Assembly (NCBI GenBank): GCA_963663895.2
Contig: CAXXRD010000002.1
Location: forward strand, 384,001 to 448,000
Length of the DNA stretch: 64,000 bases
Direction: 5' to 3'
Source: Dehalococcoidia bacterium
GTDB lineage: Bacteria; Chloroflexota; Dehalococcoidia; Bin125
The position numbers and the translations under genes were made by a program. A model generated the notes under the pieces. It did not search any database. It was not told where the DNA came from and worked only from the letters and a program-made list of their open reading frames with translations. Shown in pieces: positions 1 to 64,000 of this stretch (position 1 is the first letter of the stretch; the number at the start of each line of letters is the position of its first letter).

Positions 1-292
1 TGCAGTTCTCCAGCACGGTCATCGAACTCAACTCTTGCGGGATTTGGAAGGTCCGCACCAGACCACGGCGCACGATCGCGGGCGGAGAGAGACGGGCGAT
101 GGGCTCTCCCGCGAACTCGATCGTACCGCCGTCGAGACGCAGGAAGCCGCTGATGCAATTGAAGCAGGTGGTCTTCCCGGCGCCGTTAGGGCCGATCAGC
201 GCCGTGATCGTCCCTTCCTCGATCGCGAACGTCGCGCCGTCGACGGCCGGGTTGCCGCCGAATCGCTTCACGAGATTCGTGACCCGGAGCAT
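1..292 (-). CDS. livG: Branched-chain amino acid type ABC transporter ATP-binding protein (5' part; runs off window edge)
   Basis: Manual minus-strand translation from ATG at 292: MLRVTNLVKRFGGNPAVDGATFAIEEGTITALIGPNGAGKTTCFNCISGF...RGLVRTFQIP. Walker A GPNGAGKT and LivG-type RTFQ motif. Absent from the ORF track because it is edge-truncated. Confidence 0.85.
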   Translation of the reverse strand, partial: MLRVTNLVKRFGGNPAVDGATFAIEEGTITALIGPNGAGKTTCFNCISGFLRLDGGTIEFAGEPIARLSPPAIVRRGLVRTFQIPQELSSMTVLENC

Positions 293-606
293 CCCGTCTA
301 TACTGGCCCTCCGCCCCAAGCGCCCGGAAGAGGCCGTCTCCAACGCCGTGTCATGGTAGCCTGCCGCCGCTCACGCCTGGGACGAGTAACGCCAGCGATG
401 CGCATCGCGCAAGCGTGGCCGGTATGGTGGGAGCCAGCAAGGCGATCGTGCGGTATTCTCCTGTTCTAGCGGCCCGTTCTCTCGCCAGAGGGGCCGCTGG
501 GTTGCTCGGGGGCGTGCTGCCTGTTTAACTGTTCCCGGCTTAGCCGCCGCCCGAACGGCGAGAATAAACTTTCGCTTGGTCCAGCGACGTTCGAGAGGAC
601 AATCCT

Positions 607-2394
607 ATGAGTGAAGCCCTCCAGTCCCCGATGAAAGTCGATCCCGTCACCTTTGAATTGGTGCGTAATTCGCTGAAGGCAGCCTGCGCGGAGATGGCGC
701 TGGTCGTCTCCAAAACCGCGTATTCGGTGGCGATCAACGAGGGCAAGGACTTCGCCGGCACGATCAGCGACGCCAAAGGCAGTCTGGTGACCCAGAGCGA
801 CTACGACCTGCCGGCGTTCGTGGGGCTGAGCATGTACTCGACCAAGGAGGTCGTGAAGCAGATCGGCCTCGAGAACATGGAGCCAGACGATATCTACTGG
901 ATCAACGATCCGTATGTCGCCAGCACGCACTGCAACGACATGCACTTCGTACGGCCGGTGTTCTATGAAGGCCGGGTGGCGGCCTTCGTGGAATCGACCG
1001 CCCACTGGAGCGACGTGGGGGGAGCGGTGCCGGGTTCGCTGAATTCCCGTGCGGTGACCCACTACGACGAGGGAGTGCGACTGCCGGCGGTGCGCGTCTA
1101 CCGCAAAGGCGAGCTGCAGCGGGACGTGGTCTCGCTGGTGATGACCAACGTGCGCGATTCCTGGGAGCGGATGGGCGATCTGAACGCGCAGTGCTCGGCG
1201 CTGCGCACGGGGGACTCCCGCTTGCAGGAGATGTTCCGCAAGCATGGGCTACAGACGGTGTGGGACTGCATGGATGAGCTGCAGGACTACTCGGAGCGGA
1301 TGATCCGCTCCGCGCTCCGCTCCATTCCCGACGGCACCTACCAGACCGAGGACTACAACGACCAAGTCTTCGAGAGCGGCAATCCGGCCGCGTTCCGGGT
1401 CACGCTCACGATCGAAGGGGACCACGCCACTTTCGACCTGTCCGACAGCGACGAAACGGTGCCGGGCAGCATTAACACGACAATCGTCTCGACCACCTCG
1501 TCCCTGTTCAACTCGTTGGGGGCGATCCTGCCGCCGATGCCGATGAACGCGGGGGTGATGCGGGCAATCGAAATCAAGACGCGGCGGGGGTCGATCTGCC
1601 ACGCGCTGCCGCCGACCGCGGTGTCGCTGCAGGCGTCGAGCATGGAGATCCTGGTGGGCTGCGGCGTGCAGGTCTTGAGTCAGGCGCTACCGGAACGGGG
1701 CGCGGGCACCTGCTCCACCATCCTTAATACCGTCTTCACCGGGATCGACGAGCGCGAGACGTTCGGAGACGAGCCGTTCCTGGAGTACGTCTGGGCGGTC
1801 GGAGGCATGGGGGGGACGAAATACAAGGATGGGCCGAGCGTCGTGGGGACCGCGTTCACGGCCACGATCCAGAACATCCCGGCCGAGTTGCAGGAGCGCC
1901 GCTACCCGCTGTTCTGGCGGCGCTATCAGATCAAGCCGAACACCGGCGGGCCGGGCAAGCGGCGGGGCGGATTGGGGCTGGACCAGCTCTGCGAGTTCCC
2001 CTTCGTCGGGGGGCAGTTGACGAATTTCGGCAATCGTGCCGAGATGGGGCCGCCGGGATGCTTTGGCGGAGAGCGGGGGGCAACGGCAGGCCTGGTGATG
2101 AACGAGAGAACAGAGAACGAGCGCCGGGTGGGATTGGTGGCGGTGAACGTGCCGGTCAGTGTCGGCGAGACGCTGCACTACTGGTCGGCAGGGGGAGGCG
2201 GGTATGGCGATCCGCTCGATCGCTCGATCGAGGATGTGGTTGAAGATGTGCAGGACGACTTGCTCAGCATCGCCAATGCGCGAGAGCAGTACGGGGTAGT
2301 CATGAGCGAGCGCGATCGGCGGACACTGGACTACGCGGTGGACGTGGCCGCTACCGACGCTTTGCGCAAAGAGAGGCGCGCCAAGCGCGCTTAG
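607..2394 (+). CDS. Hydantoinase B / oxoprolinase family subunit (orphan paralogue 1)
   Basis: DPVTFELV start, NDPYVASTHCND, STAHWSDVGG and C-terminal SAGGGGYGDPLDR motifs. RBS GAGAGGA upstream. Confidence 0.92.
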   Translation: MSEALQSPMKVDPVTFELVRNSLKAACAEMALVVSKTAYSVAINEGKDFAGTISDAKGSLVTQSDYDLPAFVGLSMYSTKEVVKQIGLENMEPDDIYWINDPYVASTHCNDMHFVRPVFYEGRVAAFVESTAHWSDVGGAVPGSLNSRAVTHYDEGVRLPAVRVYRKGELQRDVVSLVMTNVRDSWERMGDLNAQCSALRTGDSRLQEMFRKHGLQTVWDCMDELQDYSERMIRSALRSIPDGTYQTEDYNDQVFESGNPAAFRVTLTIEGDHATFDLSDSDETVPGSINTTIVSTTSSLFNSLGAILPPMPMNAGVMRAIEIKTRRGSICHALPPTAVSLQASSMEILVGCGVQVLSQALPERGAGTCSTILNTVFTGIDERETFGDEPFLEYVWAVGGMGGTKYKDGPSVVGTAFTATIQNIPAELQERRYPLFWRRYQIKPNTGGPGKRRGGLGLDQLCEFPFVGGQLTNFGNRAEMGPPGCFGGERGATAGLVMNERTENERRVGLVAVNVPVSVGETLHYWSAGGGGYGDPLDRSIEDVVEDVQDDLLSIANAREQYGVVMSERDRRTLDYAVDVAATDALRKERRAKRA

Positions 2395-2401
2395 CGCTTA
2401 G
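2388..2401. repeat. 7-bp tandem duplication CGCTTAG x2 at the hyuB-like stop codon / left edge of the defence islet
   Basis: 2388-2394 and 2395-2401 are both CGCTTAG. Confidence 0.6.
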
Positions 2402-2521
2402 GAACGTCACGAGCGTAGTTTCACTACTCATCGGACTATCAAGTCTGAAGTGGAATTCCACGATCTCCTCGTGCAACCGAGCGGTGCCCTTGGGGCGGTT
2501 GACCGCGACAAGAGCACCCAA

Positions 2522-3343
2522 TCACACAGGAGTGGCTTGCCGCCACATCGACTCGATGTCGCCTTCTATCTGGCGGAATTCATCCGTCGGGAGCATCCGT
2601 AAGCAAGTTAAGCTCGATCCGAAATCCTTGAGAGAAGCATCGACGTGGTACACCGCACCATCGACGAAGAGGAGGCGGAGGTGAGGGAGTTCGCTCCCGA
2701 TGCGGCACTCGCTATCCCCGTCCCAGCTCGCTCGCCAATCAGCCCAAGCTTCGGTTACCCCTTGACTTACCCTTGGGTGGTCCGAGCTGAGGAAGCGCCG
2801 CGAGACTCCACTGGGCGCGGCCGCCGCGAGCGTGAAGGTGTCATCGTTCGTGTATTGGTCAATGATAACGAGCGAGTCTTGGGCAGGTCCGATTAGTTGA
2901 CGCAGCCTGATGGCACCCTCGAATCGCCGTCCGGCACTGACGTAGGTCGGCCCCGGGCGAAGTTCCTCGGGCGAGAACAGTGCCTCTGGAGTCTCCGCGC
3001 TGTCCTCGCGGGTTCCGCCCAACTCGCAAGCGAGCAGCTTCAGTTCGCGGCAGCCGACAGCGGCTCGTACCAATTCCACGCGAATCTGATCGAGGGGTTC
3101 CGTTCCGCTCACAGCGGGCCACAGCACCACCTCGACCTGTCGAGGAGCTTCATGTCGGAGTTGTGCGTCGATCTGAGCGAGGAGCGTAGTCCATCGACGA
3201 TGCCAGGACGCGATTGCCTCAGCATCTCCTTCGCTGATTAGACGCAGCCCATCGCGACGAAGGTCGGCAAGGCGAGCCACCTGGCCATGCAAGCGTTCAA
3301 TCGGATGTGATGCATCGTCGAGTCGGGCACATTCACTGGCCAC
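2522..3343 (-). CDS. Hypothetical protein with C-terminal PLD-like (HxR variant) nuclease-type domain
   Basis: C-terminal half IGPAQDSLVIIDQY...HLRLLFVDGAVYHVDASLKDFG resembles the IDxY / HDRFLxxD / GASLKD family of PLD-fold domains. GTG start overlaps the upstream gene's stop by 11 nt. Confidence 0.65.
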   Translation of the reverse strand: MASECARLDDASHPIERLHGQVARLADLRRDGLRLISEGDAEAIASWHRRWTTLLAQIDAQLRHEAPRQVEVVLWPAVSGTEPLDQIRVELVRAAVGCRELKLLACELGGTREDSAETPEALFSPEELRPGPTYVSAGRRFEGAIRLRQLIGPAQDSLVIIDQYTNDDTFTLAAAAPSGVSRRFLSSDHPRVSQGVTEAWADWRASWDGDSECRIGSELPHLRLLFVDGAVYHVDASLKDFGSSLTCLRMLPTDEFRQIEGDIESMWRQATPV

Positions 3344-6300
3344 GGTGCCTTAGCCCGAATACTCTCTCGTCACGCTCCCTCGCTGCGGCGCGGTCGCGTA
3401 AGTCGCTGAACACTTGTACGCCCGCGTCGATGATCGCGCCGCGGCGTTGATCGTCCCCGCGGTCGAGTTGTGAGAAGGCATCGACTGTCTTTTGCCAGTG
3501 GTGACTCTCTTCGCCCCACCAGGAACTCTCTGAGAAGCTCGTGGTGCCGACGATCTTCTCCAGATCCCATCCGCGGTCGAGAGCGAGTAACGCCCGTTCC
3601 ATCCAATCTTCGCTCGGTCCGCGCCGCAGACATACCCACTGGAGTTCGTCGAGGTCAGCTCGATCCAGCAGCGCCTCCGCTGTGGCCAAGTCCGCCCCCA
3701 CGAGTTCCGTGACGACATCTTGGAGAGGGAAGGAGGGAGCGTCGGCGGGAATTGCATCGATCAACTCCCGCCGAACGTGAGGCGGTAACCCACCGATTTC
3801 CTCTACGAGTGTGTGCGGGAGTGACCAGTGGTCAATAGAGTCACGCTTTAGTCGCGTAAACCAAGCACGAAGCCAGTCGGCGAAGAGTTCAGGATCACTC
3901 TTGAGAATTTCTGAGTACCAGTAGTCGTCCGGTGGGCTGGCGATAATTGCCTCGCGCCAGCGAACTTGTCCTGCTTCGGAGAGGTCGGACAACTGCGTCT
4001 TCCCCGGCCCATGCGCGATCGCTACGGCTGCGTCGCGTGCAACGATCGGGTCGGAAGCATCCAACAAGCGCTCGACGGTCTCAGTGTCGACTTGACCTCC
4101 GACGACCAACCACTCAATCAAGTTCCGGTGGTCCCTACTTAGCCTCGCAATCCCTTTCGCCCTGAGTTCCTCGCCGACGGGACGCGTGAGGATCACCTGC
4201 AAGGCTACCCACGAGTAGGAATCACCCCCGAGCAACTCGGCCAGCGCAGCCTGCCATCCCTCGGCATCAATCTCGACGGACCGTTGCAGAAACGGCAGCA
4301 GCAGATCAGCGGCCGCGCGACGCCGCACCAGTACATCAGTCCAGGTAAGCGGCTCGGCATTCGACTCAGCGAGGAGTTGCGCTAGACGCGGCGTGAAGCG
4401 CGGGTATGAGATTCCGGCGGCGGTGGCCTCCAAGTCCGACCCGTGTAGAAGCTCGACTTGGTCATCGAGCGATCGCGACTTCGCATCTTTGGCCAACGCG
4501 ACGACTGCCGCATCAGCCCTCCGCTCCCAGTCGCTGTGGTCGACCTTGGTACCTGCCCAGTGCTCAGGAAAGAGGGTTTCGAATTCAGGGGGAATCTCGA
4601 CTACAAGATCGACCTTCGCACCGTACGAGCGGAGCTTTCTGAGCGCACCTGGGCGGTCGGCGAGAATGCTCGTCAGCCGCTCGATTACACGCCGCGCGAC
4701 GCCGCGAATCGCGTGAACATCGGCCTCGACTGATGCCCTGCCGAGGCCCAGCGTGCGCGGATAGACCCACGAGTGCATCTCGTCGATCAGTGGTCCGACG
4801 GGCCCGTCCTTCACCCGCGCAACGATTTCAAGGACTCGATCCCAGAGAGGGTCGAGCGCGGTCACTACTGCAGGCGGCAGAGGTGCCTCTCCGATAGTCA
4901 ACTTGTTGCCGAGCCCGGGGTCCTGAGTTATTACGCGTATCTGGGGTTGCATCGCATGCGTCAGAGCACGGATCCCGACCCCTATGTCTCCGTCCGCGCG
5001 GAGCCAACGGTCAACGGCCTCGACAGCAGCCTTTCTGACCTCGACTGGGTGGTCGGACGCCGCGATGTGATCACCAATGACTCGGAGCGGGTGATCCGGA
5101 GCGCTGTTCTCGGGACGATCGTCACCGACGGCTGCGTCCAATAGCAAAGGAAGCGTGGCGTTGGGGTCTACTTCCGCGCGGTGCGCTTCCCGGACGATTT
5201 CGTCTCGGAATTGCGGCCAAAGCTTGATGGCGTCCTGGAGTTCATTTGCCCCAAGAAGGGCAAACGCGATGGCTGACTCAGAGTCGCGGTCATCGACGAG
5301 GCTGCGTACAAACTCGCGATCGAACTCGGCGCCGCGGTGAATCGCGCCGAGCAACGGGGCCGCAGCGCTCCGATCGTCGTCCAAGTGCTGAAGCGAGGCA
5401 CGCAGGTCGAGAGACCCTGGTTTCGGCAGATAGATATCCCGTACGAGGGCGTATCGAAGATCCACCGGCTGGACGCGCAGGCGGATAACACGGCCGGCCT
5501 CCGGTGTCTCATCTAGGGTTCCGCCTGACGCAAGCCCTCGAATCAGATCCGCAACCGTGGGCTGATTGAGACCGAGCGCCTGACCGACCTGCTCAAGCGT
5601 GGCTCCGTACTTTCCGGACAGGGCAAGGAATCCGAGTACATATCGACTTTCAGCACCGATCGACCTTGCATACCAGCCAACGATGTCACGAAGGAGCACG
5701 TCTCCGGCCGCGACATCTCGCAGATCGCCCGTCAGCGACGCGTGGGCGAGCGTGACTGCGAGTCCCACGCGGCCGTGTGCCTGATTCACGAGATGGGCTT
5801 GAAGTTCGACCGGGGCCACGATCCCCATTTCCTTAATGACGTCGAGAATCTGATCACGTTCAAGTTCCCCGATCTCGAACTGCGAAGCACCCGAGAGCGC
5901 TCCAGAAACCTCGTCGACGCTTCCCGGCCAGGTCACGGCCGCGATCTTGAAGCTGGCGCTCATCTGGGACCGCAGTTGCCGGAGCCTGCTCAGCCGATCT
6001 CCCTGCAAATGAGCATCGTCAACCACGATCCTCTGCGGCTGCATGTCGCGGATGGCGTTTTCAAGCTGGCTGACATTCCAGCCATCGTCGAAGAGTCCCC
6101 AGTCATCCTCCATCAACTGCTGAAGCAGGAATGTCTTGCCGATCCCAGGCTTTCCGACGACGACGATATCGCTTTCGATGGCTTTCAGTTGCTCGAACTC
6201 TCGGTCTCTTCCGATGAGGGGAATCTCTGGCATAGGGCGACGGGTGACAGGGAGCCGAGACAGCGCGCGGGCCTCACCGGGAACTCCGAGAAGTTCTTGC

Positions 6301-6716
6301 CGCCATGCCGCGTTCCGGTAGAGCCGCCCGATGAAGTCGGCACGATCATGGACAGCGGCGAGGCGGACGCCGAATTGATCGCGCAGGAGATGGTCTAGCT
6401 TGAGTCGACGGCGTCCACTGATCGGTCTTGTGGTCGCGAACACAATCGCGCGGCGCTCACCCCCGGCATCGACATGACTATTGACGTTGCGCTCGAGATT
6501 GCCGCGCGCGTCTTCTTGGACACTGGCTACAAGGAAGAACGGGGTACCGTCAGACAGCTCTCCGATTCCGTCCATGCCTGCATCGTTCCCGCCCTCGACT
6601 GGACGGAGCGACGGGTAGTCCTCACGCAGTAGATCGACTGCACAGCGCTCGAATGTCGGGCCGTCGAGCGGTCGAGCGGTTGCGTCCCGAATCGCGAGAT
6701 ACAGGGGATCTGGCAT
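3333..6716 (-). CDS. Large REase-like + STAND-type P-loop NTPase + helical sensor protein (Avs-like putative defence protein)
   Basis: N-terminal FERCAVDLL...GGNDAGMDG (Mrr/PD-(D/E)xK-like). Walker A GKPGIGKT, Walker B IVVDDAH, wHTH-like GATLEQVGQALGLNQPTVADLIRGL, then ~650 aa of Leu/Ala/Trp-rich helical region. More AT-rich than flanks. Confidence 0.75.
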   Translation of the reverse strand: MPDPLYLAIRDATARPLDGPTFERCAVDLLREDYPSLRPVEGGNDAGMDGIGELSDGTPFFLVASVQEDARGNLERNVNSHVDAGGERRAIVFATTRPISGRRRLKLDHLLRDQFGVRLAAVHDRADFIGRLYRNAAWRQELLGVPGEARALSRLPVTRRPMPEIPLIGRDREFEQLKAIESDIVVVGKPGIGKTFLLQQLMEDDWGLFDDGWNVSQLENAIRDMQPQRIVVDDAHLQGDRLSRLRQLRSQMSASFKIAAVTWPGSVDEVSGALSGASQFEIGELERDQILDVIKEMGIVAPVELQAHLVNQAHGRVGLAVTLAHASLTGDLRDVAAGDVLLRDIVGWYARSIGAESRYVLGFLALSGKYGATLEQVGQALGLNQPTVADLIRGLASGGTLDETPEAGRVIRLRVQPVDLRYALVRDIYLPKPGSLDLRASLQHLDDDRSAAAPLLGAIHRGAEFDREFVRSLVDDRDSESAIAFALLGANELQDAIKLWPQFRDEIVREAHRAEVDPNATLPLLLDAAVGDDRPENSAPDHPLRVIGDHIAASDHPVEVRKAAVEAVDRWLRADGDIGVGIRALTHAMQPQIRVITQDPGLGNKLTIGEAPLPPAVVTALDPLWDRVLEIVARVKDGPVGPLIDEMHSWVYPRTLGLGRASVEADVHAIRGVARRVIERLTSILADRPGALRKLRSYGAKVDLVVEIPPEFETLFPEHWAGTKVDHSDWERRADAAVVALAKDAKSRSLDDQVELLHGSDLEATAAGISYPRFTPRLAQLLAESNAEPLTWTDVLVRRRAAADLLLPFLQRSVEIDAEGWQAALAELLGGDSYSWVALQVILTRPVGEELRAKGIARLSRDHRNLIEWLVVGGQVDTETVERLLDASDPIVARDAAVAIAHGPGKTQLSDLSEAGQVRWREAIIASPPDDYWYSEILKSDPELFADWLRAWFTRLKRDSIDHWSLPHTLVEEIGGLPPHVRRELIDAIPADAPSFPLQDVVTELVGADLATAEALLDRADLDELQWVCLRRGPSEDWMERALLALDRGWDLEKIVGTTSFSESSWWGEESHHWQKTVDAFSQLDRGDDQRRGAIIDAGVQVFSDLRDRAAARERDERVFGLRHRGQ

Positions 6717-6917
6717 GTAAACGCTCCGCAGAGTGGCCTACGCTCAGTCTAATATGGCCGTGCCTCCCCCAAGAGGGACGATCGGCAGTTTCAGGCCGAA
6801 AAGGGACCGCGGCCGCTGCCATGCGCGAGATGCCATTCCCGAGAGCCTCCTACTTCATGGCCGGCATACGTAGTGGCTACAGGTCTGGGGCGACAACCTC
6901 CGTAGGTGTAGTGAGCT

Positions 6918-7016
6918 TCACGTTCGAGGTGGGCCGAGGCCGTTCATGCGTTCCGGCCGGTTGAGCATGATGCGGGCGACGCGGTCCGCTCGCTCGTAGG
7001 TGATCGTTTCCGGCAT
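6918..7016 (-). pseudogene. Truncated enoyl-CoA hydratase/crotonase N-terminus (32 codons)
   Basis: Manual translation MPETITYERADRVARIMLNRPERMNGLGPPRT*, with the crotonase LNRPxxxN motif. RBS GAGGAGG overlaps the stop of the upstream hyuB-like gene. Confidence 0.8.
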
Positions 7017-7027
7017 GTCCAGCCTCC

Positions 7028-8815
7028 TCAGCTGCCAGCGCGGGCGGCCTGAAGCTCGGCGCGGAGGGCAGCAGTCGCTCCGGCGTCGATCTCATAAGAA
7101 AGGCAGCGGCGATCCAGCTCACGCACCACCACGCCGTAGTCGGCGCGCGCACCTTCGATCGAGACGTACTCGTCGATCACATCGTTGAGTACGCGCTCCG
7201 GGTCACGTTCCAAGGGATCGCCGTAGCCGCCGCCGCCCGCGGACCAGAAGGAGAGCAGGTCCCCCACTGCGACGGGCACAAGGACCGAGAATACCGGCAG
7301 GGATTGCTCGCGCTCGGTGTCGGGATTCAGCGCCATGCCCGCCGTTCGCCCCACTCGGCCGTCGAAGACGCCGGGAGGGCCGAAGCGCTCGCGGTTGCCG
7401 AATGTGGAGAGCGTGCCCGCCACGTAGGGGAAGGTGACGAGCTGGTGAACGGCCATGCCCCCGCGCGAGCGGCCTGGTCCGCCCGAGTTCTGCAAGAGCT
7501 GGTAGCGCTGATAGAGGAGGGGGAAGCGTCTCTCCTGGAGCTCGGCGGGGACGTTGACGATCGTGGAGGCGTACGGCGATCCGACGACGTTGGCGCCGTC
7601 TTTGGCGCGCGAGCCGCCCATGCCGCCGGGCGACCAGATGTAACAGATATAGGTGGTGGCGAAGCCATCGCGCGTGTCCCAGCCGTGGTAGGTGGTGTTG
7701 AGGATCGTCGAGGCAACGCCAGCGCCGCGCGCCGGCAGCGCCGCGCTCATCGCCAGGGTGACGGCGCCGATCACCGCCTCCATGCTGCTTGCGGCGGTCG
7801 CGGAGATCGCGGACGGGGACTGCGCGTGGCAGATGGAGCCGGGCGTCGTGCGGATCGTCATCGCCCGCAGGATGCCGGCGTTCATGGGCATGGTAGGGAG
7901 GATCGATCCGACCGCGATGAAGACAGCGGAGGTCGTGGCGGCGATCGTGGAGTTGACGCCAGAGCCGGCGGCGCCGTCGCTGGCGGTCAGGTCGACGTCG
8001 GCGTGATCGCCGTCGATGGTGAGACGCAGCCGTATGGCGACCGGATCGCCGGTTGCCACGTCTTCGTCGACCCAGTCTTCCGCCTCGTAGACGCCGTCTG
8101 GAAGGGCGCGCAGATTCTCTCGCATCATGCGCTCGGACTGGTTCTGAATCTCCGCCATGCCCGCCAGGACGGCGGCGAGGCCGTGCTTCTCCGCGAGCTC
8201 GCGGATGCGCCGGTCGCCAAGCCGGACCGCAGAGGTCTGCGCGTTGAGATCGCCCATGCGTTCCCAAGACTCACGCATGTTGTGGAGCAGGAGGGCAACG
8301 ACGTCGCGGTTGAGCTCCCCCGCGCGCCAGATCGTGATCGCTGGGATGCGCACGCCTTCCTCGTAGTGGGAGCGGGCGCTGACGTTGATCGACCCAGGTG
8401 CGATGCCGCCTACGTCCGACCAGTGCGCTGTGGAGGACACGAAGGCGATGATCTGATCCTCGTAAAAAACGGGACGGACGAAGTGGATGTCATTGCAGTG
8501 GGTGCTGGCGACGTAGGGGTCGTTGATCATGTAGATGTCGTCGGGCCGCATATTGGCGACGCCGATGCTGCGCAGCACCTCGGGCACGGCCACCATGGTG
8601 ATGCCGACGAAGGCCGGGAGATCCGTCTCCCCCTGCGCCACCAAGAAGCCGTGGCGGTCGTAGATAGCCCCGGCGAAGTCCCGTCCCTCGGCCACGGCGA
8701 TGGAGTAGGCGCTCTTCGCCACGAGCAGGGCCATCTCGTTGCAGACGGCGCGCAAGCCCGTGGAGACGAGCTCATAGAGAACGGGGTCAATGGACGGGGG
8801 GAGACGCTCGTTCAT
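7028..8815 (-). CDS. Hydantoinase B / oxoprolinase family subunit (orphan paralogue 2)
   Basis: NDPYVASTHCND, STAHWSDVGG, ELQERRFP, SAGGGGYGDPLER. Confidence 0.92.
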   Translation of the reverse strand: MNERLPPSIDPVLYELVSTGLRAVCNEMALLVAKSAYSIAVAEGRDFAGAIYDRHGFLVAQGETDLPAFVGITMVAVPEVLRSIGVANMRPDDIYMINDPYVASTHCNDIHFVRPVFYEDQIIAFVSSTAHWSDVGGIAPGSINVSARSHYEEGVRIPAITIWRAGELNRDVVALLLHNMRESWERMGDLNAQTSAVRLGDRRIRELAEKHGLAAVLAGMAEIQNQSERMMRENLRALPDGVYEAEDWVDEDVATGDPVAIRLRLTIDGDHADVDLTASDGAAGSGVNSTIAATTSAVFIAVGSILPTMPMNAGILRAMTIRTTPGSICHAQSPSAISATAASSMEAVIGAVTLAMSAALPARGAGVASTILNTTYHGWDTRDGFATTYICYIWSPGGMGGSRAKDGANVVGSPYASTIVNVPAELQERRFPLLYQRYQLLQNSGGPGRSRGGMAVHQLVTFPYVAGTLSTFGNRERFGPPGVFDGRVGRTAGMALNPDTEREQSLPVFSVLVPVAVGDLLSFWSAGGGGYGDPLERDPERVLNDVIDEYVSIEGARADYGVVVRELDRRCLSYEIDAGATAALRAELQAARAGS

Positions 8816-8868
8816 GGATTCGCTTCAACTCGTTTCAGTCCAGCATGCGGCAGGCTAGCGGGTTCGCG

Positions 8869-9807
8869 CTATGCGAGCAGAGCGGCGACGCGGGCGACGG
8901 CGGCAGGCTGGTGCTCGGAGGCCCAGAGGGTCGAAACCGTGAGCGTGACGCCCGCCGCTTGCCACGCCTCGATCTTGTCGCGCATCTGCGAGCGCGAGCC
9001 GAAGATCCCGACATCTTCCGCCATGCGCTCACTGATGGCCGCTTCCACCGCCGTGTGGTCGCCGGCGGCGAGCGCGGCCTGCGCACGCTGCACTTCCTCC
9101 CCATAGCCAGCTTCCGTGAAGAAGGCCGTATAGTTGGGGAGCGGCATGTGGAGCGCGAGAAAGCGCCGGACGAAGGCCAGGCCTTCCTCGCGCTCCTCGT
9201 TGATCCAGATCGGCGCGATGTTGGCGAAGGTGCATTGCGCCCGCTTCGCCTCGGGAATCTCTTGCTGCAGGGCCGCGACGTGGGAGAGGGGGATGTTGGC
9301 ACCGAGGGCGCCTTCCGCGATCTCGCCGGCAAGCCGGGTCATCTTGCGCCGCAGGGCCGCAATCCATATCGGGGGAAGGGGCTGGCCGCGGGCCGCGGCC
9401 CGCAGCTGCTGAACGTAGTCGCGGACATGCCCCAAGGGCTTCTCCCAGGTGATCCCGAAGGGCTCCAGGATCGCCGCGTGGCCCGTGCCGAGGCCGAGCC
9501 GGAAGCGGCCACCGCTGACCTCATGGTTGAAGGAGGCAGCGCCCGCCAAGTCGGCGGGATGGCGCATGTAGGTGATGCTGATGCCGCTGCCGACGGTGAT
9601 CTCATTGGTGGCCTGGAGAATGGCGGAGCAGAGGCTGAGCGCGTCGTATACCTCCGAGATGGCTCCAACCCAGTCTCCCTTGGGAACCGCCCAGTCGTAG
9701 GGGCAGAGGATGTGATCGAATCCCTGACGATCGAGCTGCTGCGCGAGCTCAATGGCCGCGCGGCGCTCGCCCGGCTGAGCAGCCACCATGATGCCCGGTT
9801 TCGCCAT
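8869..9807 (-). CDS. LLM-class (F420/flavin-dependent) oxidoreductase
   Basis: SGGRFRLGLGTGH and PPIWIAAL...LAGEIAEG motifs. Start reassigned to ATG 9807 (MAKPGIM) after a GGGGAGGG RBS. Confidence 0.88.
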   Translation of the reverse strand: MAKPGIMVAAQPGERRAAIELAQQLDRQGFDHILCPYDWAVPKGDWVGAISEVYDALSLCSAILQATNEITVGSGISITYMRHPADLAGAASFNHEVSGGRFRLGLGTGHAAILEPFGITWEKPLGHVRDYVQQLRAAARGQPLPPIWIAALRRKMTRLAGEIAEGALGANIPLSHVAALQQEIPEAKRAQCTFANIAPIWINEEREEGLAFVRRFLALHMPLPNYTAFFTEAGYGEEVQRAQAALAAGDHTAVEAAISERMAEDVGIFGSRSQMRDKIEAWQAAGVTLTVSTLWASEHQPAAVARVAALLA

Positions 9808-9868
9808 CGTTGCCCTCCCCACTCTGGCCGCTACGATACTGCGCGACGCAAGCGATGGGAGGAAGGGT

Positions 9869-10726
9869 ATGCCAGCACCAGCGCCGCCCGGAGCGCGACT
9901 CCGAGCGCTCATGGATCGGGGGACGGTCGTCGCGCCGTTCGTATGGGACGGCGGACAGGCCGCGTACGCCGCCGCGGCCGGGCATGCGGCGGTCTACATG
10001 ACCGGATTCGGCACGGCGGCGGCGCACGGGGTGCCGGATATCGGGCTGCTGGGGATGGGCGAAATGGTCGCGAACGCCCGGCGGATCGCAGCGGCGGTCG
10101 ACGTGCCCGTGATCGCGGACGCGGATACCGGCTACGGCAACGCGGCCAACGTCACGCGGACCGTCGAAAGCTATGAGGCGGCGGGAGTGGCGGCGCTGCA
10201 CATTGAGGATCAGGTTTGGCCCAAGCGCTGCGGTTTCATGGCCGGCAAGGAGGTCATCCCGATCGAGGAAGCGGTGCAGAAAGTGCGGGCCGCGTGTACC
10301 GCCCGCCGCGACGGGTCGCTGGTGGTGATCGCCAGGACGGATGCGCTGGCACCGCAGGGCTGGGACGAGGTCGATCGACGGATCCACGCCTTCGCGGAGG
10401 CCGGAGCGGACCTGGTGTTCGTCGACGGGCTCAAGACACGGGATGACATCGAGCGGGTGGCGGCGATGGCGCCGGATCTGCCGCGCCTGCTGAATAGCGG
10501 GCTGTTGCAGGCGGAAGAGGCGGCAGCCTTGGGCTACCGGCTGGTGCTTGCCCTCGACACGATCCATGCCTTATTCGGCGCGATCCGCGACATCTACGAG
10601 GAGCTGGCGCGGCGCGGCCGCCTTGACGCGGCCGGGCGAGAGATGCCGGACGTGGAAGCGATCGCACGCGTCCTCGGGGTCGAGCGCTACCGAGCGGCGG
10701 AAGCGGCGGCGGAGACGGCGCGCTAG
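9869..10726 (+). CDS. Isocitrate lyase / PEP mutase superfamily lyase
   Basis: PVIADADTGYG, HIEDQVWPKRCGF, IARTDA, AGADLVF motifs. Start at ATG 9869. Confidence 0.9.
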   Translation: MPAPAPPGARLRALMDRGTVVAPFVWDGGQAAYAAAAGHAAVYMTGFGTAAAHGVPDIGLLGMGEMVANARRIAAAVDVPVIADADTGYGNAANVTRTVESYEAAGVAALHIEDQVWPKRCGFMAGKEVIPIEEAVQKVRAACTARRDGSLVVIARTDALAPQGWDEVDRRIHAFAEAGADLVFVDGLKTRDDIERVAAMAPDLPRLLNSGLLQAEEAAALGYRLVLALDTIHALFGAIRDIYEELARRGRLDAAGREMPDVEAIARVLGVERYRAAEAAAETAR

Positions 10727-11361
10727 GAGGCGGCGCCGATCTCCTGCAGGTAGGCGATCACTTCGGCTTCGTCGACGACATCTCCGTATTTGGCGTTCAT
10801 GTCGAAGAGGTTGGCCTCGTGGGGCCGCTCATCGCGATCGCCGACGGCCTCGCGCACGATGACGGGGCGGAAGCCGCTGGAGACGGTATCGATGCAGGTG
10901 GCGCGGATGCAGCCGCTGGTCGTCAGGCCGGCAATGATCAGCGTATCGATACCAAGTGCGGTGAGGGTGGCCGCCAAGCTGGTGCCGAAGAAGGCGCTGG
11001 GATATTGCTTGGAGATGACGAGCTCGTCGTCGCGCGGATCGAGTCCCTCGGGCCAAGCGCCCAGCGCCGATCCCTCTTCGAAGATTCGCAGTGTGGGCAC
11101 TTTCTTGACGAAGATGCCCCCATCGGCGGCGCCTTTCATGTAACGCACATTGGTGAAGGCGATGAAGACGCCGGCCCGCCGTGCGGCCGCGAGCACGCGC
11201 TTGGCGGACTCCAGCGTGTCCTCGACGCCCGCGTAGAGCGGCGAGGCGTTGTCGAAATAGGCCTCCACCATATCGACCACGAGGAGAGCGGGGCGGTCAC
11301 CGAAGCCGAGGCGCTGATTGTACCCGGCGCCGGCGTAATCCTGGTCGAGATCTTGTGTCAT
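10723..11361 (-). CDS. Isochorismatase-family cysteine hydrolase (N-carbamoylsarcosine amidase-like)
   Basis: PALLVVDM, KQYPSAFFGT, GLTTSGCIRAT (Asp-Lys-Cys triad). Start MTQDLD at 11361 after GGAGG. Confidence 0.9.
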   Translation of the reverse strand: MTQDLDQDYAGAGYNQRLGFGDRPALLVVDMVEAYFDNASPLYAGVEDTLESAKRVLAAARRAGVFIAFTNVRYMKGAADGGIFVKKVPTLRIFEEGSALGAWPEGLDPRDDELVISKQYPSAFFGTSLAATLTALGIDTLIIAGLTTSGCIRATCIDTVSSGFRPVIVREAVGDRDERPHEANLFDMNAKYGDVVDEAEVIAYLQEIGAAS

Positions 11362-11387
11362 GACGCGTCGTCCTCCGTGATTCCAGG

Positions 11388-13280
11388 CTAGCCGACGCCA
11401 GCCGATTGCCTGGAGGAGAGCCAGCGCGGCACCTGCGGCTCCGCCGGCGGATCGAGCATGGTTTCCGCTTTGCAGCGGGCCTTGAGCTCTTCGATCGATC
11501 CTCCGAAGTCGAACAACTGGGGCGCGGGGCGTTCGGCGGTGATCTTCTCCCGGAGATCGGTGGTGGCCGCCTGGTCGACGGTGCCGTCGTCGTTTATCAC
11601 GACGCCGTAGCGCTTGGCGCCCTCGACGGAGACGAGTCCGCGGGCAACGTCGGCGGCGACAAGGTCGGCGTCGCGCTGGAGGGGGTCGCCCCAACCGCCG
11701 CCGCCCCAGGTGTTGAAGTAGAGAATATCGCCTTCCTCAACCATGATGCGGTCGCACTTGGAGGGCAGGTACTCCCGGGAGCCGTCGGTGCGCACGAGCA
11801 GCTTGGTGCTGCGGCCTCCGGGAAGACCCCCGTTCACGCCCCAGGGGTAGGTGAGCCAGCGGTCGTCGTGAATGGAGATTTCGCCGGGCTCGAGGAACCG
11901 ATAGCCGATGGAGATCCCGTTCCCGCCCCGATGCAGGCCGGGGCCGCCGGAGTCGGTCACCGTCTCGTAGGTGTCGATCCGGAGAGGGAAGTAGCTTTCC
12001 AGGAACTCGTTGGGAACATTGGTGAAGGAGGGCCAGAGCGAGTGGCCATCGGGGCCGTCACCCATGGGGCGGCCGGGGATGCCCCCGAAGCCGATCTGGT
12101 AGAGCTGGTACCACTCGCCATTCCTGTCATAGCCGGAGTACATGAAATGCGGGCTGTCGGAGAAGCCGGCGGCACAGAGCAGGTCGGGGGCCCCTTGTCC
12201 GAAGAGGCCGCTGATGATGTCGAACACGCGGCCGAGGGTATGGGTGCGGCAGGAGAGCGCGCCGGGGCGCCGCGGCTTGAGCAGGGAGCCTTTGGGAATG
12301 CGTACTTCCATGAGGTCATAGAAGCCGTCGTTGAAGAGGATCTGGGGGTCGAAGACCATGATCATGAAGACGCCGCAGAACATCTTGAACATGGCCTCGC
12401 TGAGATAGAAGTTGATGGAGCCGATCGACTGCGGATCGGTCTCCGCGAAGTCGAAGATGACCTTGTCGCCCTCGCGCCACATGGCGCAGTGGAGCTTGTA
12501 AGGGCCCATGCCCAAGCCGTCGTCGCAGACGTAGTCCTCAAAGGTGCGCTTCTCTTCGGGGATCATGGTGCGGATCAGCTCCCGCATCGCGCGACGGTTG
12601 CGATCCAGCAGCTCCTCCAGCGCGGAGTAGTAGACATCGTCGCCGAAGCGCTCGGCGAGCTCGATCGTGCGCCGCCCGGCCAGGCGGCAGGCGGCGAGGA
12701 TGGCGTTGAGGTCGCTGCGGTTCCACTGTGGGAGACGGCAGTTGCGCAGGATCAGATCGAGGATGTCCTCCTGCAGCACGCCGCGCTTATAGATCTTGAC
12801 GGGCGGGATGATGACGCCCTCTTCGAAGATCTGGCGGGCGTCGGTGGGGAGACTTCCGGGCACTTTGCCGCCGACATCCGTGACGTGCCCGAACATCGCC
12901 ACCCAGCTGATCATGCGACCGTCTTTGTAGATGGGCATGAGGACCAGCCAGTCGTTGCCGTGGCTGATGGCGGCGTCGCAGCTGTAGGGATCGGAGGTGA
13001 GGAAGACGTCTCCCTCTTCGATCAGGCCGTCATAGGCCTGGAGGAAGCCGTGGATGAAGGAGCCGAACTGGCCGACGACCATCTTGCCGTCCAGGTTGGC
13101 GATCATGGGAAACTCGTCGTGCTGCTCGCGGATGCCCGGAGACATGGCGGTGCGGAAGAGCACGGCATCCATCTCAAAGCGGGCGTTGCGCAGGGCGTTC
13201 TCAATGATATCCAGGGTGACGGGATCCACCGTGACTCCCTGGAAGGGCGTTGTGTTGGTTTGCTGAATGGTGGCCGGCAT
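11388..13280 (-). CDS. hyuB: N-methylhydantoinase B / oxoprolinase beta subunit
   Basis: DPVTLDII, SDPY, HVTDVGG, GGGGWGDPL. Directly downstream of the A subunit. Confidence 0.9.
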   Translation of the reverse strand: MPATIQQTNTTPFQGVTVDPVTLDIIENALRNARFEMDAVLFRTAMSPGIREQHDEFPMIANLDGKMVVGQFGSFIHGFLQAYDGLIEEGDVFLTSDPYSCDAAISHGNDWLVLMPIYKDGRMISWVAMFGHVTDVGGKVPGSLPTDARQIFEEGVIIPPVKIYKRGVLQEDILDLILRNCRLPQWNRSDLNAILAACRLAGRRTIELAERFGDDVYYSALEELLDRNRRAMRELIRTMIPEEKRTFEDYVCDDGLGMGPYKLHCAMWREGDKVIFDFAETDPQSIGSINFYLSEAMFKMFCGVFMIMVFDPQILFNDGFYDLMEVRIPKGSLLKPRRPGALSCRTHTLGRVFDIISGLFGQGAPDLLCAAGFSDSPHFMYSGYDRNGEWYQLYQIGFGGIPGRPMGDGPDGHSLWPSFTNVPNEFLESYFPLRIDTYETVTDSGGPGLHRGGNGISIGYRFLEPGEISIHDDRWLTYPWGVNGGLPGGRSTKLLVRTDGSREYLPSKCDRIMVEEGDILYFNTWGGGGWGDPLQRDADLVAADVARGLVSVEGAKRYGVVINDDGTVDQAATTDLREKITAERPAPQLFDFGGSIEELKARCKAETMLDPPAEPQVPRWLSSRQSAGVG

Positions 13281-13291
13281 CGCTGCCCTCT

Positions 13292-15349
13292 CTAGCTCGT
13301 GTGGGGCCGGATGAGGATGTTGCCCAGCGCGTCTATCTCGCCGGTGTGGCCGGGCAGGATGAGGCTGGTGGCATCCATCTCTGTCACGATCGCGGGACCG
13401 GAGATGCGATGTCCCGCGCGCAGGGCGGCACGGTCGTAGATGGTGGCTTGACGCTGCTCTTGGTCCACGTAGATCGCTTGGGTACCGATGGCGGCGGCGG
13501 CCGGATCGGAGCCGCTGGTTCCCAGCGTCTCCGCAGCGAGGGTGGTGGCTTGACCATGCACGACCGCGCGCAGATTCACCACCTCTCGATCGGCGTCGAG
13601 GGCGAAGGTGAAGAGCTGCGTGTGGATCTGGTCGAACTGGGCGCCAGCGGCTTCGAGGCCGCCACTGGTGAAGCCGTCGAGCGCCACGTCGACGGTGAGG
13701 AGCAGGCCTTGGCCGTGGTAGCGGAGATCGATCTGACAGGTGGTGGTCTGGTCGGATCGGGGAACGCCCTCGGCGTCGAGCGCCGCAGCAGCGGTTTCCT
13801 GCAGCTCCTTGAGGATGCCCCCCACTTCGGCGGAGCTGGTCTCGGGGAAGCGCCGAATGAACGTGCGGGAGGCCTCGTTGCGCAAGCGGGTCGTGGCGTC
13901 GCCATAGGCACAGAGCACGCCCGGCCCGGGCGGAATGATCACCGGCCAGGAATTCATGAGGCGGCCGAGTGCGTTGGCATGCATGGGTCCAGCGCCGCCG
14001 AAGGCGACGAGGGCGAAGTCGCGGGGGTCGTAGCCTTGTTCGACGGATACGAGGCGGAGAGCGCCGAACATATTCTCGTTGACGATATCGATGATGCCGG
14101 CCGCAGCACGCTCCAGAGAGAGGTCGAGAGCGTCCGCGACGGTCTGGACGGCGGCGGCGGCCTTGGCGCGATCGATGGCAAGCTCCCCGCCGAGACGGGC
14201 AGAGGCAGGGAGGTAACCGAGCACGACGTTGGCGTCGGTGACGGTGGGGCTGGTTCCGCCCTTGTTGTAGGCGGCGGGACCAGGGTCGGCGCCAGCGCTC
14301 TGGGGCCCCACCCGCAGGGCCTTGGTGAGCTCGGGAACGTGGGCGATGGAGCCGCCTCCCGCCCCAACGGTGCGCACGTCCAGGGACGAGGCGCGCACGG
14401 TCACGTCGCCGACGGTAGTCTCGCGGCGGGTACGGGCGCGGCCGTCTTGCACGAGGCAGACATCGGTGGAAGTGCCGCCCATGTCGAAGGTAAGCAGATT
14501 GCGGTAACCGGCCTGCTGGGCGATCCAGATGGCGCCAGCGACCCCACCGGCCGGCCCACTCATGAGCAGGTTGACGGGCGTGGCGCGAGCGGCTTCGGCG
14601 GAGGCAAGCCCCCCGTCGGAGCGGAGCAGGTGGAGGTTGTGGTCGCCCAAGCGGTCGCGAAGATCGCCTTGCAGCGCCGTCACGTAACCGGCGACGACGG
14701 GACGGACGTACGAGTTGGCGACGGTGGTAATGGTGCGCTCGTACTCCTGCATCTCCGGGATCACTTCGGAGGAGAGGGAAACGGGCACGCCGGGCATCTC
14801 CTCTTCGGCGATCGCCTGAACGCGACGCTCATGCCGACCGTCGGCGTAAGCATTGACCAGAGAGACGGTAAGCGCCTCGACGCCACGCGCTTTGAGCTGA
14901 CGAAGCTTGGCGCGGAGGTCGTCCTCGTCCAAGGGCTCGACGACATCGCCGCGGGCGCTGAGGCGCTCCTTCGCTTCGATCGTCAACTCGAGCGGAGCCA
15001 GCGGCGCACTCTTGTTGTAGATCACCCAGGCGCCGAGACCGCCGGGGACGAAGGAGCGGGCCACTTGCAGCACCTGTCCGTAACCCTGTGTGGTTACGAG
15101 GCCGACGCGGGCGCCACTGCCGGTGAGGATGGCGTTGGTCGCGACGGTGGTGCCGTGCATGACTTGGCCGATTGCCCGTGGCGCGATGCCGGCTTGCTGG
15201 CAAACTTTCTCCAACCCTTGTAGGACGCCAGCGGAGAGGTCCGCGGGAGTGGAGGGAACCTTCGCGATGTGCCGGGCACCGCTGTCTTCGTCAATGAGAA
15301 GAAGGTCCGTGAAGGTTCCACCCACGTCGACACCGACTCGGAAGGCCAT
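13292..15349 (-). CDS. hyuA: N-methylhydantoinase A / oxoprolinase alpha subunit (ATP-binding)
   Basis: GVDVGGTFTD, HGTTVATN, SGPAGG, DMGGTSTD, GAGGGSIA, FGGAGPMH motifs. Confidence 0.93.
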   Translation of the reverse strand: MAFRVGVDVGGTFTDLLLIDEDSGARHIAKVPSTPADLSAGVLQGLEKVCQQAGIAPRAIGQVMHGTTVATNAILTGSGARVGLVTTQGYGQVLQVARSFVPGGLGAWVIYNKSAPLAPLELTIEAKERLSARGDVVEPLDEDDLRAKLRQLKARGVEALTVSLVNAYADGRHERRVQAIAEEEMPGVPVSLSSEVIPEMQEYERTITTVANSYVRPVVAGYVTALQGDLRDRLGDHNLHLLRSDGGLASAEAARATPVNLLMSGPAGGVAGAIWIAQQAGYRNLLTFDMGGTSTDVCLVQDGRARTRRETTVGDVTVRASSLDVRTVGAGGGSIAHVPELTKALRVGPQSAGADPGPAAYNKGGTSPTVTDANVVLGYLPASARLGGELAIDRAKAAAAVQTVADALDLSLERAAAGIIDIVNENMFGALRLVSVEQGYDPRDFALVAFGGAGPMHANALGRLMNSWPVIIPPGPGVLCAYGDATTRLRNEASRTFIRRFPETSSAEVGGILKELQETAAAALDAEGVPRSDQTTTCQIDLRYHGQGLLLTVDVALDGFTSGGLEAAGAQFDQIHTQLFTFALDADREVVNLRAVVHGQATTLAAETLGTSGSDPAAAAIGTQAIYVDQEQRQATIYDRAALRAGHRISGPAIVTEMDATSLILPGHTGEIDALGNILIRPHTS

Positions 15350-15511
15350 GCGTCTCTCCTCTCTGGGACGAATGGGAATCTAGCTTGCTACGGCCGTGTG
15401 TCAACAGAGGCGTGTCCCAACAGACTCGCGTGCGCCGCGGCTTGACTGCCGTGGATGCCTCGCTAGCCTCCGCGGGTCGAGCATGGAAGCGCCGGATGGG
15501 AGGAGCGAGCT

Positions 15512-16324
15512 GTGCGACTCGAGGGACGGGTAGCGTTTATCACGGGCGCGGCCAGCGGCTTTGGCCGGGCGATGGCGGAGCGGTTCGCGGAGGAGGGGGC
15601 GGAGGTAGCGATCGCGGACATCGACATGACATGGCTGGCGGAGACGGCGCAGCGAGTGCAAGAGCGCGGCCGGGAGGCGCTGATGGTGCGCTGTGACGTC
15701 AGCAAGCGAGCGGAGATTCAGGCCGGCGTCGAGGCGACGGTCGAGCGCTTCGGCAAGCTGACGACGATGGTCGCGAACGCGGGAACGGTGGAGCGCGCCG
15801 GCTTCTTGGACCTGACGGATGAGGAGTGGGATCGCGTGCAAGCCGTCGACCTGCGGGGGGTCTTCGTCTGCAACCAGATCGCGGCGCGGCAGATGATCGC
15901 GCAAGGGGAAGGCGGCCAGATCATCAACACCGGCAGCCAACTGGGTGAAGTGGGAGCACCGCTGGCGCCATCCTATACCGCGGCCAAGGCGGGGGTGAAG
16001 AATCTGACCAAGTCGGCGGCGGTGGCGCTGGCGGCGCACGGGATTCGGGTCAATTGCATCGGACCGGGGCCGGTGCCAACGCGGATCGCGAGCGGTCTGC
16101 TGGGCATCCCCGAGGTGCGCGACCATTTCGAGCGGCACGTGCCGCTGGGACACCTGGGCGAGCCGCTGGATATCGCCAATGCGGCGGTGTTCCTGGCGTC
16201 CGACGAGAGTAGCTGGGTGACGGGAGAGACGATCATGGTCGACGGGGGATACCTGTTGAACAGCTTTCGCGCCCCGGAGGTGGATGAAGCGCTGCGGCGG
16301 GCGCAGGCGGGTGCAGGCCGCTAG
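15512..16324 (+). CDS. Short-chain dehydrogenase/reductase
   Basis: TGAASGFG, NAG, YTAAK, IRVNCIGPG. Confidence 0.93.
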   Translation: MRLEGRVAFITGAASGFGRAMAERFAEEGAEVAIADIDMTWLAETAQRVQERGREALMVRCDVSKRAEIQAGVEATVERFGKLTTMVANAGTVERAGFLDLTDEEWDRVQAVDLRGVFVCNQIAARQMIAQGEGGQIINTGSQLGEVGAPLAPSYTAAKAGVKNLTKSAAVALAAHGIRVNCIGPGPVPTRIASGLLGIPEVRDHFERHVPLGHLGEPLDIANAAVFLASDESSWVTGETIMVDGGYLLNSFRAPEVDEALRRAQAGAGR

Positions 16325-16326
16325 CG

Positions 16327-17109
16327 ATGGGCATGCTGGACGGCAAGGTGGCGGTGATCACGGGCGGAGCCTCCGGGATCGGCGCGGAGAGCGTGCGGCT
16401 ATTCGCGCGGGAAGGGGCCAGGGTGATGGTGGGGGATATCGACGAGGCGGGGGGCGAGGCGAGCGCGGCGGCAGCGCGCGCGGACGGTGGGGAGGCGCTG
16501 TTCCAAGGGGCCGACGTGTCGCAGGCGACGGCGGTGCGGGAGCTGGTCGCAGCGGCGGTCGAGCGCTGGGGCGGGCTGGACGTGATGTTCAGCAACGCGG
16601 GCGTGTTTTACCGAACGGGCGGTCTGGCCGACTGCAGCGAGGAAGAGTTCGATAAGACGATCGCGACCAACCTGCGGGGCACGTTCCTGTGCCTGCGGGC
16701 GGCGATCTCGCACATGATCGAGCGGGGCGGAGGGTCGATCATCGTGACCTCGTCGATCGCGGCGGAGTTCGGGTTGCCGCTTTCAGCGGCGTACGCGGCG
16801 AGCAAGGCCGGGATCGGAGGATTGGTGCGGGTCGCGGCGGTGGAGTACGGCCAGCACAAGATTCGCGTGAATGCGATCCAGCCGGGGCTGATCGTGACGC
16901 CGCAGTCGCTGGCCGACCCGCGTTTGCAGGCCGAGACGCAGGCAGCGCAAGTCGCGCTGTTCGCCGCGGCGCAACCGATCCCGCGGGCGGGGGAGCCGCT
17001 GGATATCGCGCGCACGGCGGTCTGGCTGGCAAGCGACCTCTCGACGTTCGTGACGGGGCAGGAGATCGTGGTGGATGGAGGGTTCTTGCCGAACCCGGGA
17101 TTGGGCTAG
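16327..17109 (+). CDS. Short-chain dehydrogenase/reductase
   Basis: TGGASGIG, NAG, YAASK, IRVNAIQPG. Confidence 0.93.
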   Translation: MGMLDGKVAVITGGASGIGAESVRLFAREGARVMVGDIDEAGGEASAAAARADGGEALFQGADVSQATAVRELVAAAVERWGGLDVMFSNAGVFYRTGGLADCSEEEFDKTIATNLRGTFLCLRAAISHMIERGGGSIIVTSSIAAEFGLPLSAAYAASKAGIGGLVRVAAVEYGQHKIRVNAIQPGLIVTPQSLADPRLQAETQAAQVALFAAAQPIPRAGEPLDIARTAVWLASDLSTFVTGQEIVVDGGFLPNPGLG

Positions 17110-17177
17110 GCGAGTACCGCTCCCTCGTTGTCCCGCGCGGAGGAGCAGGCGCGAGCCACGTCCCCACGCGGAAAACG

Positions 17178-18452
17178 CTAGTGCGCGTGCCACAGCGCCG
17201 CCCAGACATTGCGTCCGGTGATGCGCTGTCCGGAGAGGAGGATCCCGGCCCGGAATACGCGGGATGCGACCCAAAGCAAGAGCAGCGCCGTTCCCGCAGT
17301 GATCCCCAAAGCGAGGGCGATCTCGCCCCCGGACATGTCGCTCCCCGCGCCGAGCCTAACCATCAGCGTCGTCGGCGCCGTAAAGGGGAAGTAAGTGAGG
17401 ATCTGGGCGACCGCTCCGTCCGGTTGCGAGATGAACAGCCCCGCCAGCCAGATCGGCAGGGCGGTCAGCAAGCTCAACAGCCCGGTGTATTTCTGAGCAT
17501 CCGCCGACGAAGAGACGACGCTGGCGATGAACAGCGCCAGGACGGAAAATAGAAAGTACCCGAGGACGAAGCTCAGCGATACGGTCGTCAGCAACCCCGC
17601 CGAGATCGTCAACTCCCCGCCATTCGGGATCCGGTCGAAGATCGCCGGCATAGCGAACGTCGCCACGGCGATCCAGACCGCGATCTGAATCAGTCCGGCC
17701 AAGCCCAACGCCAGGAGCTTGCCGGACATGATCGAGAGCGCCGCCGCCGCGGTGACCAGCATCTCAATCATGCGGGTCTCTTTCTCTTCGGCGAGACTCC
17801 TCATCAAGGAGCCGCTGCCGGAGAGGACGCCGATCAGCAGCAGCGCGGCGAAGAGCATGGGGACGAGGAGCTCCCCGATCTCTTGCGCTAACGGGATCGC
17901 CTCCGCGACGGCCCCATCGGCGCCGATCTCGAAATTCCGATAGTCCGCAGGGTGGAGTGCGCGCGCCAAAATGTTGGGCTCCACCTGCCCGGCGATCAAT
18001 TCGCCGGTCAGGAAGCTTCTGAAAGCGAACTCGGCGGCGGCGTTGCCCCAGAACCGTCCCTGGCTCTCGCCGGAGGCCCGGTAGTGATCCACGACGCCGG
18101 ACTCGATGTAACCGCTGGGAAGCAGGAAGAAAGCGTCGATCGCGCCTTGCCGAACCGCCTCGACGCCCGCGGCAAGATTGCCGTACTGCCTCGGGGCGTC
18201 CTGCAGCCCCCGGCCCGGCAAAACGCCTGCCGGATCGGCATACCCGATCCGCTCCCGCAGCGCCCCCGTCACGACACGCACGCCCTCAGAATCGTCACCC
18301 TCAACCAGATCCACGACGACCGGGGTGATCGGGATGGCGATCAACAGCAGGACGGGGATCAGCACCGTAAAAAACGCGAAGCCGAGGCCGCGTATCTGGC
18401 GCCGGAACTCTTCGGCGAAGATGACGCGCAACTCAGGAGATGGACCGCGCAC
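17178..18452 (-). CDS. ABC-2 type exporter permease (NatB-like)
   Basis: EEKETRMIEML, GKLLALGL, FPFTAP and several TM helices. GTG start at 18452 after GAGGAGG, overlapping the ATPase stop. Confidence 0.88.
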   Translation of the reverse strand: MRGPSPELRVIFAEEFRRQIRGLGFAFFTVLIPVLLLIAIPITPVVVDLVEGDDSEGVRVVTGALRERIGYADPAGVLPGRGLQDAPRQYGNLAAGVEAVRQGAIDAFFLLPSGYIESGVVDHYRASGESQGRFWGNAAAEFAFRSFLTGELIAGQVEPNILARALHPADYRNFEIGADGAVAEAIPLAQEIGELLVPMLFAALLLIGVLSGSGSLMRSLAEEKETRMIEMLVTAAAALSIMSGKLLALGLAGLIQIAVWIAVATFAMPAIFDRIPNGGELTISAGLLTTVSLSFVLGYFLFSVLALFIASVVSSSADAQKYTGLLSLLTALPIWLAGLFISQPDGAVAQILTYFPFTAPTTLMVRLGAGSDMSGGEIALALGITAGTALLLLWVASRVFRAGILLSGQRITGRNVWAALWHAH

Positions 18453-19362
18453 GGGACACCTCCTCAATGAATATGTCGTTCAACGACGGCAGCGCCAGCT
18501 CAAAGCGCTCAATGTTGATCCCGGCATCGAGATAGGCGCGGAGAACCGCCTCCGCGGTACCGTCATCCTCAAGCGCATACTCCGTCATCCCGCTGCGCGG
18601 GACCGCCGTGCGACCGGCGGCGAGACTCTCGGGGACGCGCGGGGCCTGTACGAGCACAGCGTTCACGCCCCGTTGCCGCTTGATCTCCGCCAATTCTCCG
18701 AACAACAGCAGGCGTCCGTCCGCAATCAGCGCGACACGATCGCAGAGCTCCTCGACGTCCGACATGATGTGCGTGCTGAACATGATGGTGGCGCCGGCGC
18801 GTTGCCGCTCGTACAGCATCTCCTTCATCCGTTCGACGTTCAGCGGGTCCAAGCCCGAGAACGGTTCGTCCAGAACAATGATCTCCGGGTCGTGGATGAT
18901 GGCGGTGGCGAACTGCACGAGCTGCGTCATCCCACGCGAGAGCGCTTCGACCTTCTTCTTGCAGTGCTCGTCCAGGCTCAGCCGCTGCAGCAGCGCGATC
19001 GCGCGGTCCTCGGCCTCCGCGACGGTCAGCCCCTTGAGACGGCCCAAATAGCGGAGAGCGTCCAGCACCCGGAGCTTGCGCGGCAGCCCGCGCTCTTCCG
19101 GCAGGTAACCCACAGCCCGCAACACGCTCCGGTCGGGGGGCGCGCCCAGGATGCCGATAGAGCCGGCATCGGGCCGGATGATGCCGAGAGCCATGCGGAT
19201 CGTCGTGGTTTTGCCCGACCCGTTGGGGCCCAGGAACCCGAACATCTCACCGCGCCGGACATCAAAGGAGACGCCGTCGACAACGGTGCGCCGACCAAAG
19301 GTCTTGGTCAGATCCTTGACCCGCAGGACGGTCTCGGACGCAGGATGGGAGGAGCCGGTCAT
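18433..19362 (-). CDS. ABC-2 type exporter ATP-binding protein (NatA-like)
   Basis: GPNGSGKTT, LSRGM, LDEPFSGLDP, PSLNDIFI. Start set to ATG 19362. Confidence 0.92.
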   Translation of the reverse strand: MTGSSHPASETVLRVKDLTKTFGRRTVVDGVSFDVRRGEMFGFLGPNGSGKTTTIRMALGIIRPDAGSIGILGAPPDRSVLRAVGYLPEERGLPRKLRVLDALRYLGRLKGLTVAEAEDRAIALLQRLSLDEHCKKKVEALSRGMTQLVQFATAIIHDPEIIVLDEPFSGLDPLNVERMKEMLYERQRAGATIMFSTHIMSDVEELCDRVALIADGRLLLFGELAEIKRQRGVNAVLVQAPRVPESLAAGRTAVPRSGMTEYALEDDGTAEAVLRAYLDAGINIERFELALPSLNDIFIEEVSRARSIS

Positions 19363-19454
19363 CCCCAGAGTCACACTCCCTCTTCCCTCAATCCTACCGC
19401 GAGGGCAGCGAACCAGGAGGCGCTGGGCTCCTAGGGAAACAGTGCAGCGGGCGC

Positions 19455-19916
19455 TTAGCCGGGAGGGAACTGCGTCTTGACCCAACCATCGTGGTAGGGG
19501 GTCATGAAGGCGGGGTTGACCTTGACGTGGGCGAATTTCCATTCGCCGTCCTGCTTGACGTAGCGGTCCTCATAGGTGGCGGCGACGAACATGGGAACGC
19601 CGTCGATCGTGGCGGTCTCCCAGATGTACCACGTGCCGGTGGCTTCGGTGAGGGAGACGAAGTCGATCATGTGGCCGCACATGTAGTGGAGAGCGAAGGT
19701 GAATTGGCCGGAGACTTCGGTGAAGAAGTCCTTGATCTGCTGCCGGCCTTCGAAGCGGCCGAGGGGGCCCATCTCCCAGACGGCGTCCTCGGTGAACATG
19801 GGGGCGAGCGCTTCCGGATCGTAATTGTTATCGCAGTGTGCGGCGTAGACGTTCTTGAGCCGCCGAATCGCTTCGATCTCCTCGAGCCGAAGGATGCGTT
19901 CCTCGAGCGTGGGCAT
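19455..19916 (-). CDS. SnoaL/NTF2-like protein (LinA/BaiE/scytalone dehydratase-like)
   Basis: LEEIEAIRRLKNVYAAHCD, FTEDAVW, ALHY, YEDRYVKQDGEWKF. Confidence 0.85.
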   Translation of the reverse strand: MPTLEERILRLEEIEAIRRLKNVYAAHCDNNYDPEALAPMFTEDAVWEMGPLGRFEGRQQIKDFFTEVSGQFTFALHYMCGHMIDFVSLTEATGTWYIWETATIDGVPMFVAATYEDRYVKQDGEWKFAHVKVNPAFMTPYHDGWVKTQFPPG

Positions 19917-20084
19917 GAGCGGAGCCTCCTCGCCGAATGTTCGCCGATACGCCAAGAAGCCGCAGGCTAGCGAGCGGAAGGGGGATCGACAACGCGTCCG
20001 GGCCCGTGTGGGCGGAGGCCGACTATGGCATACTCACGCGGCGCGCGGGCAGGCAGCGGCGAGCAGCGAGGGAGAGGCACGGCG

Positions 20085-21191
20085 ATGGAGCTCGGCTACT
20101 TTGCGATGCCGCTGCATCCGCCGGAGGCGGATTTCGGCCAGACGATCCGGCACGACATGGATCAGATCGTGCTGCTGGACCGGCTGGGCTATGCGGAGGC
20201 CTGGATCGGGGAGCACTTCACGAGCGCGTGGGAGAACATCCCGGCGCCGGAGCTGTTCATCGCGGAGGCCCTGGCGCGGACGGAGCAGATCAAGTTGGGG
20301 ACGGGGGTGACCTGCCTGCCGAACCACAACCCGTTCCATATCGCACACCGGATCGCGCAGCTGGATCACCAAGCGCGAGGACGCTTCCGCTGGGGGATCG
20401 GTTCGGGAGCGACGCCGCTGGACTTCGACGTGTTCGGAGTCGACGACGAGGAGGGCGAGCACCGGCCCCTGACGCTGGAGACGCTGGAGATGGTGCTGAA
20501 GATCTGGGACGGGCTGCCCCCGGGGACCTACGCGAACAAGTTCTGGCGCTTCACGATGCCGGAGCCGATGGAAGAGCTGGGGTTCTGGGTGCACCTGAAG
20601 CCGTACCAGCAGCCGCACCCGCCAATCGCCGTGGCGGGGCTGACGCTGGGATCGGAGACGCTGAAGCTGGCAGGCGAGCGGGGCTGGATTCCGATGAGCA
20701 TCAATTACGTGCCGCCCTGGGTGCTGAAGACGCACTGGGAGGCCGTGGAAGAGGGCGCAGCACGGGGCGGACGGACGGTGAGCCGGGCGGACTGGCGAAT
20801 CGCGCGGGAGGTGTTTGTGGCGCCGACGTCGGAGGAGGCGCGGGCGGAGGCGGTGCAGGGAACGCTGGCGCGGGACTTCCTGGGCTACTTCCGGCCGATC
20901 TTGGCGAAGTACGGTTTTTTGGAGATCGTGAAGCACGATCCGGCGATGGCGGATGACGAGGTGACGGCGGAGTACATGGTGGATTCGCGGTACTTGGTGG
21001 GGAGTCCGGAGGAGGTCGCCGGGCGGATCCGGAAGCTGTACGACGAAGTGGGCGGGTTCGGGGTGCTGCTGGCAATGGCGCACGAGTGGGAGCCCCGGGA
21101 GAAATGGGAGCGGTCGATGCGGCTGCTGGCCGAAGAGGTGATGCCGATGGTGGCGGATTTGGCGCCGGAGCCGCTGGCGGCGCCTTCGTAA
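20085..21191 (+). CDS. LLM-class flavin-dependent monooxygenase
   Basis: FAMPLHPP, WIGEHF, IKLGTGV, AQLDH, KPYQQPHPPIAVAG. Start ATG 20085. Confidence 0.92.
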   Translation: MELGYFAMPLHPPEADFGQTIRHDMDQIVLLDRLGYAEAWIGEHFTSAWENIPAPELFIAEALARTEQIKLGTGVTCLPNHNPFHIAHRIAQLDHQARGRFRWGIGSGATPLDFDVFGVDDEEGEHRPLTLETLEMVLKIWDGLPPGTYANKFWRFTMPEPMEELGFWVHLKPYQQPHPPIAVAGLTLGSETLKLAGERGWIPMSINYVPPWVLKTHWEAVEEGAARGGRTVSRADWRIAREVFVAPTSEEARAEAVQGTLARDFLGYFRPILAKYGFLEIVKHDPAMADDEVTAEYMVDSRYLVGSPEEVAGRIRKLYDEVGGFGVLLAMAHEWEPREKWERSMRLLAEEVMPMVADLAPEPLAAPS

Positions 21192-21214
21192 GCGCGCAGG
21201 GAAAGGAGCAGGGC

Positions 21215-22297
21215 ATGCGATTGGGCTACTTCATGCAGCCCCTGCATCCACCGGGAGCGGACGTCACCCAGACGTTGCAGGACGACATGGCGCAGATCGT
21301 GGCGCTGGATCGCTTGGGGTTCGAGGAGGCGTGGATCGGGGAGCATTTGACGCTGGAGTGGGAGAACATCACGTCGCCGGAGATCTTCATCGGGATGGCG
21401 CTGGCGAAGACGGAGCGGATCAAGCTGGGGACGGGTGTGAGCTGTCTCCCCAATCATCACCCGTTCTTCTTGGCGCACCGGATCGCGATGCTGGATCATC
21501 TGGCGCAGGGGCGCTTCCAGTGGGGAGTGGGACCGGGATCGACGCCGGGAGACATGGATGCGTTCCAAGTGGACTGGGGCGCGGGGGAGCACTACAAGCT
21601 GGCGCGGGCGACGGTGGAGGCGGTGCTGGATCTGTGGTCGGGAGCGGAGCCGGGCTACTACGGGAACCGCTGGTTCCGGTACAGGGTGCCGGAGCCGATG
21701 GCGGAGGTGGCGTCGCACGTCTATCTGAAACCGTACCAGCAGCCGCACCCGCCGATCGCGGTGGCGGGACTATCGCCGGAGTCGCCGTCGCTGACCTGGG
21801 CGGGGGAGCGGGGCTGGTCGCCGATGAGCATCCAGTACTCCTGTCCGCGGGTGCTGCGGGGACACTGGGCATCGGTGGAGGCGGGCGCGCGCGCGGCGGG
21901 GCGGGTGGCGGCGCGATCGGAGTGGCGGGTGTGCCGCGAGGTGTTGGTGGCGGAGACGAGCGCGGAGGCGCGCCGCCTGGCGCTGGAGGGGGTGCTGCGG
22001 CGCGACTACGAAGACTACAACCTGGTGATCATGAAGCAGTTCGACGCGTTGGGGTTGTTCAAGGACGACCCAGAGCTGCCGGACTCGGCGGTGACGCCGG
22101 AGTTCTTGGCCGACAACATGTGGATCGTCGGGTCGGTGGAGGAGGTGACGGAGAAAATCCGGGCGCTGCACGAGACGGTGGGGGGATTCGGCGTGCTGCT
22201 GGTGCTGGCGCACGAGTGGCAGCCGCGAGAGGCGTGGGAGCGGTCGATGCGGTTGCTGGCCGAAGAGGTGATGCCGCGTTTGCGCGATCTGAGCTAA
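21215..22297 (+). CDS. LLM-class flavin-dependent monooxygenase (tandem paralogue)
   Basis: FMQPLHPP, WIGEHL, IKLGTGV, KPYQQPHPPIAVAG. Start ATG 21215 after AAGGAG. Confidence 0.92.
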   Translation: MRLGYFMQPLHPPGADVTQTLQDDMAQIVALDRLGFEEAWIGEHLTLEWENITSPEIFIGMALAKTERIKLGTGVSCLPNHHPFFLAHRIAMLDHLAQGRFQWGVGPGSTPGDMDAFQVDWGAGEHYKLARATVEAVLDLWSGAEPGYYGNRWFRYRVPEPMAEVASHVYLKPYQQPHPPIAVAGLSPESPSLTWAGERGWSPMSIQYSCPRVLRGHWASVEAGARAAGRVAARSEWRVCREVLVAETSAEARRLALEGVLRRDYEDYNLVIMKQFDALGLFKDDPELPDSAVTPEFLADNMWIVGSVEEVTEKIRALHETVGGFGVLLVLAHEWQPREAWERSMRLLAEEVMPRLRDLS

Positions 22298-22339
22298 GCG
22301 TCGAGACGGAGACGCACAGGGACACACAGGAGGACGGTC

Positions 22340-22708
22340 ATGCCACTGACGGAGCCGCAGCAACATCACAAGGCCTACGAGCGGGCGTTCAACGCGGGGA
22401 ACGCGGACGGGATCCTGGCGCTGTTCGAAGAGAACGGACTGCAGGCGGCGGGAGAGTCGCAGCGGCGGGGAGCGGAGTTCCGGGCGCGGCTGGAGGATCA
22501 GTTCGCGCGGGGGGCGTCGGTGACGGTGAATACGACGCGGGTGTTGGAGGCGAACGGGATCGCGCTGACCCATTCGGCCTGGGAGCTGCGGACGAAGGAC
22601 GACGCGGGGGCGGCGCTGACGCTGACGGGGCACGGGGCGGAGGTGCTGCGGCAACAGAGCGACGGGAGCTGGCTGCTCGTCATCGACGACGCCACCGGAC
22701 CTGTGTGA
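22340..22708 (+). CDS. SnoaL-like / YybH-type NTF2 protein
   Basis: AFNAGNADGILALF...AEVLRQQSDGSWLLVIDD. RBS AGGAGG. Confidence 0.85.
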   Translation: MPLTEPQQHHKAYERAFNAGNADGILALFEENGLQAAGESQRRGAEFRARLEDQFARGASVTVNTTRVLEANGIALTHSAWELRTKDDAGAALTLTGHGAEVLRQQSDGSWLLVIDDATGPV

Positions 22709-22951
22709 CGCCGCTCGAGGGATAGCTCCCCGCCAGCGCGGGGACGCCGGCGGGCGAAGCGGCCGGCGTGTCTATGAACGCGGGTCTTTTCGCCGTGGCG
22801 TGGTGGCGGTCGCTGATGCGGAAGTGGCTTCCCAGCATCCATCGGGCGCTCGTCCCGGAGGGCGATCTCCGGAGCGCTCGCGACTGGTGACTGGAGTACA
22901 AGCCTTTGGAAGCGACGCCGGCTCGCTCTTGTGCATGCCCTTGTGCACGAG

Positions 22952-22967
22952 TAGAACAAGTATTCTA
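22952..22967. promoter_or_regulatory. Putative LexA (SOS) box upstream of recQ
   Basis: TAGAAC-AAGT-ATTCTA is one mismatch from AGAAC-N4-GTTCT and ends 11 nt before the recQ start. It is an AT-rich palindrome in a GC-rich background. Confidence 0.65.
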
Positions 22968-22978
22968 AACTGCGGGGC

Positions 22979-25035
<2,057 letters not shown>

Positions 25036-25039
<4 letters not shown>

Positions 25040-25722
25040 CCGCCGCTGCCGTATTCATAACTCCGTAGCTCATAGCAGGCCCAGCAGTGGGGTTTGCCTT
25101 CCAGGGTCATGCCCCGCACGACCCGGCGGCCGCAGCCGTCGCAGTTTTCGAGATCATCCGTGATGAGACTCAAGACCAAGAGGTCGTTGAGCTGGCCATC
25201 CACGTCCATGGCATGACCGCGCCGGATGACCTCCTGCTCGAAACCCAGCCGGCGAAAGAGGGTGGCCGCGGCCCCCTGATCGACGGTCATTTGGGCGACG
25301 AGCTTCCGTACGCCCGCCTCAAGGGCCGCATCGAAGACGATCTGGAGGAGGGCGGCGCCGAGGCCGCCGCCGCGCATGGACGGGTCGACGAGGACGCGGA
25401 TCTCCCCCACGTGGGCGGTCCAGCGGAGGCGGCCGCGATCGACCGTAGCGTAGCCGATGATCTCGTCCTGGAAGAGCGCGGTGATGGCGGCAGCGCTTCC
25501 CCGCGCCACGTTCGCGAGCCAATCATCGACATCGCCGGGATCGGTGATGTCGCGCCGCAGGAAGCGGAGGTCGTGCGCGGGCAGTCGCCGGGCGAAGCGG
25601 AGAATCGCATCCCCGTCGGCGCTGCCGAGCGGACGCAAGATGACTTGGCGGTTCGCGAAGACGACCGAGCCGCTCGGACGGCGGATGATGATCGGTGGCG
25701 TGGACTTGACGGCTTCGGGCAC
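25036..25722 (-). CDS. GNAT acetyltransferase with C-terminal CxxC...CxxC Zn-finger
   Basis: VLVDPSMRGGGLG acetyl-CoA motif, LFRRLGF. Tail CDGCG...CWAC...YGSGG. Confidence 0.85.
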
Positions 25723-25860
25723 GGCGACAGGCCCTAAACGCTACGGAACCTCAACGGAGTCGCAGGATAGAGGAAAAACCCCCGATCTTGTCGATTATGT
25801 CGAATTTCTCTTCCGCGGTGCCCGCTTGCCGCCTCCCATCGTGTCTCGCGATCTTCGCCG

Positions 25861-26862
25861 CTAGCGATCGGCGGGATGCAGAACCAGCGCCGGGGCGATG
25901 CCGCTCCGCACGACGGTGTCCGTGACGCTGCCGGCGACGATCTCGGTCATGGGGCGCCGCGAGTGCGTCGCCATCGCCACGAGATCGGCTTGGACGTCGC
26001 CCAGATAGTCCGTGATGAGCTGCGCGGGCTCGTCTCCATGGAGCACCGTGGCCTGGGCGTTGTCGGGGAAGCCTTCGAGGTCGGCATCCAGTTCCAGGTG
26101 CGCCGTTTGGCCGACGCGTTCGACGGCCTGCGTGCGCGGCTCAATGACGTGATCATGTCCCACGTCCGAGCGGAAGTCCCGACGCTCGTCGTCAAGGGTC
26201 TGCCGGAATCCCGGCACGGCGCCGGCGCGACGGTGACGCAGCACCGTCGCTTTGATCTTGCTGTCGTCCAGAACGCGGATCAGGTGCGTCTCCGCGTCCG
26301 TGGCCTGGGCCAGCTGCCGCGCGGCGGGGAGGATGGAGCGGGAGAAGTGGCTGCCGTCGATGCAGACGACCATGGTCGGCCGATCTCCCCGAGGCCAAGC
26401 GGCCGCGTCATGGGAAGCGGACGGGTGGAAGAGGATGACGGGCGCCACACCGCTGCGAACGACGCCGTGAGCCACGCCCCCGAAGAGCAGCTCGCCGATC
26501 GGACGCCGCGAGTGGGTCGCCATGGCGATAAAGTCGACCCCTTCAGCACGCGCGGCGGCGACGATCATGCGCGAGGGATCGTCCGCATCCGGTACCAGGG
26601 AAGTGCCGCCGTTGGGGAAGTCCCTGAGCTCGGCTGCGAGCTCGTCGTGGATTTGATCGCGCGTGCGGGTGGTGACGTCAGGGTCGCGCGGCTCGGGCCC
26701 CATGAACGCCAGCCCGGCTGCAGCCGGGATCGCATAGGGCGCCGGCTCCAGTCCTCGCAAGAGGACGGCCTCGAAATCCCCCCGCTTCGCGATCCCACGC
26801 GCGATCGGCAGGATGGAGCGGGAGAGCCCGGAGCCATCAAGGCAAACCAGCATGCGTTTCAT
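25861..26862 (-). CDS. Tandem-domain universal stress protein
   Basis: Two copies of LVCxDGS...SILP and AMATHSRRP...G(G/S)V motifs. Confidence 0.9.
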   Translation of the reverse strand: MKRMLVCLDGSGLSRSILPIARGIAKRGDFEAVLLRGLEPAPYAIPAAAGLAFMGPEPRDPDVTTRTRDQIHDELAAELRDFPNGGTSLVPDADDPSRMIVAAARAEGVDFIAMATHSRRPIGELLFGGVAHGVVRSGVAPVILFHPSASHDAAAWPRGDRPTMVVCIDGSHFSRSILPAARQLAQATDAETHLIRVLDDSKIKATVLRHRRAGAVPGFRQTLDDERRDFRSDVGHDHVIEPRTQAVERVGQTAHLELDADLEGFPDNAQATVLHGDEPAQLITDYLGDVQADLVAMATHSRRPMTEIVAGSVTDTVVRSGIAPALVLHPADR

Positions 26863-27162
26863 GACGTTCCCTCCTTCGCTACGCGCACCCCATCAGGGCT
26901 GCAGGTTCGCACATCCGCAAGCTCCGCGTCGCCGCCGAAGCCAGTGAGTGAACCCGCAGCGGGGCCGCTTCCTCGTTCCACGACGGTATGGGCCGCCGCT
27001 GCATTGAAAGGTGGAGTGGTTGATTCATCCCTGCGTCATCCTTGAGGGTCGCCTACTGGATCCAGCGTATTCTGGGCGTCCCGGCTGTCAAGATTGTGAT
27101 GGGAGAGACTAGCTGCGGACCGGCTTCTGCTTGCGCTGCCGGACTGCGAGCCGGGGCAAGCC

Positions 27163-28191
27163 TTAGAGGTCTTTGCGCCAGTCGCCGGCGGGGACGAGGG
27201 CGCGGGCGGCGGGGAGGACCTCGGCACCGAACCGCTCGATCTGGTCGCGGAGCTCGTCCGGGTCGCCGCGGGGGCATTCGAAGAAGCAGACGAAGTGGGC
27301 GTAGCCGTTGGCAGCGAAGGCGGCGATATCGTCGAGGACCTGCTCGGGAGAGCCGACGCCGAGGCGGCGGCCGGGCTCTTGGGCGTCGGGATGGGCAGCG
27401 TCGAGAAGGCGGATGGAGACCGTGGCCTGCATGGCGAACTCCGCCGGATCACGGCCAGCGCGATCGAGCTCGCGTCGGGCCTCGTCTTGGAGGTATTGGT
27501 AGCGGCCGGGCGTAGCGTTGACGTCGAGGAAGGTCATGTAGAGGCCGTCACAGCAGCGGGCGGCGCGGCGGGCGCCGGCAGGGACGACGCCACCGAAGAC
27601 GATGGGCGGATGGGGTTTTTGCAAGGGCTTGGGATCCATGGAGAGGTTAGTGAAATCGTAGTGATCGCCGTGGAACTCGACGACGTCGTGGGTCCAGCAG
27701 CGCTTGTAGATCTCGATGCACTCTTCCGTAATGGCGCCGCGCTGCTCGAAGGGGCGGCCGACGACATCGAACTCCTCGCGCATCCAGCCGGCGCCGACGC
27801 CGAGGATGAGGCGTCCGCCGGAGAGGATGTCGAGGGTGGCGAACTGGCGAGCGTCGCTGAGGGGCGGACGATACGGGGCGATGAGAACGGAGGTGGCGAG
27901 CTTGAGACGTTGGGTGCTGGCGGCGACGGCCGCCATGGTGACGGCGGCGTCCATCATCGTGTGCCGGGGGCGGTAGGCGCGGGTACCGGAGATGTTGGCT
28001 TTGTGGCTGCTCTTGGATTCGATGGGCATGAAGAGATGATCGGCGAACCACATGGAGTCGAAACCGAGCTCCTCGCAGCGCCGGGCGTTGTCGATGGTGC
28101 GCATCTGCTCGGGCGGGAGATCGTGCATGAGGTGGTTGAGCGCGTCGCGGTGATGGAGACCGTGAGTATCGGCGTAGAGGCCAATGCGCAT
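27163..28191 (-). CDS. LLM-class F420-dependent oxidoreductase (Rv2161c-like)
   Basis: WFADH, ATLDILSGGRLILGVGAGWMREEF, PKPLQKPHPPI. Confidence 0.9.
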   Translation of the reverse strand: MRIGLYADTHGLHHRDALNHLMHDLPPEQMRTIDNARRCEELGFDSMWFADHLFMPIESKSSHKANISGTRAYRPRHTMMDAAVTMAAVAASTQRLKLATSVLIAPYRPPLSDARQFATLDILSGGRLILGVGAGWMREEFDVVGRPFEQRGAITEECIEIYKRCWTHDVVEFHGDHYDFTNLSMDPKPLQKPHPPIVFGGVVPAGARRAARCCDGLYMTFLDVNATPGRYQYLQDEARRELDRAGRDPAEFAMQATVSIRLLDAAHPDAQEPGRRLGVGSPEQVLDDIAAFAANGYAHFVCFFECPRGDPDELRDQIERFGAEVLPAARALVPAGDWRKDL

Positions 28192-28324
28192 CTTGATTCG
28201 TCCTGTCCGTGCGGCGCCCGGTTCACGCGGCAGCGCCGGGTCGGTTGACGGCCTGCAAGGTGGAGACCATCCTAGCGCCCGCCACAGGGCGCAGGCGGAC
28301 TGCGCGCCGGCAGAGGGAGCTGTG

Positions 28325-28756
28325 ATGGTCCAGATCTATGACGAGTTGCCGTTGGGTTCGGTCGATTTCTCGAAGCTGGAGGGGGATACATACAAGTTCG
28401 TGAGCCGGTTCGGGACGGGACGGCTGTACCCGATCGTGAACTCCAACGACTGCTGGTCGTGCTACGAGGAGTTCCGCAAGGAGGACGGCGCCTTCGAGTG
28501 GCCGGCCTGGTATCCGGAGATGCACTACGTGGTGCGGGGAACGGCGCACATCGAGTATTCCCTGCCGCCGTTGCATACCACCGTGCAGACGGCGGACGTG
28601 AAGCCGGGGGACGTCTACCTGATGCCAAAGGGGTCGTACTTTCATTGGGAGGTGACGAGCGATGAGCCCTTCGGGCACGTGGTGACGGCGAGCCCGAGTC
28701 CGTTCACGGACGGGGACGTGTACCAGCTGCGCTACGAGCCGCCGGGGGTCGAGTAG
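28325..28756 (+). CDS. Cupin-domain protein (EutQ-like)
   Basis: EMHYVVRG...VKPGDVYLMPKG cupin motifs. Start ATG 28325 after GAGGGAG. Confidence 0.75.
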   Translation: MVQIYDELPLGSVDFSKLEGDTYKFVSRFGTGRLYPIVNSNDCWSCYEEFRKEDGAFEWPAWYPEMHYVVRGTAHIEYSLPPLHTTVQTADVKPGDVYLMPKGSYFHWEVTSDEPFGHVVTASPSPFTDGDVYQLRYEPPGVE

Positions 28757-28774
28757 GCGGGAGGAGGCAGGCCG

Positions 28775-30034
28775 ATGCACGAGCCGATGCAAGCGCGGAC
28801 GGAGGCCGGGAGGCGCTATGTGGCGCTGATGGAGGAGCACGCGGCCGATTTCGCGCAGCGGGCCGCGCAGCACGATCGGGAGGGGAGCTTCCCGCTGGAG
28901 AACTTCGAGGCGCTGCAGCGGAGCAAAGCGATGGCGGCGATGGTGCCGAAGGAGTTCGGGGGGCTGGGGGTGGAGCGCGTGTTCGACATGGTGACGGGGA
29001 TATCGCGGCTGGGGCGGGGGGACGGATCGACGGCGATCGCGGCGAACATGCACATATCGGGCGGGCTGATCGTGCGGATGGATCGGGAGGCGGCGCGCCG
29101 GCGGGGCGATACGGCGACGGTGGAGGCGCTGGAGGAGCTGCTGCGGGAGATCGGGTCGGGAAGCGTCACGTTCTCCTTGCTGGGGACGGAGTCGGGGACC
29201 GATCAGCTGCACCCGCAAGTGACGGCGACGCGGACCAAGGGCGGGTACCTGATCAATGGCCGGAAGATCTTCGGGACCGGGTCGCCGGCGGCGAATCGGT
29301 TCTTCACGTTCCTGGGAGTGCAGTCGCCGGAAGGGGAGCAGCAGATCGCGGGAGTGATCTTGCCGCGGGGACTGGAGGGGATGGAGATCCAGGACAACTG
29401 GGACGCGCTGGGGATGCGGGCGTCCGGGAGCAACGATGTCGTGTTCCGGGATTGCTTCGTTTCGGACACGCAGTTCGCGGGGGCGCTGCGGTTGATCTGG
29501 GGGGAGTGGAGTCCGCCCTGGTTCCACTTGATCATCCCGGCCAACTTGGGGCTGGCGGCGGTATTCTTCGGGATCGCGGAGGCGGCGCGGGACCACGTGG
29601 TGGCGCAGGTGATGACGCGGACGAAGAAGCCCAGCGGCCGGACGCTGGCCCAGCGGCCGACGATCCAGCATTGGATCGCGGAGATCGAGATCGCACGGAT
29701 CACGGCGCAGTCGATGCTGGAGGCGTGCGCGGAGCGCGTGGATGCGTTTTACGCGGCCAATCCGCCGGGAACGGACGTGCCGTTCGATGACCTTCATCAG
29801 CTCAACAAGCTGTTTCAGGTGACGAAGAACGTCGTGACGAGCCGGGCGGTCACGGTGGTGGACAAGGCGATGACGGCGTCCGGGGGATCAGGGTATCTGA
29901 GCGGGAGTCCGCTGTCGCGGTGGTACCGGGACGTGCGGGCGGGGCCGATCATGCAGACGTACTCGCCGAATGAGCAGTACGAGTACATCGCGCGGGCGAC
30001 GCTGGGACTGTCGATGAACGAGATGACGTCTTAG
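28775..30034 (+). CDS. Acyl-CoA dehydrogenase-fold flavoprotein (DszC/SfnB-like monooxygenase subgroup)
   Basis: HDREGSFP, INGRKIFGTGS, WDALGMRASGSNDV, RWYRDVRAG. Confidence 0.88.
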   Translation: MHEPMQARTEAGRRYVALMEEHAADFAQRAAQHDREGSFPLENFEALQRSKAMAAMVPKEFGGLGVERVFDMVTGISRLGRGDGSTAIAANMHISGGLIVRMDREAARRRGDTATVEALEELLREIGSGSVTFSLLGTESGTDQLHPQVTATRTKGGYLINGRKIFGTGSPAANRFFTFLGVQSPEGEQQIAGVILPRGLEGMEIQDNWDALGMRASGSNDVVFRDCFVSDTQFAGALRLIWGEWSPPWFHLIIPANLGLAAVFFGIAEAARDHVVAQVMTRTKKPSGRTLAQRPTIQHWIAEIEIARITAQSMLEACAERVDAFYAANPPGTDVPFDDLHQLNKLFQVTKNVVTSRAVTVVDKAMTASGGSGYLSGSPLSRWYRDVRAGPIMQTYSPNEQYEYIARATLGLSMNEMTS

Positions 30035-30193
30035 GGTCTCCCCTCTCCCGTCCCCAAGCCCGAGGGAGGCGTACTCAGCCGAGGGAGCGGGCCCGCTGCC
30101 CGCTCCCGGCGTCAGCCGCTTGATCGAGAGGGCGCTTCCCGCGACGGTCTCCGCGGAGGCGGCCGCCGACGGTGGTTGCCCTAGAAGGGCTCT

Positions 30194-31484
30194 ATGGGGC
30201 TCACTCGCGGTCGCAGCGTGCAGCCGATCTACTACGGCTGGTGGGTGGTGGTGGGCGCGTTGGCGGCGACGGCGCTGTTCGGCGGGTTGTACACGTGGTC
30301 GTTCGGGCTGTACTTCGCTCCGGTCGAGACGGCGTTCGGGTGGACGCGCACGGAAGTGTCGCTGGGGGTGTCGATCGCGCTGCTGGCGGCAGGGGCCGCG
30401 TCCCCATTCGTCGGACGGCTGACGGATCGGCGGGGACCGCGGCTGGTGGTGCTGATCGGAGCGCTGCTGGGCGCCGGAGGGATGGCGCTGCTATCGACGG
30501 CGAGCGCGCTCTGGCACTGGTACCTGTATTCGGGGCTAATGGGGATCGCGGTGGCGATGGCGTTCTTCATTGGGCTGCAGGCGCTGGCGGCGAGTTGGTT
30601 CCAGCAGCGGCGGGGGAAAGCGCTGGGGCTGCTGGGGCTGGGGGTGTCGCTGGGCGGGTTCGCGCTGGTCCCGGCCGTACGGCTGATGATCGACACGCTG
30701 GGGTGGGAGGGATCGCTGCAACTGTCGGCGGGACTGGTGCTGGCGCTGTACTTGCCGCTGGCGTTCTTCGTGTTCCGGGACGGGCCTGCGCGGCAGGCGG
30801 ACGGATCGCATCCGGACGCCCCGGCCGCGGCAGCGGGCGCGCGGCCAGCGGCGGAAGGCGTATCGCTGCGGGCGGCGCTGCGGACGCCGATCTTCTGGAC
30901 GCTGACGCTGGGGATCTCACTGTACTTCTACGCGGCGTTCGGGCTGGTGGTGCACTCGGTGCCGTTCTTCGAGGACGAGGGGTTCAATGCGTCGGAGGCG
31001 GCGGGATTTCTGTCGGCGATGGCGGGAGTGAGCATCCTCTCGCGGATCGTGCTGGCGGCGACGGTGGACCGGGCGCGGCGGTTCGAGCGGGTGGCGATGC
31101 TGCTGGCGGTGAGCGGGATGATCACGCTGGGGCTGCTGCTGATCGGGACCTCTCCAGGGGTCATCGTGGTGTTCGTGCTGTTCTGGTCGATCGCGGACAC
31201 GGGACCGGCGGCTGATCGAGCCGCTGTCGCTGTCGCGGGCGTTCGGAGCCGCGCACTTCGGGTCGATCTTGGGAGCGGTGAGTGTGGTGCGGACGGTGGC
31301 AATGCTGGCATCGGCGGGAGTGGCGGGGGCGATCTTCGACGGAACGGGATCGTATACGTGGGCACTCGTGATGTTCTTGGGAGCGTACGGCGGGGCGCTG
31401 GTCTTCTTCTTGGCGTCATTGCGGCTGCCGCGCCCGATCGACCTGGCGGCCCCGCGCCCTGCCTTGGCCGGAGGCAGCGACTAG
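30194..31484 (+). CDS. MFS transporter (one +1 frameshift near 31210)
   Basis: YYGWWVV, GRLTDRRGPR, WFQQRRGKALG. The reading continues in another frame as LIEPLSLSRAFGAAHFGSILGAVSVVRT to TAG 31484. Confidence 0.85.
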
Positions 31485-31523
31485 CCCGGCGCCACATGAT
31501 CCTGCGGGCGGCAGCGCGAAGCG

Positions 31524-32584
31524 TTAGATCAGATTCTCCTCCGCCCGATGACAGGCGACGTAGTGACCGGGGCGGAGTTCGCGCCATTCGGGATCTTGCT
31601 CGCGGCAGATATCGATGGCGATGGGACAGCGAATGTGGAAGCGGCAGCCGGGAGGGGGATTGAGGGGAGAGGGAATGTCGCCGCTGAGAATGATCCGGTC
31701 GCGCCGGCGCTCAACGGCAGGGTCTGGGATGGGGACGGCGGAGAGGAGGGCTTGGGTGTACGGGTGCAGGGGCTCGCGGTAGAGGATGTCGCTGGGGGCG
31801 AGCTCGACGATCTGCCCGAGGTACATGACGGCGACGCGGTGACTCACGGCGCGGACGACGGCGAGGTCGTGGGAGATGAAGAGGTAGGTGAGGCGGAAGC
31901 GATCCTGGAGCTCTTGGAGGAGATTGATGATCTGGGCCTGGATCGAGACGTCGAGGGCGGAGAGGGGCTCGTCGGCGACGATGAACCAGGGCTCGACGGC
32001 AAGAGCGCGGGCGATGCCGACGCGCTGCCGCTGGCCGCCGGAGAACTCGTGGGGGAAACGGTTGGCGAGCGCGGGGCTGATTCCGACGGTGTCGAGCAAC
32101 TGCGCAACGCGCTGCCGGCGCTGGTGCTTATGGAGGCCGTGGATCGTGAGGGCTTCGGCGACGATGCCGCCGACGGTCATGCGGGGATTGAGAGAGGCGT
32201 AGGGATCTTGGAAGATCATCTGGATGCGGCGGCGGACTTGGCGGAGGCGGCGGCCGCGGAGCGTGGTGAGGTCGACGGATCCTTCGGCAAGGGCTGGAAT
32301 GCCGTCTTCGTCGCCGGCGGGGCGGGGGTGGAGCCAGACGTGGCCGGCGGTGGGCCGGTAGAGCTGGAGGATGGCGCGGCCGGCGGTCGTTTTACCACAG
32401 CCCGACTCGCCGACGAGGCCGAAGGTCTCGCCGTCGTGGATGGTGAAGGAGAGGCCGTCGACGGCCTTGACGGCGGCGACCTGTCGTTGGATGAGGATGC
32501 CGCGCCTGACGGGGAAGTGGAGCTGAAGGTTTTGCACCTCTACCAAGGGGCGGCCGGGGAGCGGTGGGGCAGGATCGGGCATCG

Positions 32585-32588
<4 letters not shown>
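31524..32588 (-). CDS. oppF: Oligopeptide/dipeptide ABC transporter ATP-binding subunit
   Basis: [44 protein letters not shown]. Confidence 0.92.
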
Positions 32589-33628
<1,040 letters not shown>

Positions 33629-33885
33629 GGGGCGCTCGTTTCCTGCGATCAGAGGCGATCGTATATCACGGGACCTACCGCACGCGGAGCGAGGCGCCAG
33701 CCCGAACTGTCGCAGAGCGACGCGAGCGAGGAGGGCTTGTTTGTTGTCGTTCGATGTGGCCGGCAACGCTGAACGATTGGGAGGGATCGCTCTCGACGGC
33801 TCCTGTGAGACTCGACGCATCTGCTAGCGTCACGGCGTGCCGCAGCGGGCGGGGTGCGCGGCGCTAGCGCGATGGAGGAGAGGCG

Positions 33886-34650
33886 ATGCAGTTGAGCGAA
33901 GTGCAGCGGATCGGGGTGTTGGGCGGAGGCGTGATGGGCGGAGGGATCGCGCACGTATGCGCGGTTGCGGGCTACGACGTGCTGGTGCGGGATCTGAACG
34001 AGACGCTGATCGCCGCGACACGGGAAACGGTGTTCGACGGGAAGTGGGGGATCAAGCGGGCGGTGGAGCGAGGGAAGCTGGATTTCGACGAGGGGCTGGC
34101 AGCGATGGGTCGGGATCTCGTTCACGATGGAGACAGCGGATCTGGCGGAGAGCGATATCGTGATCGAGGCGATCCCGGAGGAGCTGGAGCTGAAGCAGGA
34201 GATGTTCAAAGAGCTGGACGGGATCGTGAAGCCGGAGGCGATCTTCGCGTCGAACACGTCCGGGTTCGTGATCGGAGAGATCGCGCGGGACGTCTCGGCG
34301 GCGCGGAAGACGCGGTTCGCGGGGATGCACTTCTCCAACCCGGTGGCCGGTGGATGAAGATGTGTGAAGTGATCTTATAACCACTGAGACCCGACAGTCG
34401 GCGGAGACGGTGGCGACGGTACGGGATCTGGGTGAGAAGGTGGGGAAGGACGTGAGCATGGTGAAGGACACGCCGGAGACGTACGGGTTCCTTTTAAACC
34501 GGATTTTCGCCGCGGCGCGGCGAGAGGGGCACCAGATCGTGGAGGAAGGGATCGCGACGCCGGAGGACGTGGACAAGGCGATGAATCGGCGGCCGAAACT
34601 GGCCGCCGGGGTTCTTCGGGTCGCGGGGCGGGATCGGTAGGCAATGGTAG
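33886..34650 (+). CDS. 3-hydroxyacyl-CoA dehydrogenase family protein (several frameshifts)
   Basis: GGGVMGGGIA, VIEAIPEELELK, FASNTSG, GMHFSNP, GFLLNRI, EGIATPEDVDKAM recovered across frames. Confidence 0.85.
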
Positions 34651-36354
34651 GAACAACAGCGGCCGGGCCGGCAGTGGCGAAACCGGGAGCGAGCGCCTGG
34701 ATCGAGAAGCGCACGGTCGGGGCCCAGGTAAACTGGGCGGCTGGGCAGTGGGGGGAGCGAGAGGCACTCACGTTCGTCGATGGAAGCGCAGTGCGCCGAT
34801 GGACGTTCGCGGAGGCTGCGGGGGGATGTAGACCGGGCGGCCAAGGCCTTGTTGCAAGCCGGCGTGGGGCCGGGCGAGACGGTCGCGCTGTGGCTGAACA
34901 ACCGGCCGGAGTGGCTGCACATCCTGTTCGCGGTCGCCAAGGTCGGGGAAACGCTGGTCCCAGTGAACACGCGGTTCCGGACAAGTGATCTGGCATATGT
35001 GCTGCGGCATTCGGACGCGACGACGCTGATCACGGCGGACGTGTCGGGTCCCGGTGCGGTACATCGACATGGTGCGGGAGCTGACGGGAACGGGGACGGA
35101 CGCGCGGGGCGCTGGCGGTGGAGGAGTTCCCGGCCTTGCGCCGAGTGATCGTGCTGAGCGATCAGGCATACGCGGGGACGCTGCGGTGGGAATCGCTGCT
35201 GGCGGAGGGCGCAGGGGCAGAGCGGGACCGGGAGCTGCGGGAGCGCGAGGCGGCGGTCGATCCGGAGGGAACGTTGTTCGTGCTGTATACGTCGGGGACG
35301 ACGGGGTTCCCGAAAGGGGTGATGCACAATCACGACATCCTGCGGTTGGTCGGCGACCACGCGAACCGCATGGCGGTGCGGCCGAGCGACGTGATCTTGA
35401 TGTACCTGCCGTTGTTCCACTCATTCGGACTGCACGAGGGGGCGATGATGCCGATCGTGAGCGGGGCGCGGCAGGTGCTGATGGCGCAGTTCGACGCCGG
35501 GGAGGCGCTCCGGCTGATCGCAAGGGAGCGGCCGACGCTCCTGCACGGGTTCGACACGCACTTCCGGGAGATCATGGACCATCCGGGATTGCGAGCGAAA
35601 CGGACCGGTCGAGCGTGCGGACGGGGAATGCTGGCAGCGGGCTTGGCGAGCAGCGAGGCGGTGGCGCGCCGGGCGCAGCGGACGCTGGGAAAGTTCGTGA
35701 GCGCGTGGGGGATGACCGAGATGGGAGCGTCGGTGTCGTTGGGGCTGCAGCTCGACAGCGAAGACGACCGCTGCCTGGCGTCGGGGTCGCCGATGCCGGG
35801 GATGGAGTTCCGGGTCATCGATCCGGCGACGGGGGAGGACGTGCCGCCGGGGCAACCGGGGGAGCTGCTGTTCCGGGGCTACAGCATCATGCAGGGCTAC
35901 TACAAGATGCCGGAGCAGACGGCGGGCGGCGTTCGATACGGAAGGATGGTTCCACAGCGGGGACACGGCCTCAATGCGGGCGGATGGGACGATCCGGTTC
36001 CTGGGGCGCTATAAGGACATGCTGAAAGTGGGCGGGGAGAACGTGGACCCGGCGGAGGTGGAGGCGCGGTTGCTGCAACACCCGGTCGTGCAGCAGGCGG
36101 TGGTCGTAGGAGTACCGGATACGCGACTTTCGGAGGTGGCCTGCGCCTACGTGGTGTTGGAGGCGGGAGCTTCGGCGAGCGCCGAGGATCTGGTGGGGGA
36201 CTGGCGCGGAAGCATCGCGAGCTTCAAGATCCCGCGGCACGTCCTGTTCCTGGACGAGTTGCCGATGACGCCGACGGGGAAGGTCCAAAAATTCAAGTTG
36301 CGGGAGATGGCGGTGCAAGAGCTGGGACTCGAGGAGGAAGCGAGTCATGGCTGA
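34644..36354 (+). CDS. AMP-forming acyl-CoA synthetase (several frameshifts)
   Basis: YTSGTTGFPKG, WGMTE, GWFHSGD, GRYKDMLKVGGENV, TPTGKVQKF across frames. Confidence 0.87.
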
Positions 36355-36697
36355 GGAGGCGAAGGCAGTGGTGGAGCAGTGGCTGGCGGCGTGGAACCGG
36401 AAGGATCTGGCGACGATGCGGCGACTGCTGGCGGACGATCTCCTGTTCGAAGGGGCGATGGACCGGTTCACGAGCGGAGACGCGTATCACGCGTTGATGG
36501 GCAAGCTGACGAAGGCGGTGACGGAGGTGAAACCGCTGAAGGTGTGGGCGGATGGGCGCGACGCGGCGGCGTTCTACGATCTCTCGATGTCGAAGCCGGC
36601 GGGGACGTATCCGATCGCGGAGTGGTTCGAGGTGGAGGATGGAAAGATCCGCCGGGTGCATTCGGTGTTCGACGCGCGGCCGTTCGTAGGGGGATAG
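36347..36697 (+). CDS. SnoaL-like NTF2 protein
   Basis: WLAAWNRKD...LADDLLFEG...EWFEVEDGKI...FDARPF. Confidence 0.85.
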   Translation: MAEEAKAVVEQWLAAWNRKDLATMRRLLADDLLFEGAMDRFTSGDAYHALMGKLTKAVTEVKPLKVWADGRDAAAFYDLSMSKPAGTYPIAEWFEVEDGKIRRVHSVFDARPFVGG

Positions 36698-36785
36698 GCC
36701 ACAGTCTGCCGCCGTCCGCTCAATGGTCGGCGAGCACGGCGTGCCGGGCTTGGCGGCGGCGGAGCCGATTGCGGCCGCCCGGCTG

Positions 36786-37610
36786 CTAGACCGAGACGGT
36801 TTTCCACTTCGTCGTATCAATGCTGGCGATCGTGCGTTTGAGATCGCGGGCGCCGGTGAGCATCATGGTGATATCGAGGCTCAGCAGGATCATCTGCGCC
36901 CCCATATCGATGTACTTCTGCCCGATCTCGTTGTTCCAGGCATGGGCGGCGACGAAGAGGCCGCGGTCGCGGGCAGCCCGGATGATGCGCTCCATCCATT
37001 GCTGGGTCTCCTCGGCGGGGGTGCCGTAGCGGGCGATGCCAAGATCGGTGGCGATGTCCCAGCCGCCGGGGAGGACGCCGTCAATGCTTTCGGCGGCGAG
37101 GATCTCCTCCGGCGGTTCGACCGTCTTGTAGCGCTCGCGGGTGCCGCCGGGAACCTCTTCGATCATGACCATGGCGAGCGTGTTGGCGTTGGCCTCCTCG
37201 CGGTAGGTCTCCCAGGGAGTAAAGCCATATTTGGCGGCGCGGGGGATGGGGACGGAGCTACGGATACCCTGGGGTGGGTAACGGCAGGCGCGGCCAACGG
37301 TTTCGGCCTGCGCCTTGGTGGAGACGTGGGGAGCGAAGACGCCCTGCGCGCCGAAGTTAAGGGCTTTGAGAATGGGAGCCGGACGCGCCTCAATGGGACG
37401 GACCATGGGAGCGATGCCGGCGGCGGCGCAGGCGCGGATGCAAGCCTCGGTCTCGGTGCCGAAGACATCCAGGCCAGCCTCTTCGCAGTCGACGATGACG
37501 AAATCGAAGCCGGCGTAGCCCATCAGCTCGATGATGGATGGATCATTCATGAGGCAGAACATGCCGGTGAGGATCTCGCCGTTCTGGAGCGCCTGCTTAA
37601 GGTTCTTCAT
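36786..37610 (-). CDS. HpcH/HpaI aldolase family protein
   Basis: GFDFVIVDCE, MVRP, ALNFGAQG, CRYPPQGIRS, MIE. Confidence 0.88.
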   Translation of the reverse strand: MKNLKQALQNGEILTGMFCLMNDPSIIELMGYAGFDFVIVDCEEAGLDVFGTETEACIRACAAAGIAPMVRPIEARPAPILKALNFGAQGVFAPHVSTKAQAETVGRACRYPPQGIRSSVPIPRAAKYGFTPWETYREEANANTLAMVMIEEVPGGTRERYKTVEPPEEILAAESIDGVLPGGWDIATDLGIARYGTPAEETQQWMERIIRAARDRGLFVAAHAWNNEIGQKYIDMGAQMILLSLDITMMLTGARDLKRTIASIDTTKWKTVSV

Positions 37611-37619
37611 GGGTGACTC

Positions 37620-38427
37620 CTAGGCGTTCGCGCGCTTGAGCGCGTTGGCGCTCTCCAGAACGGCGGCAGTGTTCTGCTGGAGGATGACGAGGTCGATCCC
37701 CATGAGGATGACTTGGGCGCCCATCTCGATCTGGCGCTCGGCGGATTCGGCGTTCCAGGCAACGGTGGAGAGGCCGATACCGTGCTTCTCGGCAGCTCTG
37801 GCGCAGGCTTTGAAAGCGTCCTCGAGCTGCGGGTCGATCCACTCGCTGTCGGTGCCGTGAAAGTTTCCTGGAGGGACGCCGAGATCGGTGGCGAGATCAA
37901 AGGGGCCGAACTGGAGCATGTCGACGCCGGGGACGGCGGCGATCTGATCAACGTTCCGGGATGCCCTGGGCACTCTCAATGATGGGCATGGCGAGAACCT
38001 CGCGGTTGACGCGCTGCCGGTAGTCGTCCCAGGGCTCGACCCCGTAGCGGGCGGCCCGCGTGACGGGAACGGAGCTGCGGCTGCCGTCCGGGGGGTAGCG
38101 GCACGCGGCGACGGCGACTTGGGCCTCTTCCGGCGTCTGAATGTGCGTGAGCCAGATGCCTTCAGCCCCGAAATTGAGGGCTTTGAGGATGGCGCCGGGA
38201 CGCGGCTCAGTGGGGCGGACGATGGCGGGAATGCCGGCGGCGGCGGCGGCGCGGATCATCGCTTCGAGCTCGGTGCCGTAGGGGCTGGTGGGAGCGTGCT
38301 CGGTGTCGATGAAGAGGACGTCGAATCCGATGTGGCCGAAGATTTCGATGACCACGGGGCTGCCGATGAGCGCCATCGGGCCGATCAGGATATCTCCGCG
38401 GTCGATACGAGCGCGCAAGCTGGGCAT
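37620..38427 (-). CDS. HpcH/HpaI aldolase family protein (one +1 frameshift near 37960)
   Basis: GFDVLFIDTEH, CRYPPDGSRS, IIES, then in the next frame NVDQIAAVPGVDMLQFGPFDL. Confidence 0.87.
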
Positions 38428-38519
38428 GGGAATGGCTCCCTCCGAGTATCGCAGGGGCATTCTGGAGGTAACAGGAGGGGGAGACAAGGGGAGCGTGGAG
38501 GTCCAGTAGCATTGCAGGC

Positions 38520-39557
38520 ATGCTGATCGATATGCACCACCACTACATCCCGGAGCGGTACCTGGAGTTGGTGCGCCGGGACGGGGAGCGGTGGCAGGCG
38601 GTGTTCTACCACGACGAGGCGCGGGGCAAGGACAGCGTGGTGCCGGGGATGACGGTGCCGCCGCCGGTGGACGCCGTCGCGCGCGGGATCTTTTGGATGG
38701 AACCGGGAATGCACGACGTGCCGACGCGGCTGGAAGAGATGGACGCGCTGAGGATCGACATGGCGGCGCTCTCGATCTCCCCGTTGCTCTACTACTACTT
38801 CGCGGAGCCGGAGCTGGGAGAGGAAGTGTGCCAGCTGCTGAACGACGAGATCCACGCGGTGGCGCAATCGGAGCCGGAGCGATTCGTCCCGATGGGAGCG
38901 GTGCCGCTGCAAGACGTGGGCCGGGCGATCACGGAGATGGAGCGGGTGGTGCGGGAGTACGGCTTCACGGCGGTGGAGATTGGGGGGAGTGTCGAGGGAA
39001 GGCACTACGACGAGCCCGCGTTCGAGCCATTCTTCCGCCGGGCGGCCGAGCTGGACTTACTGATCTTTATCCATCCCGGGATCAACCCGATGCCGGAGCG
39101 GCTGCAGCGCTACCACACGGGGAACGTGATTGGATTTCCGGTGGAGAGCGGCGTCTGCGCGGCAGCGCTGATCTATGGAGGGGTGCTGGCGCGATACCCC
39201 ACCCTCAAGATCTGCTTCGCGCATGGAGGAGGGATCGTGCCGGGGTTAATCGGACGGTGGGACCACGGCTGGGAAGTGCGCGCGGAGTCACAGCAGCGGA
39301 TCGAACGGCCGCCGAGCGCGTACTTTCAGCAGCTGTACTTCGACAATTTGGTGCACAGTGACGCGGTGCTGGGGGCGTTGCTCTCGATCGCCTCGCCAGA
39401 GCGGGTGGTGGTAGGGACGGACTACCCCTACGACATGGGGGAGCGACAGCCGAGGGCGGTGCTGGAGCGGGCGGAGGCAGCGGGACGGCTGACGCCGGCA
39501 CAGCGAGAGGCGGTGTCCTACCGGACGGCGGCACGGCTGCTGCGGATCCCGGTATAG
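38520..39557 (+). CDS. Amidohydrolase-2 family metallo-decarboxylase/hydratase (ACMSD-like)
   Basis: IDMHHH, FIHP, AHGGG, GTDYPYD. Confidence 0.9.
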   Translation: MLIDMHHHYIPERYLELVRRDGERWQAVFYHDEARGKDSVVPGMTVPPPVDAVARGIFWMEPGMHDVPTRLEEMDALRIDMAALSISPLLYYYFAEPELGEEVCQLLNDEIHAVAQSEPERFVPMGAVPLQDVGRAITEMERVVREYGFTAVEIGGSVEGRHYDEPAFEPFFRRAAELDLLIFIHPGINPMPERLQRYHTGNVIGFPVESGVCAAALIYGGVLARYPTLKICFAHGGGIVPGLIGRWDHGWEVRAESQQRIERPPSAYFQQLYFDNLVHSDAVLGALLSIASPERVVVGTDYPYDMGERQPRAVLERAEAAGRLTPAQREAVSYRTAARLLRIPV

Positions 39558-39615
39558 AAGCGTCCGCGTTCTGTATGATCCGGACCGCGAAGGTTTCCAA
39601 GGGAAGGGCCACCTA

Positions 39616-40860
39616 ATGGTCAAGGTCATTCTGCAGATCTATCCGATGGTGCGAGCGGAGGATGAGGCGGAGCGGAAAGCGCTGCGGCCGATCGGCCGCA
39701 ATGTGGAGCGTTATCACGAGGCGCTGCACGGGTCGTTCGAGCTGGCGAAGGCGGCGGATCAGCTGGGGGTGTGGGGGATGGCGTCGATCGAGCATCACTT
39801 TCACTCGGAGGGCTACGAGGTGGGGCCGAGCCCAGGGACGTTCAACGCGTACTGGGCCGCGATCACGCAACGGCTGCGGGTGGGACAGCTGGGCTACGTG
39901 ATGAGTACGCAGCATCCGATCCGGATCGCGGAGGAGACGGCGATCTTGGATCACATGACGAAGGGGCGGTTCTTCGTCGGGTTCGCACGGGGGTACCAAG
40001 ACCGCTGGACGAACGTGGTCGGGCAGCACCTCGGGTCGCGGGCAACGCATTCGGACGGGAGTGCGGATGATCTGATCAACCGCGACATCTTCCGCGAGCA
40101 AGTGGAGATGGTGATTAAGGCGTGGACGGAGGAGAGCATCGAGCACAACTCGAAGCTGTGGCAGGTGCCGTACCCGTACACGGATGGCATCGACTGGTGG
40201 ATGGCGCGGAGCACGAAGCATCTGGGGGCGCCGGGCGAGATCGGAGAGGACGGACGGGTGCACCGGGTGAGCGTGGTGCCGGCGCCCTATACGCAGCCGC
40301 ACCCGCCGATCTTCGTGCCGAGCTCCGGGAGCGCGGAGTCGGTGGAGTACTGCGGCAGGATGGGTTTCAACTGCATCCACGTGGTAGCGGGGCAGCGAGC
40401 GATGGAGCAGGCGCCGCGCTACGCACAGGCGGCAGCCGCAGCGGGCCGCCCGCTGGCGCTGGGACAGATGCAGGGGATCCAGCGCTACCTCCAGATCGGG
40501 GAGACGCGCGAGGCGGCGCGGGAGGCGCTGGCCAAGTACGACGCCGATATCTACAAGAACTTTTGGAACCTGCTGTACGAGCGAGTCGTCGACAAACGGG
40601 TGACGCTGCCGGAGAACCCGACGGTCGAGCAGATCGTGGACGAGATCGAGCAAGCGGACGCGTTCGTGACGGGAACGGTGGACGATGTGCGCGATCAACT
40701 GGTGGAGGAGTGGAAGCAGGTGCCGTTCGAGTACTTGGTAGCGACGTGGCACTATGCGCAGCAGCCGCTGGAGTCCACGATCGAGCAGCTGCAGCTGGTG
40801 ATGACGGAGATCAAGCCCGCGCTGGACGAGCTTACGCAGTACGAGCAGGCACCGGCGTAG
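39616..40860 (+). CDS. LLM-class flavin-dependent monooxygenase
   Basis: [40 protein letters not shown]. Confidence 0.9.
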
Positions 40861-40879
40861 GCGAAGCGGGAGGGGCGGT

Positions 40880-41350
40880 GTGAGCGAGAGGGTACCCGTC
40901 GAGGTCAGGGTCAATGGGGAGCCGTGCAGCGCGGTGGTAGAGCCGCGTTTGTTGCTGGTGCACTTCCTGCGTGAAGAGTTGGGCCTGACGGGGACGCACG
41001 TGGGCTGTGACACGAGCCAGTGCGGGGCCTGCACCGTCCTGATCGACGGGCGCAGCGCAAAGTCCTGCACGGTGTTCGCGGTCCAGGCGGCGGGCAGCGC
41101 GGTCACCACGATCGAGGGATTGGCGGAGGGGGAGGCGCTGCACCCGCTCCAGGAGGGATTCTGGGAGGAGCACGGGCTGCAGTGCGGCTACTGCACGCCG
41201 GGAATGATCATGGCGGCTGCTTCACTGCTGAAGGAGAACCCCGATCCCAGCGAGGCGGAGATCCGGAGCGGCTTGGACGGGAACCTGTGTCGCTGCACGG
41301 GATATCAGCACATCGTGAACGCGATCGCGCGTGCCGCGCAGCAAGGGTGA
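40880..41350 (+). CDS. Xanthine-oxidase-family 2Fe-2S subunit (CoxS-like)
   Basis: [30 protein letters not shown]. Confidence 0.95.
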
Positions 41351-41360
41351 GGCGGGCCCG

Positions 41361-43739
41361 GTGGCAGCCAATGCGACCCCAAGCCCCGGAGGCAAGCACG
41401 TCGGCCAGCGGCTGAAGCGCCGGGAGGACCCGGCCTTGATCCGCGGGCAAGGGACGTTCATCGACGACGTGCGGCTCCCGGGGATGCTGCACCTCGCGTT
41501 CAAGCGCAGCGACGTGGCCCACGGGCGGATCGTGCGGGTGGATACGAGCGCGGCGCGGGCGATGCCGGGCGTGCGGTTGGTCGCAACGGGCGCCGACCTG
41601 CAAGGAGTGCTCCCGAACGTGCCGGTGATAACGCCGTTCCCATATCCCGACCATCCCGCGGTCACGCCGGACAAAGTGCGGTACGTGGGCGAGCCGGTGG
41701 CGCTGGTCGTGGCGGAGGATCGGTACCAAGCGCAGGACGCCGTGGAGGCGATCGAGGTCACGATCGAGGAGCTGCCAGCCGTCGTGGATGCGGAGGCGGC
41801 GCTACGCGGGGAGCCGACGCTGCTGCACGAGGACTTCGTCAACAACGTGGCGCTGCGGATCATCAGCGGGACGGGGGTGGCGGAAGCAGCGGGCACGCAG
41901 GATCCGGAGGCGGTGGACGACCGCGAGCTCGAAGCGGCGTTCGAAACGGCCGAGGTGGTGATCTCCCAGCGGATGGTGAATCCACGGATCGCGCCCTCGG
42001 CGATCGAGACGCGGGGAGTGGTGGCGCAGTACGAGGCCACGCGACCCTACTTGACGATCTGGAGCACGACCCAGCGGCCGCACGCGCATCGCCGGTTCTT
42101 GGCGGCGGCGTTGGGGTTGGGGGAGCACCAGGCGCGGACGATCGCGCCGGAGATGGGCGGGGGCTTCGGCGCGAAGAAGATCTACGGGGAGGATTTCGTG
42201 GCGGCGGCGCTGTCGAAGCAGCTGGGAGCGCCGATCAAGTGGATCGAGGATCGGTCGGAGGCGTTCCTGACGACGACGCACGCGCGGGACGTGATCGGCC
42301 AGATCGAGCTGGCGGCGAAGCGGGACGGGACGGTGACGGCGCTGAAGGCGCGGCTGGTGGCGGACATCGGCGCCTACGAGATGCTACTGACGGCGTTCAT
42401 CCCAACGCTGACGCACGGGCTGCTGAGCGGAGGCTACGCGATCCCGGTGATCCGGTCGGAGCTGATCGAGGTGTTCACGAACAAGATGCCGACGGACGCC
42501 TACCGGGGCGCGGGAATGCCGGAGGCGATCTTCTTCGTCGAGCGGTCGATGGAATTGCTGGCGCGGGAGCTGAGGATGGATCCGGCGGAGGTGCGCCGCA
42601 AGAACTTCATCCGGCCGGAGCAATTTCCGTACAAGACCGCGGCGGGGAACGAGTACGACTCCGGGGAGTACGAGCGGCTGCTGGACGCGACGCTGGAGCT
42701 GGCGGGGTGGGAGGAGATGCGTGCGGAGCAGGCGGCGGCGCGGGCGGAGGGGCGGCTGGTGGGGCTGGGAATGAGCTTCTACATCGAGCTGTGCGCGATC
42801 GGGCCCTCGACGATGTTCCCGGACGGCGGCTGGGAGCACGGGAGCGTCACGGTGGAGCGGGACGGGCGAATCACCGCGACGACCGGGGCATCGGCGCACG
42901 GGCAAGGGCACGAGACCTCGTTCGCGCAGGTGCTGGCCGACCAGTTCGGGATCGAACCGGGGGCGATCACATTGCTGCATGGGGACACGGCCGTGGCGAA
43001 GCAGGGGGTGGGAACAGTGGCGAGCCGCTCGTTGGTGGTGGGCGGGACGGCGCTGCTGATGGCAGGCAGCAAGGTGAAGGCGAAGATGACGCGGTTCGCG
43101 GCGCAGCTGCTGGAGGCGCGCGAAGAAGAGATCGAGTTCGCCAACGGGGAGGTGGGGGTAGCCGGGGGCGGGAAGCTGTCGTTCGAGGAGGTGGCCTCGT
43201 ATGCGTACGCGCCGCAACAGCTGCCCGCGGGTACGGAGCCGGGGCTGAGCGAGGAAGCGTTCTGGGAGCCGCCGGGGATGACGTTCCCCTACGGATGCTA
43301 TATCGCACAGGTGGAAGTGGACCGGGAGACGGGAGAGGCGGAGCTGCAGCGTTTCGTGGGGGTGGACGACTGCGGAACGATCGTGAATCCGTTGATCGTG
43401 GAGGGGCAGATTCAAGGGGGGATCGCGCAAGGGATCGGACCGGCGCTGACGGAGGAGCTGCGCTACGACGAGCACGGACAGCTACTGACGGGGTCGTTCA
43501 TGGATTACGCAATCCCGCGGGCGTCCGATCTCCCGCGCTTCGAGCTGGGGGTGACGGTGACGCCGTCGCCGCTGAACCCGCTGGGCGCGAAGGGGACCGG
43601 AGAGGCGGGGACGATCGGGGCGACGCCGGCCGTGGTGAACGCGGTGGTCGACGCGCTGAGCGAGCTGGGCGTCCGGCACGTCGACCCGGCGCTGCACCCC
43701 GAGAAAGTGTGGCGCCTGATTCGGGGAGGGGAGCGATGA
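41361..43739 (+). CDS. Xanthine-oxidase-family molybdopterin subunit (CoxL-like, not form I CODH)
   Basis: GGGFGAK, AYRGAGMPE, HGQGHET, VDDCG, KGTGEAG. Start GTG 41361. Confidence 0.92.
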   Translation: MAANATPSPGGKHVGQRLKRREDPALIRGQGTFIDDVRLPGMLHLAFKRSDVAHGRIVRVDTSAARAMPGVRLVATGADLQGVLPNVPVITPFPYPDHPAVTPDKVRYVGEPVALVVAEDRYQAQDAVEAIEVTIEELPAVVDAEAALRGEPTLLHEDFVNNVALRIISGTGVAEAAGTQDPEAVDDRELEAAFETAEVVISQRMVNPRIAPSAIETRGVVAQYEATRPYLTIWSTTQRPHAHRRFLAAALGLGEHQARTIAPEMGGGFGAKKIYGEDFVAAALSKQLGAPIKWIEDRSEAFLTTTHARDVIGQIELAAKRDGTVTALKARLVADIGAYEMLLTAFIPTLTHGLLSGGYAIPVIRSELIEVFTNKMPTDAYRGAGMPEAIFFVERSMELLARELRMDPAEVRRKNFIRPEQFPYKTAAGNEYDSGEYERLLDATLELAGWEEMRAEQAAARAEGRLVGLGMSFYIELCAIGPSTMFPDGGWEHGSVTVERDGRITATTGASAHGQGHETSFAQVLADQFGIEPGAITLLHGDTAVAKQGVGTVASRSLVVGGTALLMAGSKVKAKMTRFAAQLLEAREEEIEFANGEVGVAGGGKLSFEEVASYAYAPQQLPAGTEPGLSEEAFWEPPGMTFPYGCYIAQVEVDRETGEAELQRFVGVDDCGTIVNPLIVEGQIQGGIAQGIGPALTEELRYDEHGQLLTGSFMDYAIPRASDLPRFELGVTVTPSPLNPLGAKGTGEAGTIGATPAVVNAVVDALSELGVRHVDPALHPEKVWRLIRGGER

Positions 43740-44605
43740 TCCCGGCGGCGTTCGACTACCGGCGGGCGAAGACGATCGACGAAGCGCTGGCGCTGATCGG
43801 AGAGACGGCGGAAGAGGCGCGATTCTTGGCGGGAGGGCACAGCCTGATTCCGCTGATGAAGCTGCGGTTCAGCCAGCCGGATCGGCTGGTGGACATCATG
43901 CACGTGCCGGGGCTGGCGGGGATCTGGGAGCGGAACGGCCAGGTAGGGATCGGGGCGACGACGCGGTACGTGGAGCTGGAGCGGTCGCGGATCTTGCAGG
44001 ACGTCTTGCCGGTGGTCGCGGAAGCGGCAGGAGAGATCGGCGATCCGCAGGTTCGGCATCGGGGGACGATCGGGGGGAGCTTGGCGCACGCGGATCCGGC
44101 GGCGGACCTGCCGGCGGTCATGGTGGCGCTGGATGCCTTCCTCGATATCGTGGGGCCGCAGGGGAGACGCCGCGTGCAAGCGGAGGATTTCTTCCAGGGG
44201 TTCTTCACGGTCGATCTCGCCGAGGGCGAGCTGATCACCGAGATGCGGATGCTGCCGCGCCGGGCGGCAGCCTACGCCAAGCTGCATCAGAAGGCGTCGC
44301 ACTTCGCGCTCGTGGGAGTGGCGGCGGCGCTGGAGATCGAGGCGGGCAACGGCGCGGGCGGCGTATGCCGGGGAGCGCGGGTAGCCGTGACGGGACTGTC
44401 GACGCACGCGCAGCGGCTACGGGGCGTGGAGGCGAGCTTGATCGGGGAGCGCTTGGCAGAGGAGTCGATCCGGGCGGCGGCGGAGCGGGCGCCGGAGGGG
44501 ATCGAGGAGATCAACGACGACCTGCACGGCTCGGCCGAGTATCGCCGGGAGATGGCGAAGGTGTTCGCGGCGCGCGCCATCCGGCGCGCGGCGGCGCGCG
44601 CGTAG
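43736..44605 (+). CDS. Xanthine-oxidase-family FAD subunit (CoxM-like)
   Basis: MIPAAFDY, LAGGHSLIPLMKLR, IGDPQVRHRGTIGGS, ADPAAD. ATGA overlap with the L subunit stop. Confidence 0.93.
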   Translation: MIPAAFDYRRAKTIDEALALIGETAEEARFLAGGHSLIPLMKLRFSQPDRLVDIMHVPGLAGIWERNGQVGIGATTRYVELERSRILQDVLPVVAEAAGEIGDPQVRHRGTIGGSLAHADPAADLPAVMVALDAFLDIVGPQGRRRVQAEDFFQGFFTVDLAEGELITEMRMLPRRAAAYAKLHQKASHFALVGVAAALEIEAGNGAGGVCRGARVAVTGLSTHAQRLRGVEASLIGERLAEESIRAAAERAPEGIEEINDDLHGSAEYRREMAKVFAARAIRRAAARA

Positions 44606-44612
44606 CTCGCTC

Positions 44613-45287
44613 ATGCCCCCCGCGCCCGCACGCAAGTACACGGCCCTGGACGACCGGCTCTACGACTACCTGCTTTCCGTGTCGCTGCGGGAGTCGGCGG
44701 TGGCGAGGCGGCTGCGGGAGGAGACCGCGGCGATGGAGCACGCGGTGATGCAGATCGCGCCCGACCAGGGGCAGTTCATGGCCCTGCTGGCACGGCTGCT
44801 GGGCGCGCGGCGCGCCCTTGAGATCGGGACGTTCACGGGGTACAGCGCCCTCTGCGTGGCGGAGGCGTTGCCGCCAAGCGGCCGGCTGGTGGCCTGCGAC
44901 CGGAGCGCGAAATGGACGGCGATCGCGAAGCGCTATTGGGCGGAGGCGGGAGTAGCGGAGAAGATCACGCTGCGGTTGGGGAAGGCGATCGAGACGCTGG
45001 ACGCCCTGCTCGCGGAGGGCGAGGCGGGACGGTTCGACTTCGCCTTCATCGACGCGGACAAGCCCAACTACGACGGCTACTACGAGCGCTGCCTGGCCCT
45101 CGTGCGACCGGGGGGACTGGTGGCGATCGACAACGTGCTGTGGGAGGGGAAGGTCAAGGATGCGGAGACGGCGGACGCCGACACGCAGGCGATTCGTGCG
45201 CTGAACGCGAAGCTGGCGGCGGACGCGCGGGTGGAGATGAGCATGCTGTCGATCGCCGACGGACTGACGCTCGCGCTGAAGCGGTGA
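44613..45287 (+). CDS. Class I SAM-dependent O-methyltransferase (caffeoyl-CoA OMT-like)
   Basis: LEIGTFTGYSAL, FDFAFIDADK, IDNVLW. Confidence 0.93.
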   Translation: MPPAPARKYTALDDRLYDYLLSVSLRESAVARRLREETAAMEHAVMQIAPDQGQFMALLARLLGARRALEIGTFTGYSALCVAEALPPSGRLVACDRSAKWTAIAKRYWAEAGVAEKITLRLGKAIETLDALLAEGEAGRFDFAFIDADKPNYDGYYERCLALVRPGGLVAIDNVLWEGKVKDAETADADTQAIRALNAKLAADARVEMSMLSIADGLTLALKR

Positions 45288-45358
45288 GGGCGCGGTAGGC
45301 TGATAGGCGCGGGTCCAAAGCGGATGGCAGAGCGAAAGGAATAGCGGAGGGCGTAGCG

Positions 45359-46150
45359 ATGGGCGTGCCGAGGAACGCGACGGAGGCGGCGGCGCTGCTG
45401 GGCGTGCCAGTCGACGCGGCGGAAGGGGTGGTGGAGGAGCGATTCCGGCGGCTGGCGCAGGTGTTCCACCCGGACCTGAATCCCGGCGTCGCCTCCTGCG
45501 GGGAGCGGATGCAGGAGCTGAACGCGGCGCGGGAGCTGCTGGCGGGCGGACGGCGGCCGGCGGAGACAGTAGTCGCACGGCCCGAGCGGCGGGAGGGACC
45601 GAGAGGGCAGGCGCCGGCGCGGCAGCGGTCGAAGAAGGACGAGGAGCGGCTGCGGCGGGTGATGCACGAGATGCCGTACGGGATCTACATCGTGGGCTCA
45701 CGCCGCGAGGAGGAGCCCAACGGGATGATCGCGGACTGGGTGATGCAGGTCTCGTTCCGGCCGCGGCTGCTGGCGGTGTCGTTCGAGAACGACGCCTACA
45801 GCCTGGAGAACGTGCGGCGGCACAACGTGTTCACGGTGAACCTGCTGCCGCAAGGGGCGATGGAGCTGGGAGCGCTGTTCCTGCAGCCGCGGGACGGGGC
45901 GAAGATCGCGGGCCGGAGCGCGGCGGCGGCGGCCACGGTGCACGAGAAGCTGGCGGGCGCGGCCTACCGGCTGACCGAGCGGGGCTGCCCGGTGCTGGAG
46001 GAAGCGCTGACGTGGGCGGAGTGCGCGGCCGAGCGGTTTGTGTCGGCGGGGGATCACACCCTGGTGATCGGGGAGGTGCTGGACGGCGAGGTGCTGCAGG
46101 CAACCGGGGCGCTGACGTCGGTCGAGACGGGGTGGGTGTACGGGGGCTAG
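45359..46150 (+). CDS. J-domain (DnaJ-like) / flavin reductase fusion protein
   Basis: N-terminal LLGV...FRRLAQVFHPDLN...MQELNAARELL (HPD). C-terminal PYGIYIVG, WVMQVSFRP, GCPVLEEA, AGDHTLVIGEV. Confidence 0.85.
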   Translation: MGVPRNATEAAALLGVPVDAAEGVVEERFRRLAQVFHPDLNPGVASCGERMQELNAARELLAGGRRPAETVVARPERREGPRGQAPARQRSKKDEERLRRVMHEMPYGIYIVGSRREEEPNGMIADWVMQVSFRPRLLAVSFENDAYSLENVRRHNVFTVNLLPQGAMELGALFLQPRDGAKIAGRSAAAAATVHEKLAGAAYRLTERGCPVLEEALTWAECAAERFVSAGDHTLVIGEVLDGEVLQATGALTSVETGWVYGG

Positions 46151-46207
46151 GAACGCGGTAGCAATCAGGCCGTCGCGGGCCGCGCAGACTTCCACGATGG
46201 CAGAAAG

Positions 46208-46537
46208 TCAGTCGCTGGCCCACTCCGCGTAGACCCGCTTCAACTCCCACGCCCAATACAGCGTCCTATCATCGCCCTCGCGATGGTGCCCCAACCGCGT
46301 TGCTAGCTTGAAGAAGCCCGCGCCGGACATGCCGTCCTCCTTGCGAACCACGACCGCCGTCAGCAGCGGCCGGTCAGCCGCGTGCTCGGCCGTGCTGATG
46401 TCGTCCAGGATCTGAAACAGGGCTCGGGAGCGCACGTGCAGACCGGCGATGCGCGCCACGTCGGAGTACGAGAGCGTCCCCTTGTGCTCGGCGACCTCAA
46501 TGAGTTTCTTGCGGACGGTATGTGCTTGTGTGTCCAT
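46208..46537 (-). CDS. Small hypothetical protein, winged-helix-like
   Basis: 109-aa ORF LIEVAEHKGTLSYSDVA...RPLLTAVVVRK...GAGFF, starting 13 nt after the nuclease gene stop. Confidence 0.7.
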   Translation of the reverse strand: MDTQAHTVRKKLIEVAEHKGTLSYSDVARIAGLHVRSRALFQILDDISTAEHAADRPLLTAVVVRKEDGMSGAGFFKLATRLGHHREGDDRTLYWAWELKRVYAEWASD

Positions 46538-46550
46538 TGCATTGGCCTAG

Positions 46551-47597
46551 CTACGTGGACCGATCGGGGGTTTCGGCGTAGGCATCGACGACGGCTTCGG
46601 TTACATACTGTCCGAGGCCGGGAAGTGCCCCGACGATATCGAGCTGGTCGTAGCAGAGGTAGGTACAGGACTTGGCCAGGAGCCCGAAGGCGGGCCGGGC
46701 CAACTCTTTAAAGACCTTATCTCGGCGCTCAGCTGGGGCCACGATGTGCGATTTGATCGTCATGTTCGGCTGGAGCGTTCGCAGGTCCAGCATGCGAAGC
46801 AGCCCCGAGTAGACGGCGGTTGTGTGCTCCACTTCGAACGCCCGCACGATGGAGTTCCCTTGCAGCCAAAGGACATCGATATTCTCGACCGTGTGGATGG
46901 TCTTCGCATCGTAGTTCAGCGGCAGTCGTTCGCGATCGAGAAACTGCGTATCCTCACCCGCCAGCAAAGGGCGGACGTGTTCCCGGTCTGCCTTGGCGAC
47001 CCACACATCCAGCCCTAGCTTGACACCCAGTCGAGCGAGCTTTGCTTGCACGTCGTGGGATGTGCGCGCCGCCGGCAGGGGATCTACAGCGACCGGGGGC
47101 TTTTGATTCACGAGGGCCCGCACGCGTGCCGCTGCATCGGTGAGCTGGGGGGTATAGAGAGCCTGCCACCCATTCAATGAGGCGAGTAACTCACTGTCCA
47201 CCGCGGTGCGTGGAATATCTTGCGCGACCCAGCGCACGGCCCGCGTGTGCGGCAAGGGATCAGGGCTGTCGACTCCAGAAAAAGCATAGTCCCCGGTCAC
47301 CTCTGCGACGCACAGCACCGGGCGGCGGACGAGCGGCACGATCACCCAATCGCCCCGTGTGAGCTCTTTCACAAAGCGCCAGAGCGCGCCTGCGGCCAGT
47401 CGTGTGGCCATTGCCTTTGGTGGGTGGCGGAGTTGGCTGTGGTAGTCAAAGAGCCGATCCCTCAGGGATTCGTAAGAATCGAAGGTACTGAGATCTTCGC
47501 GGAACCCATAGCTGATGCCGATCAAGTTCTGATCGAGGAAGAGCGCCGCATACTCCCCGCCTTTTCCGGAGCGGTTCACCCACAGCGTCACGGGCAC
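46551..47597 (-). CDS. Putative modification-dependent restriction endonuclease: EVE/PUA-like N-domain + PD-(D/E)xK-like C-domain
   Basis: N-terminal WVNRSG...RFVKELTRGDWVIVP...EVTGDY...RAVRW (as in Mrr-associated restriction proteins). C-terminal IDVLWL...AFEVEHTT...SGLLRMLDL. More AT-rich than flanks. Confidence 0.7.
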   Translation of the reverse strand: MPVTLWVNRSGKGGEYAALFLDQNLIGISYGFREDLSTFDSYESLRDRLFDYHSQLRHPPKAMATRLAAGALWRFVKELTRGDWVIVPLVRRPVLCVAEVTGDYAFSGVDSPDPLPHTRAVRWVAQDIPRTAVDSELLASLNGWQALYTPQLTDAAARVRALVNQKPPVAVDPLPAARTSHDVQAKLARLGVKLGLDVWVAKADREHVRPLLAGEDTQFLDRERLPLNYDAKTIHTVENIDVLWLQGNSIVRAFEVEHTTAVYSGLLRMLDLRTLQPNMTIKSHIVAPAERRDKVFKELARPAFGLLAKSCTYLCYDQLDIVGALPGLGQYVTEAVVDAYAETPDRST

Positions 47598-47699
47598 TGA
47601 CTTTCCATAGTGCAGGAAGATAACACGCGCCGGCCTCGTGCCAACGGCGGGGCATCGCCTAGGAGGCCATGTACCCGTGCTTGCGATTCAACTCCCGCA

Positions 47700-47854
47700 G
47701 CCCGCCCGCGGCCGCTTCTACGGCAGCGTCGCCATCGATCACGATGACGTCAAGGAGCCGCACAGCCAGATCACCGTGATCATCCTGCCCGGCAGCGGCT
47801 ACCATGAGCGAATCGAACGGCTCGGTCACCGTCACCGTCCACGACGACGACTGA
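47700..47854 (+). pseudogene. Relic of the C-terminal end of a Calx-beta-like beta-sandwich repeat protein
   Basis: VAIDHDDVKEPHSQITVIILPGSGY + (frameshift) SESNGSVTVTVHDDD*, matching the DD-x-x-E...GY...TVTVxDDD pattern. Confidence 0.55.
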
Positions 47855-47908
47855 GTCCGGCAGGTCCGCGCGCAAAGCCGACGTTTGAAGATGGAACAGG
47901 AAGAGCCA

Positions 47909-48466
47909 ATGGGATTGCGCCAACTCCGCGCCGTCGCAGCTCCCGGAGCGCTATGGATTGGTGCGCTCGCCCTCCTCGCGGCGGCGGCGTGCAGCGACGA
48001 CGGCGCACCGGGGGCGGTCGGCGCGACGGCCCGCGCGGCGCTCGCCGCGCCCAACGGCGACGGGATGGGTGCGGTGACCCTGACGCAGACGCCGACCGGT
48101 GTCCTCATCACTGCCGAGGTGCGCGGCCTCTCTCCCGGGGCGCACGGCTTCCACATCCACGGCACCGGCGCCTGCGCGCCCGACTTCACCGCGGCGGGCA
48201 GCCATTTCGCTCCCGGCGGGGAACCCCACGGTTTCCTGCACGAGGACGGCCCGCACGCGGGCGACCTCCCTAACATCCACGTCGGTGAGGACGGCACCGG
48301 GCGCGCGGACTACTTCACCGCCGCCGTCACCCTCGCTGCCGGCGCGGACCACTCGCTGTTCGATGCGGACGGGTCGGCCTTCATCGTGCACGCCGATCCC
48401 GACGATTACCTGGACGTGGCGTCGGCGGGCGCCCGCATCGCCTGCGGCGTGATCGAGCGCGGCTAG
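47909..48466 (+). CDS. sodC: Cu/Zn superoxide dismutase, lipoprotein
   Basis: Lipobox AAAC, HGFHIH, GSHF, HAGDLPN, IVHADPDD, AGARIACG. Confidence 0.93.
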   Translation: MGLRQLRAVAAPGALWIGALALLAAAACSDDGAPGAVGATARAALAAPNGDGMGAVTLTQTPTGVLITAEVRGLSPGAHGFHIHGTGACAPDFTAAGSHFAPGGEPHGFLHEDGPHAGDLPNIHVGEDGTGRADYFTAAVTLAAGADHSLFDADGSAFIVHADPDDYLDVASAGARIACGVIERG

Positions 48467-48566
48467 GGGGCCCGCATCCGCGCGCGCCCGGCCTGCGCTG
48501 GACCGCCTCTCGGCTCGAACAGCCCGAACTCTTCCCGTGCGGCTTCCGCGCTAGACCTTCGCCCTA

Positions 48567-49781
48567 TCAGGCGGGCACTGGGAGGCCGAAGAGGCGGGCG
48601 GCGTTGCCGCCGAGGATCTTGGCGCGCTCCTCGTCGTTGAGGGCGCCCATGGTGCGCTCGATCGATTGGGCCGAGTGGGGCCAGAGCCCCTCTTGGTGGG
48701 GGTAGTCGTTGGCCCAGATCAGGTTGTCGATCAGGCCGTACTTGCGGGCGAGGTCGATGCCGGGCTCGTCCTCCTGGAAGGAGGCGAAGCCGTTGCGGCG
48801 GAAGTACTCGCTGGGGAGCGCCTGGAGCTTGGGGTAGGCCCACATGTGATGCATGCGGTAGGCCTCGTCCATGGTCTTGAGGAGCCAGGGGAGCCAGCCG
48901 ATGCCGGCCTCGATGGTGGCGAAGCGGATGCCGGGGAAGCGCTCGATCACGCCCGAGGCGCAGAGCTGGACCAGGGGCTCGGTGGTGGGGATGAAGGAGT
49001 GGACGACCATGTTGATGATGGCGCCGCCGTAGCCGTGGGAGGCGCGGGGGTCGCGGCCGGTGGAGACGTGGAAGGTGATGGGCAGGCCGGTCTCTTCGAT
49101 GACGGCCCAGAGGCGGTCGAAGGCGGGGTCGTTGTAGTTGAGCTCGTCGGGGTCGTGGCCGCCCCAGATCGGCTTGGAGGGGAGGGTGAGGCCGCGGAAG
49201 CCGAGCTGGGCGACGCGCTGGATCTCGGCGATGGAGCCGTCGAGATCGCCGGTGGCGATGGCGGCCATGGGAGCCATGCGGTCGTTGTGATCGGCGAAGA
49301 TCTCCCAGACCCATTCGTTGTAGACGCGGCACTGGGCCATGGCGAAGACGGGATCCGGGGTGGCCCACATGGCGAGGCCCTTGTTGGGATAGATGGTTTC
49401 GGCGTCGATGCCGTCGCGGGCGTGGTCATCAAGGCGCTGCCGGATGTCCCAGGCCAGCTCCTGCTCCGAGGCGAAGCCGCCCGTGCCGCGGAGGCCGCGC
49501 TCCAGATCCTCGCCCTCCAGCTTGAGGTCGCGGATCTTGGTAGGGCGGTAGCCCTCGGCGACCTGCCACTTGACGCCGCCGTCATCGACCTCGACGCGGG
49601 GCAGGCGGTGACGGTACTTCTTGTCGATGCGCTTGACCCAGAGGTCGGCGGGCTCGCTGACGTGGCTGTCGACGGTGATCATGAAGTACTTGTCGGGATC
49701 GCCGGGGCGGGGGGTCCGTTGCCAGCCGGCGTGGCCGGGGGTTTCAAGTCGCCAGGCTTGCGGGTCGGCGGTCGTGACCAT
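48567..49781 (-). CDS. Amidohydrolase-2 family protein
   Basis: ITVDSHVSEP, TFHV, EAGIGW, WANDYPHQEG, GGNAARLF. Start MVTTADP at 49781 after AAGGAAG. Confidence 0.9.
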   Translation of the reverse strand: MVTTADPQAWRLETPGHAGWQRTPRPGDPDKYFMITVDSHVSEPADLWVKRIDKKYRHRLPRVEVDDGGVKWQVAEGYRPTKIRDLKLEGEDLERGLRGTGGFASEQELAWDIRQRLDDHARDGIDAETIYPNKGLAMWATPDPVFAMAQCRVYNEWVWEIFADHNDRMAPMAAIATGDLDGSIAEIQRVAQLGFRGLTLPSKPIWGGHDPDELNYNDPAFDRLWAVIEETGLPITFHVSTGRDPRASHGYGGAIINMVVHSFIPTTEPLVQLCASGVIERFPGIRFATIEAGIGWLPWLLKTMDEAYRMHHMWAYPKLQALPSEYFRRNGFASFQEDEPGIDLARKYGLIDNLIWANDYPHQEGLWPHSAQSIERTMGALNDEERAKILGGNAARLFGLPVPA

Positions 49782-49830
49782 TGGACGCCTTCTTCCTTGC
49801 GCTGTCTTTCTCGCGCGCGATCGGCGGGCG

Positions 49831-50229
49831 CTAGCGCGCCCCCTCCTTCCGCCCCGGGCCCGCGCCGGGCTCGGGGAGATGGCTGTGGGGTTGCTTGCTG
49901 TCGAAGGTGAGGCGGGCCGTGTGCAGCTCGCCGAGGGCGGCGCCATCGGCGTTGAGAGCGATATCGACGTACTCGGCCTCAAGGGCTTCGGAGGGCCAGC
50001 AGCGGATGCGGGCGCCGGCGGCCACGGCCGGCACCGGGTGGGAGGTGGTCTCGCCGCCGCGGCCGCTGTAGAACCAGTCGCCCTCGGAGTCGCCGTCGAC
50101 GAGAAGCCAGCTGCCGAACCAGAGGAGGGGATCGCCGTGCTCGTTGGCGCGTCTCTCCCAATGGACGGTGAGCTGGTCGATCGGCAAGGGCGCTCCCTGC
50201 GCAGCCGGGGCGGAGCGGGCGCTGCTCAT
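49831..50229 (-). CDS. Hypothetical protein (Trp-rich, ~132 aa)
   Basis: Start after GAGGTG, host-like codon usage, co-oriented 49 nt upstream of the amidohydrolase. Confidence 0.65.
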   Translation of the reverse strand: MSSARSAPAAQGAPLPIDQLTVHWERRANEHGDPLLWFGSWLLVDGDSEGDWFYSGRGGETTSHPVPAVAAGARIRCWPSEALEAEYVDIALNADGAALGELHTARLTFDSKQPHSHLPEPGAGPGRKEGAR

Positions 50230-50433
50230 GGCGCACCTCAGCCGGCCGAGGGATACAACGCGGCGCGGCCGGCAGGGGCATGGTAGCCGACCGGGCAAGG
50301 CCCCGTTCAGGGGAGCGGGCGGACGGTCCGTTGACGCTTCTGCAAAGGGATTGCCGCTGCTATCGCGGTTGTGATCGCGCTCTCAGTGAGGGAGCAGGGC
50401 AAAGCCCAAAAGCCAGCGTGATAAAATCGCTGC

Positions 50434-50616
50434 ATGGACGAAGCGACTGTCGAAATCGACGAAAAGCCCAGGCGCGGACGCCCGCCTAACCCGATGCCCG
50501 ATCTCATTCCCGACACGCCGGAGAATATCGCTCGTGCGATTCTGGCTGGGCCGCCGAAAAAGGAGTGGGACTACTTGCGGAAAGCCAAAAGGGATTGCGC
50601 CGACTCCGCCCCTTAA
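50434..50616 (+). CDS. Small protein (RGRPP...MPDxIPDTPENIARA), probably IS1595-associated
   Basis: 60-aa ORF with an AT-hook-like RGRP. It recalls small ORFs seen after IS1595 transposases (from memory, unverified) and lies upstream of an IS1595-type end. Confidence 0.6.
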   Translation: MDEATVEIDEKPRRGRPPNPMPDLIPDTPENIARAILAGPPKKEWDYLRKAKRDCADSAP

Positions 50617-51134
50617 TCGTTCCATCAGCATTGCTGCTTGCCGGTATCGCTCTTGCCGTGGCGGTCATTGGGTATCTCGACACCCGCTCGTCAGTGGACG
50701 AGTTGGACAATCGCGCCACTGATCTCAGGGTGCAGCTGGAAGCGCTGGTGGCGGCGGAATCACCGGATTCCGGTGCGCTACGAGATGACAGCGCGATCGA
50801 AGCTGTGGCTAGCCTGCAAGGCCAGATCGACGATCTGGACCGCCAAGTGTCAGGCTTGCAAGCAACTATGCAGCGCCCAGAGCCCGTCGCCAGCGATTGG
50901 ATCGTGATCGAAAAACAGCAGTCAGACATCACCGACGAAAGAGGTGTGACCAAGCAGACCCTCACGCTGCGATACAGCACCCCACATGGTGGAACAGCGA
51001 GTTGGGAGGGCGAAGTCTTTTGGACGGAAACACCTGACGGATCTGGTGCACAAGAGATGCATAACGAGCATTTTTTGGACTGCTGGTCCAATGCCCGTGT
51101 TGGGGAATCTCTTCCATCTTGTGCGCGCCGGTAG
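50565..51134 (+). CDS. Membrane-anchored/secreted coiled-coil hypothetical protein (IS passenger)
   Basis: Hydrophobic N-terminal helix LLLAGIALAVAVIGY, heptad-like region, C-terminal CW...C pair. Low GC. Exact start uncertain (50565 or 50595). Confidence 0.65.
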   Translation: MGLLAESQKGLRRLRPLIVPSALLLAGIALAVAVIGYLDTRSSVDELDNRATDLRVQLEALVAAESPDSGALRDDSAIEAVASLQGQIDDLDRQVSGLQATMQRPEPVASDWIVIEKQQSDITDERGVTKQTLTLRYSTPHGGTASWEGEVFWTETPDGSGAQEMHNEHFLDCWSNARVGESLPSCARR

Positions 51135-51160
51135 CGGCGATCGTCAGCGCCTTTCCACCT

Positions 51161-51183
51161 GGGTAAACACGTCTATAATCCCC
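51161..51183 (+). mobile_element. IS1595-family (ISNwi1-type) right terminal inverted repeat
   Basis: GGGTAAACACGTCTATAATCCCC. The reverse complement GGGGATTATAGAC matches the end GGGGATTATATAC next to the transposase relic at 60281. Confidence 0.65.
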
Positions 51184-51353
51184 TTCCACAAGGCCGCTGG
51201 TAGCGTCGGTCGGCACCGAGCCTTACGGACAGCATGCATCGCCGGGCATTGGCGATGCCGAAGCGTTCGGACGGCTGAGGCGGTTTGGGCGCATATGGTG
51301 AATCCGTTCGAGCGGAACCAGGCATGGAGCGGGCGGTCCCGGGCGACGCCGGC

Positions 51354-52292
51354 ATGAGCGAGGCGCGGCCGGCGATGGTGGCGTACGTGGCGCTGGCGGT
51401 GGAGGACGCGGAACGAGCGGCGGCGCTGGCGGGTCCGTTGGGACTGCGAAGCACACCGCTGGAGGCAGGCGCGGACGGGCCGGTGACGGCCTTCGCGGTG
51501 GGCGAGGCAGCGGTGGCGCTGTTTCCCCTGGGGCATGCGCTGCTGGGAGAAGGCGGGTCCAAGGCCGGGGTGCACCACATAGCGCTGGCCAGCGCCGACC
51601 CCGAGGCCGCCGTCGCCGCGGCCGGCCTGCCACGGGCCGGCGGGCCAGCCCCCGGACTGGCGGGGCGGCGCGCGATCGCGATCGAGCCGAGCGCGACGGC
51701 GGGAGTGCGGCTGCGCTATAGCGAGCCGCTCGAACTGGAGCCGAGCGCGGCGCCCCTGGTGGAGCGGATCGACCATCTGGGCGTGGCGTCGGCGGACAAC
51801 GCCGCAGCGGTGGCGCTGTTCCACGAGCGTCTAGGGTTTCCCTTAGAGAGCCGGCAGACCGACCGCGAGGTACACGTGCCGATCGAGAGCTTCACGTCGG
51901 ACAAGTACGGCGTCGTCTACCACAGCCGGACGCCGCTGCAACGGGGGGCGCTGGAGGTCGCCTTCGTGACGGTGGGCGACTTCGATCTGGAGTTCCTGTG
52001 CGACGCCGACGCGATCGCCGCGGCGGGAAGGCGCAGCGGCAGTGAAGCGGGAAGCACGCAGCAGGATCGGGGGGCGATCAGCCGCTTCGTCGAGCGGCGC
52101 GGACCGGGGCTGCACCACCTGGCCCTCAAAACGCCGGCGATGGATGCCGCGCTGTCAGCGCTGCGCGAAGCCGGGGTGCCGCTGATCGACGAGACGGGGC
52201 GGCCGGGGTCGCGGCGGGCGCAGATCGCCTTCTTGGAGCGAGAGGCGCTGGGAGGCGTGGTAATGCATTTAGTGGAGCGGGAGCCGCTCTAG
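51354..52292 (+). CDS. Two-domain VOC/glyoxalase protein (methylmalonyl-CoA epimerase-like C-domain)
   Basis: GVHHIAL, IDHLGVA, LEFL, RFVERRGPGLHHLAL, GRPGSRRAQIAFL. Confidence 0.85.
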   Translation: MSEARPAMVAYVALAVEDAERAAALAGPLGLRSTPLEAGADGPVTAFAVGEAAVALFPLGHALLGEGGSKAGVHHIALASADPEAAVAAAGLPRAGGPAPGLAGRRAIAIEPSATAGVRLRYSEPLELEPSAAPLVERIDHLGVASADNAAAVALFHERLGFPLESRQTDREVHVPIESFTSDKYGVVYHSRTPLQRGALEVAFVTVGDFDLEFLCDADAIAAAGRRSGSEAGSTQQDRGAISRFVERRGPGLHHLALKTPAMDAALSALREAGVPLIDETGRPGSRRAQIAFLEREALGGVVMHLVEREPL

Positions 52293-52323
52293 CGGTGGCG
52301 GCGGGCGCGACGGCGGTGAAGCG

Positions 52324-54093
52324 ATGACGCAGGCGCATGATCCGATCACGGTGGAGGTGCTGCGCAACGCGTTCACCGCCGTGTGCAACGAGATGGCGCT
52401 GGTGGTCAAGAAAACCGCGTATTCGACCGTCGTGAACGAGGGAAACGACTTCGGGGGCGGACTGTACGACGCGGAGGGGCGGCTGGTCGCGCAGGGGGAG
52501 TTCGATCTGCCGGCGTTCGTGGGGTTGACGCACCTGACCGTGCCCGAGGTGATCCGATCGGTGGGGCAGGAGCGGATGCGGCCCGGCGACGTGTACATGA
52601 TCAACGACCCGTACGTCGCCAGCACGCACTGCAACGACATTCATTTCGTGAAGCCCGTGTTCTGGCAAGGGCAACTGGTGGCGTTCACGTCATCGACGGC
52701 GCACTGGTCGGACGTGGGCGGAGTGGTGGCGGGCTCTCTCAACTGCAACGCGCGCAGCCAGTTCGAGGAGGGGATGCGGATCCCGGCAGTCGCGATCTGC
52801 AAGGAGGGGACGGTCGACCGGGATCTCGTGTCCCTGTTGGTGACGAACATGCGCCAGTCGTGGGAGCGGATCGGGGACCTCAACGCCCAGCTGGCGGCGG
52901 TGCGGGCGGGGGACACGCGGGTGCAGGCCTTGCTGGCGCGGCACGGGGCGGAGACGTTCCTGGCGGCGATGGCGGAGGTGCAGAATCACGCGGAGCGGCT
53001 GGCGCGATCGGCCTTCGCGGCCTTGCCGGACGGCGTCTACACGGGCGAGGACCGCATCGATCAGGACGTGGCGACGGGCGAGCCGGTCACGGTGCGGCTG
53101 CGGCTGACGATCGCGGGCGATCAGGCGGTGTTCGACCTGGAGGAGAGCGACGACGCGGCGCAGAGCGGGATCAACTGCACGATCGCGGCGACGACGTCGG
53201 CGGTATTCATTGGGATGGCGTCGATCTTGCCGCCGATGCCGATGAACGCGGGCGTGATGCGGGCGGTCACGATCCGGGCCCGTCCGGGGTCGATCGTGTG
53301 GGCGCAGCCGCCGGCGGCGATCTCCGGGCTGGCGATCACGAGCATGGATTGTGTGATCGGGGCGGTGCTGATCGCGCTGGGGAAAGCGCAGCCGGAGCGG
53401 GCGGTGGGGCTGCCATCCGCCTGCGTGAACTCCACCTTCGCGGGGTACGACACGCGGCCGGAGTTCGAGAGCTCGTTCATCAACTACGTGTGGGCCTTCG
53501 GGGGAACGGGAGGCACGCGGGAGCGCGATGGGGGAAACAACCTGGCGTCGCCGTACTCGGCGAGCTCGACGAACATCCCCTGCGAGATGCAAGAGCGCCG
53601 CTATCCGGTGCTGTATTGGCGGCACATGATCTTGCCGGACTCTGGCGGGCCGGGAAGGTCGCGGGGCGGGTGCGCGCTGGAGCAGCTGATCCAGCCCTCG
53701 ACGCCGGGATCGCTGTCGAACATCACCAACCGGGCGCGCTTCGGGCCGCCGGGGGTGTTCAGCGGAGAGGAAGGGCGCACGTCGCGGCTGGTGGGGAATC
53801 CCGGAACGGAGAAGGAGCGGAACATCGGGACGTTCATCGTAAACGCGCCCATCGGACCGGGGGAGCTGCTGTCGTTCTGGTCGTGCGGAGGGGGCGGATA
53901 CGGCGATCCGCTGGAGCGAGAGCCGGCGCGGGTGCTGGAAGACGTGCGAGACGGGTACGTGTCGATCGAGGGGGCGCGAAGCCAGTACGGACTGGTGGCG
54001 CGGGAGGTAGACGGACGGCGGCTGGAGTACGCGGTGGACGAGGAAGCGAGCGCAGTCCTACGGCGCGAGCTGCGCGCGGCGAGAGATGGATAG
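52324..54093 (+). CDS. Hydantoinase B / oxoprolinase family subunit (orphan paralogue 3)
   Basis: NDPYVASTHCND, STAHWSDVGG, EMQERRYP, GGGGYGDPLER. Confidence 0.92.
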   Translation: MTQAHDPITVEVLRNAFTAVCNEMALVVKKTAYSTVVNEGNDFGGGLYDAEGRLVAQGEFDLPAFVGLTHLTVPEVIRSVGQERMRPGDVYMINDPYVASTHCNDIHFVKPVFWQGQLVAFTSSTAHWSDVGGVVAGSLNCNARSQFEEGMRIPAVAICKEGTVDRDLVSLLVTNMRQSWERIGDLNAQLAAVRAGDTRVQALLARHGAETFLAAMAEVQNHAERLARSAFAALPDGVYTGEDRIDQDVATGEPVTVRLRLTIAGDQAVFDLEESDDAAQSGINCTIAATTSAVFIGMASILPPMPMNAGVMRAVTIRARPGSIVWAQPPAAISGLAITSMDCVIGAVLIALGKAQPERAVGLPSACVNSTFAGYDTRPEFESSFINYVWAFGGTGGTRERDGGNNLASPYSASSTNIPCEMQERRYPVLYWRHMILPDSGGPGRSRGGCALEQLIQPSTPGSLSNITNRARFGPPGVFSGEEGRTSRLVGNPGTEKERNIGTFIVNAPIGPGELLSFWSCGGGGYGDPLEREPARVLEDVRDGYVSIEGARSQYGLVAREVDGRRLEYAVDEEASAVLRRELRAARDG

Positions 54094-55513
54094 CCGGGAC
54101 CTCTGCTTCCTCAGCGCCAACGAACTCGCGCGGCGGCTGCGAGCGCGGGATCTCTCGGCGCAGGAGGTGATGGAGGCGCATCTCGCGCAGATCGCCCGGG
54201 TCAACCCGCGCGTGAACGCGGTTTGCACGCTGGCGGCGGCGGAAGCGCGGGCGGGGGCGCAAAGCGCGGACCAAGCGCTTGCCGACGGGGAGACCCCAGG
54301 GCCGCTGCACGGCCTGCCCGTCGTGATCAAGGACCTGGCGGAGACGGCGGGAATCCGGACGACGTACGGATCGCGGGTGTACGAGTCGTACGTGCCGGAG
54401 GCGGACGCGCTGATCGTGGATCGGATGAAACGAGCGGGGGCGATCGTCGTGGGGAAGACGAACACGCCCGAGTTCGGAGCCGGGGCGCAGACGTTTAACG
54501 CGGTGTTCGGAGAGACCTGCAACCCCTACGACCCGCGCAAGACATGCGGAGGGAGCAGCGGGGGATCGGCGGTGGCGCTGGCGACGGGGATGGCGCCGCT
54601 GGCGAGCGGCTCCGATTTGGGGGGATCGCTCCGAAATCCGGCGGCCTTCTGCAACGTGGTGGGGTTCCGTCCCTCGATCGGGCGGGTGCCGGTGTGGCCG
54701 ACGGTATTCGGATGGTCATCGCTGTCGGTGCAGGGGCCGATGGCGCGGAGCGTGGCGGATGTGGCGCTGCTGCTGTCGGTGATGGCGGGACCGGACGCTC
54801 GCGTGGCGACGGGGCTGCGGGAGCCGGGCGCGTCTTTCCGCGCGCCCCTCGAACGAGATTTCAGGGGCGTGCGCATCGCATGGAGCCGCGATCTGGGGCT
54901 GTATCCAGTCGACCGGCGGGTCACGGCGGTCTGCGAGGCGCAGCGGGGCGTGTTCGCGGAGCTGGGGGCGGAGTTGGAGGAGGAGGAGCCGGACTTTCGG
55001 GGAGCGGATGCAACCTTCCAGACGCTGCGGGCGTGGCTGTTCGCGGGGAAGCACGGCGAGGACTGGCGGAGACACCGGGAGCTGCTGAAGGACACGCTGG
55101 TGTGGAATATCGAGAAGGGGCTGGCGCTGAGCGGGGAGGAGGTAGCGAAGGCGGAAGCGGCCCGGACGGCGCTGTTCGCACGGGTGCAGGGCTTCTTCGA
55201 AAGCTACGAGTTCCTGGCGCTACCGGCGACGAGCGTGCCGCCGTTCCCGATCGAGGAGCGCTACGTGACGGCGATCAACGGGCAGCAGCTGGAGACGTAC
55301 ATCGACTGGCTGGGCGTGACGTACGCGATCACTCTGCCGGGCCTGCCGGCGATCTCGGTGCCGTGCGGGTTCACGGAGGAGGGGCTGCCGGTAGGGTTGC
55401 AGATCGTGGGGCCTTACGGAGCGGACTTCGCCGTGCTGCAGCTGGCGCACGCGTTTGAACAGGCGACGCGCTTCGGGGAGCGCCGGCCGGCGCTGGCGCA
55501 GGACGAGGAGTAG
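54086..55513 (+). CDS. Amidase signature family enzyme
   Basis: GPLHGLPVVIKD, GKTNTPEF, GGSSGGSA, GSDLGGSLRNPA. Confidence 0.95.
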   Translation: MDSRDLCFLSANELARRLRARDLSAQEVMEAHLAQIARVNPRVNAVCTLAAAEARAGAQSADQALADGETPGPLHGLPVVIKDLAETAGIRTTYGSRVYESYVPEADALIVDRMKRAGAIVVGKTNTPEFGAGAQTFNAVFGETCNPYDPRKTCGGSSGGSAVALATGMAPLASGSDLGGSLRNPAAFCNVVGFRPSIGRVPVWPTVFGWSSLSVQGPMARSVADVALLLSVMAGPDARVATGLREPGASFRAPLERDFRGVRIAWSRDLGLYPVDRRVTAVCEAQRGVFAELGAELEEEEPDFRGADATFQTLRAWLFAGKHGEDWRRHRELLKDTLVWNIEKGLALSGEEVAKAEAARTALFARVQGFFESYEFLALPATSVPPFPIEERYVTAINGQQLETYIDWLGVTYAITLPGLPAISVPCGFTEEGLPVGLQIVGPYGADFAVLQLAHAFEQATRFGERRPALAQDEE

Positions 55514-55675
55514 GGCGATGTCTGCTAGGTTCCCTGCATGCGCTGGCGCGTCCAGACGCCGCGAAGCGGAGAGCCGCCGGCCAATCCAGGCGAAGGCGAG
55601 CGCGCGCATGCAGCGGCGGCCGAGGCCTGCGGTGATAAGCGGGAAGTCGCGAACGATCAGAGCAGCTGAGACGCG

Positions 55676-56911
55676 ATGAGCGCCGCGCTTTCGCACTTGC
55701 GGATCTGCGACTTCACGGGCCAGCTGGCGGGGGCGGGGGCGACGAAGTTCCTGGCGGCGTTCGGGGCACAGGTGATCCGGATCGAGGATCCAGTGCTGGA
55801 GGGTCGCTGGGACGTGCTGCGGGGAGCGCCGCCGTTCAAGGACGAGCGCCGGGGGATCAACCTGGGGGGAGCGTTCAATAACCACAACGTGGAGAAGCTG
55901 GGGATCACGCTGAACCTGCGCACGGAGCGAGGCCGGGAGCTGCTGCGGAGACTGGTCGCGGTGTCGGACGTGGTGACGGAGAACTTCTCGGCGGGGGTAT
56001 TGGAACGGCTGGGCTTCGGGTACGCACAGCTGCGGGCGATCAAGCCGGATGTGATTTACGTGTCGAACTGCGGGTTCGGGCACAGCGGACCGTACCGGGA
56101 TTACAAGACGTGGGGGCCGATCGTGCAGGCGGTGTCGGGGCTGACCTTCAGCTCGGGGTTGCCGGAGGAGCCGCCGGCGGGGTGGGGCTACTCGTACATG
56201 GACCACACGGCGGCGTACTACATGGCGATGGCGGTGCTGCTGGCGCTGCACCATCGCGCGCGGACGGGAGAAGGGCAGCACGTGGACATGGCGGCGACGG
56301 AGGCCGCGGCGTCACTGAACGGACCGGCGCTACTGGACTACACGGTGAACGGGCGGCCGCTGCGGCGCCCGGGACAGCCGCACAGCAATCGAAGCCAGTT
56401 TCCGCAGATGGCGCCGCATGGGATCTACCCGGCACGGGGCGAGGACAACTGGCTGGCGCTGTCGTGCCGGAATGAAGGGGAATGGGCGGCCCTGGGACGC
56501 GTGGTGGGGAAGCCGTGGGCGACGGCGGAGCGGTTCGCGACGCTGGAGGGGCGGTTGAGGGCCGAGGACGCGCTGGATACGCTGCTGGGGGCCTGGAGCG
56601 AGGAGCTCGACATGTTCGAGTCGGCGCGGGCGCTGCGGGCGGCGGGCGTGCCGGCGTCGGCGGTGCAGCGGCCGCAGCAGCGCATCGACGAAGATGCGAA
56701 CACGGCCGCGTGGGGGCTGTGGCCCAGCGTGCGGCACGCGGAGATGGGAGAGGTCCGCGTCGACGGGTTGCCGGTGCACTTGAGCGAGACGGATTGGTCG
56801 ATCCGGCGGGGGGCGCCCTGCCTGGGACAGGACAACGCCTTCGTGTTTGGGGAGATCTTGGGGGTGGGGGATTCGGAGCTGGCGCAGCTGCGGGCGGACG
56901 GGGTGATCTGA
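55676..56911 (+). CDS. Class III CoA-transferase (CaiB/BaiF), catalytic-type subunit
   Basis: ENFSAGVLERLG, GFGHSGPY, YMDH (catalytic Asp position), APHGIYP. Confidence 0.92.
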   Translation: MSAALSHLRICDFTGQLAGAGATKFLAAFGAQVIRIEDPVLEGRWDVLRGAPPFKDERRGINLGGAFNNHNVEKLGITLNLRTERGRELLRRLVAVSDVVTENFSAGVLERLGFGYAQLRAIKPDVIYVSNCGFGHSGPYRDYKTWGPIVQAVSGLTFSSGLPEEPPAGWGYSYMDHTAAYYMAMAVLLALHHRARTGEGQHVDMAATEAAASLNGPALLDYTVNGRPLRRPGQPHSNRSQFPQMAPHGIYPARGEDNWLALSCRNEGEWAALGRVVGKPWATAERFATLEGRLRAEDALDTLLGAWSEELDMFESARALRAAGVPASAVQRPQQRIDEDANTAAWGLWPSVRHAEMGEVRVDGLPVHLSETDWSIRRGAPCLGQDNAFVFGEILGVGDSELAQLRADGVI

Positions 56912-56912
56912 G

Positions 56913-58220
56913 GTGGCCTCCGCGGAGACGAAGGGGACGGGAGAAGCGCCGCTCAGCGGCTTGCGGGTGGTGGAGCTATGCGACGAGAAGGGGGCGTTCG
57001 CGGGGAAGTTGCTGGCGGACGCGGGGGCGGACGTGGTGAAGGTAGAGCCGCCCGCCGGCGATGCGACGCGGGACTACGAGCCGTTCCTGGAAGACCAAGC
57101 GGAGAAGGAACGGAGCCTGTGGTGGTGGCTCTACAACACCAGCAAGCGGGGGGTGACCCTGGATCTGGCGCAAACGGCAGGGCGGGAGGTGTTCCGGCGG
57201 TTGGTGGCGCGGGCGGACGTGGTGGTGGAGAGCCAGCCACCGGGGCGGCTGGCCGCATGGGGGATCGATTACGCGGACCTGTGCGGAAGCAATCCCGCGC
57301 TGATCTGGGCGTCGATCACGCCGTTCGGGCGGACGGGACCGGAATCCCAGGAAGCAGCGACGGATCTGACGATCCTGGCGGGGGGCGGGATCGCGTGGAT
57401 GAACGGATACGACGATCACGCGTTGCCTCCGGTGCGGGGCGGAGGCAATCAGGGCTACCACACGGGGTGCCACTACGCGGCGATGGCGGTGCTGGTGGCG
57501 CTGGCGCACCGTGACGCGGGAGGGCCGGGGCAGTTCATCGACGTGAACATGCACGCGGCGGCGAACGTGACGACGGAGGCGGGGAGCTACGACTGGTTGG
57601 TGAAGCGCCGGGAAGTGCAGCGACAGACGGGCCGGCACGCGGCCTACCGGCCGACGATGTCCACCCAGGTCCGGTGCGCGGACGGGGTATGGGTGAACAC
57701 GGGGATCGCGCCGCGGCGGCCGCAGGAGTTTCAGGTGATGTACGACTGGATCGCGGAGCTCGGGAAGCTGGAGGAGTTCCCCGAGGCGGCGATCTTGGAG
57801 GTGGCCGGGCAAGGCGGCGAGGTGATGCTGGGTCGCTTGGAGGAGGACGAGGAGATGCAGGCGAAGTTCGCCGCGGCGCGGGAGGCGGTGGTGTTCATCG
57901 CGGGACAGCTGCCGGCGGAGACGTTCTTCCACGAAGGGCAGCGGCGGGGGTTCCAGATGGGGATCATCTACGCGCCCGAGGAGGTGCTGGAGGACGGGCA
58001 CTTCCAAGCGCGCGGCTTCCCCGTGGAGGTGGAGCATCCCGAGCTGGGACGGAGCTTCCGCTATCCCGGAGCGCCGTGGAAGTTCGGGCGATCGCCGTGG
58101 CGGATCCGGCGCCGGGCGCCACTACTGGGAGAGCACAACGCCGAGGTGTCGCGGGAGTTGGGGCTATCGAGGGAAGAAGCAAGCGAGGTGAACGGCTCGC
58201 GGGGAGAGAGCCGCCGGTAG
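56913..58220 (+). CDS. Class III CoA-transferase (CaiB/BaiF), second subunit
   Basis: LSGLRVVE, GADVVKVEPP, NTSKRGVTLDL, TPFGRTGP, APLLGEHN. Starts 1 nt after its partner. Confidence 0.92.
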   Translation: MASAETKGTGEAPLSGLRVVELCDEKGAFAGKLLADAGADVVKVEPPAGDATRDYEPFLEDQAEKERSLWWWLYNTSKRGVTLDLAQTAGREVFRRLVARADVVVESQPPGRLAAWGIDYADLCGSNPALIWASITPFGRTGPESQEAATDLTILAGGGIAWMNGYDDHALPPVRGGGNQGYHTGCHYAAMAVLVALAHRDAGGPGQFIDVNMHAAANVTTEAGSYDWLVKRREVQRQTGRHAAYRPTMSTQVRCADGVWVNTGIAPRRPQEFQVMYDWIAELGKLEEFPEAAILEVAGQGGEVMLGRLEEDEEMQAKFAAAREAVVFIAGQLPAETFFHEGQRRGFQMGIIYAPEEVLEDGHFQARGFPVEVEHPELGRSFRYPGAPWKFGRSPWRIRRRAPLLGEHNAEVSRELGLSREEASEVNGSRGESRR

Positions 58221-58302
58221 CGCAACGGCTGACTGCCCCGCCGCGACGAGGCGGCCGCCACCGCCGATCTGCGCGCCATCCTCGCCGGCATCGATCTGGC
58301 TG

Positions 58303-58337
58303 TTGACAGACCCCCCCCCCCCCCATGTTTTCATAAC
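58303..58337 (+). promoter_or_regulatory. Putative sigma70 promoter with C14 homopolymer in the spacer
   Basis: TTGACA (58303-58308), GA, C14 (58311-58324), ATGTTTT, CATAAC, upstream of the secreted protein gene. Confidence 0.5.
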
Positions 58338-58463
58338 GCATCCACGTTGAGGGACGCGCTCCCTCAAAGCGACACCCGCGTCGGCGGGTGGGACGCCGGG
58401 CCGGCCGCCCGTCCGCAGCTCGCGAAGGCCGGCCCGCGAAGCAGAAACGGAAAGCAACCCCCG

Positions 58464-59471
58464 ATGAAGAATCTCGTTCTCGCCGCCCTGATCCTAGCGA
58501 TCGCCGCAGGCTCGGCCGTCGCCTATGCGACCGCGCGGACCGTGGAGACGACCGCCGATGTGGAGGTGCGCGTCTGGCAAGCCGTGAGCGACGAGGCGCT
58601 CTACATCAGCTCGCGCCCCGCCGGCGGCAAGTGGACCACGAACAACACGCCGCTGGACATGTCGGAGCTGAGCAAATCGGAGCGCTTCCGTCAGAGTCCG
58701 ATCACGACGGTGTCCGTGCCCGTCAGCGTTCCCGTGCCGGAGCCGCCGCCGTTCGACGATCACGGCAACACCCTGGCCGTTGCCAGCCCCCTGGCGCTCG
58801 GCGCGACGATCGACGCCATGATCGATTACGAAGGCGATGCGGACGCGTTCGCCTTCGAGGCGACGGCGGGAAGCTGGTACCGCATCGCGATCGGGGGCGA
58901 TCTCGCGCTCGCGGTCGGGGGCGATCTCGCGCTCGCGGATCGAAATGTCAACCTGAACCTGCACGGTCCCGATGGAGTGTGGATCGAGAGCTTCTTCGGC
59001 GCCGCCGGCCGCTTCGCGGCCGCGGCGACGGGCCGGCATTACTTCACCATCTACTCCTTCGCGCATCCGGCGCTTCCCGGTTCACCGTGGACCGGCCCCT
59101 ACACCCTCACCGTCACCCCGGTCGATCCCCCCGGCCCGCCACCCCTCACCCTGGCCCTCTCGAATGACGCCGACGGGGCGCTGCTAATGGCCGCCCGCTT
59201 CGCGCCGGACGCGACGCCGTACGCCGGCGCCGCGATCATCTTTGCGAGCGGCGCGCAGCTCAGCTACACCCTGACCGCGGCGCCGGCGGCGGGCGCGTGG
59301 GCCGATCTCACCGCGCAGCACTCGTTGGCGATCGCGCATGGCCTCGTGACCACCGCCCACTTCTTTGTCGGCTCCTCCGGGGAAGTCGGCTATCGCGACT
59401 ATGACTGCGTCGCCGACGACGCCGCCAGCACGGCCGAGCGCAGCGTCTGGACGTGTCGGGAACGGGAGTAG
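58464..59471 (+). CDS. Secreted protein with pre-peptidase C-terminal (PPC)-like beta-sandwich domain
   Basis: Signal peptide MKNLVLAALILAIAAGSAVAYA, Pro-rich linkers, DDHGNT...IDYEGDADAFAFEA...GPYTLTV. Confidence 0.75.
   Translation: MKNLVLAALILAIAAGSAVAYATARTVETTADVEVRVWQAVSDEALYISSRPAGGKWTTNNTPLDMSELSKSERFRQSPITTVSVPVSVPVPEPPPFDDHGNTLAVASPLALGATIDAMIDYEGDADAFAFEATAGSWYRIAIGGDLALAVGGDLALADRNVNLNLHGPDGVWIESFFGAAGRFAAAATGRHYFTIYSFAHPALPGSPWTGPYTLTVTPVDPPGPPPLTLALSNDADGALLMAARFAPDATPYAGAAIIFASGAQLSYTLTAAPAAGAWADLTAQHSLAIAHGLVTTAHFFVGSSGEVGYRDYDCVADDAASTAERSVWTCRERE
58891..58938 (+). repeat. Exact in-frame 24-bp tandem duplication
   Basis: TCGGGGGCGATCTCGCGCTCGCGG x2, encoding GGDLALA twice. 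Confidence 0.9.
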
Positions 59472-59694
59472 GCGCCCTGCTACCCTGCCGGCGCCGTCGC
59501 GTTCCCGTTGACCGCGCGACGAGCCTCTAGCGCCGGCGGGGCGCGGGATCGTTCGCAGCGTCACTGAGCCCCGCCGGCGTGCTACGCTCCCGCCATGCTG
59601 GGCACGCGACACCCGGCGAGCGTGGCGCCCGGTCATCGTCCAGGCGCCCGGCCGGCCCGTGGGTTCGACTCCCAGCTCGCGCAGCAGGCGGGCA

Positions 59695-60281
59695 GCGTGG
59701 TGTAGGCGGCGCCCGTCATAGGCGGACGCCTCGTCGGTGTAGATCGGCGCGTTCCAGCCCGCTTGCGTCACCACGAACCCTTGCAGCGTCGCCATGTCGG
59801 CGCGGCGCACGGCCTTGGCACGGACCGCGCCGGTCGCGCGATCCTTCACCCCGACCACGGTCGCCTTGCCGAGCGGCCAGTCGTTGCCGAGTTTCTTGCT
59901 GACGTGCTTGTTGCGCTCCTTGCCGCCCACCATCGTCTCGTCGGCTTCGACCGGGCCCACGAACGGGTCGGTCGGCTGCTCCATCGCCTTGCGGATGCGG
60001 TGCGCCAGGTGCCAAGCGCTCTTCTGGGTGATGCCGAGATCGCGGTGCAGCTTCATGCTGCTCACGCCCTTGAGGCTGGTGGTGAGCAAGTAGATCGCGA
60101 TCGCCCACGTCTGATAGCCCAGGTTCGACCCCTCCATCACGCTGCCGGTCTTGACGCTGAAGTGCTTGCCGCAGTCACGGCAGCGGTAGGGCATGGTCCT
60201 TTTCTTGCTCGGGGAGATCGCCGTCGATCCGCAGTGCGAGCAGTGCGGGCCATCCGGCCAGCGCTTCTGTATATAATCCCC
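59695..60281 (-). mobile_element. IS1595-family transposase relic, truncated at both ends, with left terminal repeat
   Basis: RWPDGPHCSHCG...YRCRDC Zn ribbon, KGVSSMKLHRDLGITQKSAW HTH, VEADET, IYTDE. The HTNxIE region is missing. GGGGATTATATAC abuts the coding remnant. Confidence 0.88.
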
Positions 60282-60464
60282 CGGGACCCGCCCACTCCGT
60301 TCCGGTGCCGGGGACGGGCTGCCGCGCCGCGTCGCGCCGATCGGACGGGATGAGGCTCCGGCGCGGCCGCTCGTGTGACGGTTTCCGCTCGGCTGCTACC
60401 ATCCGCAGGGTGCGCCATCGCGCGAGTCATCGTTCTGGGAGAGGCGGGTAGCAGCACGCATACG

Positions 60465-61244
60465 GTGCCAACTGAGGATCTAACGACCGAGGTCGCAGGA
60501 CTGTCGGTCCATCTGCTGCGCGGCGGGGGAGGGGATCCGGCGGTCGTGCTGCACCACTCCACGGGCCCGATCGGATGGGTGCCGTTCCACGATGAGTTGG
60601 CGCGGCGGTTTGCCGTGCACGCAGTGGACCTGCCGGGCTACGGACGGTCGGATCGGCCGAGCTGGGCGCGGCACCCCCGCGACTTGGCGATCCTGCTGAA
60701 CCGGGCGTTGGAGCAGCTGGAGATGGAAGGGGTGACGTTGATCGGGGCGGGGTTCGGGGGCTTCGTGGCGGCGGAGATGGCGGCGATGACGGATGCGCGT
60801 CTGCGGTCGCTGGTGCTCGTGGGCGCCGCGGGGATTCAGCCCGCAGAGGGCAAGATCCTGGATCAGATGGTGTTGAAGGAAGAGTTCTACGTGCAGAAAT
60901 CGTTCCGGGACGAGGAGTCGTTTCGGACGTTCTACGGCGAGGATGAAACGGGGGAGCTGGCAGATCTGTGGGACTTCAGCCGGGAGATGACGGCGCGGGT
61001 GACGTGGCGGCCCTACATGTTCGACCGCCGCTTGCCGCACGTCCTGTCCACGGTGCGCACTCCGACGCTGCTGGTATGGGGCGATGAGGATCGGGTAGTC
61101 CCGCACAGCTGCGCGGAGCTGTACGCAAGGGCGTTGCCAAACGCCCAGCTGGAGATCGTGCCCGGGGCCGGGCACGTGGTGGAGTATGAGAGGCCGGAGA
61201 CGGTCGCGCGGCTCATCGTTGAGCATGTAGGCTCTCTCGCATAA
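60465..61244 (+). CDS. Alpha/beta-hydrolase fold protein lacking the nucleophile Ser
   Basis: DLPGYGRS, elbow GAGFGG, PTLLVWGDEDRVV, GAGH. Confidence 0.87.
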   Translation: MPTEDLTTEVAGLSVHLLRGGGGDPAVVLHHSTGPIGWVPFHDELARRFAVHAVDLPGYGRSDRPSWARHPRDLAILLNRALEQLEMEGVTLIGAGFGGFVAAEMAAMTDARLRSLVLVGAAGIQPAEGKILDQMVLKEEFYVQKSFRDEESFRTFYGEDETGELADLWDFSREMTARVTWRPYMFDRRLPHVLSTVRTPTLLVWGDEDRVVPHSCAELYARALPNAQLEIVPGAGHVVEYERPETVARLIVEHVGSLA

Positions 61245-61296
61245 GGCACGTCCGGCACCCGCGCGATCAGGTGGCCGGTCCCAACGAGGTGCAGGG

Positions 61297-62586
61297 ATGT
61301 TCATTTCCTATTTCACGGAGCGGCCCTACCAAGACGAGCAGGGCGAGTACATCAACACGCTGGACCTGGCGAAGAGCAACGCCGACTACAACCCCGTCCT
61401 CGGCGGCGACCTCTATCACCGCTACTTAGACGAGAAGGTGTACGCGGAGGAGATGGGGTTCGACGGGCTGGTGCTGAACGAGCACCACAGCATGCCCGCC
61501 TGCATGGGGGGCGTGATCAACGTGGAAGCGTCGATCCTGGCACGGATCACGAAGCGGGCGAAGATCGTGCTGGCGGGCAATGTGCTGCCGATCTGGGACG
61601 ACCCGCTCTGGCTGGCCGAGACGTTGGCGATGATCGACGTGATCTCGCGGGGACGGTTGGTGTGCGGCTGGGTGCGAGGCACGGGGCGGGAGAGCGTGAC
61701 GCATAACACGCCGTCGCCATACAACTGGGAGCGCTACCAAGAGGCGCACGATCTGATCATGAAAGCGTGGACGGAGCCCGGGCCGTTCCGCTGGGAGAGT
61801 GAGCACTTCGACTACCGGTATGTGAATCCGTGGCCGCGACCGCTCCAGCAGCCCCCGCCGATCTGGATCCCCGGATCGTTGAGCAAGGCGACGGTGAAGT
61901 GGGCGGCGGAACGCCAGTTCCCGTACTTGATGCTGGCGACTGAGCATGAGCCGACGAAGCGATCCTTCGAGTACTACGACGCCTGTGCGCGGGAGGCGGG
62001 ACACGAGACCGGGTCGCAGCACCGGGGATATCTGTTCAAGGTGCACGTGGACGAGACGGAGGAGCTGGCGGAGCAGACGGCGCGCAAGTTCCTGCAGGGG
62101 CCGAGCAATCCGTTCCTGGAAGGGAACCAAGGCCAAGTGCGGGGGTTCATGCAGAATCTGCCGGGGATGAACTCGCGGACGGAGGTGCTGCCGACGATCG
62201 AGACGTGGGCGCCCGCCGTGGCGCGGGGGGCGCAGCGCCAGCACAGGAAGATCTTGGAAAAGAAGAAGATGGCGAAGGGGAAGGATCGCGACTATTCGGG
62301 ATCGTACGAGGAGCAGATCGCGAAGTACACGATCATCGCGGGGACGCCGGATCAGGTGGTGGAGAAGATCCGTCACGTGCTGGAGTATCTGCGTCCGGGG
62401 ATCATCGCGATCTGGGACGGCGACGGGGCGATGTCGCACGAGGACACGATGCGCGCCCTCCGGCTGCTGGGAGAGGAAGTGATCCCGCGCGTGCGGGAGA
62501 TCGGCAAGGAGCTGGATCTGCACTCGCCGTTCGAGGTCAGCCCGGTGACCAACAAGCCGGTCGCGGAAGCGGTGGGAGTGGGGTAG
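61297..62586 (+). CDS. LLM-class flavin-dependent monooxygenase
   Basis: GFDGLVLNEHH, AMIDVISRGRL, NPWPRPLQQPPPIWIPG. Confidence 0.92.
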   Translation: MFISYFTERPYQDEQGEYINTLDLAKSNADYNPVLGGDLYHRYLDEKVYAEEMGFDGLVLNEHHSMPACMGGVINVEASILARITKRAKIVLAGNVLPIWDDPLWLAETLAMIDVISRGRLVCGWVRGTGRESVTHNTPSPYNWERYQEAHDLIMKAWTEPGPFRWESEHFDYRYVNPWPRPLQQPPPIWIPGSLSKATVKWAAERQFPYLMLATEHEPTKRSFEYYDACAREAGHETGSQHRGYLFKVHVDETEELAEQTARKFLQGPSNPFLEGNQGQVRGFMQNLPGMNSRTEVLPTIETWAPAVARGAQRQHRKILEKKKMAKGKDRDYSGSYEEQIAKYTIIAGTPDQVVEKIRHVLEYLRPGIIAIWDGDGAMSHEDTMRALRLLGEEVIPRVREIGKELDLHSPFEVSPVTNKPVAEAVGVG

Positions 62587-62593
62587 TACGCCG

Positions 62594-63298
62594 CTAGCCG
62601 GGCTTGCGACCGCCGATGAGAACGAGGTCCAGCCGCTTCCAATAGCAGTCGAGCCGCTGGAGTCCGGCTTCGCGCAGCCAGCGGAGGTGATCGCCGAGCG
62701 GTTGTAGCTCGGTGTGCCGAATCTTGGTGCGGTCCCACGGTCGTTCGCCGCGCTCGCGGTGCTCGCGGTCGTCGATCTCCCAGTAGAGCGCCTGCAGGTC
62801 CGGATTGGGTGCGGCGACGATATCCAACTGGAGAAATACGCCGCCGGGGGCGAGGCGCGCGACGATGGCGCGGTAGAGGGAGCGCTTGTGCTCGGGATCG
62901 AGGTGATGAATGGCGAGCGCGGAGACAACGACGTCGTAGGGGCCGTCGAGAGCGTCCGGGAGGGCGCCGCCATCGAAGCTCCCAGTGTGGTAAGCGTAGC
63001 GGCCCTGGTAGGGAGCGAGACGCGCGTGGCCGATGCGCTGCATCTCTTCGGAGATGTCGAGGAGGGTGGCCGTCGCTCGGGGGAAGGCGGCGAGGACGGC
63101 AGCGGCGGCGGCACCGAAGCCGGCGCCGACATCGAGAACGGCGAGCGGATGGTCCTGCGGATGAGGGATGAGCTTGACGAGGAGATCGAACTGCTGGCGG
63201 CGCTCGGCGGCACGGCGATCACTGCGCGCGACGAAGTCGCGGACATTGGCAGGATCGGTCCAGTGGTGACCGGGACCGCCGTTGGGATCGGTGTCCAT
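62594..63298 (-). CDS. Class I SAM-dependent methyltransferase (CmoA-like)
   Basis: VLDVGAGFG, YDVVVSALAIHHL, LAPGGVF. Start at ATG 63298 overlapping the upstream stop. Confidence 0.88.
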   Translation of the reverse strand: MDTDPNGGPGHHWTDPANVRDFVARSDRRAAERRQQFDLLVKLIPHPQDHPLAVLDVGAGFGAAAAAVLAAFPRATATLLDISEEMQRIGHARLAPYQGRYAYHTGSFDGGALPDALDGPYDVVVSALAIHHLDPEHKRSLYRAIVARLAPGGVFLQLDIVAAPNPDLQALYWEIDDREHRERGERPWDRTKIRHTELQPLGDHLRWLREAGLQRLDCYWKRLDLVLIGGRKPG

Positions 63299-64000
63299 CA
63301 CCCGTTGATGTCGACAAGCTCGTAGCGAGGCGGCTCGGCCCAGTTTTCCTGGGGCGGGCTCTCCTGCTGCGCGAGCGCGCGGCGACGGTCTTCCTCTTCG
63401 ATCCTCTTGGCGCGCCGGACGATCTCGCGACGTGTGTGCGCGATGGCTTTCTCGCCGGCGGTCGCGAGGGGATTGACCGTGCGATGCTTGCCGGGGATGA
63501 GGCGGATACGGCCCTCCCGCTGGAGCTGTTGCAGGTGGGCGCGGACGTTGCCGTCCGCAGCACGGCGGAGCTTCCTGTCGATGTCGGTATAGAGGCGCAG
63601 CATGATCTCCCAACTGCTCAGGGGACCGCTGGCTTGGAGGACGGCGAGGATCTGCTCCTCCCGGGTGTCGCGGTGGGTGATGTAGGTGCGGAGACGGTCG
63701 GCGGCATCGTGAACGAGGGGGCCGTGGCCCGGACAGATGAGCTTGAGGTTGGGAAGGGCGGCGAGGCGGCGGAGGGAGGCGCGGTAGGCGGCGAGATCGT
63801 GCACGGTGGTGGTCCCGACGCCGAGGATGGTGTCGCCCGTAAAGAGGACCCCGTCGTCTTCGAGGTAGTAGCAAACGGAGTCGGGAGAGTGGCCGGGAGT
63901 CGCGAGGACTTGGACGGTGAGACCGCCGCCGAGGTCGATCGAGCGGCCATCCTGCAAGTGATCAACGCCAGTAGCGGGGAGACGGTTGCCGAGGAGGTCG
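63298..64000 (-). CDS. Metallo-beta-lactamase fold hydrolase with C-terminal winged helix (LACTB2-like), 5' end outside window
   Basis: TPGHSPD, LFTGDTILG, CPGHGP, YITHRDTRE, RAHLQQL. Confidence 0.88.
   Translation of the reverse strand, partial: DLLGNRLPATGVDHLQDGRSIDLGGGLTVQVLATPGHSPDSVCYYLEDDGVLFTGDTILGVGTTTVHDLAAYRASLRRLAALPNLKLICPGHGPLVHDAADRLRTYITHRDTREEQILAVLQASGPLSSWEIMLRLYTDIDRKLRRAADGNVRAHLQQLQREGRIRLIPGKHRTVNPLATAGEKAIAHTRREIVRRAKRIEEEDRRRALAQQESPPQENWAEPPRYELVDING

Follow-up and report, generated by a model that had tools for sequence, protein, structure and literature searches.

The 64,000-nt stretch of DNA that was analysed (hereafter, the window) carries a pair of co-oriented genes on the minus strand. 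Gene 1 (P0001; 3333..6716; 1127 aa) was annotated as an Avs-like STAND NTPase based on its ORF and translation, an AF2 model, Foldseek searches and 115 homologues, and gene 2 (P0002; 2522..3343; 273 aa) was defined by its ORF, an AF2 model and 33 homologues. Both ORFs were recovered as given in the preliminary description, with an overlap of exactly 11 nt GTGGCCAGTGA: gene 2 starts with a GTG codon located inside the end of gene 1, and AAGG is found 4 nt upstream of this codon. In the public gene call, gene 2 is represented by a shorter product of 202 aa (P0003); the 273-aa frame shows full-length conservation among the homologues, including invariant residues L25, G32, W47, W51 and P67.

The pair had been reported to form an AT-richer islet, and this is borne out by its G+C content of 61.6% vs. 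a mean of 67.1% for the window, in which it makes up the stretch of lowest G+C; the spot counts of 32 and 44 G+C in the lines starting at 3841 and 20761, respectively, are exact. Among 240 segments of 4195 nt (G+C sd of 1.8%), the one starting at 2501 is the third lowest, and the minimum lies at start 2251. The GC3 values of the two genes are 0.64 and 0.67; of six neighbouring genes measured, five have values of 0.81–0.89 and one, an isochorismatase-like ORF, has 0.71. The low G+C and GC3 of the pair indicate a foreign origin. As also described earlier, the surroundings are catabolic, with Hydantoinase_B on either side, followed by luciferase-like, isochorismatase and hydantoinase A genes, and no defence island is found around the pair in the source genome.

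Residues 1–145 of the gene 1 product (6282..6716, minus strand) are predicted to form an Mrr-like domain of the restriction-endonuclease fold, based on PADLOC, Mrr_cat, ESM Atlas and alignments. The nuclease-like segment claimed for this N-terminus has weak support, as each of the signals is weak: PADLOC Aga_REase matches residues 21–130 with an E-value of 9e-4, Mrr_cat is found below threshold in 11 of 44 family members (best E-value, 0.0016), and the ESM Atlas features of the N-terminus score 0.95 to Mrr_cat clusters. Residues E23, D45 and D49 of the domain are conserved. The lysine of the beta-3 (D/E/Q)xK position is absent in all 36 of the 36 aligned N-termini and, therefore, the effector chemistry of the gene-1 family itself is unexplained by the Mrr-like domain.

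The AF2 model of gene 1 (pLDDT, 88.9) contains a winged helix at residues ~357–415 and is all-helical at 438–1120, in agreement with the winged helix-turn-helix and the long helical C-terminus proposed before. The NTPase core with its helical domain and winged helix (residues ~166–430; 5427..6221, minus strand) was delimited by VIA, Pfam profiles and motifs. The P-loop NTPase motifs named in the preliminary description, Walker A GKPGIGKT and Walker B IVVDDAH, are present at residues 188 and 230, respectively, and are followed by GRVGLAV at 315. In VIA, the core resembles the NB-ARC modules of NLRs: residues 158–481 align with NRC4 (Z, 12.6; rmsd, 6.0; 268 aligned residues), and the core also aligns with WRR4A, CED-4 and NLRP3; the general AAA+ proteins RuvB, Cdc6 and RFC score nearly as high. 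Sub-threshold Pfam matches among 44 family members were obtained to AAA_16 (41 of 44), nSTAND3 (36 of 44) and NACHT (25 of 44). Gene 1 possesses the P-loop NBD, helical domain and winged helix that make up the STAND core of Avs proteins, and the Avs-like architecture claimed for it is supported by Foldseek, in which the best matches of the model are Avs4 (8dgf; E-value, 3e-10) and Avs3 (8dgc; E-value, 7e-8), followed by SAMD9, CED-4, Apaf-1, NRC and Avs5.

Based on AF2 secondary structure, residues 438–1127 (3336..5405, minus strand) constitute a helical-repeat C-terminal region and a putative sensor. The large C-terminal repeat (TPR-like) region of Avs proteins has its counterpart here in residues 438–1120, which are helical with high pLDDT, and a single beta-hairpin (592–612) is found within this ~690-aa region. 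It matched zero Pfam families, and ESM Atlas gave no informative match to it (0.82). Clade-specific conserved positions of gene 1 are slightly enriched at residues 881–1000.

The gene 2 product (AF2 pLDDT, 86.6) has two domains. Three long helices (residues 14–109; 3017..3304, minus strand) were identified in the AF2 model and are confined to one clade: an HMM of this N-terminal part matches only ORFs located directly downstream of gene-1 homologues. In the library search with gene 2, few matches were full-length or N-terminal and the others cover only residues ~80–273; P0231 and P0277 gave two weak longer spans. The C-terminal domain (residues 129–273; 2525..2959, minus strand) has a PLD fold according to Foldseek (probability, 1.00), VIA, the family alignment and PDC-S05 matches, so the PLD-like C-terminus of the preliminary description is strongly supported. 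The VIA hits include FAM83A (Z, 14.2; rmsd, 2.8; 142 aligned residues), NucT (Z, 13.4), Nuc (1byr; Z, 13.1; rmsd, 2.9; 140 aligned residues), SauUSI (Z, 13.1) and Zucchini (4ggk; Z, 11.6), and TrmB, TrmBL2 and FAM83 are among the closest folds in Foldseek and VIA. FAM83, TrmB and TrmBL2 are not known to be catalytic.

The PLD-fold domain of gene 2 carries the motif H221-L-R223-x4-D228-x6-D-A-S237-L-K239-D240. It departs from the canonical HxK(x)4D(x)6GSxN motif in having Arg in place of Lys and Lys in place of Asn; His and Asp are conserved. This non-canonical form, HxR / SxK instead of HxK / SxN, speaks against an effector role of gene 2. The domain defines a large family with 614 representatives, and hundreds of small proteins carry it behind diverse N-termini, such as RhuM-N, ORF6N/Rha, NYN and DUF2321. 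Across 138 aligned relatives, the motif residues are retained in 136 (H), 136 (R), 133 (D), 135 (S) and 127 (K) sequences, and most members of the wider family have Asp at position 222. P0002 itself matched no Pfam family, PLDc and PLDc_2 included, at E-values up to 1; PLDc_2 was matched at E ≤ 1e-3 by 12 of 51 distant relatives, of which two exceeded the gathering score.

Homologues of gene 1 span at least 10 phyla and the distribution of the family is patchy: a search of 400 genomes of the phylum yielded five clear gene-1 homologues and no gene 2, and the only further genome searched from the same family had no gene-1 homologue. No homologues were found on the plasmids and phages searched. 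The HMM of gene 2 matched ORFs in 10 loci, every one directly downstream of gene 1 and all inside one 13-row clade of the tree; gene 2 is intact in seven and decayed in three of them, and gene 1 stays intact in the latter. Counted over the 60 gene-1 loci on genome contigs plus the five from the genome search, gene 2 is present in nine (six intact, three decayed), in one subclade. The spacing between the genes is −11 nt in four loci, −4 nt in two and +9 nt in one, and the pairwise identities of one gene correlate with those of the other (r = 0.97; 21 non-independent pairs, seven loci). A search for gene 1–gene 2 fusion proteins gave none. Most gene-1 loci have no conserved partner gene, and in another clade an AbiEii-like gene is located upstream instead of gene 2. 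As regards the conserved pairing that was to be checked, the two genes are inherited together in one subclade, and most gene-1 loci are without gene 2. Since most homologues lack gene 2 and it has decayed in three of 10 loci, gene 1 can do without it. The pairing exists but is limited to one clade, and it does not define the gene-1 family.

Known defence genes are found beside several gene-1 homologues. A CBASS cyclase and a 2TM effector lie directly upstream of the pair in L026, R-M genes are found in L015 and L024 (type III) and in L049 and L050 (type II), and Shedu, NsnA and RmrA in L046, L034 and L039, respectively. The neighbour scan covered 39 loci, six further eligible loci being left out for size, and in 13 of the 39 a PADLOC match at E ≤ 1e-25 occurs within two genes. 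The enrichment in defence islands that the preliminary description had suggested as a check was not significant, either at E ≤ 1e-25 (18 of 140 neighbour proteins vs. 3 of 56 window genes; Fisher p = 0.096) or at E ≤ 1e-6 (28 of 140 vs. 10 of 56; p = 0.45).

The complex of gene 2 with gene 1, the latter represented only by its C-terminal 690 residues (438–1127), was predicted with a score of 0.34 (runs of 0.34, 0.00 and 0.50; best of three controls, 0.00), to be read against a calibration in which 58 of 80 solved complexes passed the mark, as did two of 110 mismatched pairs; among the passing scores of ≤ 0.60 were only seven of the 80 solved complexes, but both of these mismatches. Agreement between the runs amounts to at least 0% of the contacts, with a partner pLDDT of at least 73. 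The prediction gives weak support to binding between the two proteins, and hints as weakly that the sensor may recruit or activate the PLD protein, as had been proposed.

Taken together, with a probability of about 0.5, the pair is an anti-phage module composed of an Avs-like defence sensor and a lineage-specific PLD-fold accessory effector. Avs4/Avs3 structure, foreign composition, patchy spread, defence neighbours, the tie of gene 2 to gene 1, the correlated identities of the two genes, the near-invariant motif of the PLD-fold domain, the protective PDC-S05 member, the weak complex prediction and the Avs2-trypsin-MBL precedent speak for this reading, whereas the predominance of gene 1 alone, the lack of an Avs model match, the missing lysine, the non-significant enrichment, the catabolic context, the non-canonical motif, the absence of fusion proteins and the complex run of 0.00 speak against it. 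The module was probably acquired horizontally. By analogy with Avs3 and Avs4, the helical C-terminal region of gene 1 would bind a phage-derived trigger, upon which the NTPase core would oligomerise in an ATP-dependent manner. Gene 2, translationally coupled to gene 1, would be the lineage-specific accessory, docked on gene 1 by its three-helix N-terminal domain, and its single-motif PLD-fold domain may be a phosphodiesterase or nuclease effector. In Nuc and Zucchini, single-motif PLD domains must dimerise to build an active site and, because of this requirement, the PLD-fold domain could switch on when oligomerisation of the receptor places two copies side by side. Of this reading, the analysis establishes the folds, motifs, coupling, co-inheritance and narrow distribution; the role in defence, the binding, the trigger, the substrate and a proximity-based activation are inferences.

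It is fairly unlikely that gene 1 works by itself as a single-gene Avs-like system, accompanied by gene 2 as an independent PDC-S05-like single-gene defence or toxin passenger, with no physical or regulatory link between them. The solitary state of most gene-1 family members, the decay of gene 2 beside intact gene 1 in three of 10 loci, the spread of the PLD-fold domain among hundreds of small proteins with varied N-termini, and the single-gene nature of the PDC-S05 candidate, one member of which is reported to give protection alone, would fit such a passenger. However, gene 2 with its N-terminal domain has never been found apart from gene 1, this helical domain is clade-specific, there are conserved start–stop overlaps (11 or 4 nt), and the complex prediction is weakly positive (0.34 vs. 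0.00 for the best control).

Improbable, too, is a role of gene 2 as a regulator or co-sensor, the PLD-fold pocket of which would bind a phosphate-bearing ligand or nucleic-acid end and restrain or help trigger gene 1. This would account for the ligand- or DNA-binding TrmB and TrmBL2 and the pseudo-enzyme FAM83 among the top Foldseek matches, for the departure from the canonical HKD motif, and for the clade-specific conserved positions in the putative sensor region of gene 1 (881–1000); yet the His, Arg, Asp, Ser and Lys are almost invariant in the 138 relatives, as expected of a catalytic site, PLDc_2 is matched by 12 of 51 relatives, and the fusion of family members to varied N-terminal modules is typical of effector domains. 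A pair unrelated to phages (a regulator of the STAND type, or else a factor of DNA maintenance or of a mobile element, with an associated phosphodiesterase) is very unlikely, since the catabolic local context, the non-significant defence-neighbour enrichment, the lack of homologues on the plasmids and phages searched and the many STAND clades described as non-defence are opposed by Avs4 and Avs3 as the best structural matches, the Mrr-like N-terminus of gene 1, the patchy phyletic spread and foreign composition, the location of several homologues between R-M, CBASS and Shedu genes, and partner modules (PLD-fold, AbiEii-like) of kinds typical of conflict systems.

Returning to the reading of the pair as sensor and accessory effector, the literature describes no fewer than 90 Avs families and 198 STAND clades associated with defence. 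None of the Avs models of PADLOC-DB 2.0.0 matched P0001 (hmmscan, E up to 1), a comparison outside of which lie the Avs6–21 families and the STAND clades of PMC13581612. The only PADLOC matches of P0001 at E up to 1, all weak, were Aga_REase, PDC-S27, mad8 and PDC-S73, and the NCBIfam search of gene 1 gave nothing; no complete system model matches the pair, as the novelty claim had anticipated. The three-part layout of gene 1 (a predicted nuclease-fold domain at the N-terminus, a STAND NTPase that includes the winged helix, and a large helical C-terminus) is that of Avs4 and Avs3, and the N-terminal domain of Avs4 is Mrr-like. Unlike these proteins, gene 1 has no sequence-level match (the PDB profile search gave only Walker A neighbours), is shorter (1127 aa vs. 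chains of 1534–2028 residues), has no (D/E/Q)xK lysine in its N-terminal domain, and is coupled to a PLD-fold gene in one subclade.

Gene 2 is partly covered by a named candidate, in that its PLD-fold domain corresponds to the C-terminal portion of two PDC-S05 models. Residues 129–255 of P0002 match positions 156–277 of the 285-position PDLC04879 (E-value, 1.3e-11), and the second model is matched at positions 177–287 of 306 only. Each of the 51 relatives sampled likewise hits both of these models through the PLD-fold domain. In contrast to PDC-S05, a RhuM-like single-gene candidate, P0002 has no RhuM N-terminal part (no RhuM match in Pfam at E up to 1, and no whole-model PDC-S05 match), has a clade-specific helical domain, and is STAND-coupled. 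In a preprint, a representative of PDC-S05 conferred protection on E. coli against T7, T5 and T4. In fold, gene 2 resembles Nuc (1byr), NucT, Zucchini and the PLD domain of SauUSI and, like single-HKD nucleases, it has one motif per chain, with H221 and D228 at HKD spacing; unlike them, it has Arg for the motif Lys and Lys for Asn (HxR...SxKD). DISARM DrmC and Mokosh MkoB are PLD-superfamily proteins that act beside a large NTPase in defence; their partner NTPases are helicases, not STAND proteins, neither PADLOC model matches P0002 at E up to 1, and no such component is found among the flanking genes.

An Avs system whose effector is encoded by a gene of its own has a precedent: Avs2-trypsin-MBL, a two-gene Avs, has already been published. 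In that system (bioRxiv 10.64898/2026.08.25.746987), the effector is the product of a separate partner gene, a metallo-beta-lactamase-fold nuclease; activation of this nuclease, along with that of a fused trypsin domain, follows the oligomerisation of the STAND protein upon a phage protein. In the pair described here, by contrast, a protease is absent, and the partner has a PLD fold and a helical N-terminal domain of its own. Most likely, the sensor is of a known kind, and the separate PLD-fold partner enzyme that accompanies it is previously undescribed.

Gene 1 (P0001, 3333–6716, minus strand, 1127 aa) and gene 2 (P0002, 2522–3343, minus strand, 273 aa) are separate ORFs, and the GTG start of gene 2 and the TGA stop of gene 1 are joined in an 11-nt overlap, with the sequence AAGG located 4 nt 5' of the GTG. 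The public annotation of gene 2 is a 202-aa form, shorter than the 273-aa frame. Since the N-terminal 71 residues are kept in homologues of 271–275 aa, with L25, G32, W47, W51 and P67 being invariant, the 273-aa form is the correct one. The preliminary description of two overlapping, co-oriented genes in an AT-richer islet amid catabolic genes was confirmed by the ORFs, the GC content and the flanks, and its spot G+C counts (32 and 44) were both exact on recount.

The GC content of the gene pair is 61.6% versus 67.1% for the window. In a scan with 4195-nt windows (sd 1.8%), the one starting at 2501 was the third lowest out of 240, and the lowest starts at 2251. The GC3 of the pair is 0.64–0.67, as compared with 0.81–0.89 in all but one of the six neighbours measured, the exception being an isochorismatase-like ORF (0.71). 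Thus, base composition points to horizontal acquisition of the pair. It is flanked by hydantoinase B genes, followed by further catabolic genes: three Hydantoinase_B genes and one hydantoinase A gene are found within 15 kb (607–2394, plus strand; 7028–8815, 11388–13280 and 13292–15349, minus strand), and the pair lies between two of the three Hydantoinase_B paralogues. No direct or inverted repeats of note flank the pair, no promoter-like sites were found at the locus, and terminator-like sites (3, against a shuffle mean of 2.7) are not in excess. An empty site could not be demonstrated by synteny with one genome of the same family, because the best hydantoinase B there shares only 34% identity.

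Searches with gene 1 returned only sub-threshold P-loop matches near the Walker A motif in Pfam (AAA_22, AAA_16, nSTAND3, NACHT), no match in NCBIfam, weak matches without any Avs model in PADLOC, and, in a profile search of the PDB, Walker A neighbours only, e.g., Clp. The AF2 model of gene 1, built from 44 homologues (pLDDT 88.9), consists of an alpha/beta N-terminal domain (residues 1–145), a P-loop domain in which GKPGIGKT (residue 188) forms the Walker A and IVVDDAH (residue 230) the Walker B motif, a helical domain with a winged helix up to about residue 430, and a C-terminal region of 690 residues forming helical repeats. The best Foldseek hit of gene 1 is Avs4 (8dgf; E-value, 3e-10), followed by Avs3 (8dgc; 7e-8), and then by SAMD9, a STAND-TPR protein, CED-4, Apaf-1, plant NRCs and Avs5. 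According to VIA, residues 158–481 align with NB-ARC modules (NRC4, Z 12.6), with general AAA+ proteins scoring nearly equally. For the C-terminal region, the top ESM Atlas score of 0.82 is at chance level. Based on the model and the structural matches, gene 1 is therefore predicted to be Avs-like in architecture.

Three lines of evidence weakly indicate that the N-terminal domain of gene 1 is Mrr-like: Mrr_cat weakly matches 11 out of 44 family members (best E-value, 0.0016), the PADLOC model of an Argonaute-associated REase weakly matches the N-terminus (9e-4), and language-model features, a weak line as well, place it at 0.95 to Mrr_cat clusters. An alignment of 36 diverse N-termini revealed that D45 and D49 are invariant, and that E23, T65, N73 and T95 are present in at least 90% of the rows. 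The beta-3 strand reads LVATT, and the (D/E/Q)xK position is therefore without lysine; none of the 36 N-termini has one there. A profile built from the 36 domains found nothing below an E-value of 0.1 among PDB sequences.

Gene 2 matches no family in Pfam or NCBIfam. Its AF2 model (pLDDT 86.6) comprises an N-terminal domain of three long helices (residues 14–109), a disordered linker, and an alpha/beta C-terminal domain (129–273) with a PLD fold. The proposal that gene 2 ends in a PLD-like domain is borne out by structure matches of this domain to FAM83A (Z 14.2), NucT (13.4), the PLD domain of SauUSI (13.1) and Nuc (Z 13.1; rmsd 2.9; 140 of 152 residues aligned); further PLD-fold matches are Zucchini, TrmB and F13. 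The motif H221-x-R223-x4-D228 ... S237-x-K239-D240 has the same spacing as the HKD motif of PLD, but Lys is replaced by Arg and Asn by Lys.

A gene-2 profile search of 1.84 billion representatives (E-value ≤ 1e-3) matched 614 proteins, nearly all through the PLD-fold domain only, which is C-terminal in relatives of 160–556 aa with varied N-termini. Among 138 aligned relatives, the motif His and Arg are each kept in 136, Asp in 133, Ser in 135 and Lys in 127, a conservation of the HxR...SxKD motif such as would be expected of a catalytic or ligand-binding site. PLDc_2 matches 12 of the 51 sampled relatives (two above threshold), the N-termini of which include RhuM-N, ORF6N/Rha, DUF2321 and NYN. 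Two PADLOC models of PDC-S05, a RhuM-like single-gene defence candidate, match all 51 through the PLD-fold domain, as they do P0002 (E-value, 1e-11). According to a preprint, a PDC-S05 representative, which may or may not carry the PLD-fold module, cut T7 and T5 plating about 1000-fold.

In total, 115 gene-1 homologues were found in the protein collection and 60 gene-1 loci, spread over at least 10 phyla, in the genome-contig collection; gene 1 is clearly present in 5 out of 400 genomes of the phylum. When the gene-2 HMM was run on six-frame ORFs of all gene-1 loci, it matched only ORFs directly 3' of gene 1, at a spacing of −11, −4 or +9 nt. Gene 2 is intact in the window and at six loci of gene-1 homologues (L014, L015, L018, L020, L024, L026), and decayed at three others (L016, L017, L019). 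No gene 2 was detected in 400 other genomes of the phylum. A FastTree phylogeny built from 51 gene-1 proteins of full length places every gene-2 locus in one 13-row clade (support 100), which also includes three loci without gene 2 (L021, L022, L025). The pairing presumed at the outset is conserved in that gene 2 was found only directly 3' of gene 1, but it is limited to this single clade. Pairwise identities of the two genes correlate (r = 0.97; 21 non-independent pairs), with gene 2 diverging faster. No gene 1–gene 2 fusion was found in the best 150 of the 614 relatives (longest 556 aa) or in a search for longer proteins, the latter being weak evidence, and tblastn detected no P0001 match in plasmid and phage collections and no P0002 match in the plasmid collection. 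As gene 2 is found only beside gene 1, and gene 1 often stands without gene 2, gene 1 forms the core of the pair and is probably autonomous, while gene 2 is dependent on it, gained once or twice and lost at times. That the two genes are independent systems travelling together would agree with the gene-1 loci lacking gene 2; it is rather unlikely given the exclusive position of gene 2 and the conserved start-stop overlaps.

Elsewhere in the family, other genes adjoin gene 1. A second clade consists of five loci (three in Acidobacteriota MAGs) that carry a homologous upstream ORF on the plus strand, the end of which, −14 to +4 nt from the gene-1 start, suggests an alternative partner (L032, 550–1353; L043, 5184–5963; L045, 5161–5970; L048, 5318–5965; L065, 5118–6005). 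The four scanned ORFs, all except that of L048, match AbiEii (E-values from 1e-7 to 3e-11), and the gene is that of an AbiEii-like nucleotidyltransferase. On L005, a 501-aa ORF (4854–6356, plus strand) shares 10 nt with the end of the gene-1 homologue; neither Pfam nor PADLOC gives a match, gene 2 is unrelated to it, and it may represent yet another type of partner. It does not form one family with the 502-aa gene 3' of gene 1 on L059, the two being unrelated. In the sister lineage of the gene-2 clade, an 82-aa ORF (L002, 4880–5128, plus strand) overlaps the gene-1 end by 14 nt; it was rejected as a gene-2 copy, as its likeness to the helical domain at the gene-2 N-terminus is only weak (hhalign probability, 35%; E-value, 4e-4).

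The pair is best read, at a probability of about one half, as a receptor of Avs-like type whose accessory effector is lineage-specific. By analogy with Avs3 and Avs4, the helical C-terminal region of gene 1 would bind the trigger, and gene 1 would then undergo ATP-driven oligomerisation. The coupling and exclusive co-occurrence of the two genes suggest that gene 2 might dock on gene 1 via its helical domain. Complex prediction was limited to one job with gene 2 and gene-1 residues 438–1127, chosen for a slight enrichment of clade-specific conserved positions at 881–1000. The score was 0.34 (runs 0.34, 0.00 and 0.50; best of three controls, 0.00), on a scale where 58 of the 80 solved complexes, as against 2 of the 110 mismatched pairs, reached the mark, but only 7 of those 80 and both passing mismatches did so at a score of 0.60 or under; contact agreement between the runs is at least 0%, with a partner pLDDT of at least 73. 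This lends weak support to a predicted binding of the two proteins. In Nuc, Zucchini and other PLD proteins with a single motif, the active site is built across a dimer, and receptor oligomerisation could therefore switch on the PLD-fold enzyme of gene 2 by proximity. Alternatively, though improbably, gene 2 may be a regulator or co-sensor, not an effector; its PLD-fold pocket would then bind a ligand.

The accessory-effector reading may be extended, doubtfully, to the whole gene-1 family as adaptor-type Avs. The Mrr-like domain, its nuclease chemistry lost, would be a scaffold, and killing would be left to interchangeable trans-acting enzymes (the single-motif PLD-fold protein in one clade, the AbiEii-like nucleotidyltransferase in another), the former being activated once the oligomerised receptor forces it to dimerise. 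If true, the family would parallel, in bacteria, the recruitment of caspase-9 by Apaf-1, and a first mechanism would be available for the large HxR...SxKD PLD-fold branch underlying some PDC-S05 candidates.

The two nearest genes on each side were scanned at 39 loci (140 proteins; 6 further eligible loci were omitted for size). Directly 5' of an intact pair in a Dehalococcoidia MAG, a CBASS cyclase (E-value, 7e-108) and a 2TM effector (3e-60) are encoded (L026, 4147–5613, plus strand). Other clear systems among the neighbours are type III R-M (L015, L024) and type II R-M (L049, L050) genes, Shedu SduA (L046), NsnA (L034), RmrA (L039) and the PADLOC candidates PDC-M05A/B (L030). Nevertheless, in a test of the defence-island enrichment envisaged in the preliminary description, the rate was not significantly above a small baseline of 56 window genes from a single genome at E-values ≤ 1e-25 (18/140 vs. 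3/56; p = 0.096) or ≤ 1e-6 (28/140 vs. 10/56; p = 0.45), and the defence neighbourhood is suggestive only. A non-defence function, with which the catabolic surroundings would accord, is very improbable beside the Avs4 and Avs3 matches and the R-M, CBASS and Shedu neighbours of several homologues.

Elsewhere in the window, a 348-aa ORF (46551–47597, minus strand) of lower GC3 (0.73) matches PDC-S02 in its N-terminal half (6e-32) and a type II REase model in its C-terminal half (1e-16), and may be a second, unrelated defence candidate. The match pattern of a 686-aa ORF (22979–25039, plus strand) is taken for that of a RecQ-type helicase; it matches the DpdF and PsyrT helicase models (2e-171), so PADLOC models also pick up housekeeping genes.

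NLRs have their bacterial counterparts in the STAND receptors, and, to our knowledge, signal transfer to the effector is known for few STAND families only. The pair would add a case with a separate effector gene needing dimerisation, in which receptor oligomerisation would be linked directly to catalysis. It also points to a PLD-fold family (614 representatives) in which the HxR...GASxKD motif hardly varies; this family is scattered among candidate defence genes, and we know of no substrate for it. The gain is larger for this partner enzyme than for the sensor, for which it is incremental, because many Avs families have already been described: a 2026 survey (PMC13581612) counts 90 or more Avs families, and 198 STAND clades associated with defence.

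In the literature searched, no STAND gene is described as coupled to a PLD-fold partner, although the supplementary tables of PMC13581612 may list the gene-1 clade. Placing the effector of an Avs system in a gene of its own is not new, Avs2-trypsin-MBL (bioRxiv 10.64898/2026.08.25.746987) being an earlier example. Reminiscent of Avs-MBL pairs is also a metallo-beta-lactamase-fold gene (Lactamase_B; E-value, 1e-21) on L028 (9573–10478, plus strand), located 242 nt 3' of the gene-1 homologue. Gene 1 falls outside the Avs types for which PADLOC has models and is, as a sensor, one more Avs-like family; the interest of the pair is its coupled PLD-fold partner, the HxR...SxKD family to which that partner belongs, and the Mrr-like domain, which lacks the lysine throughout the gene-1 family.
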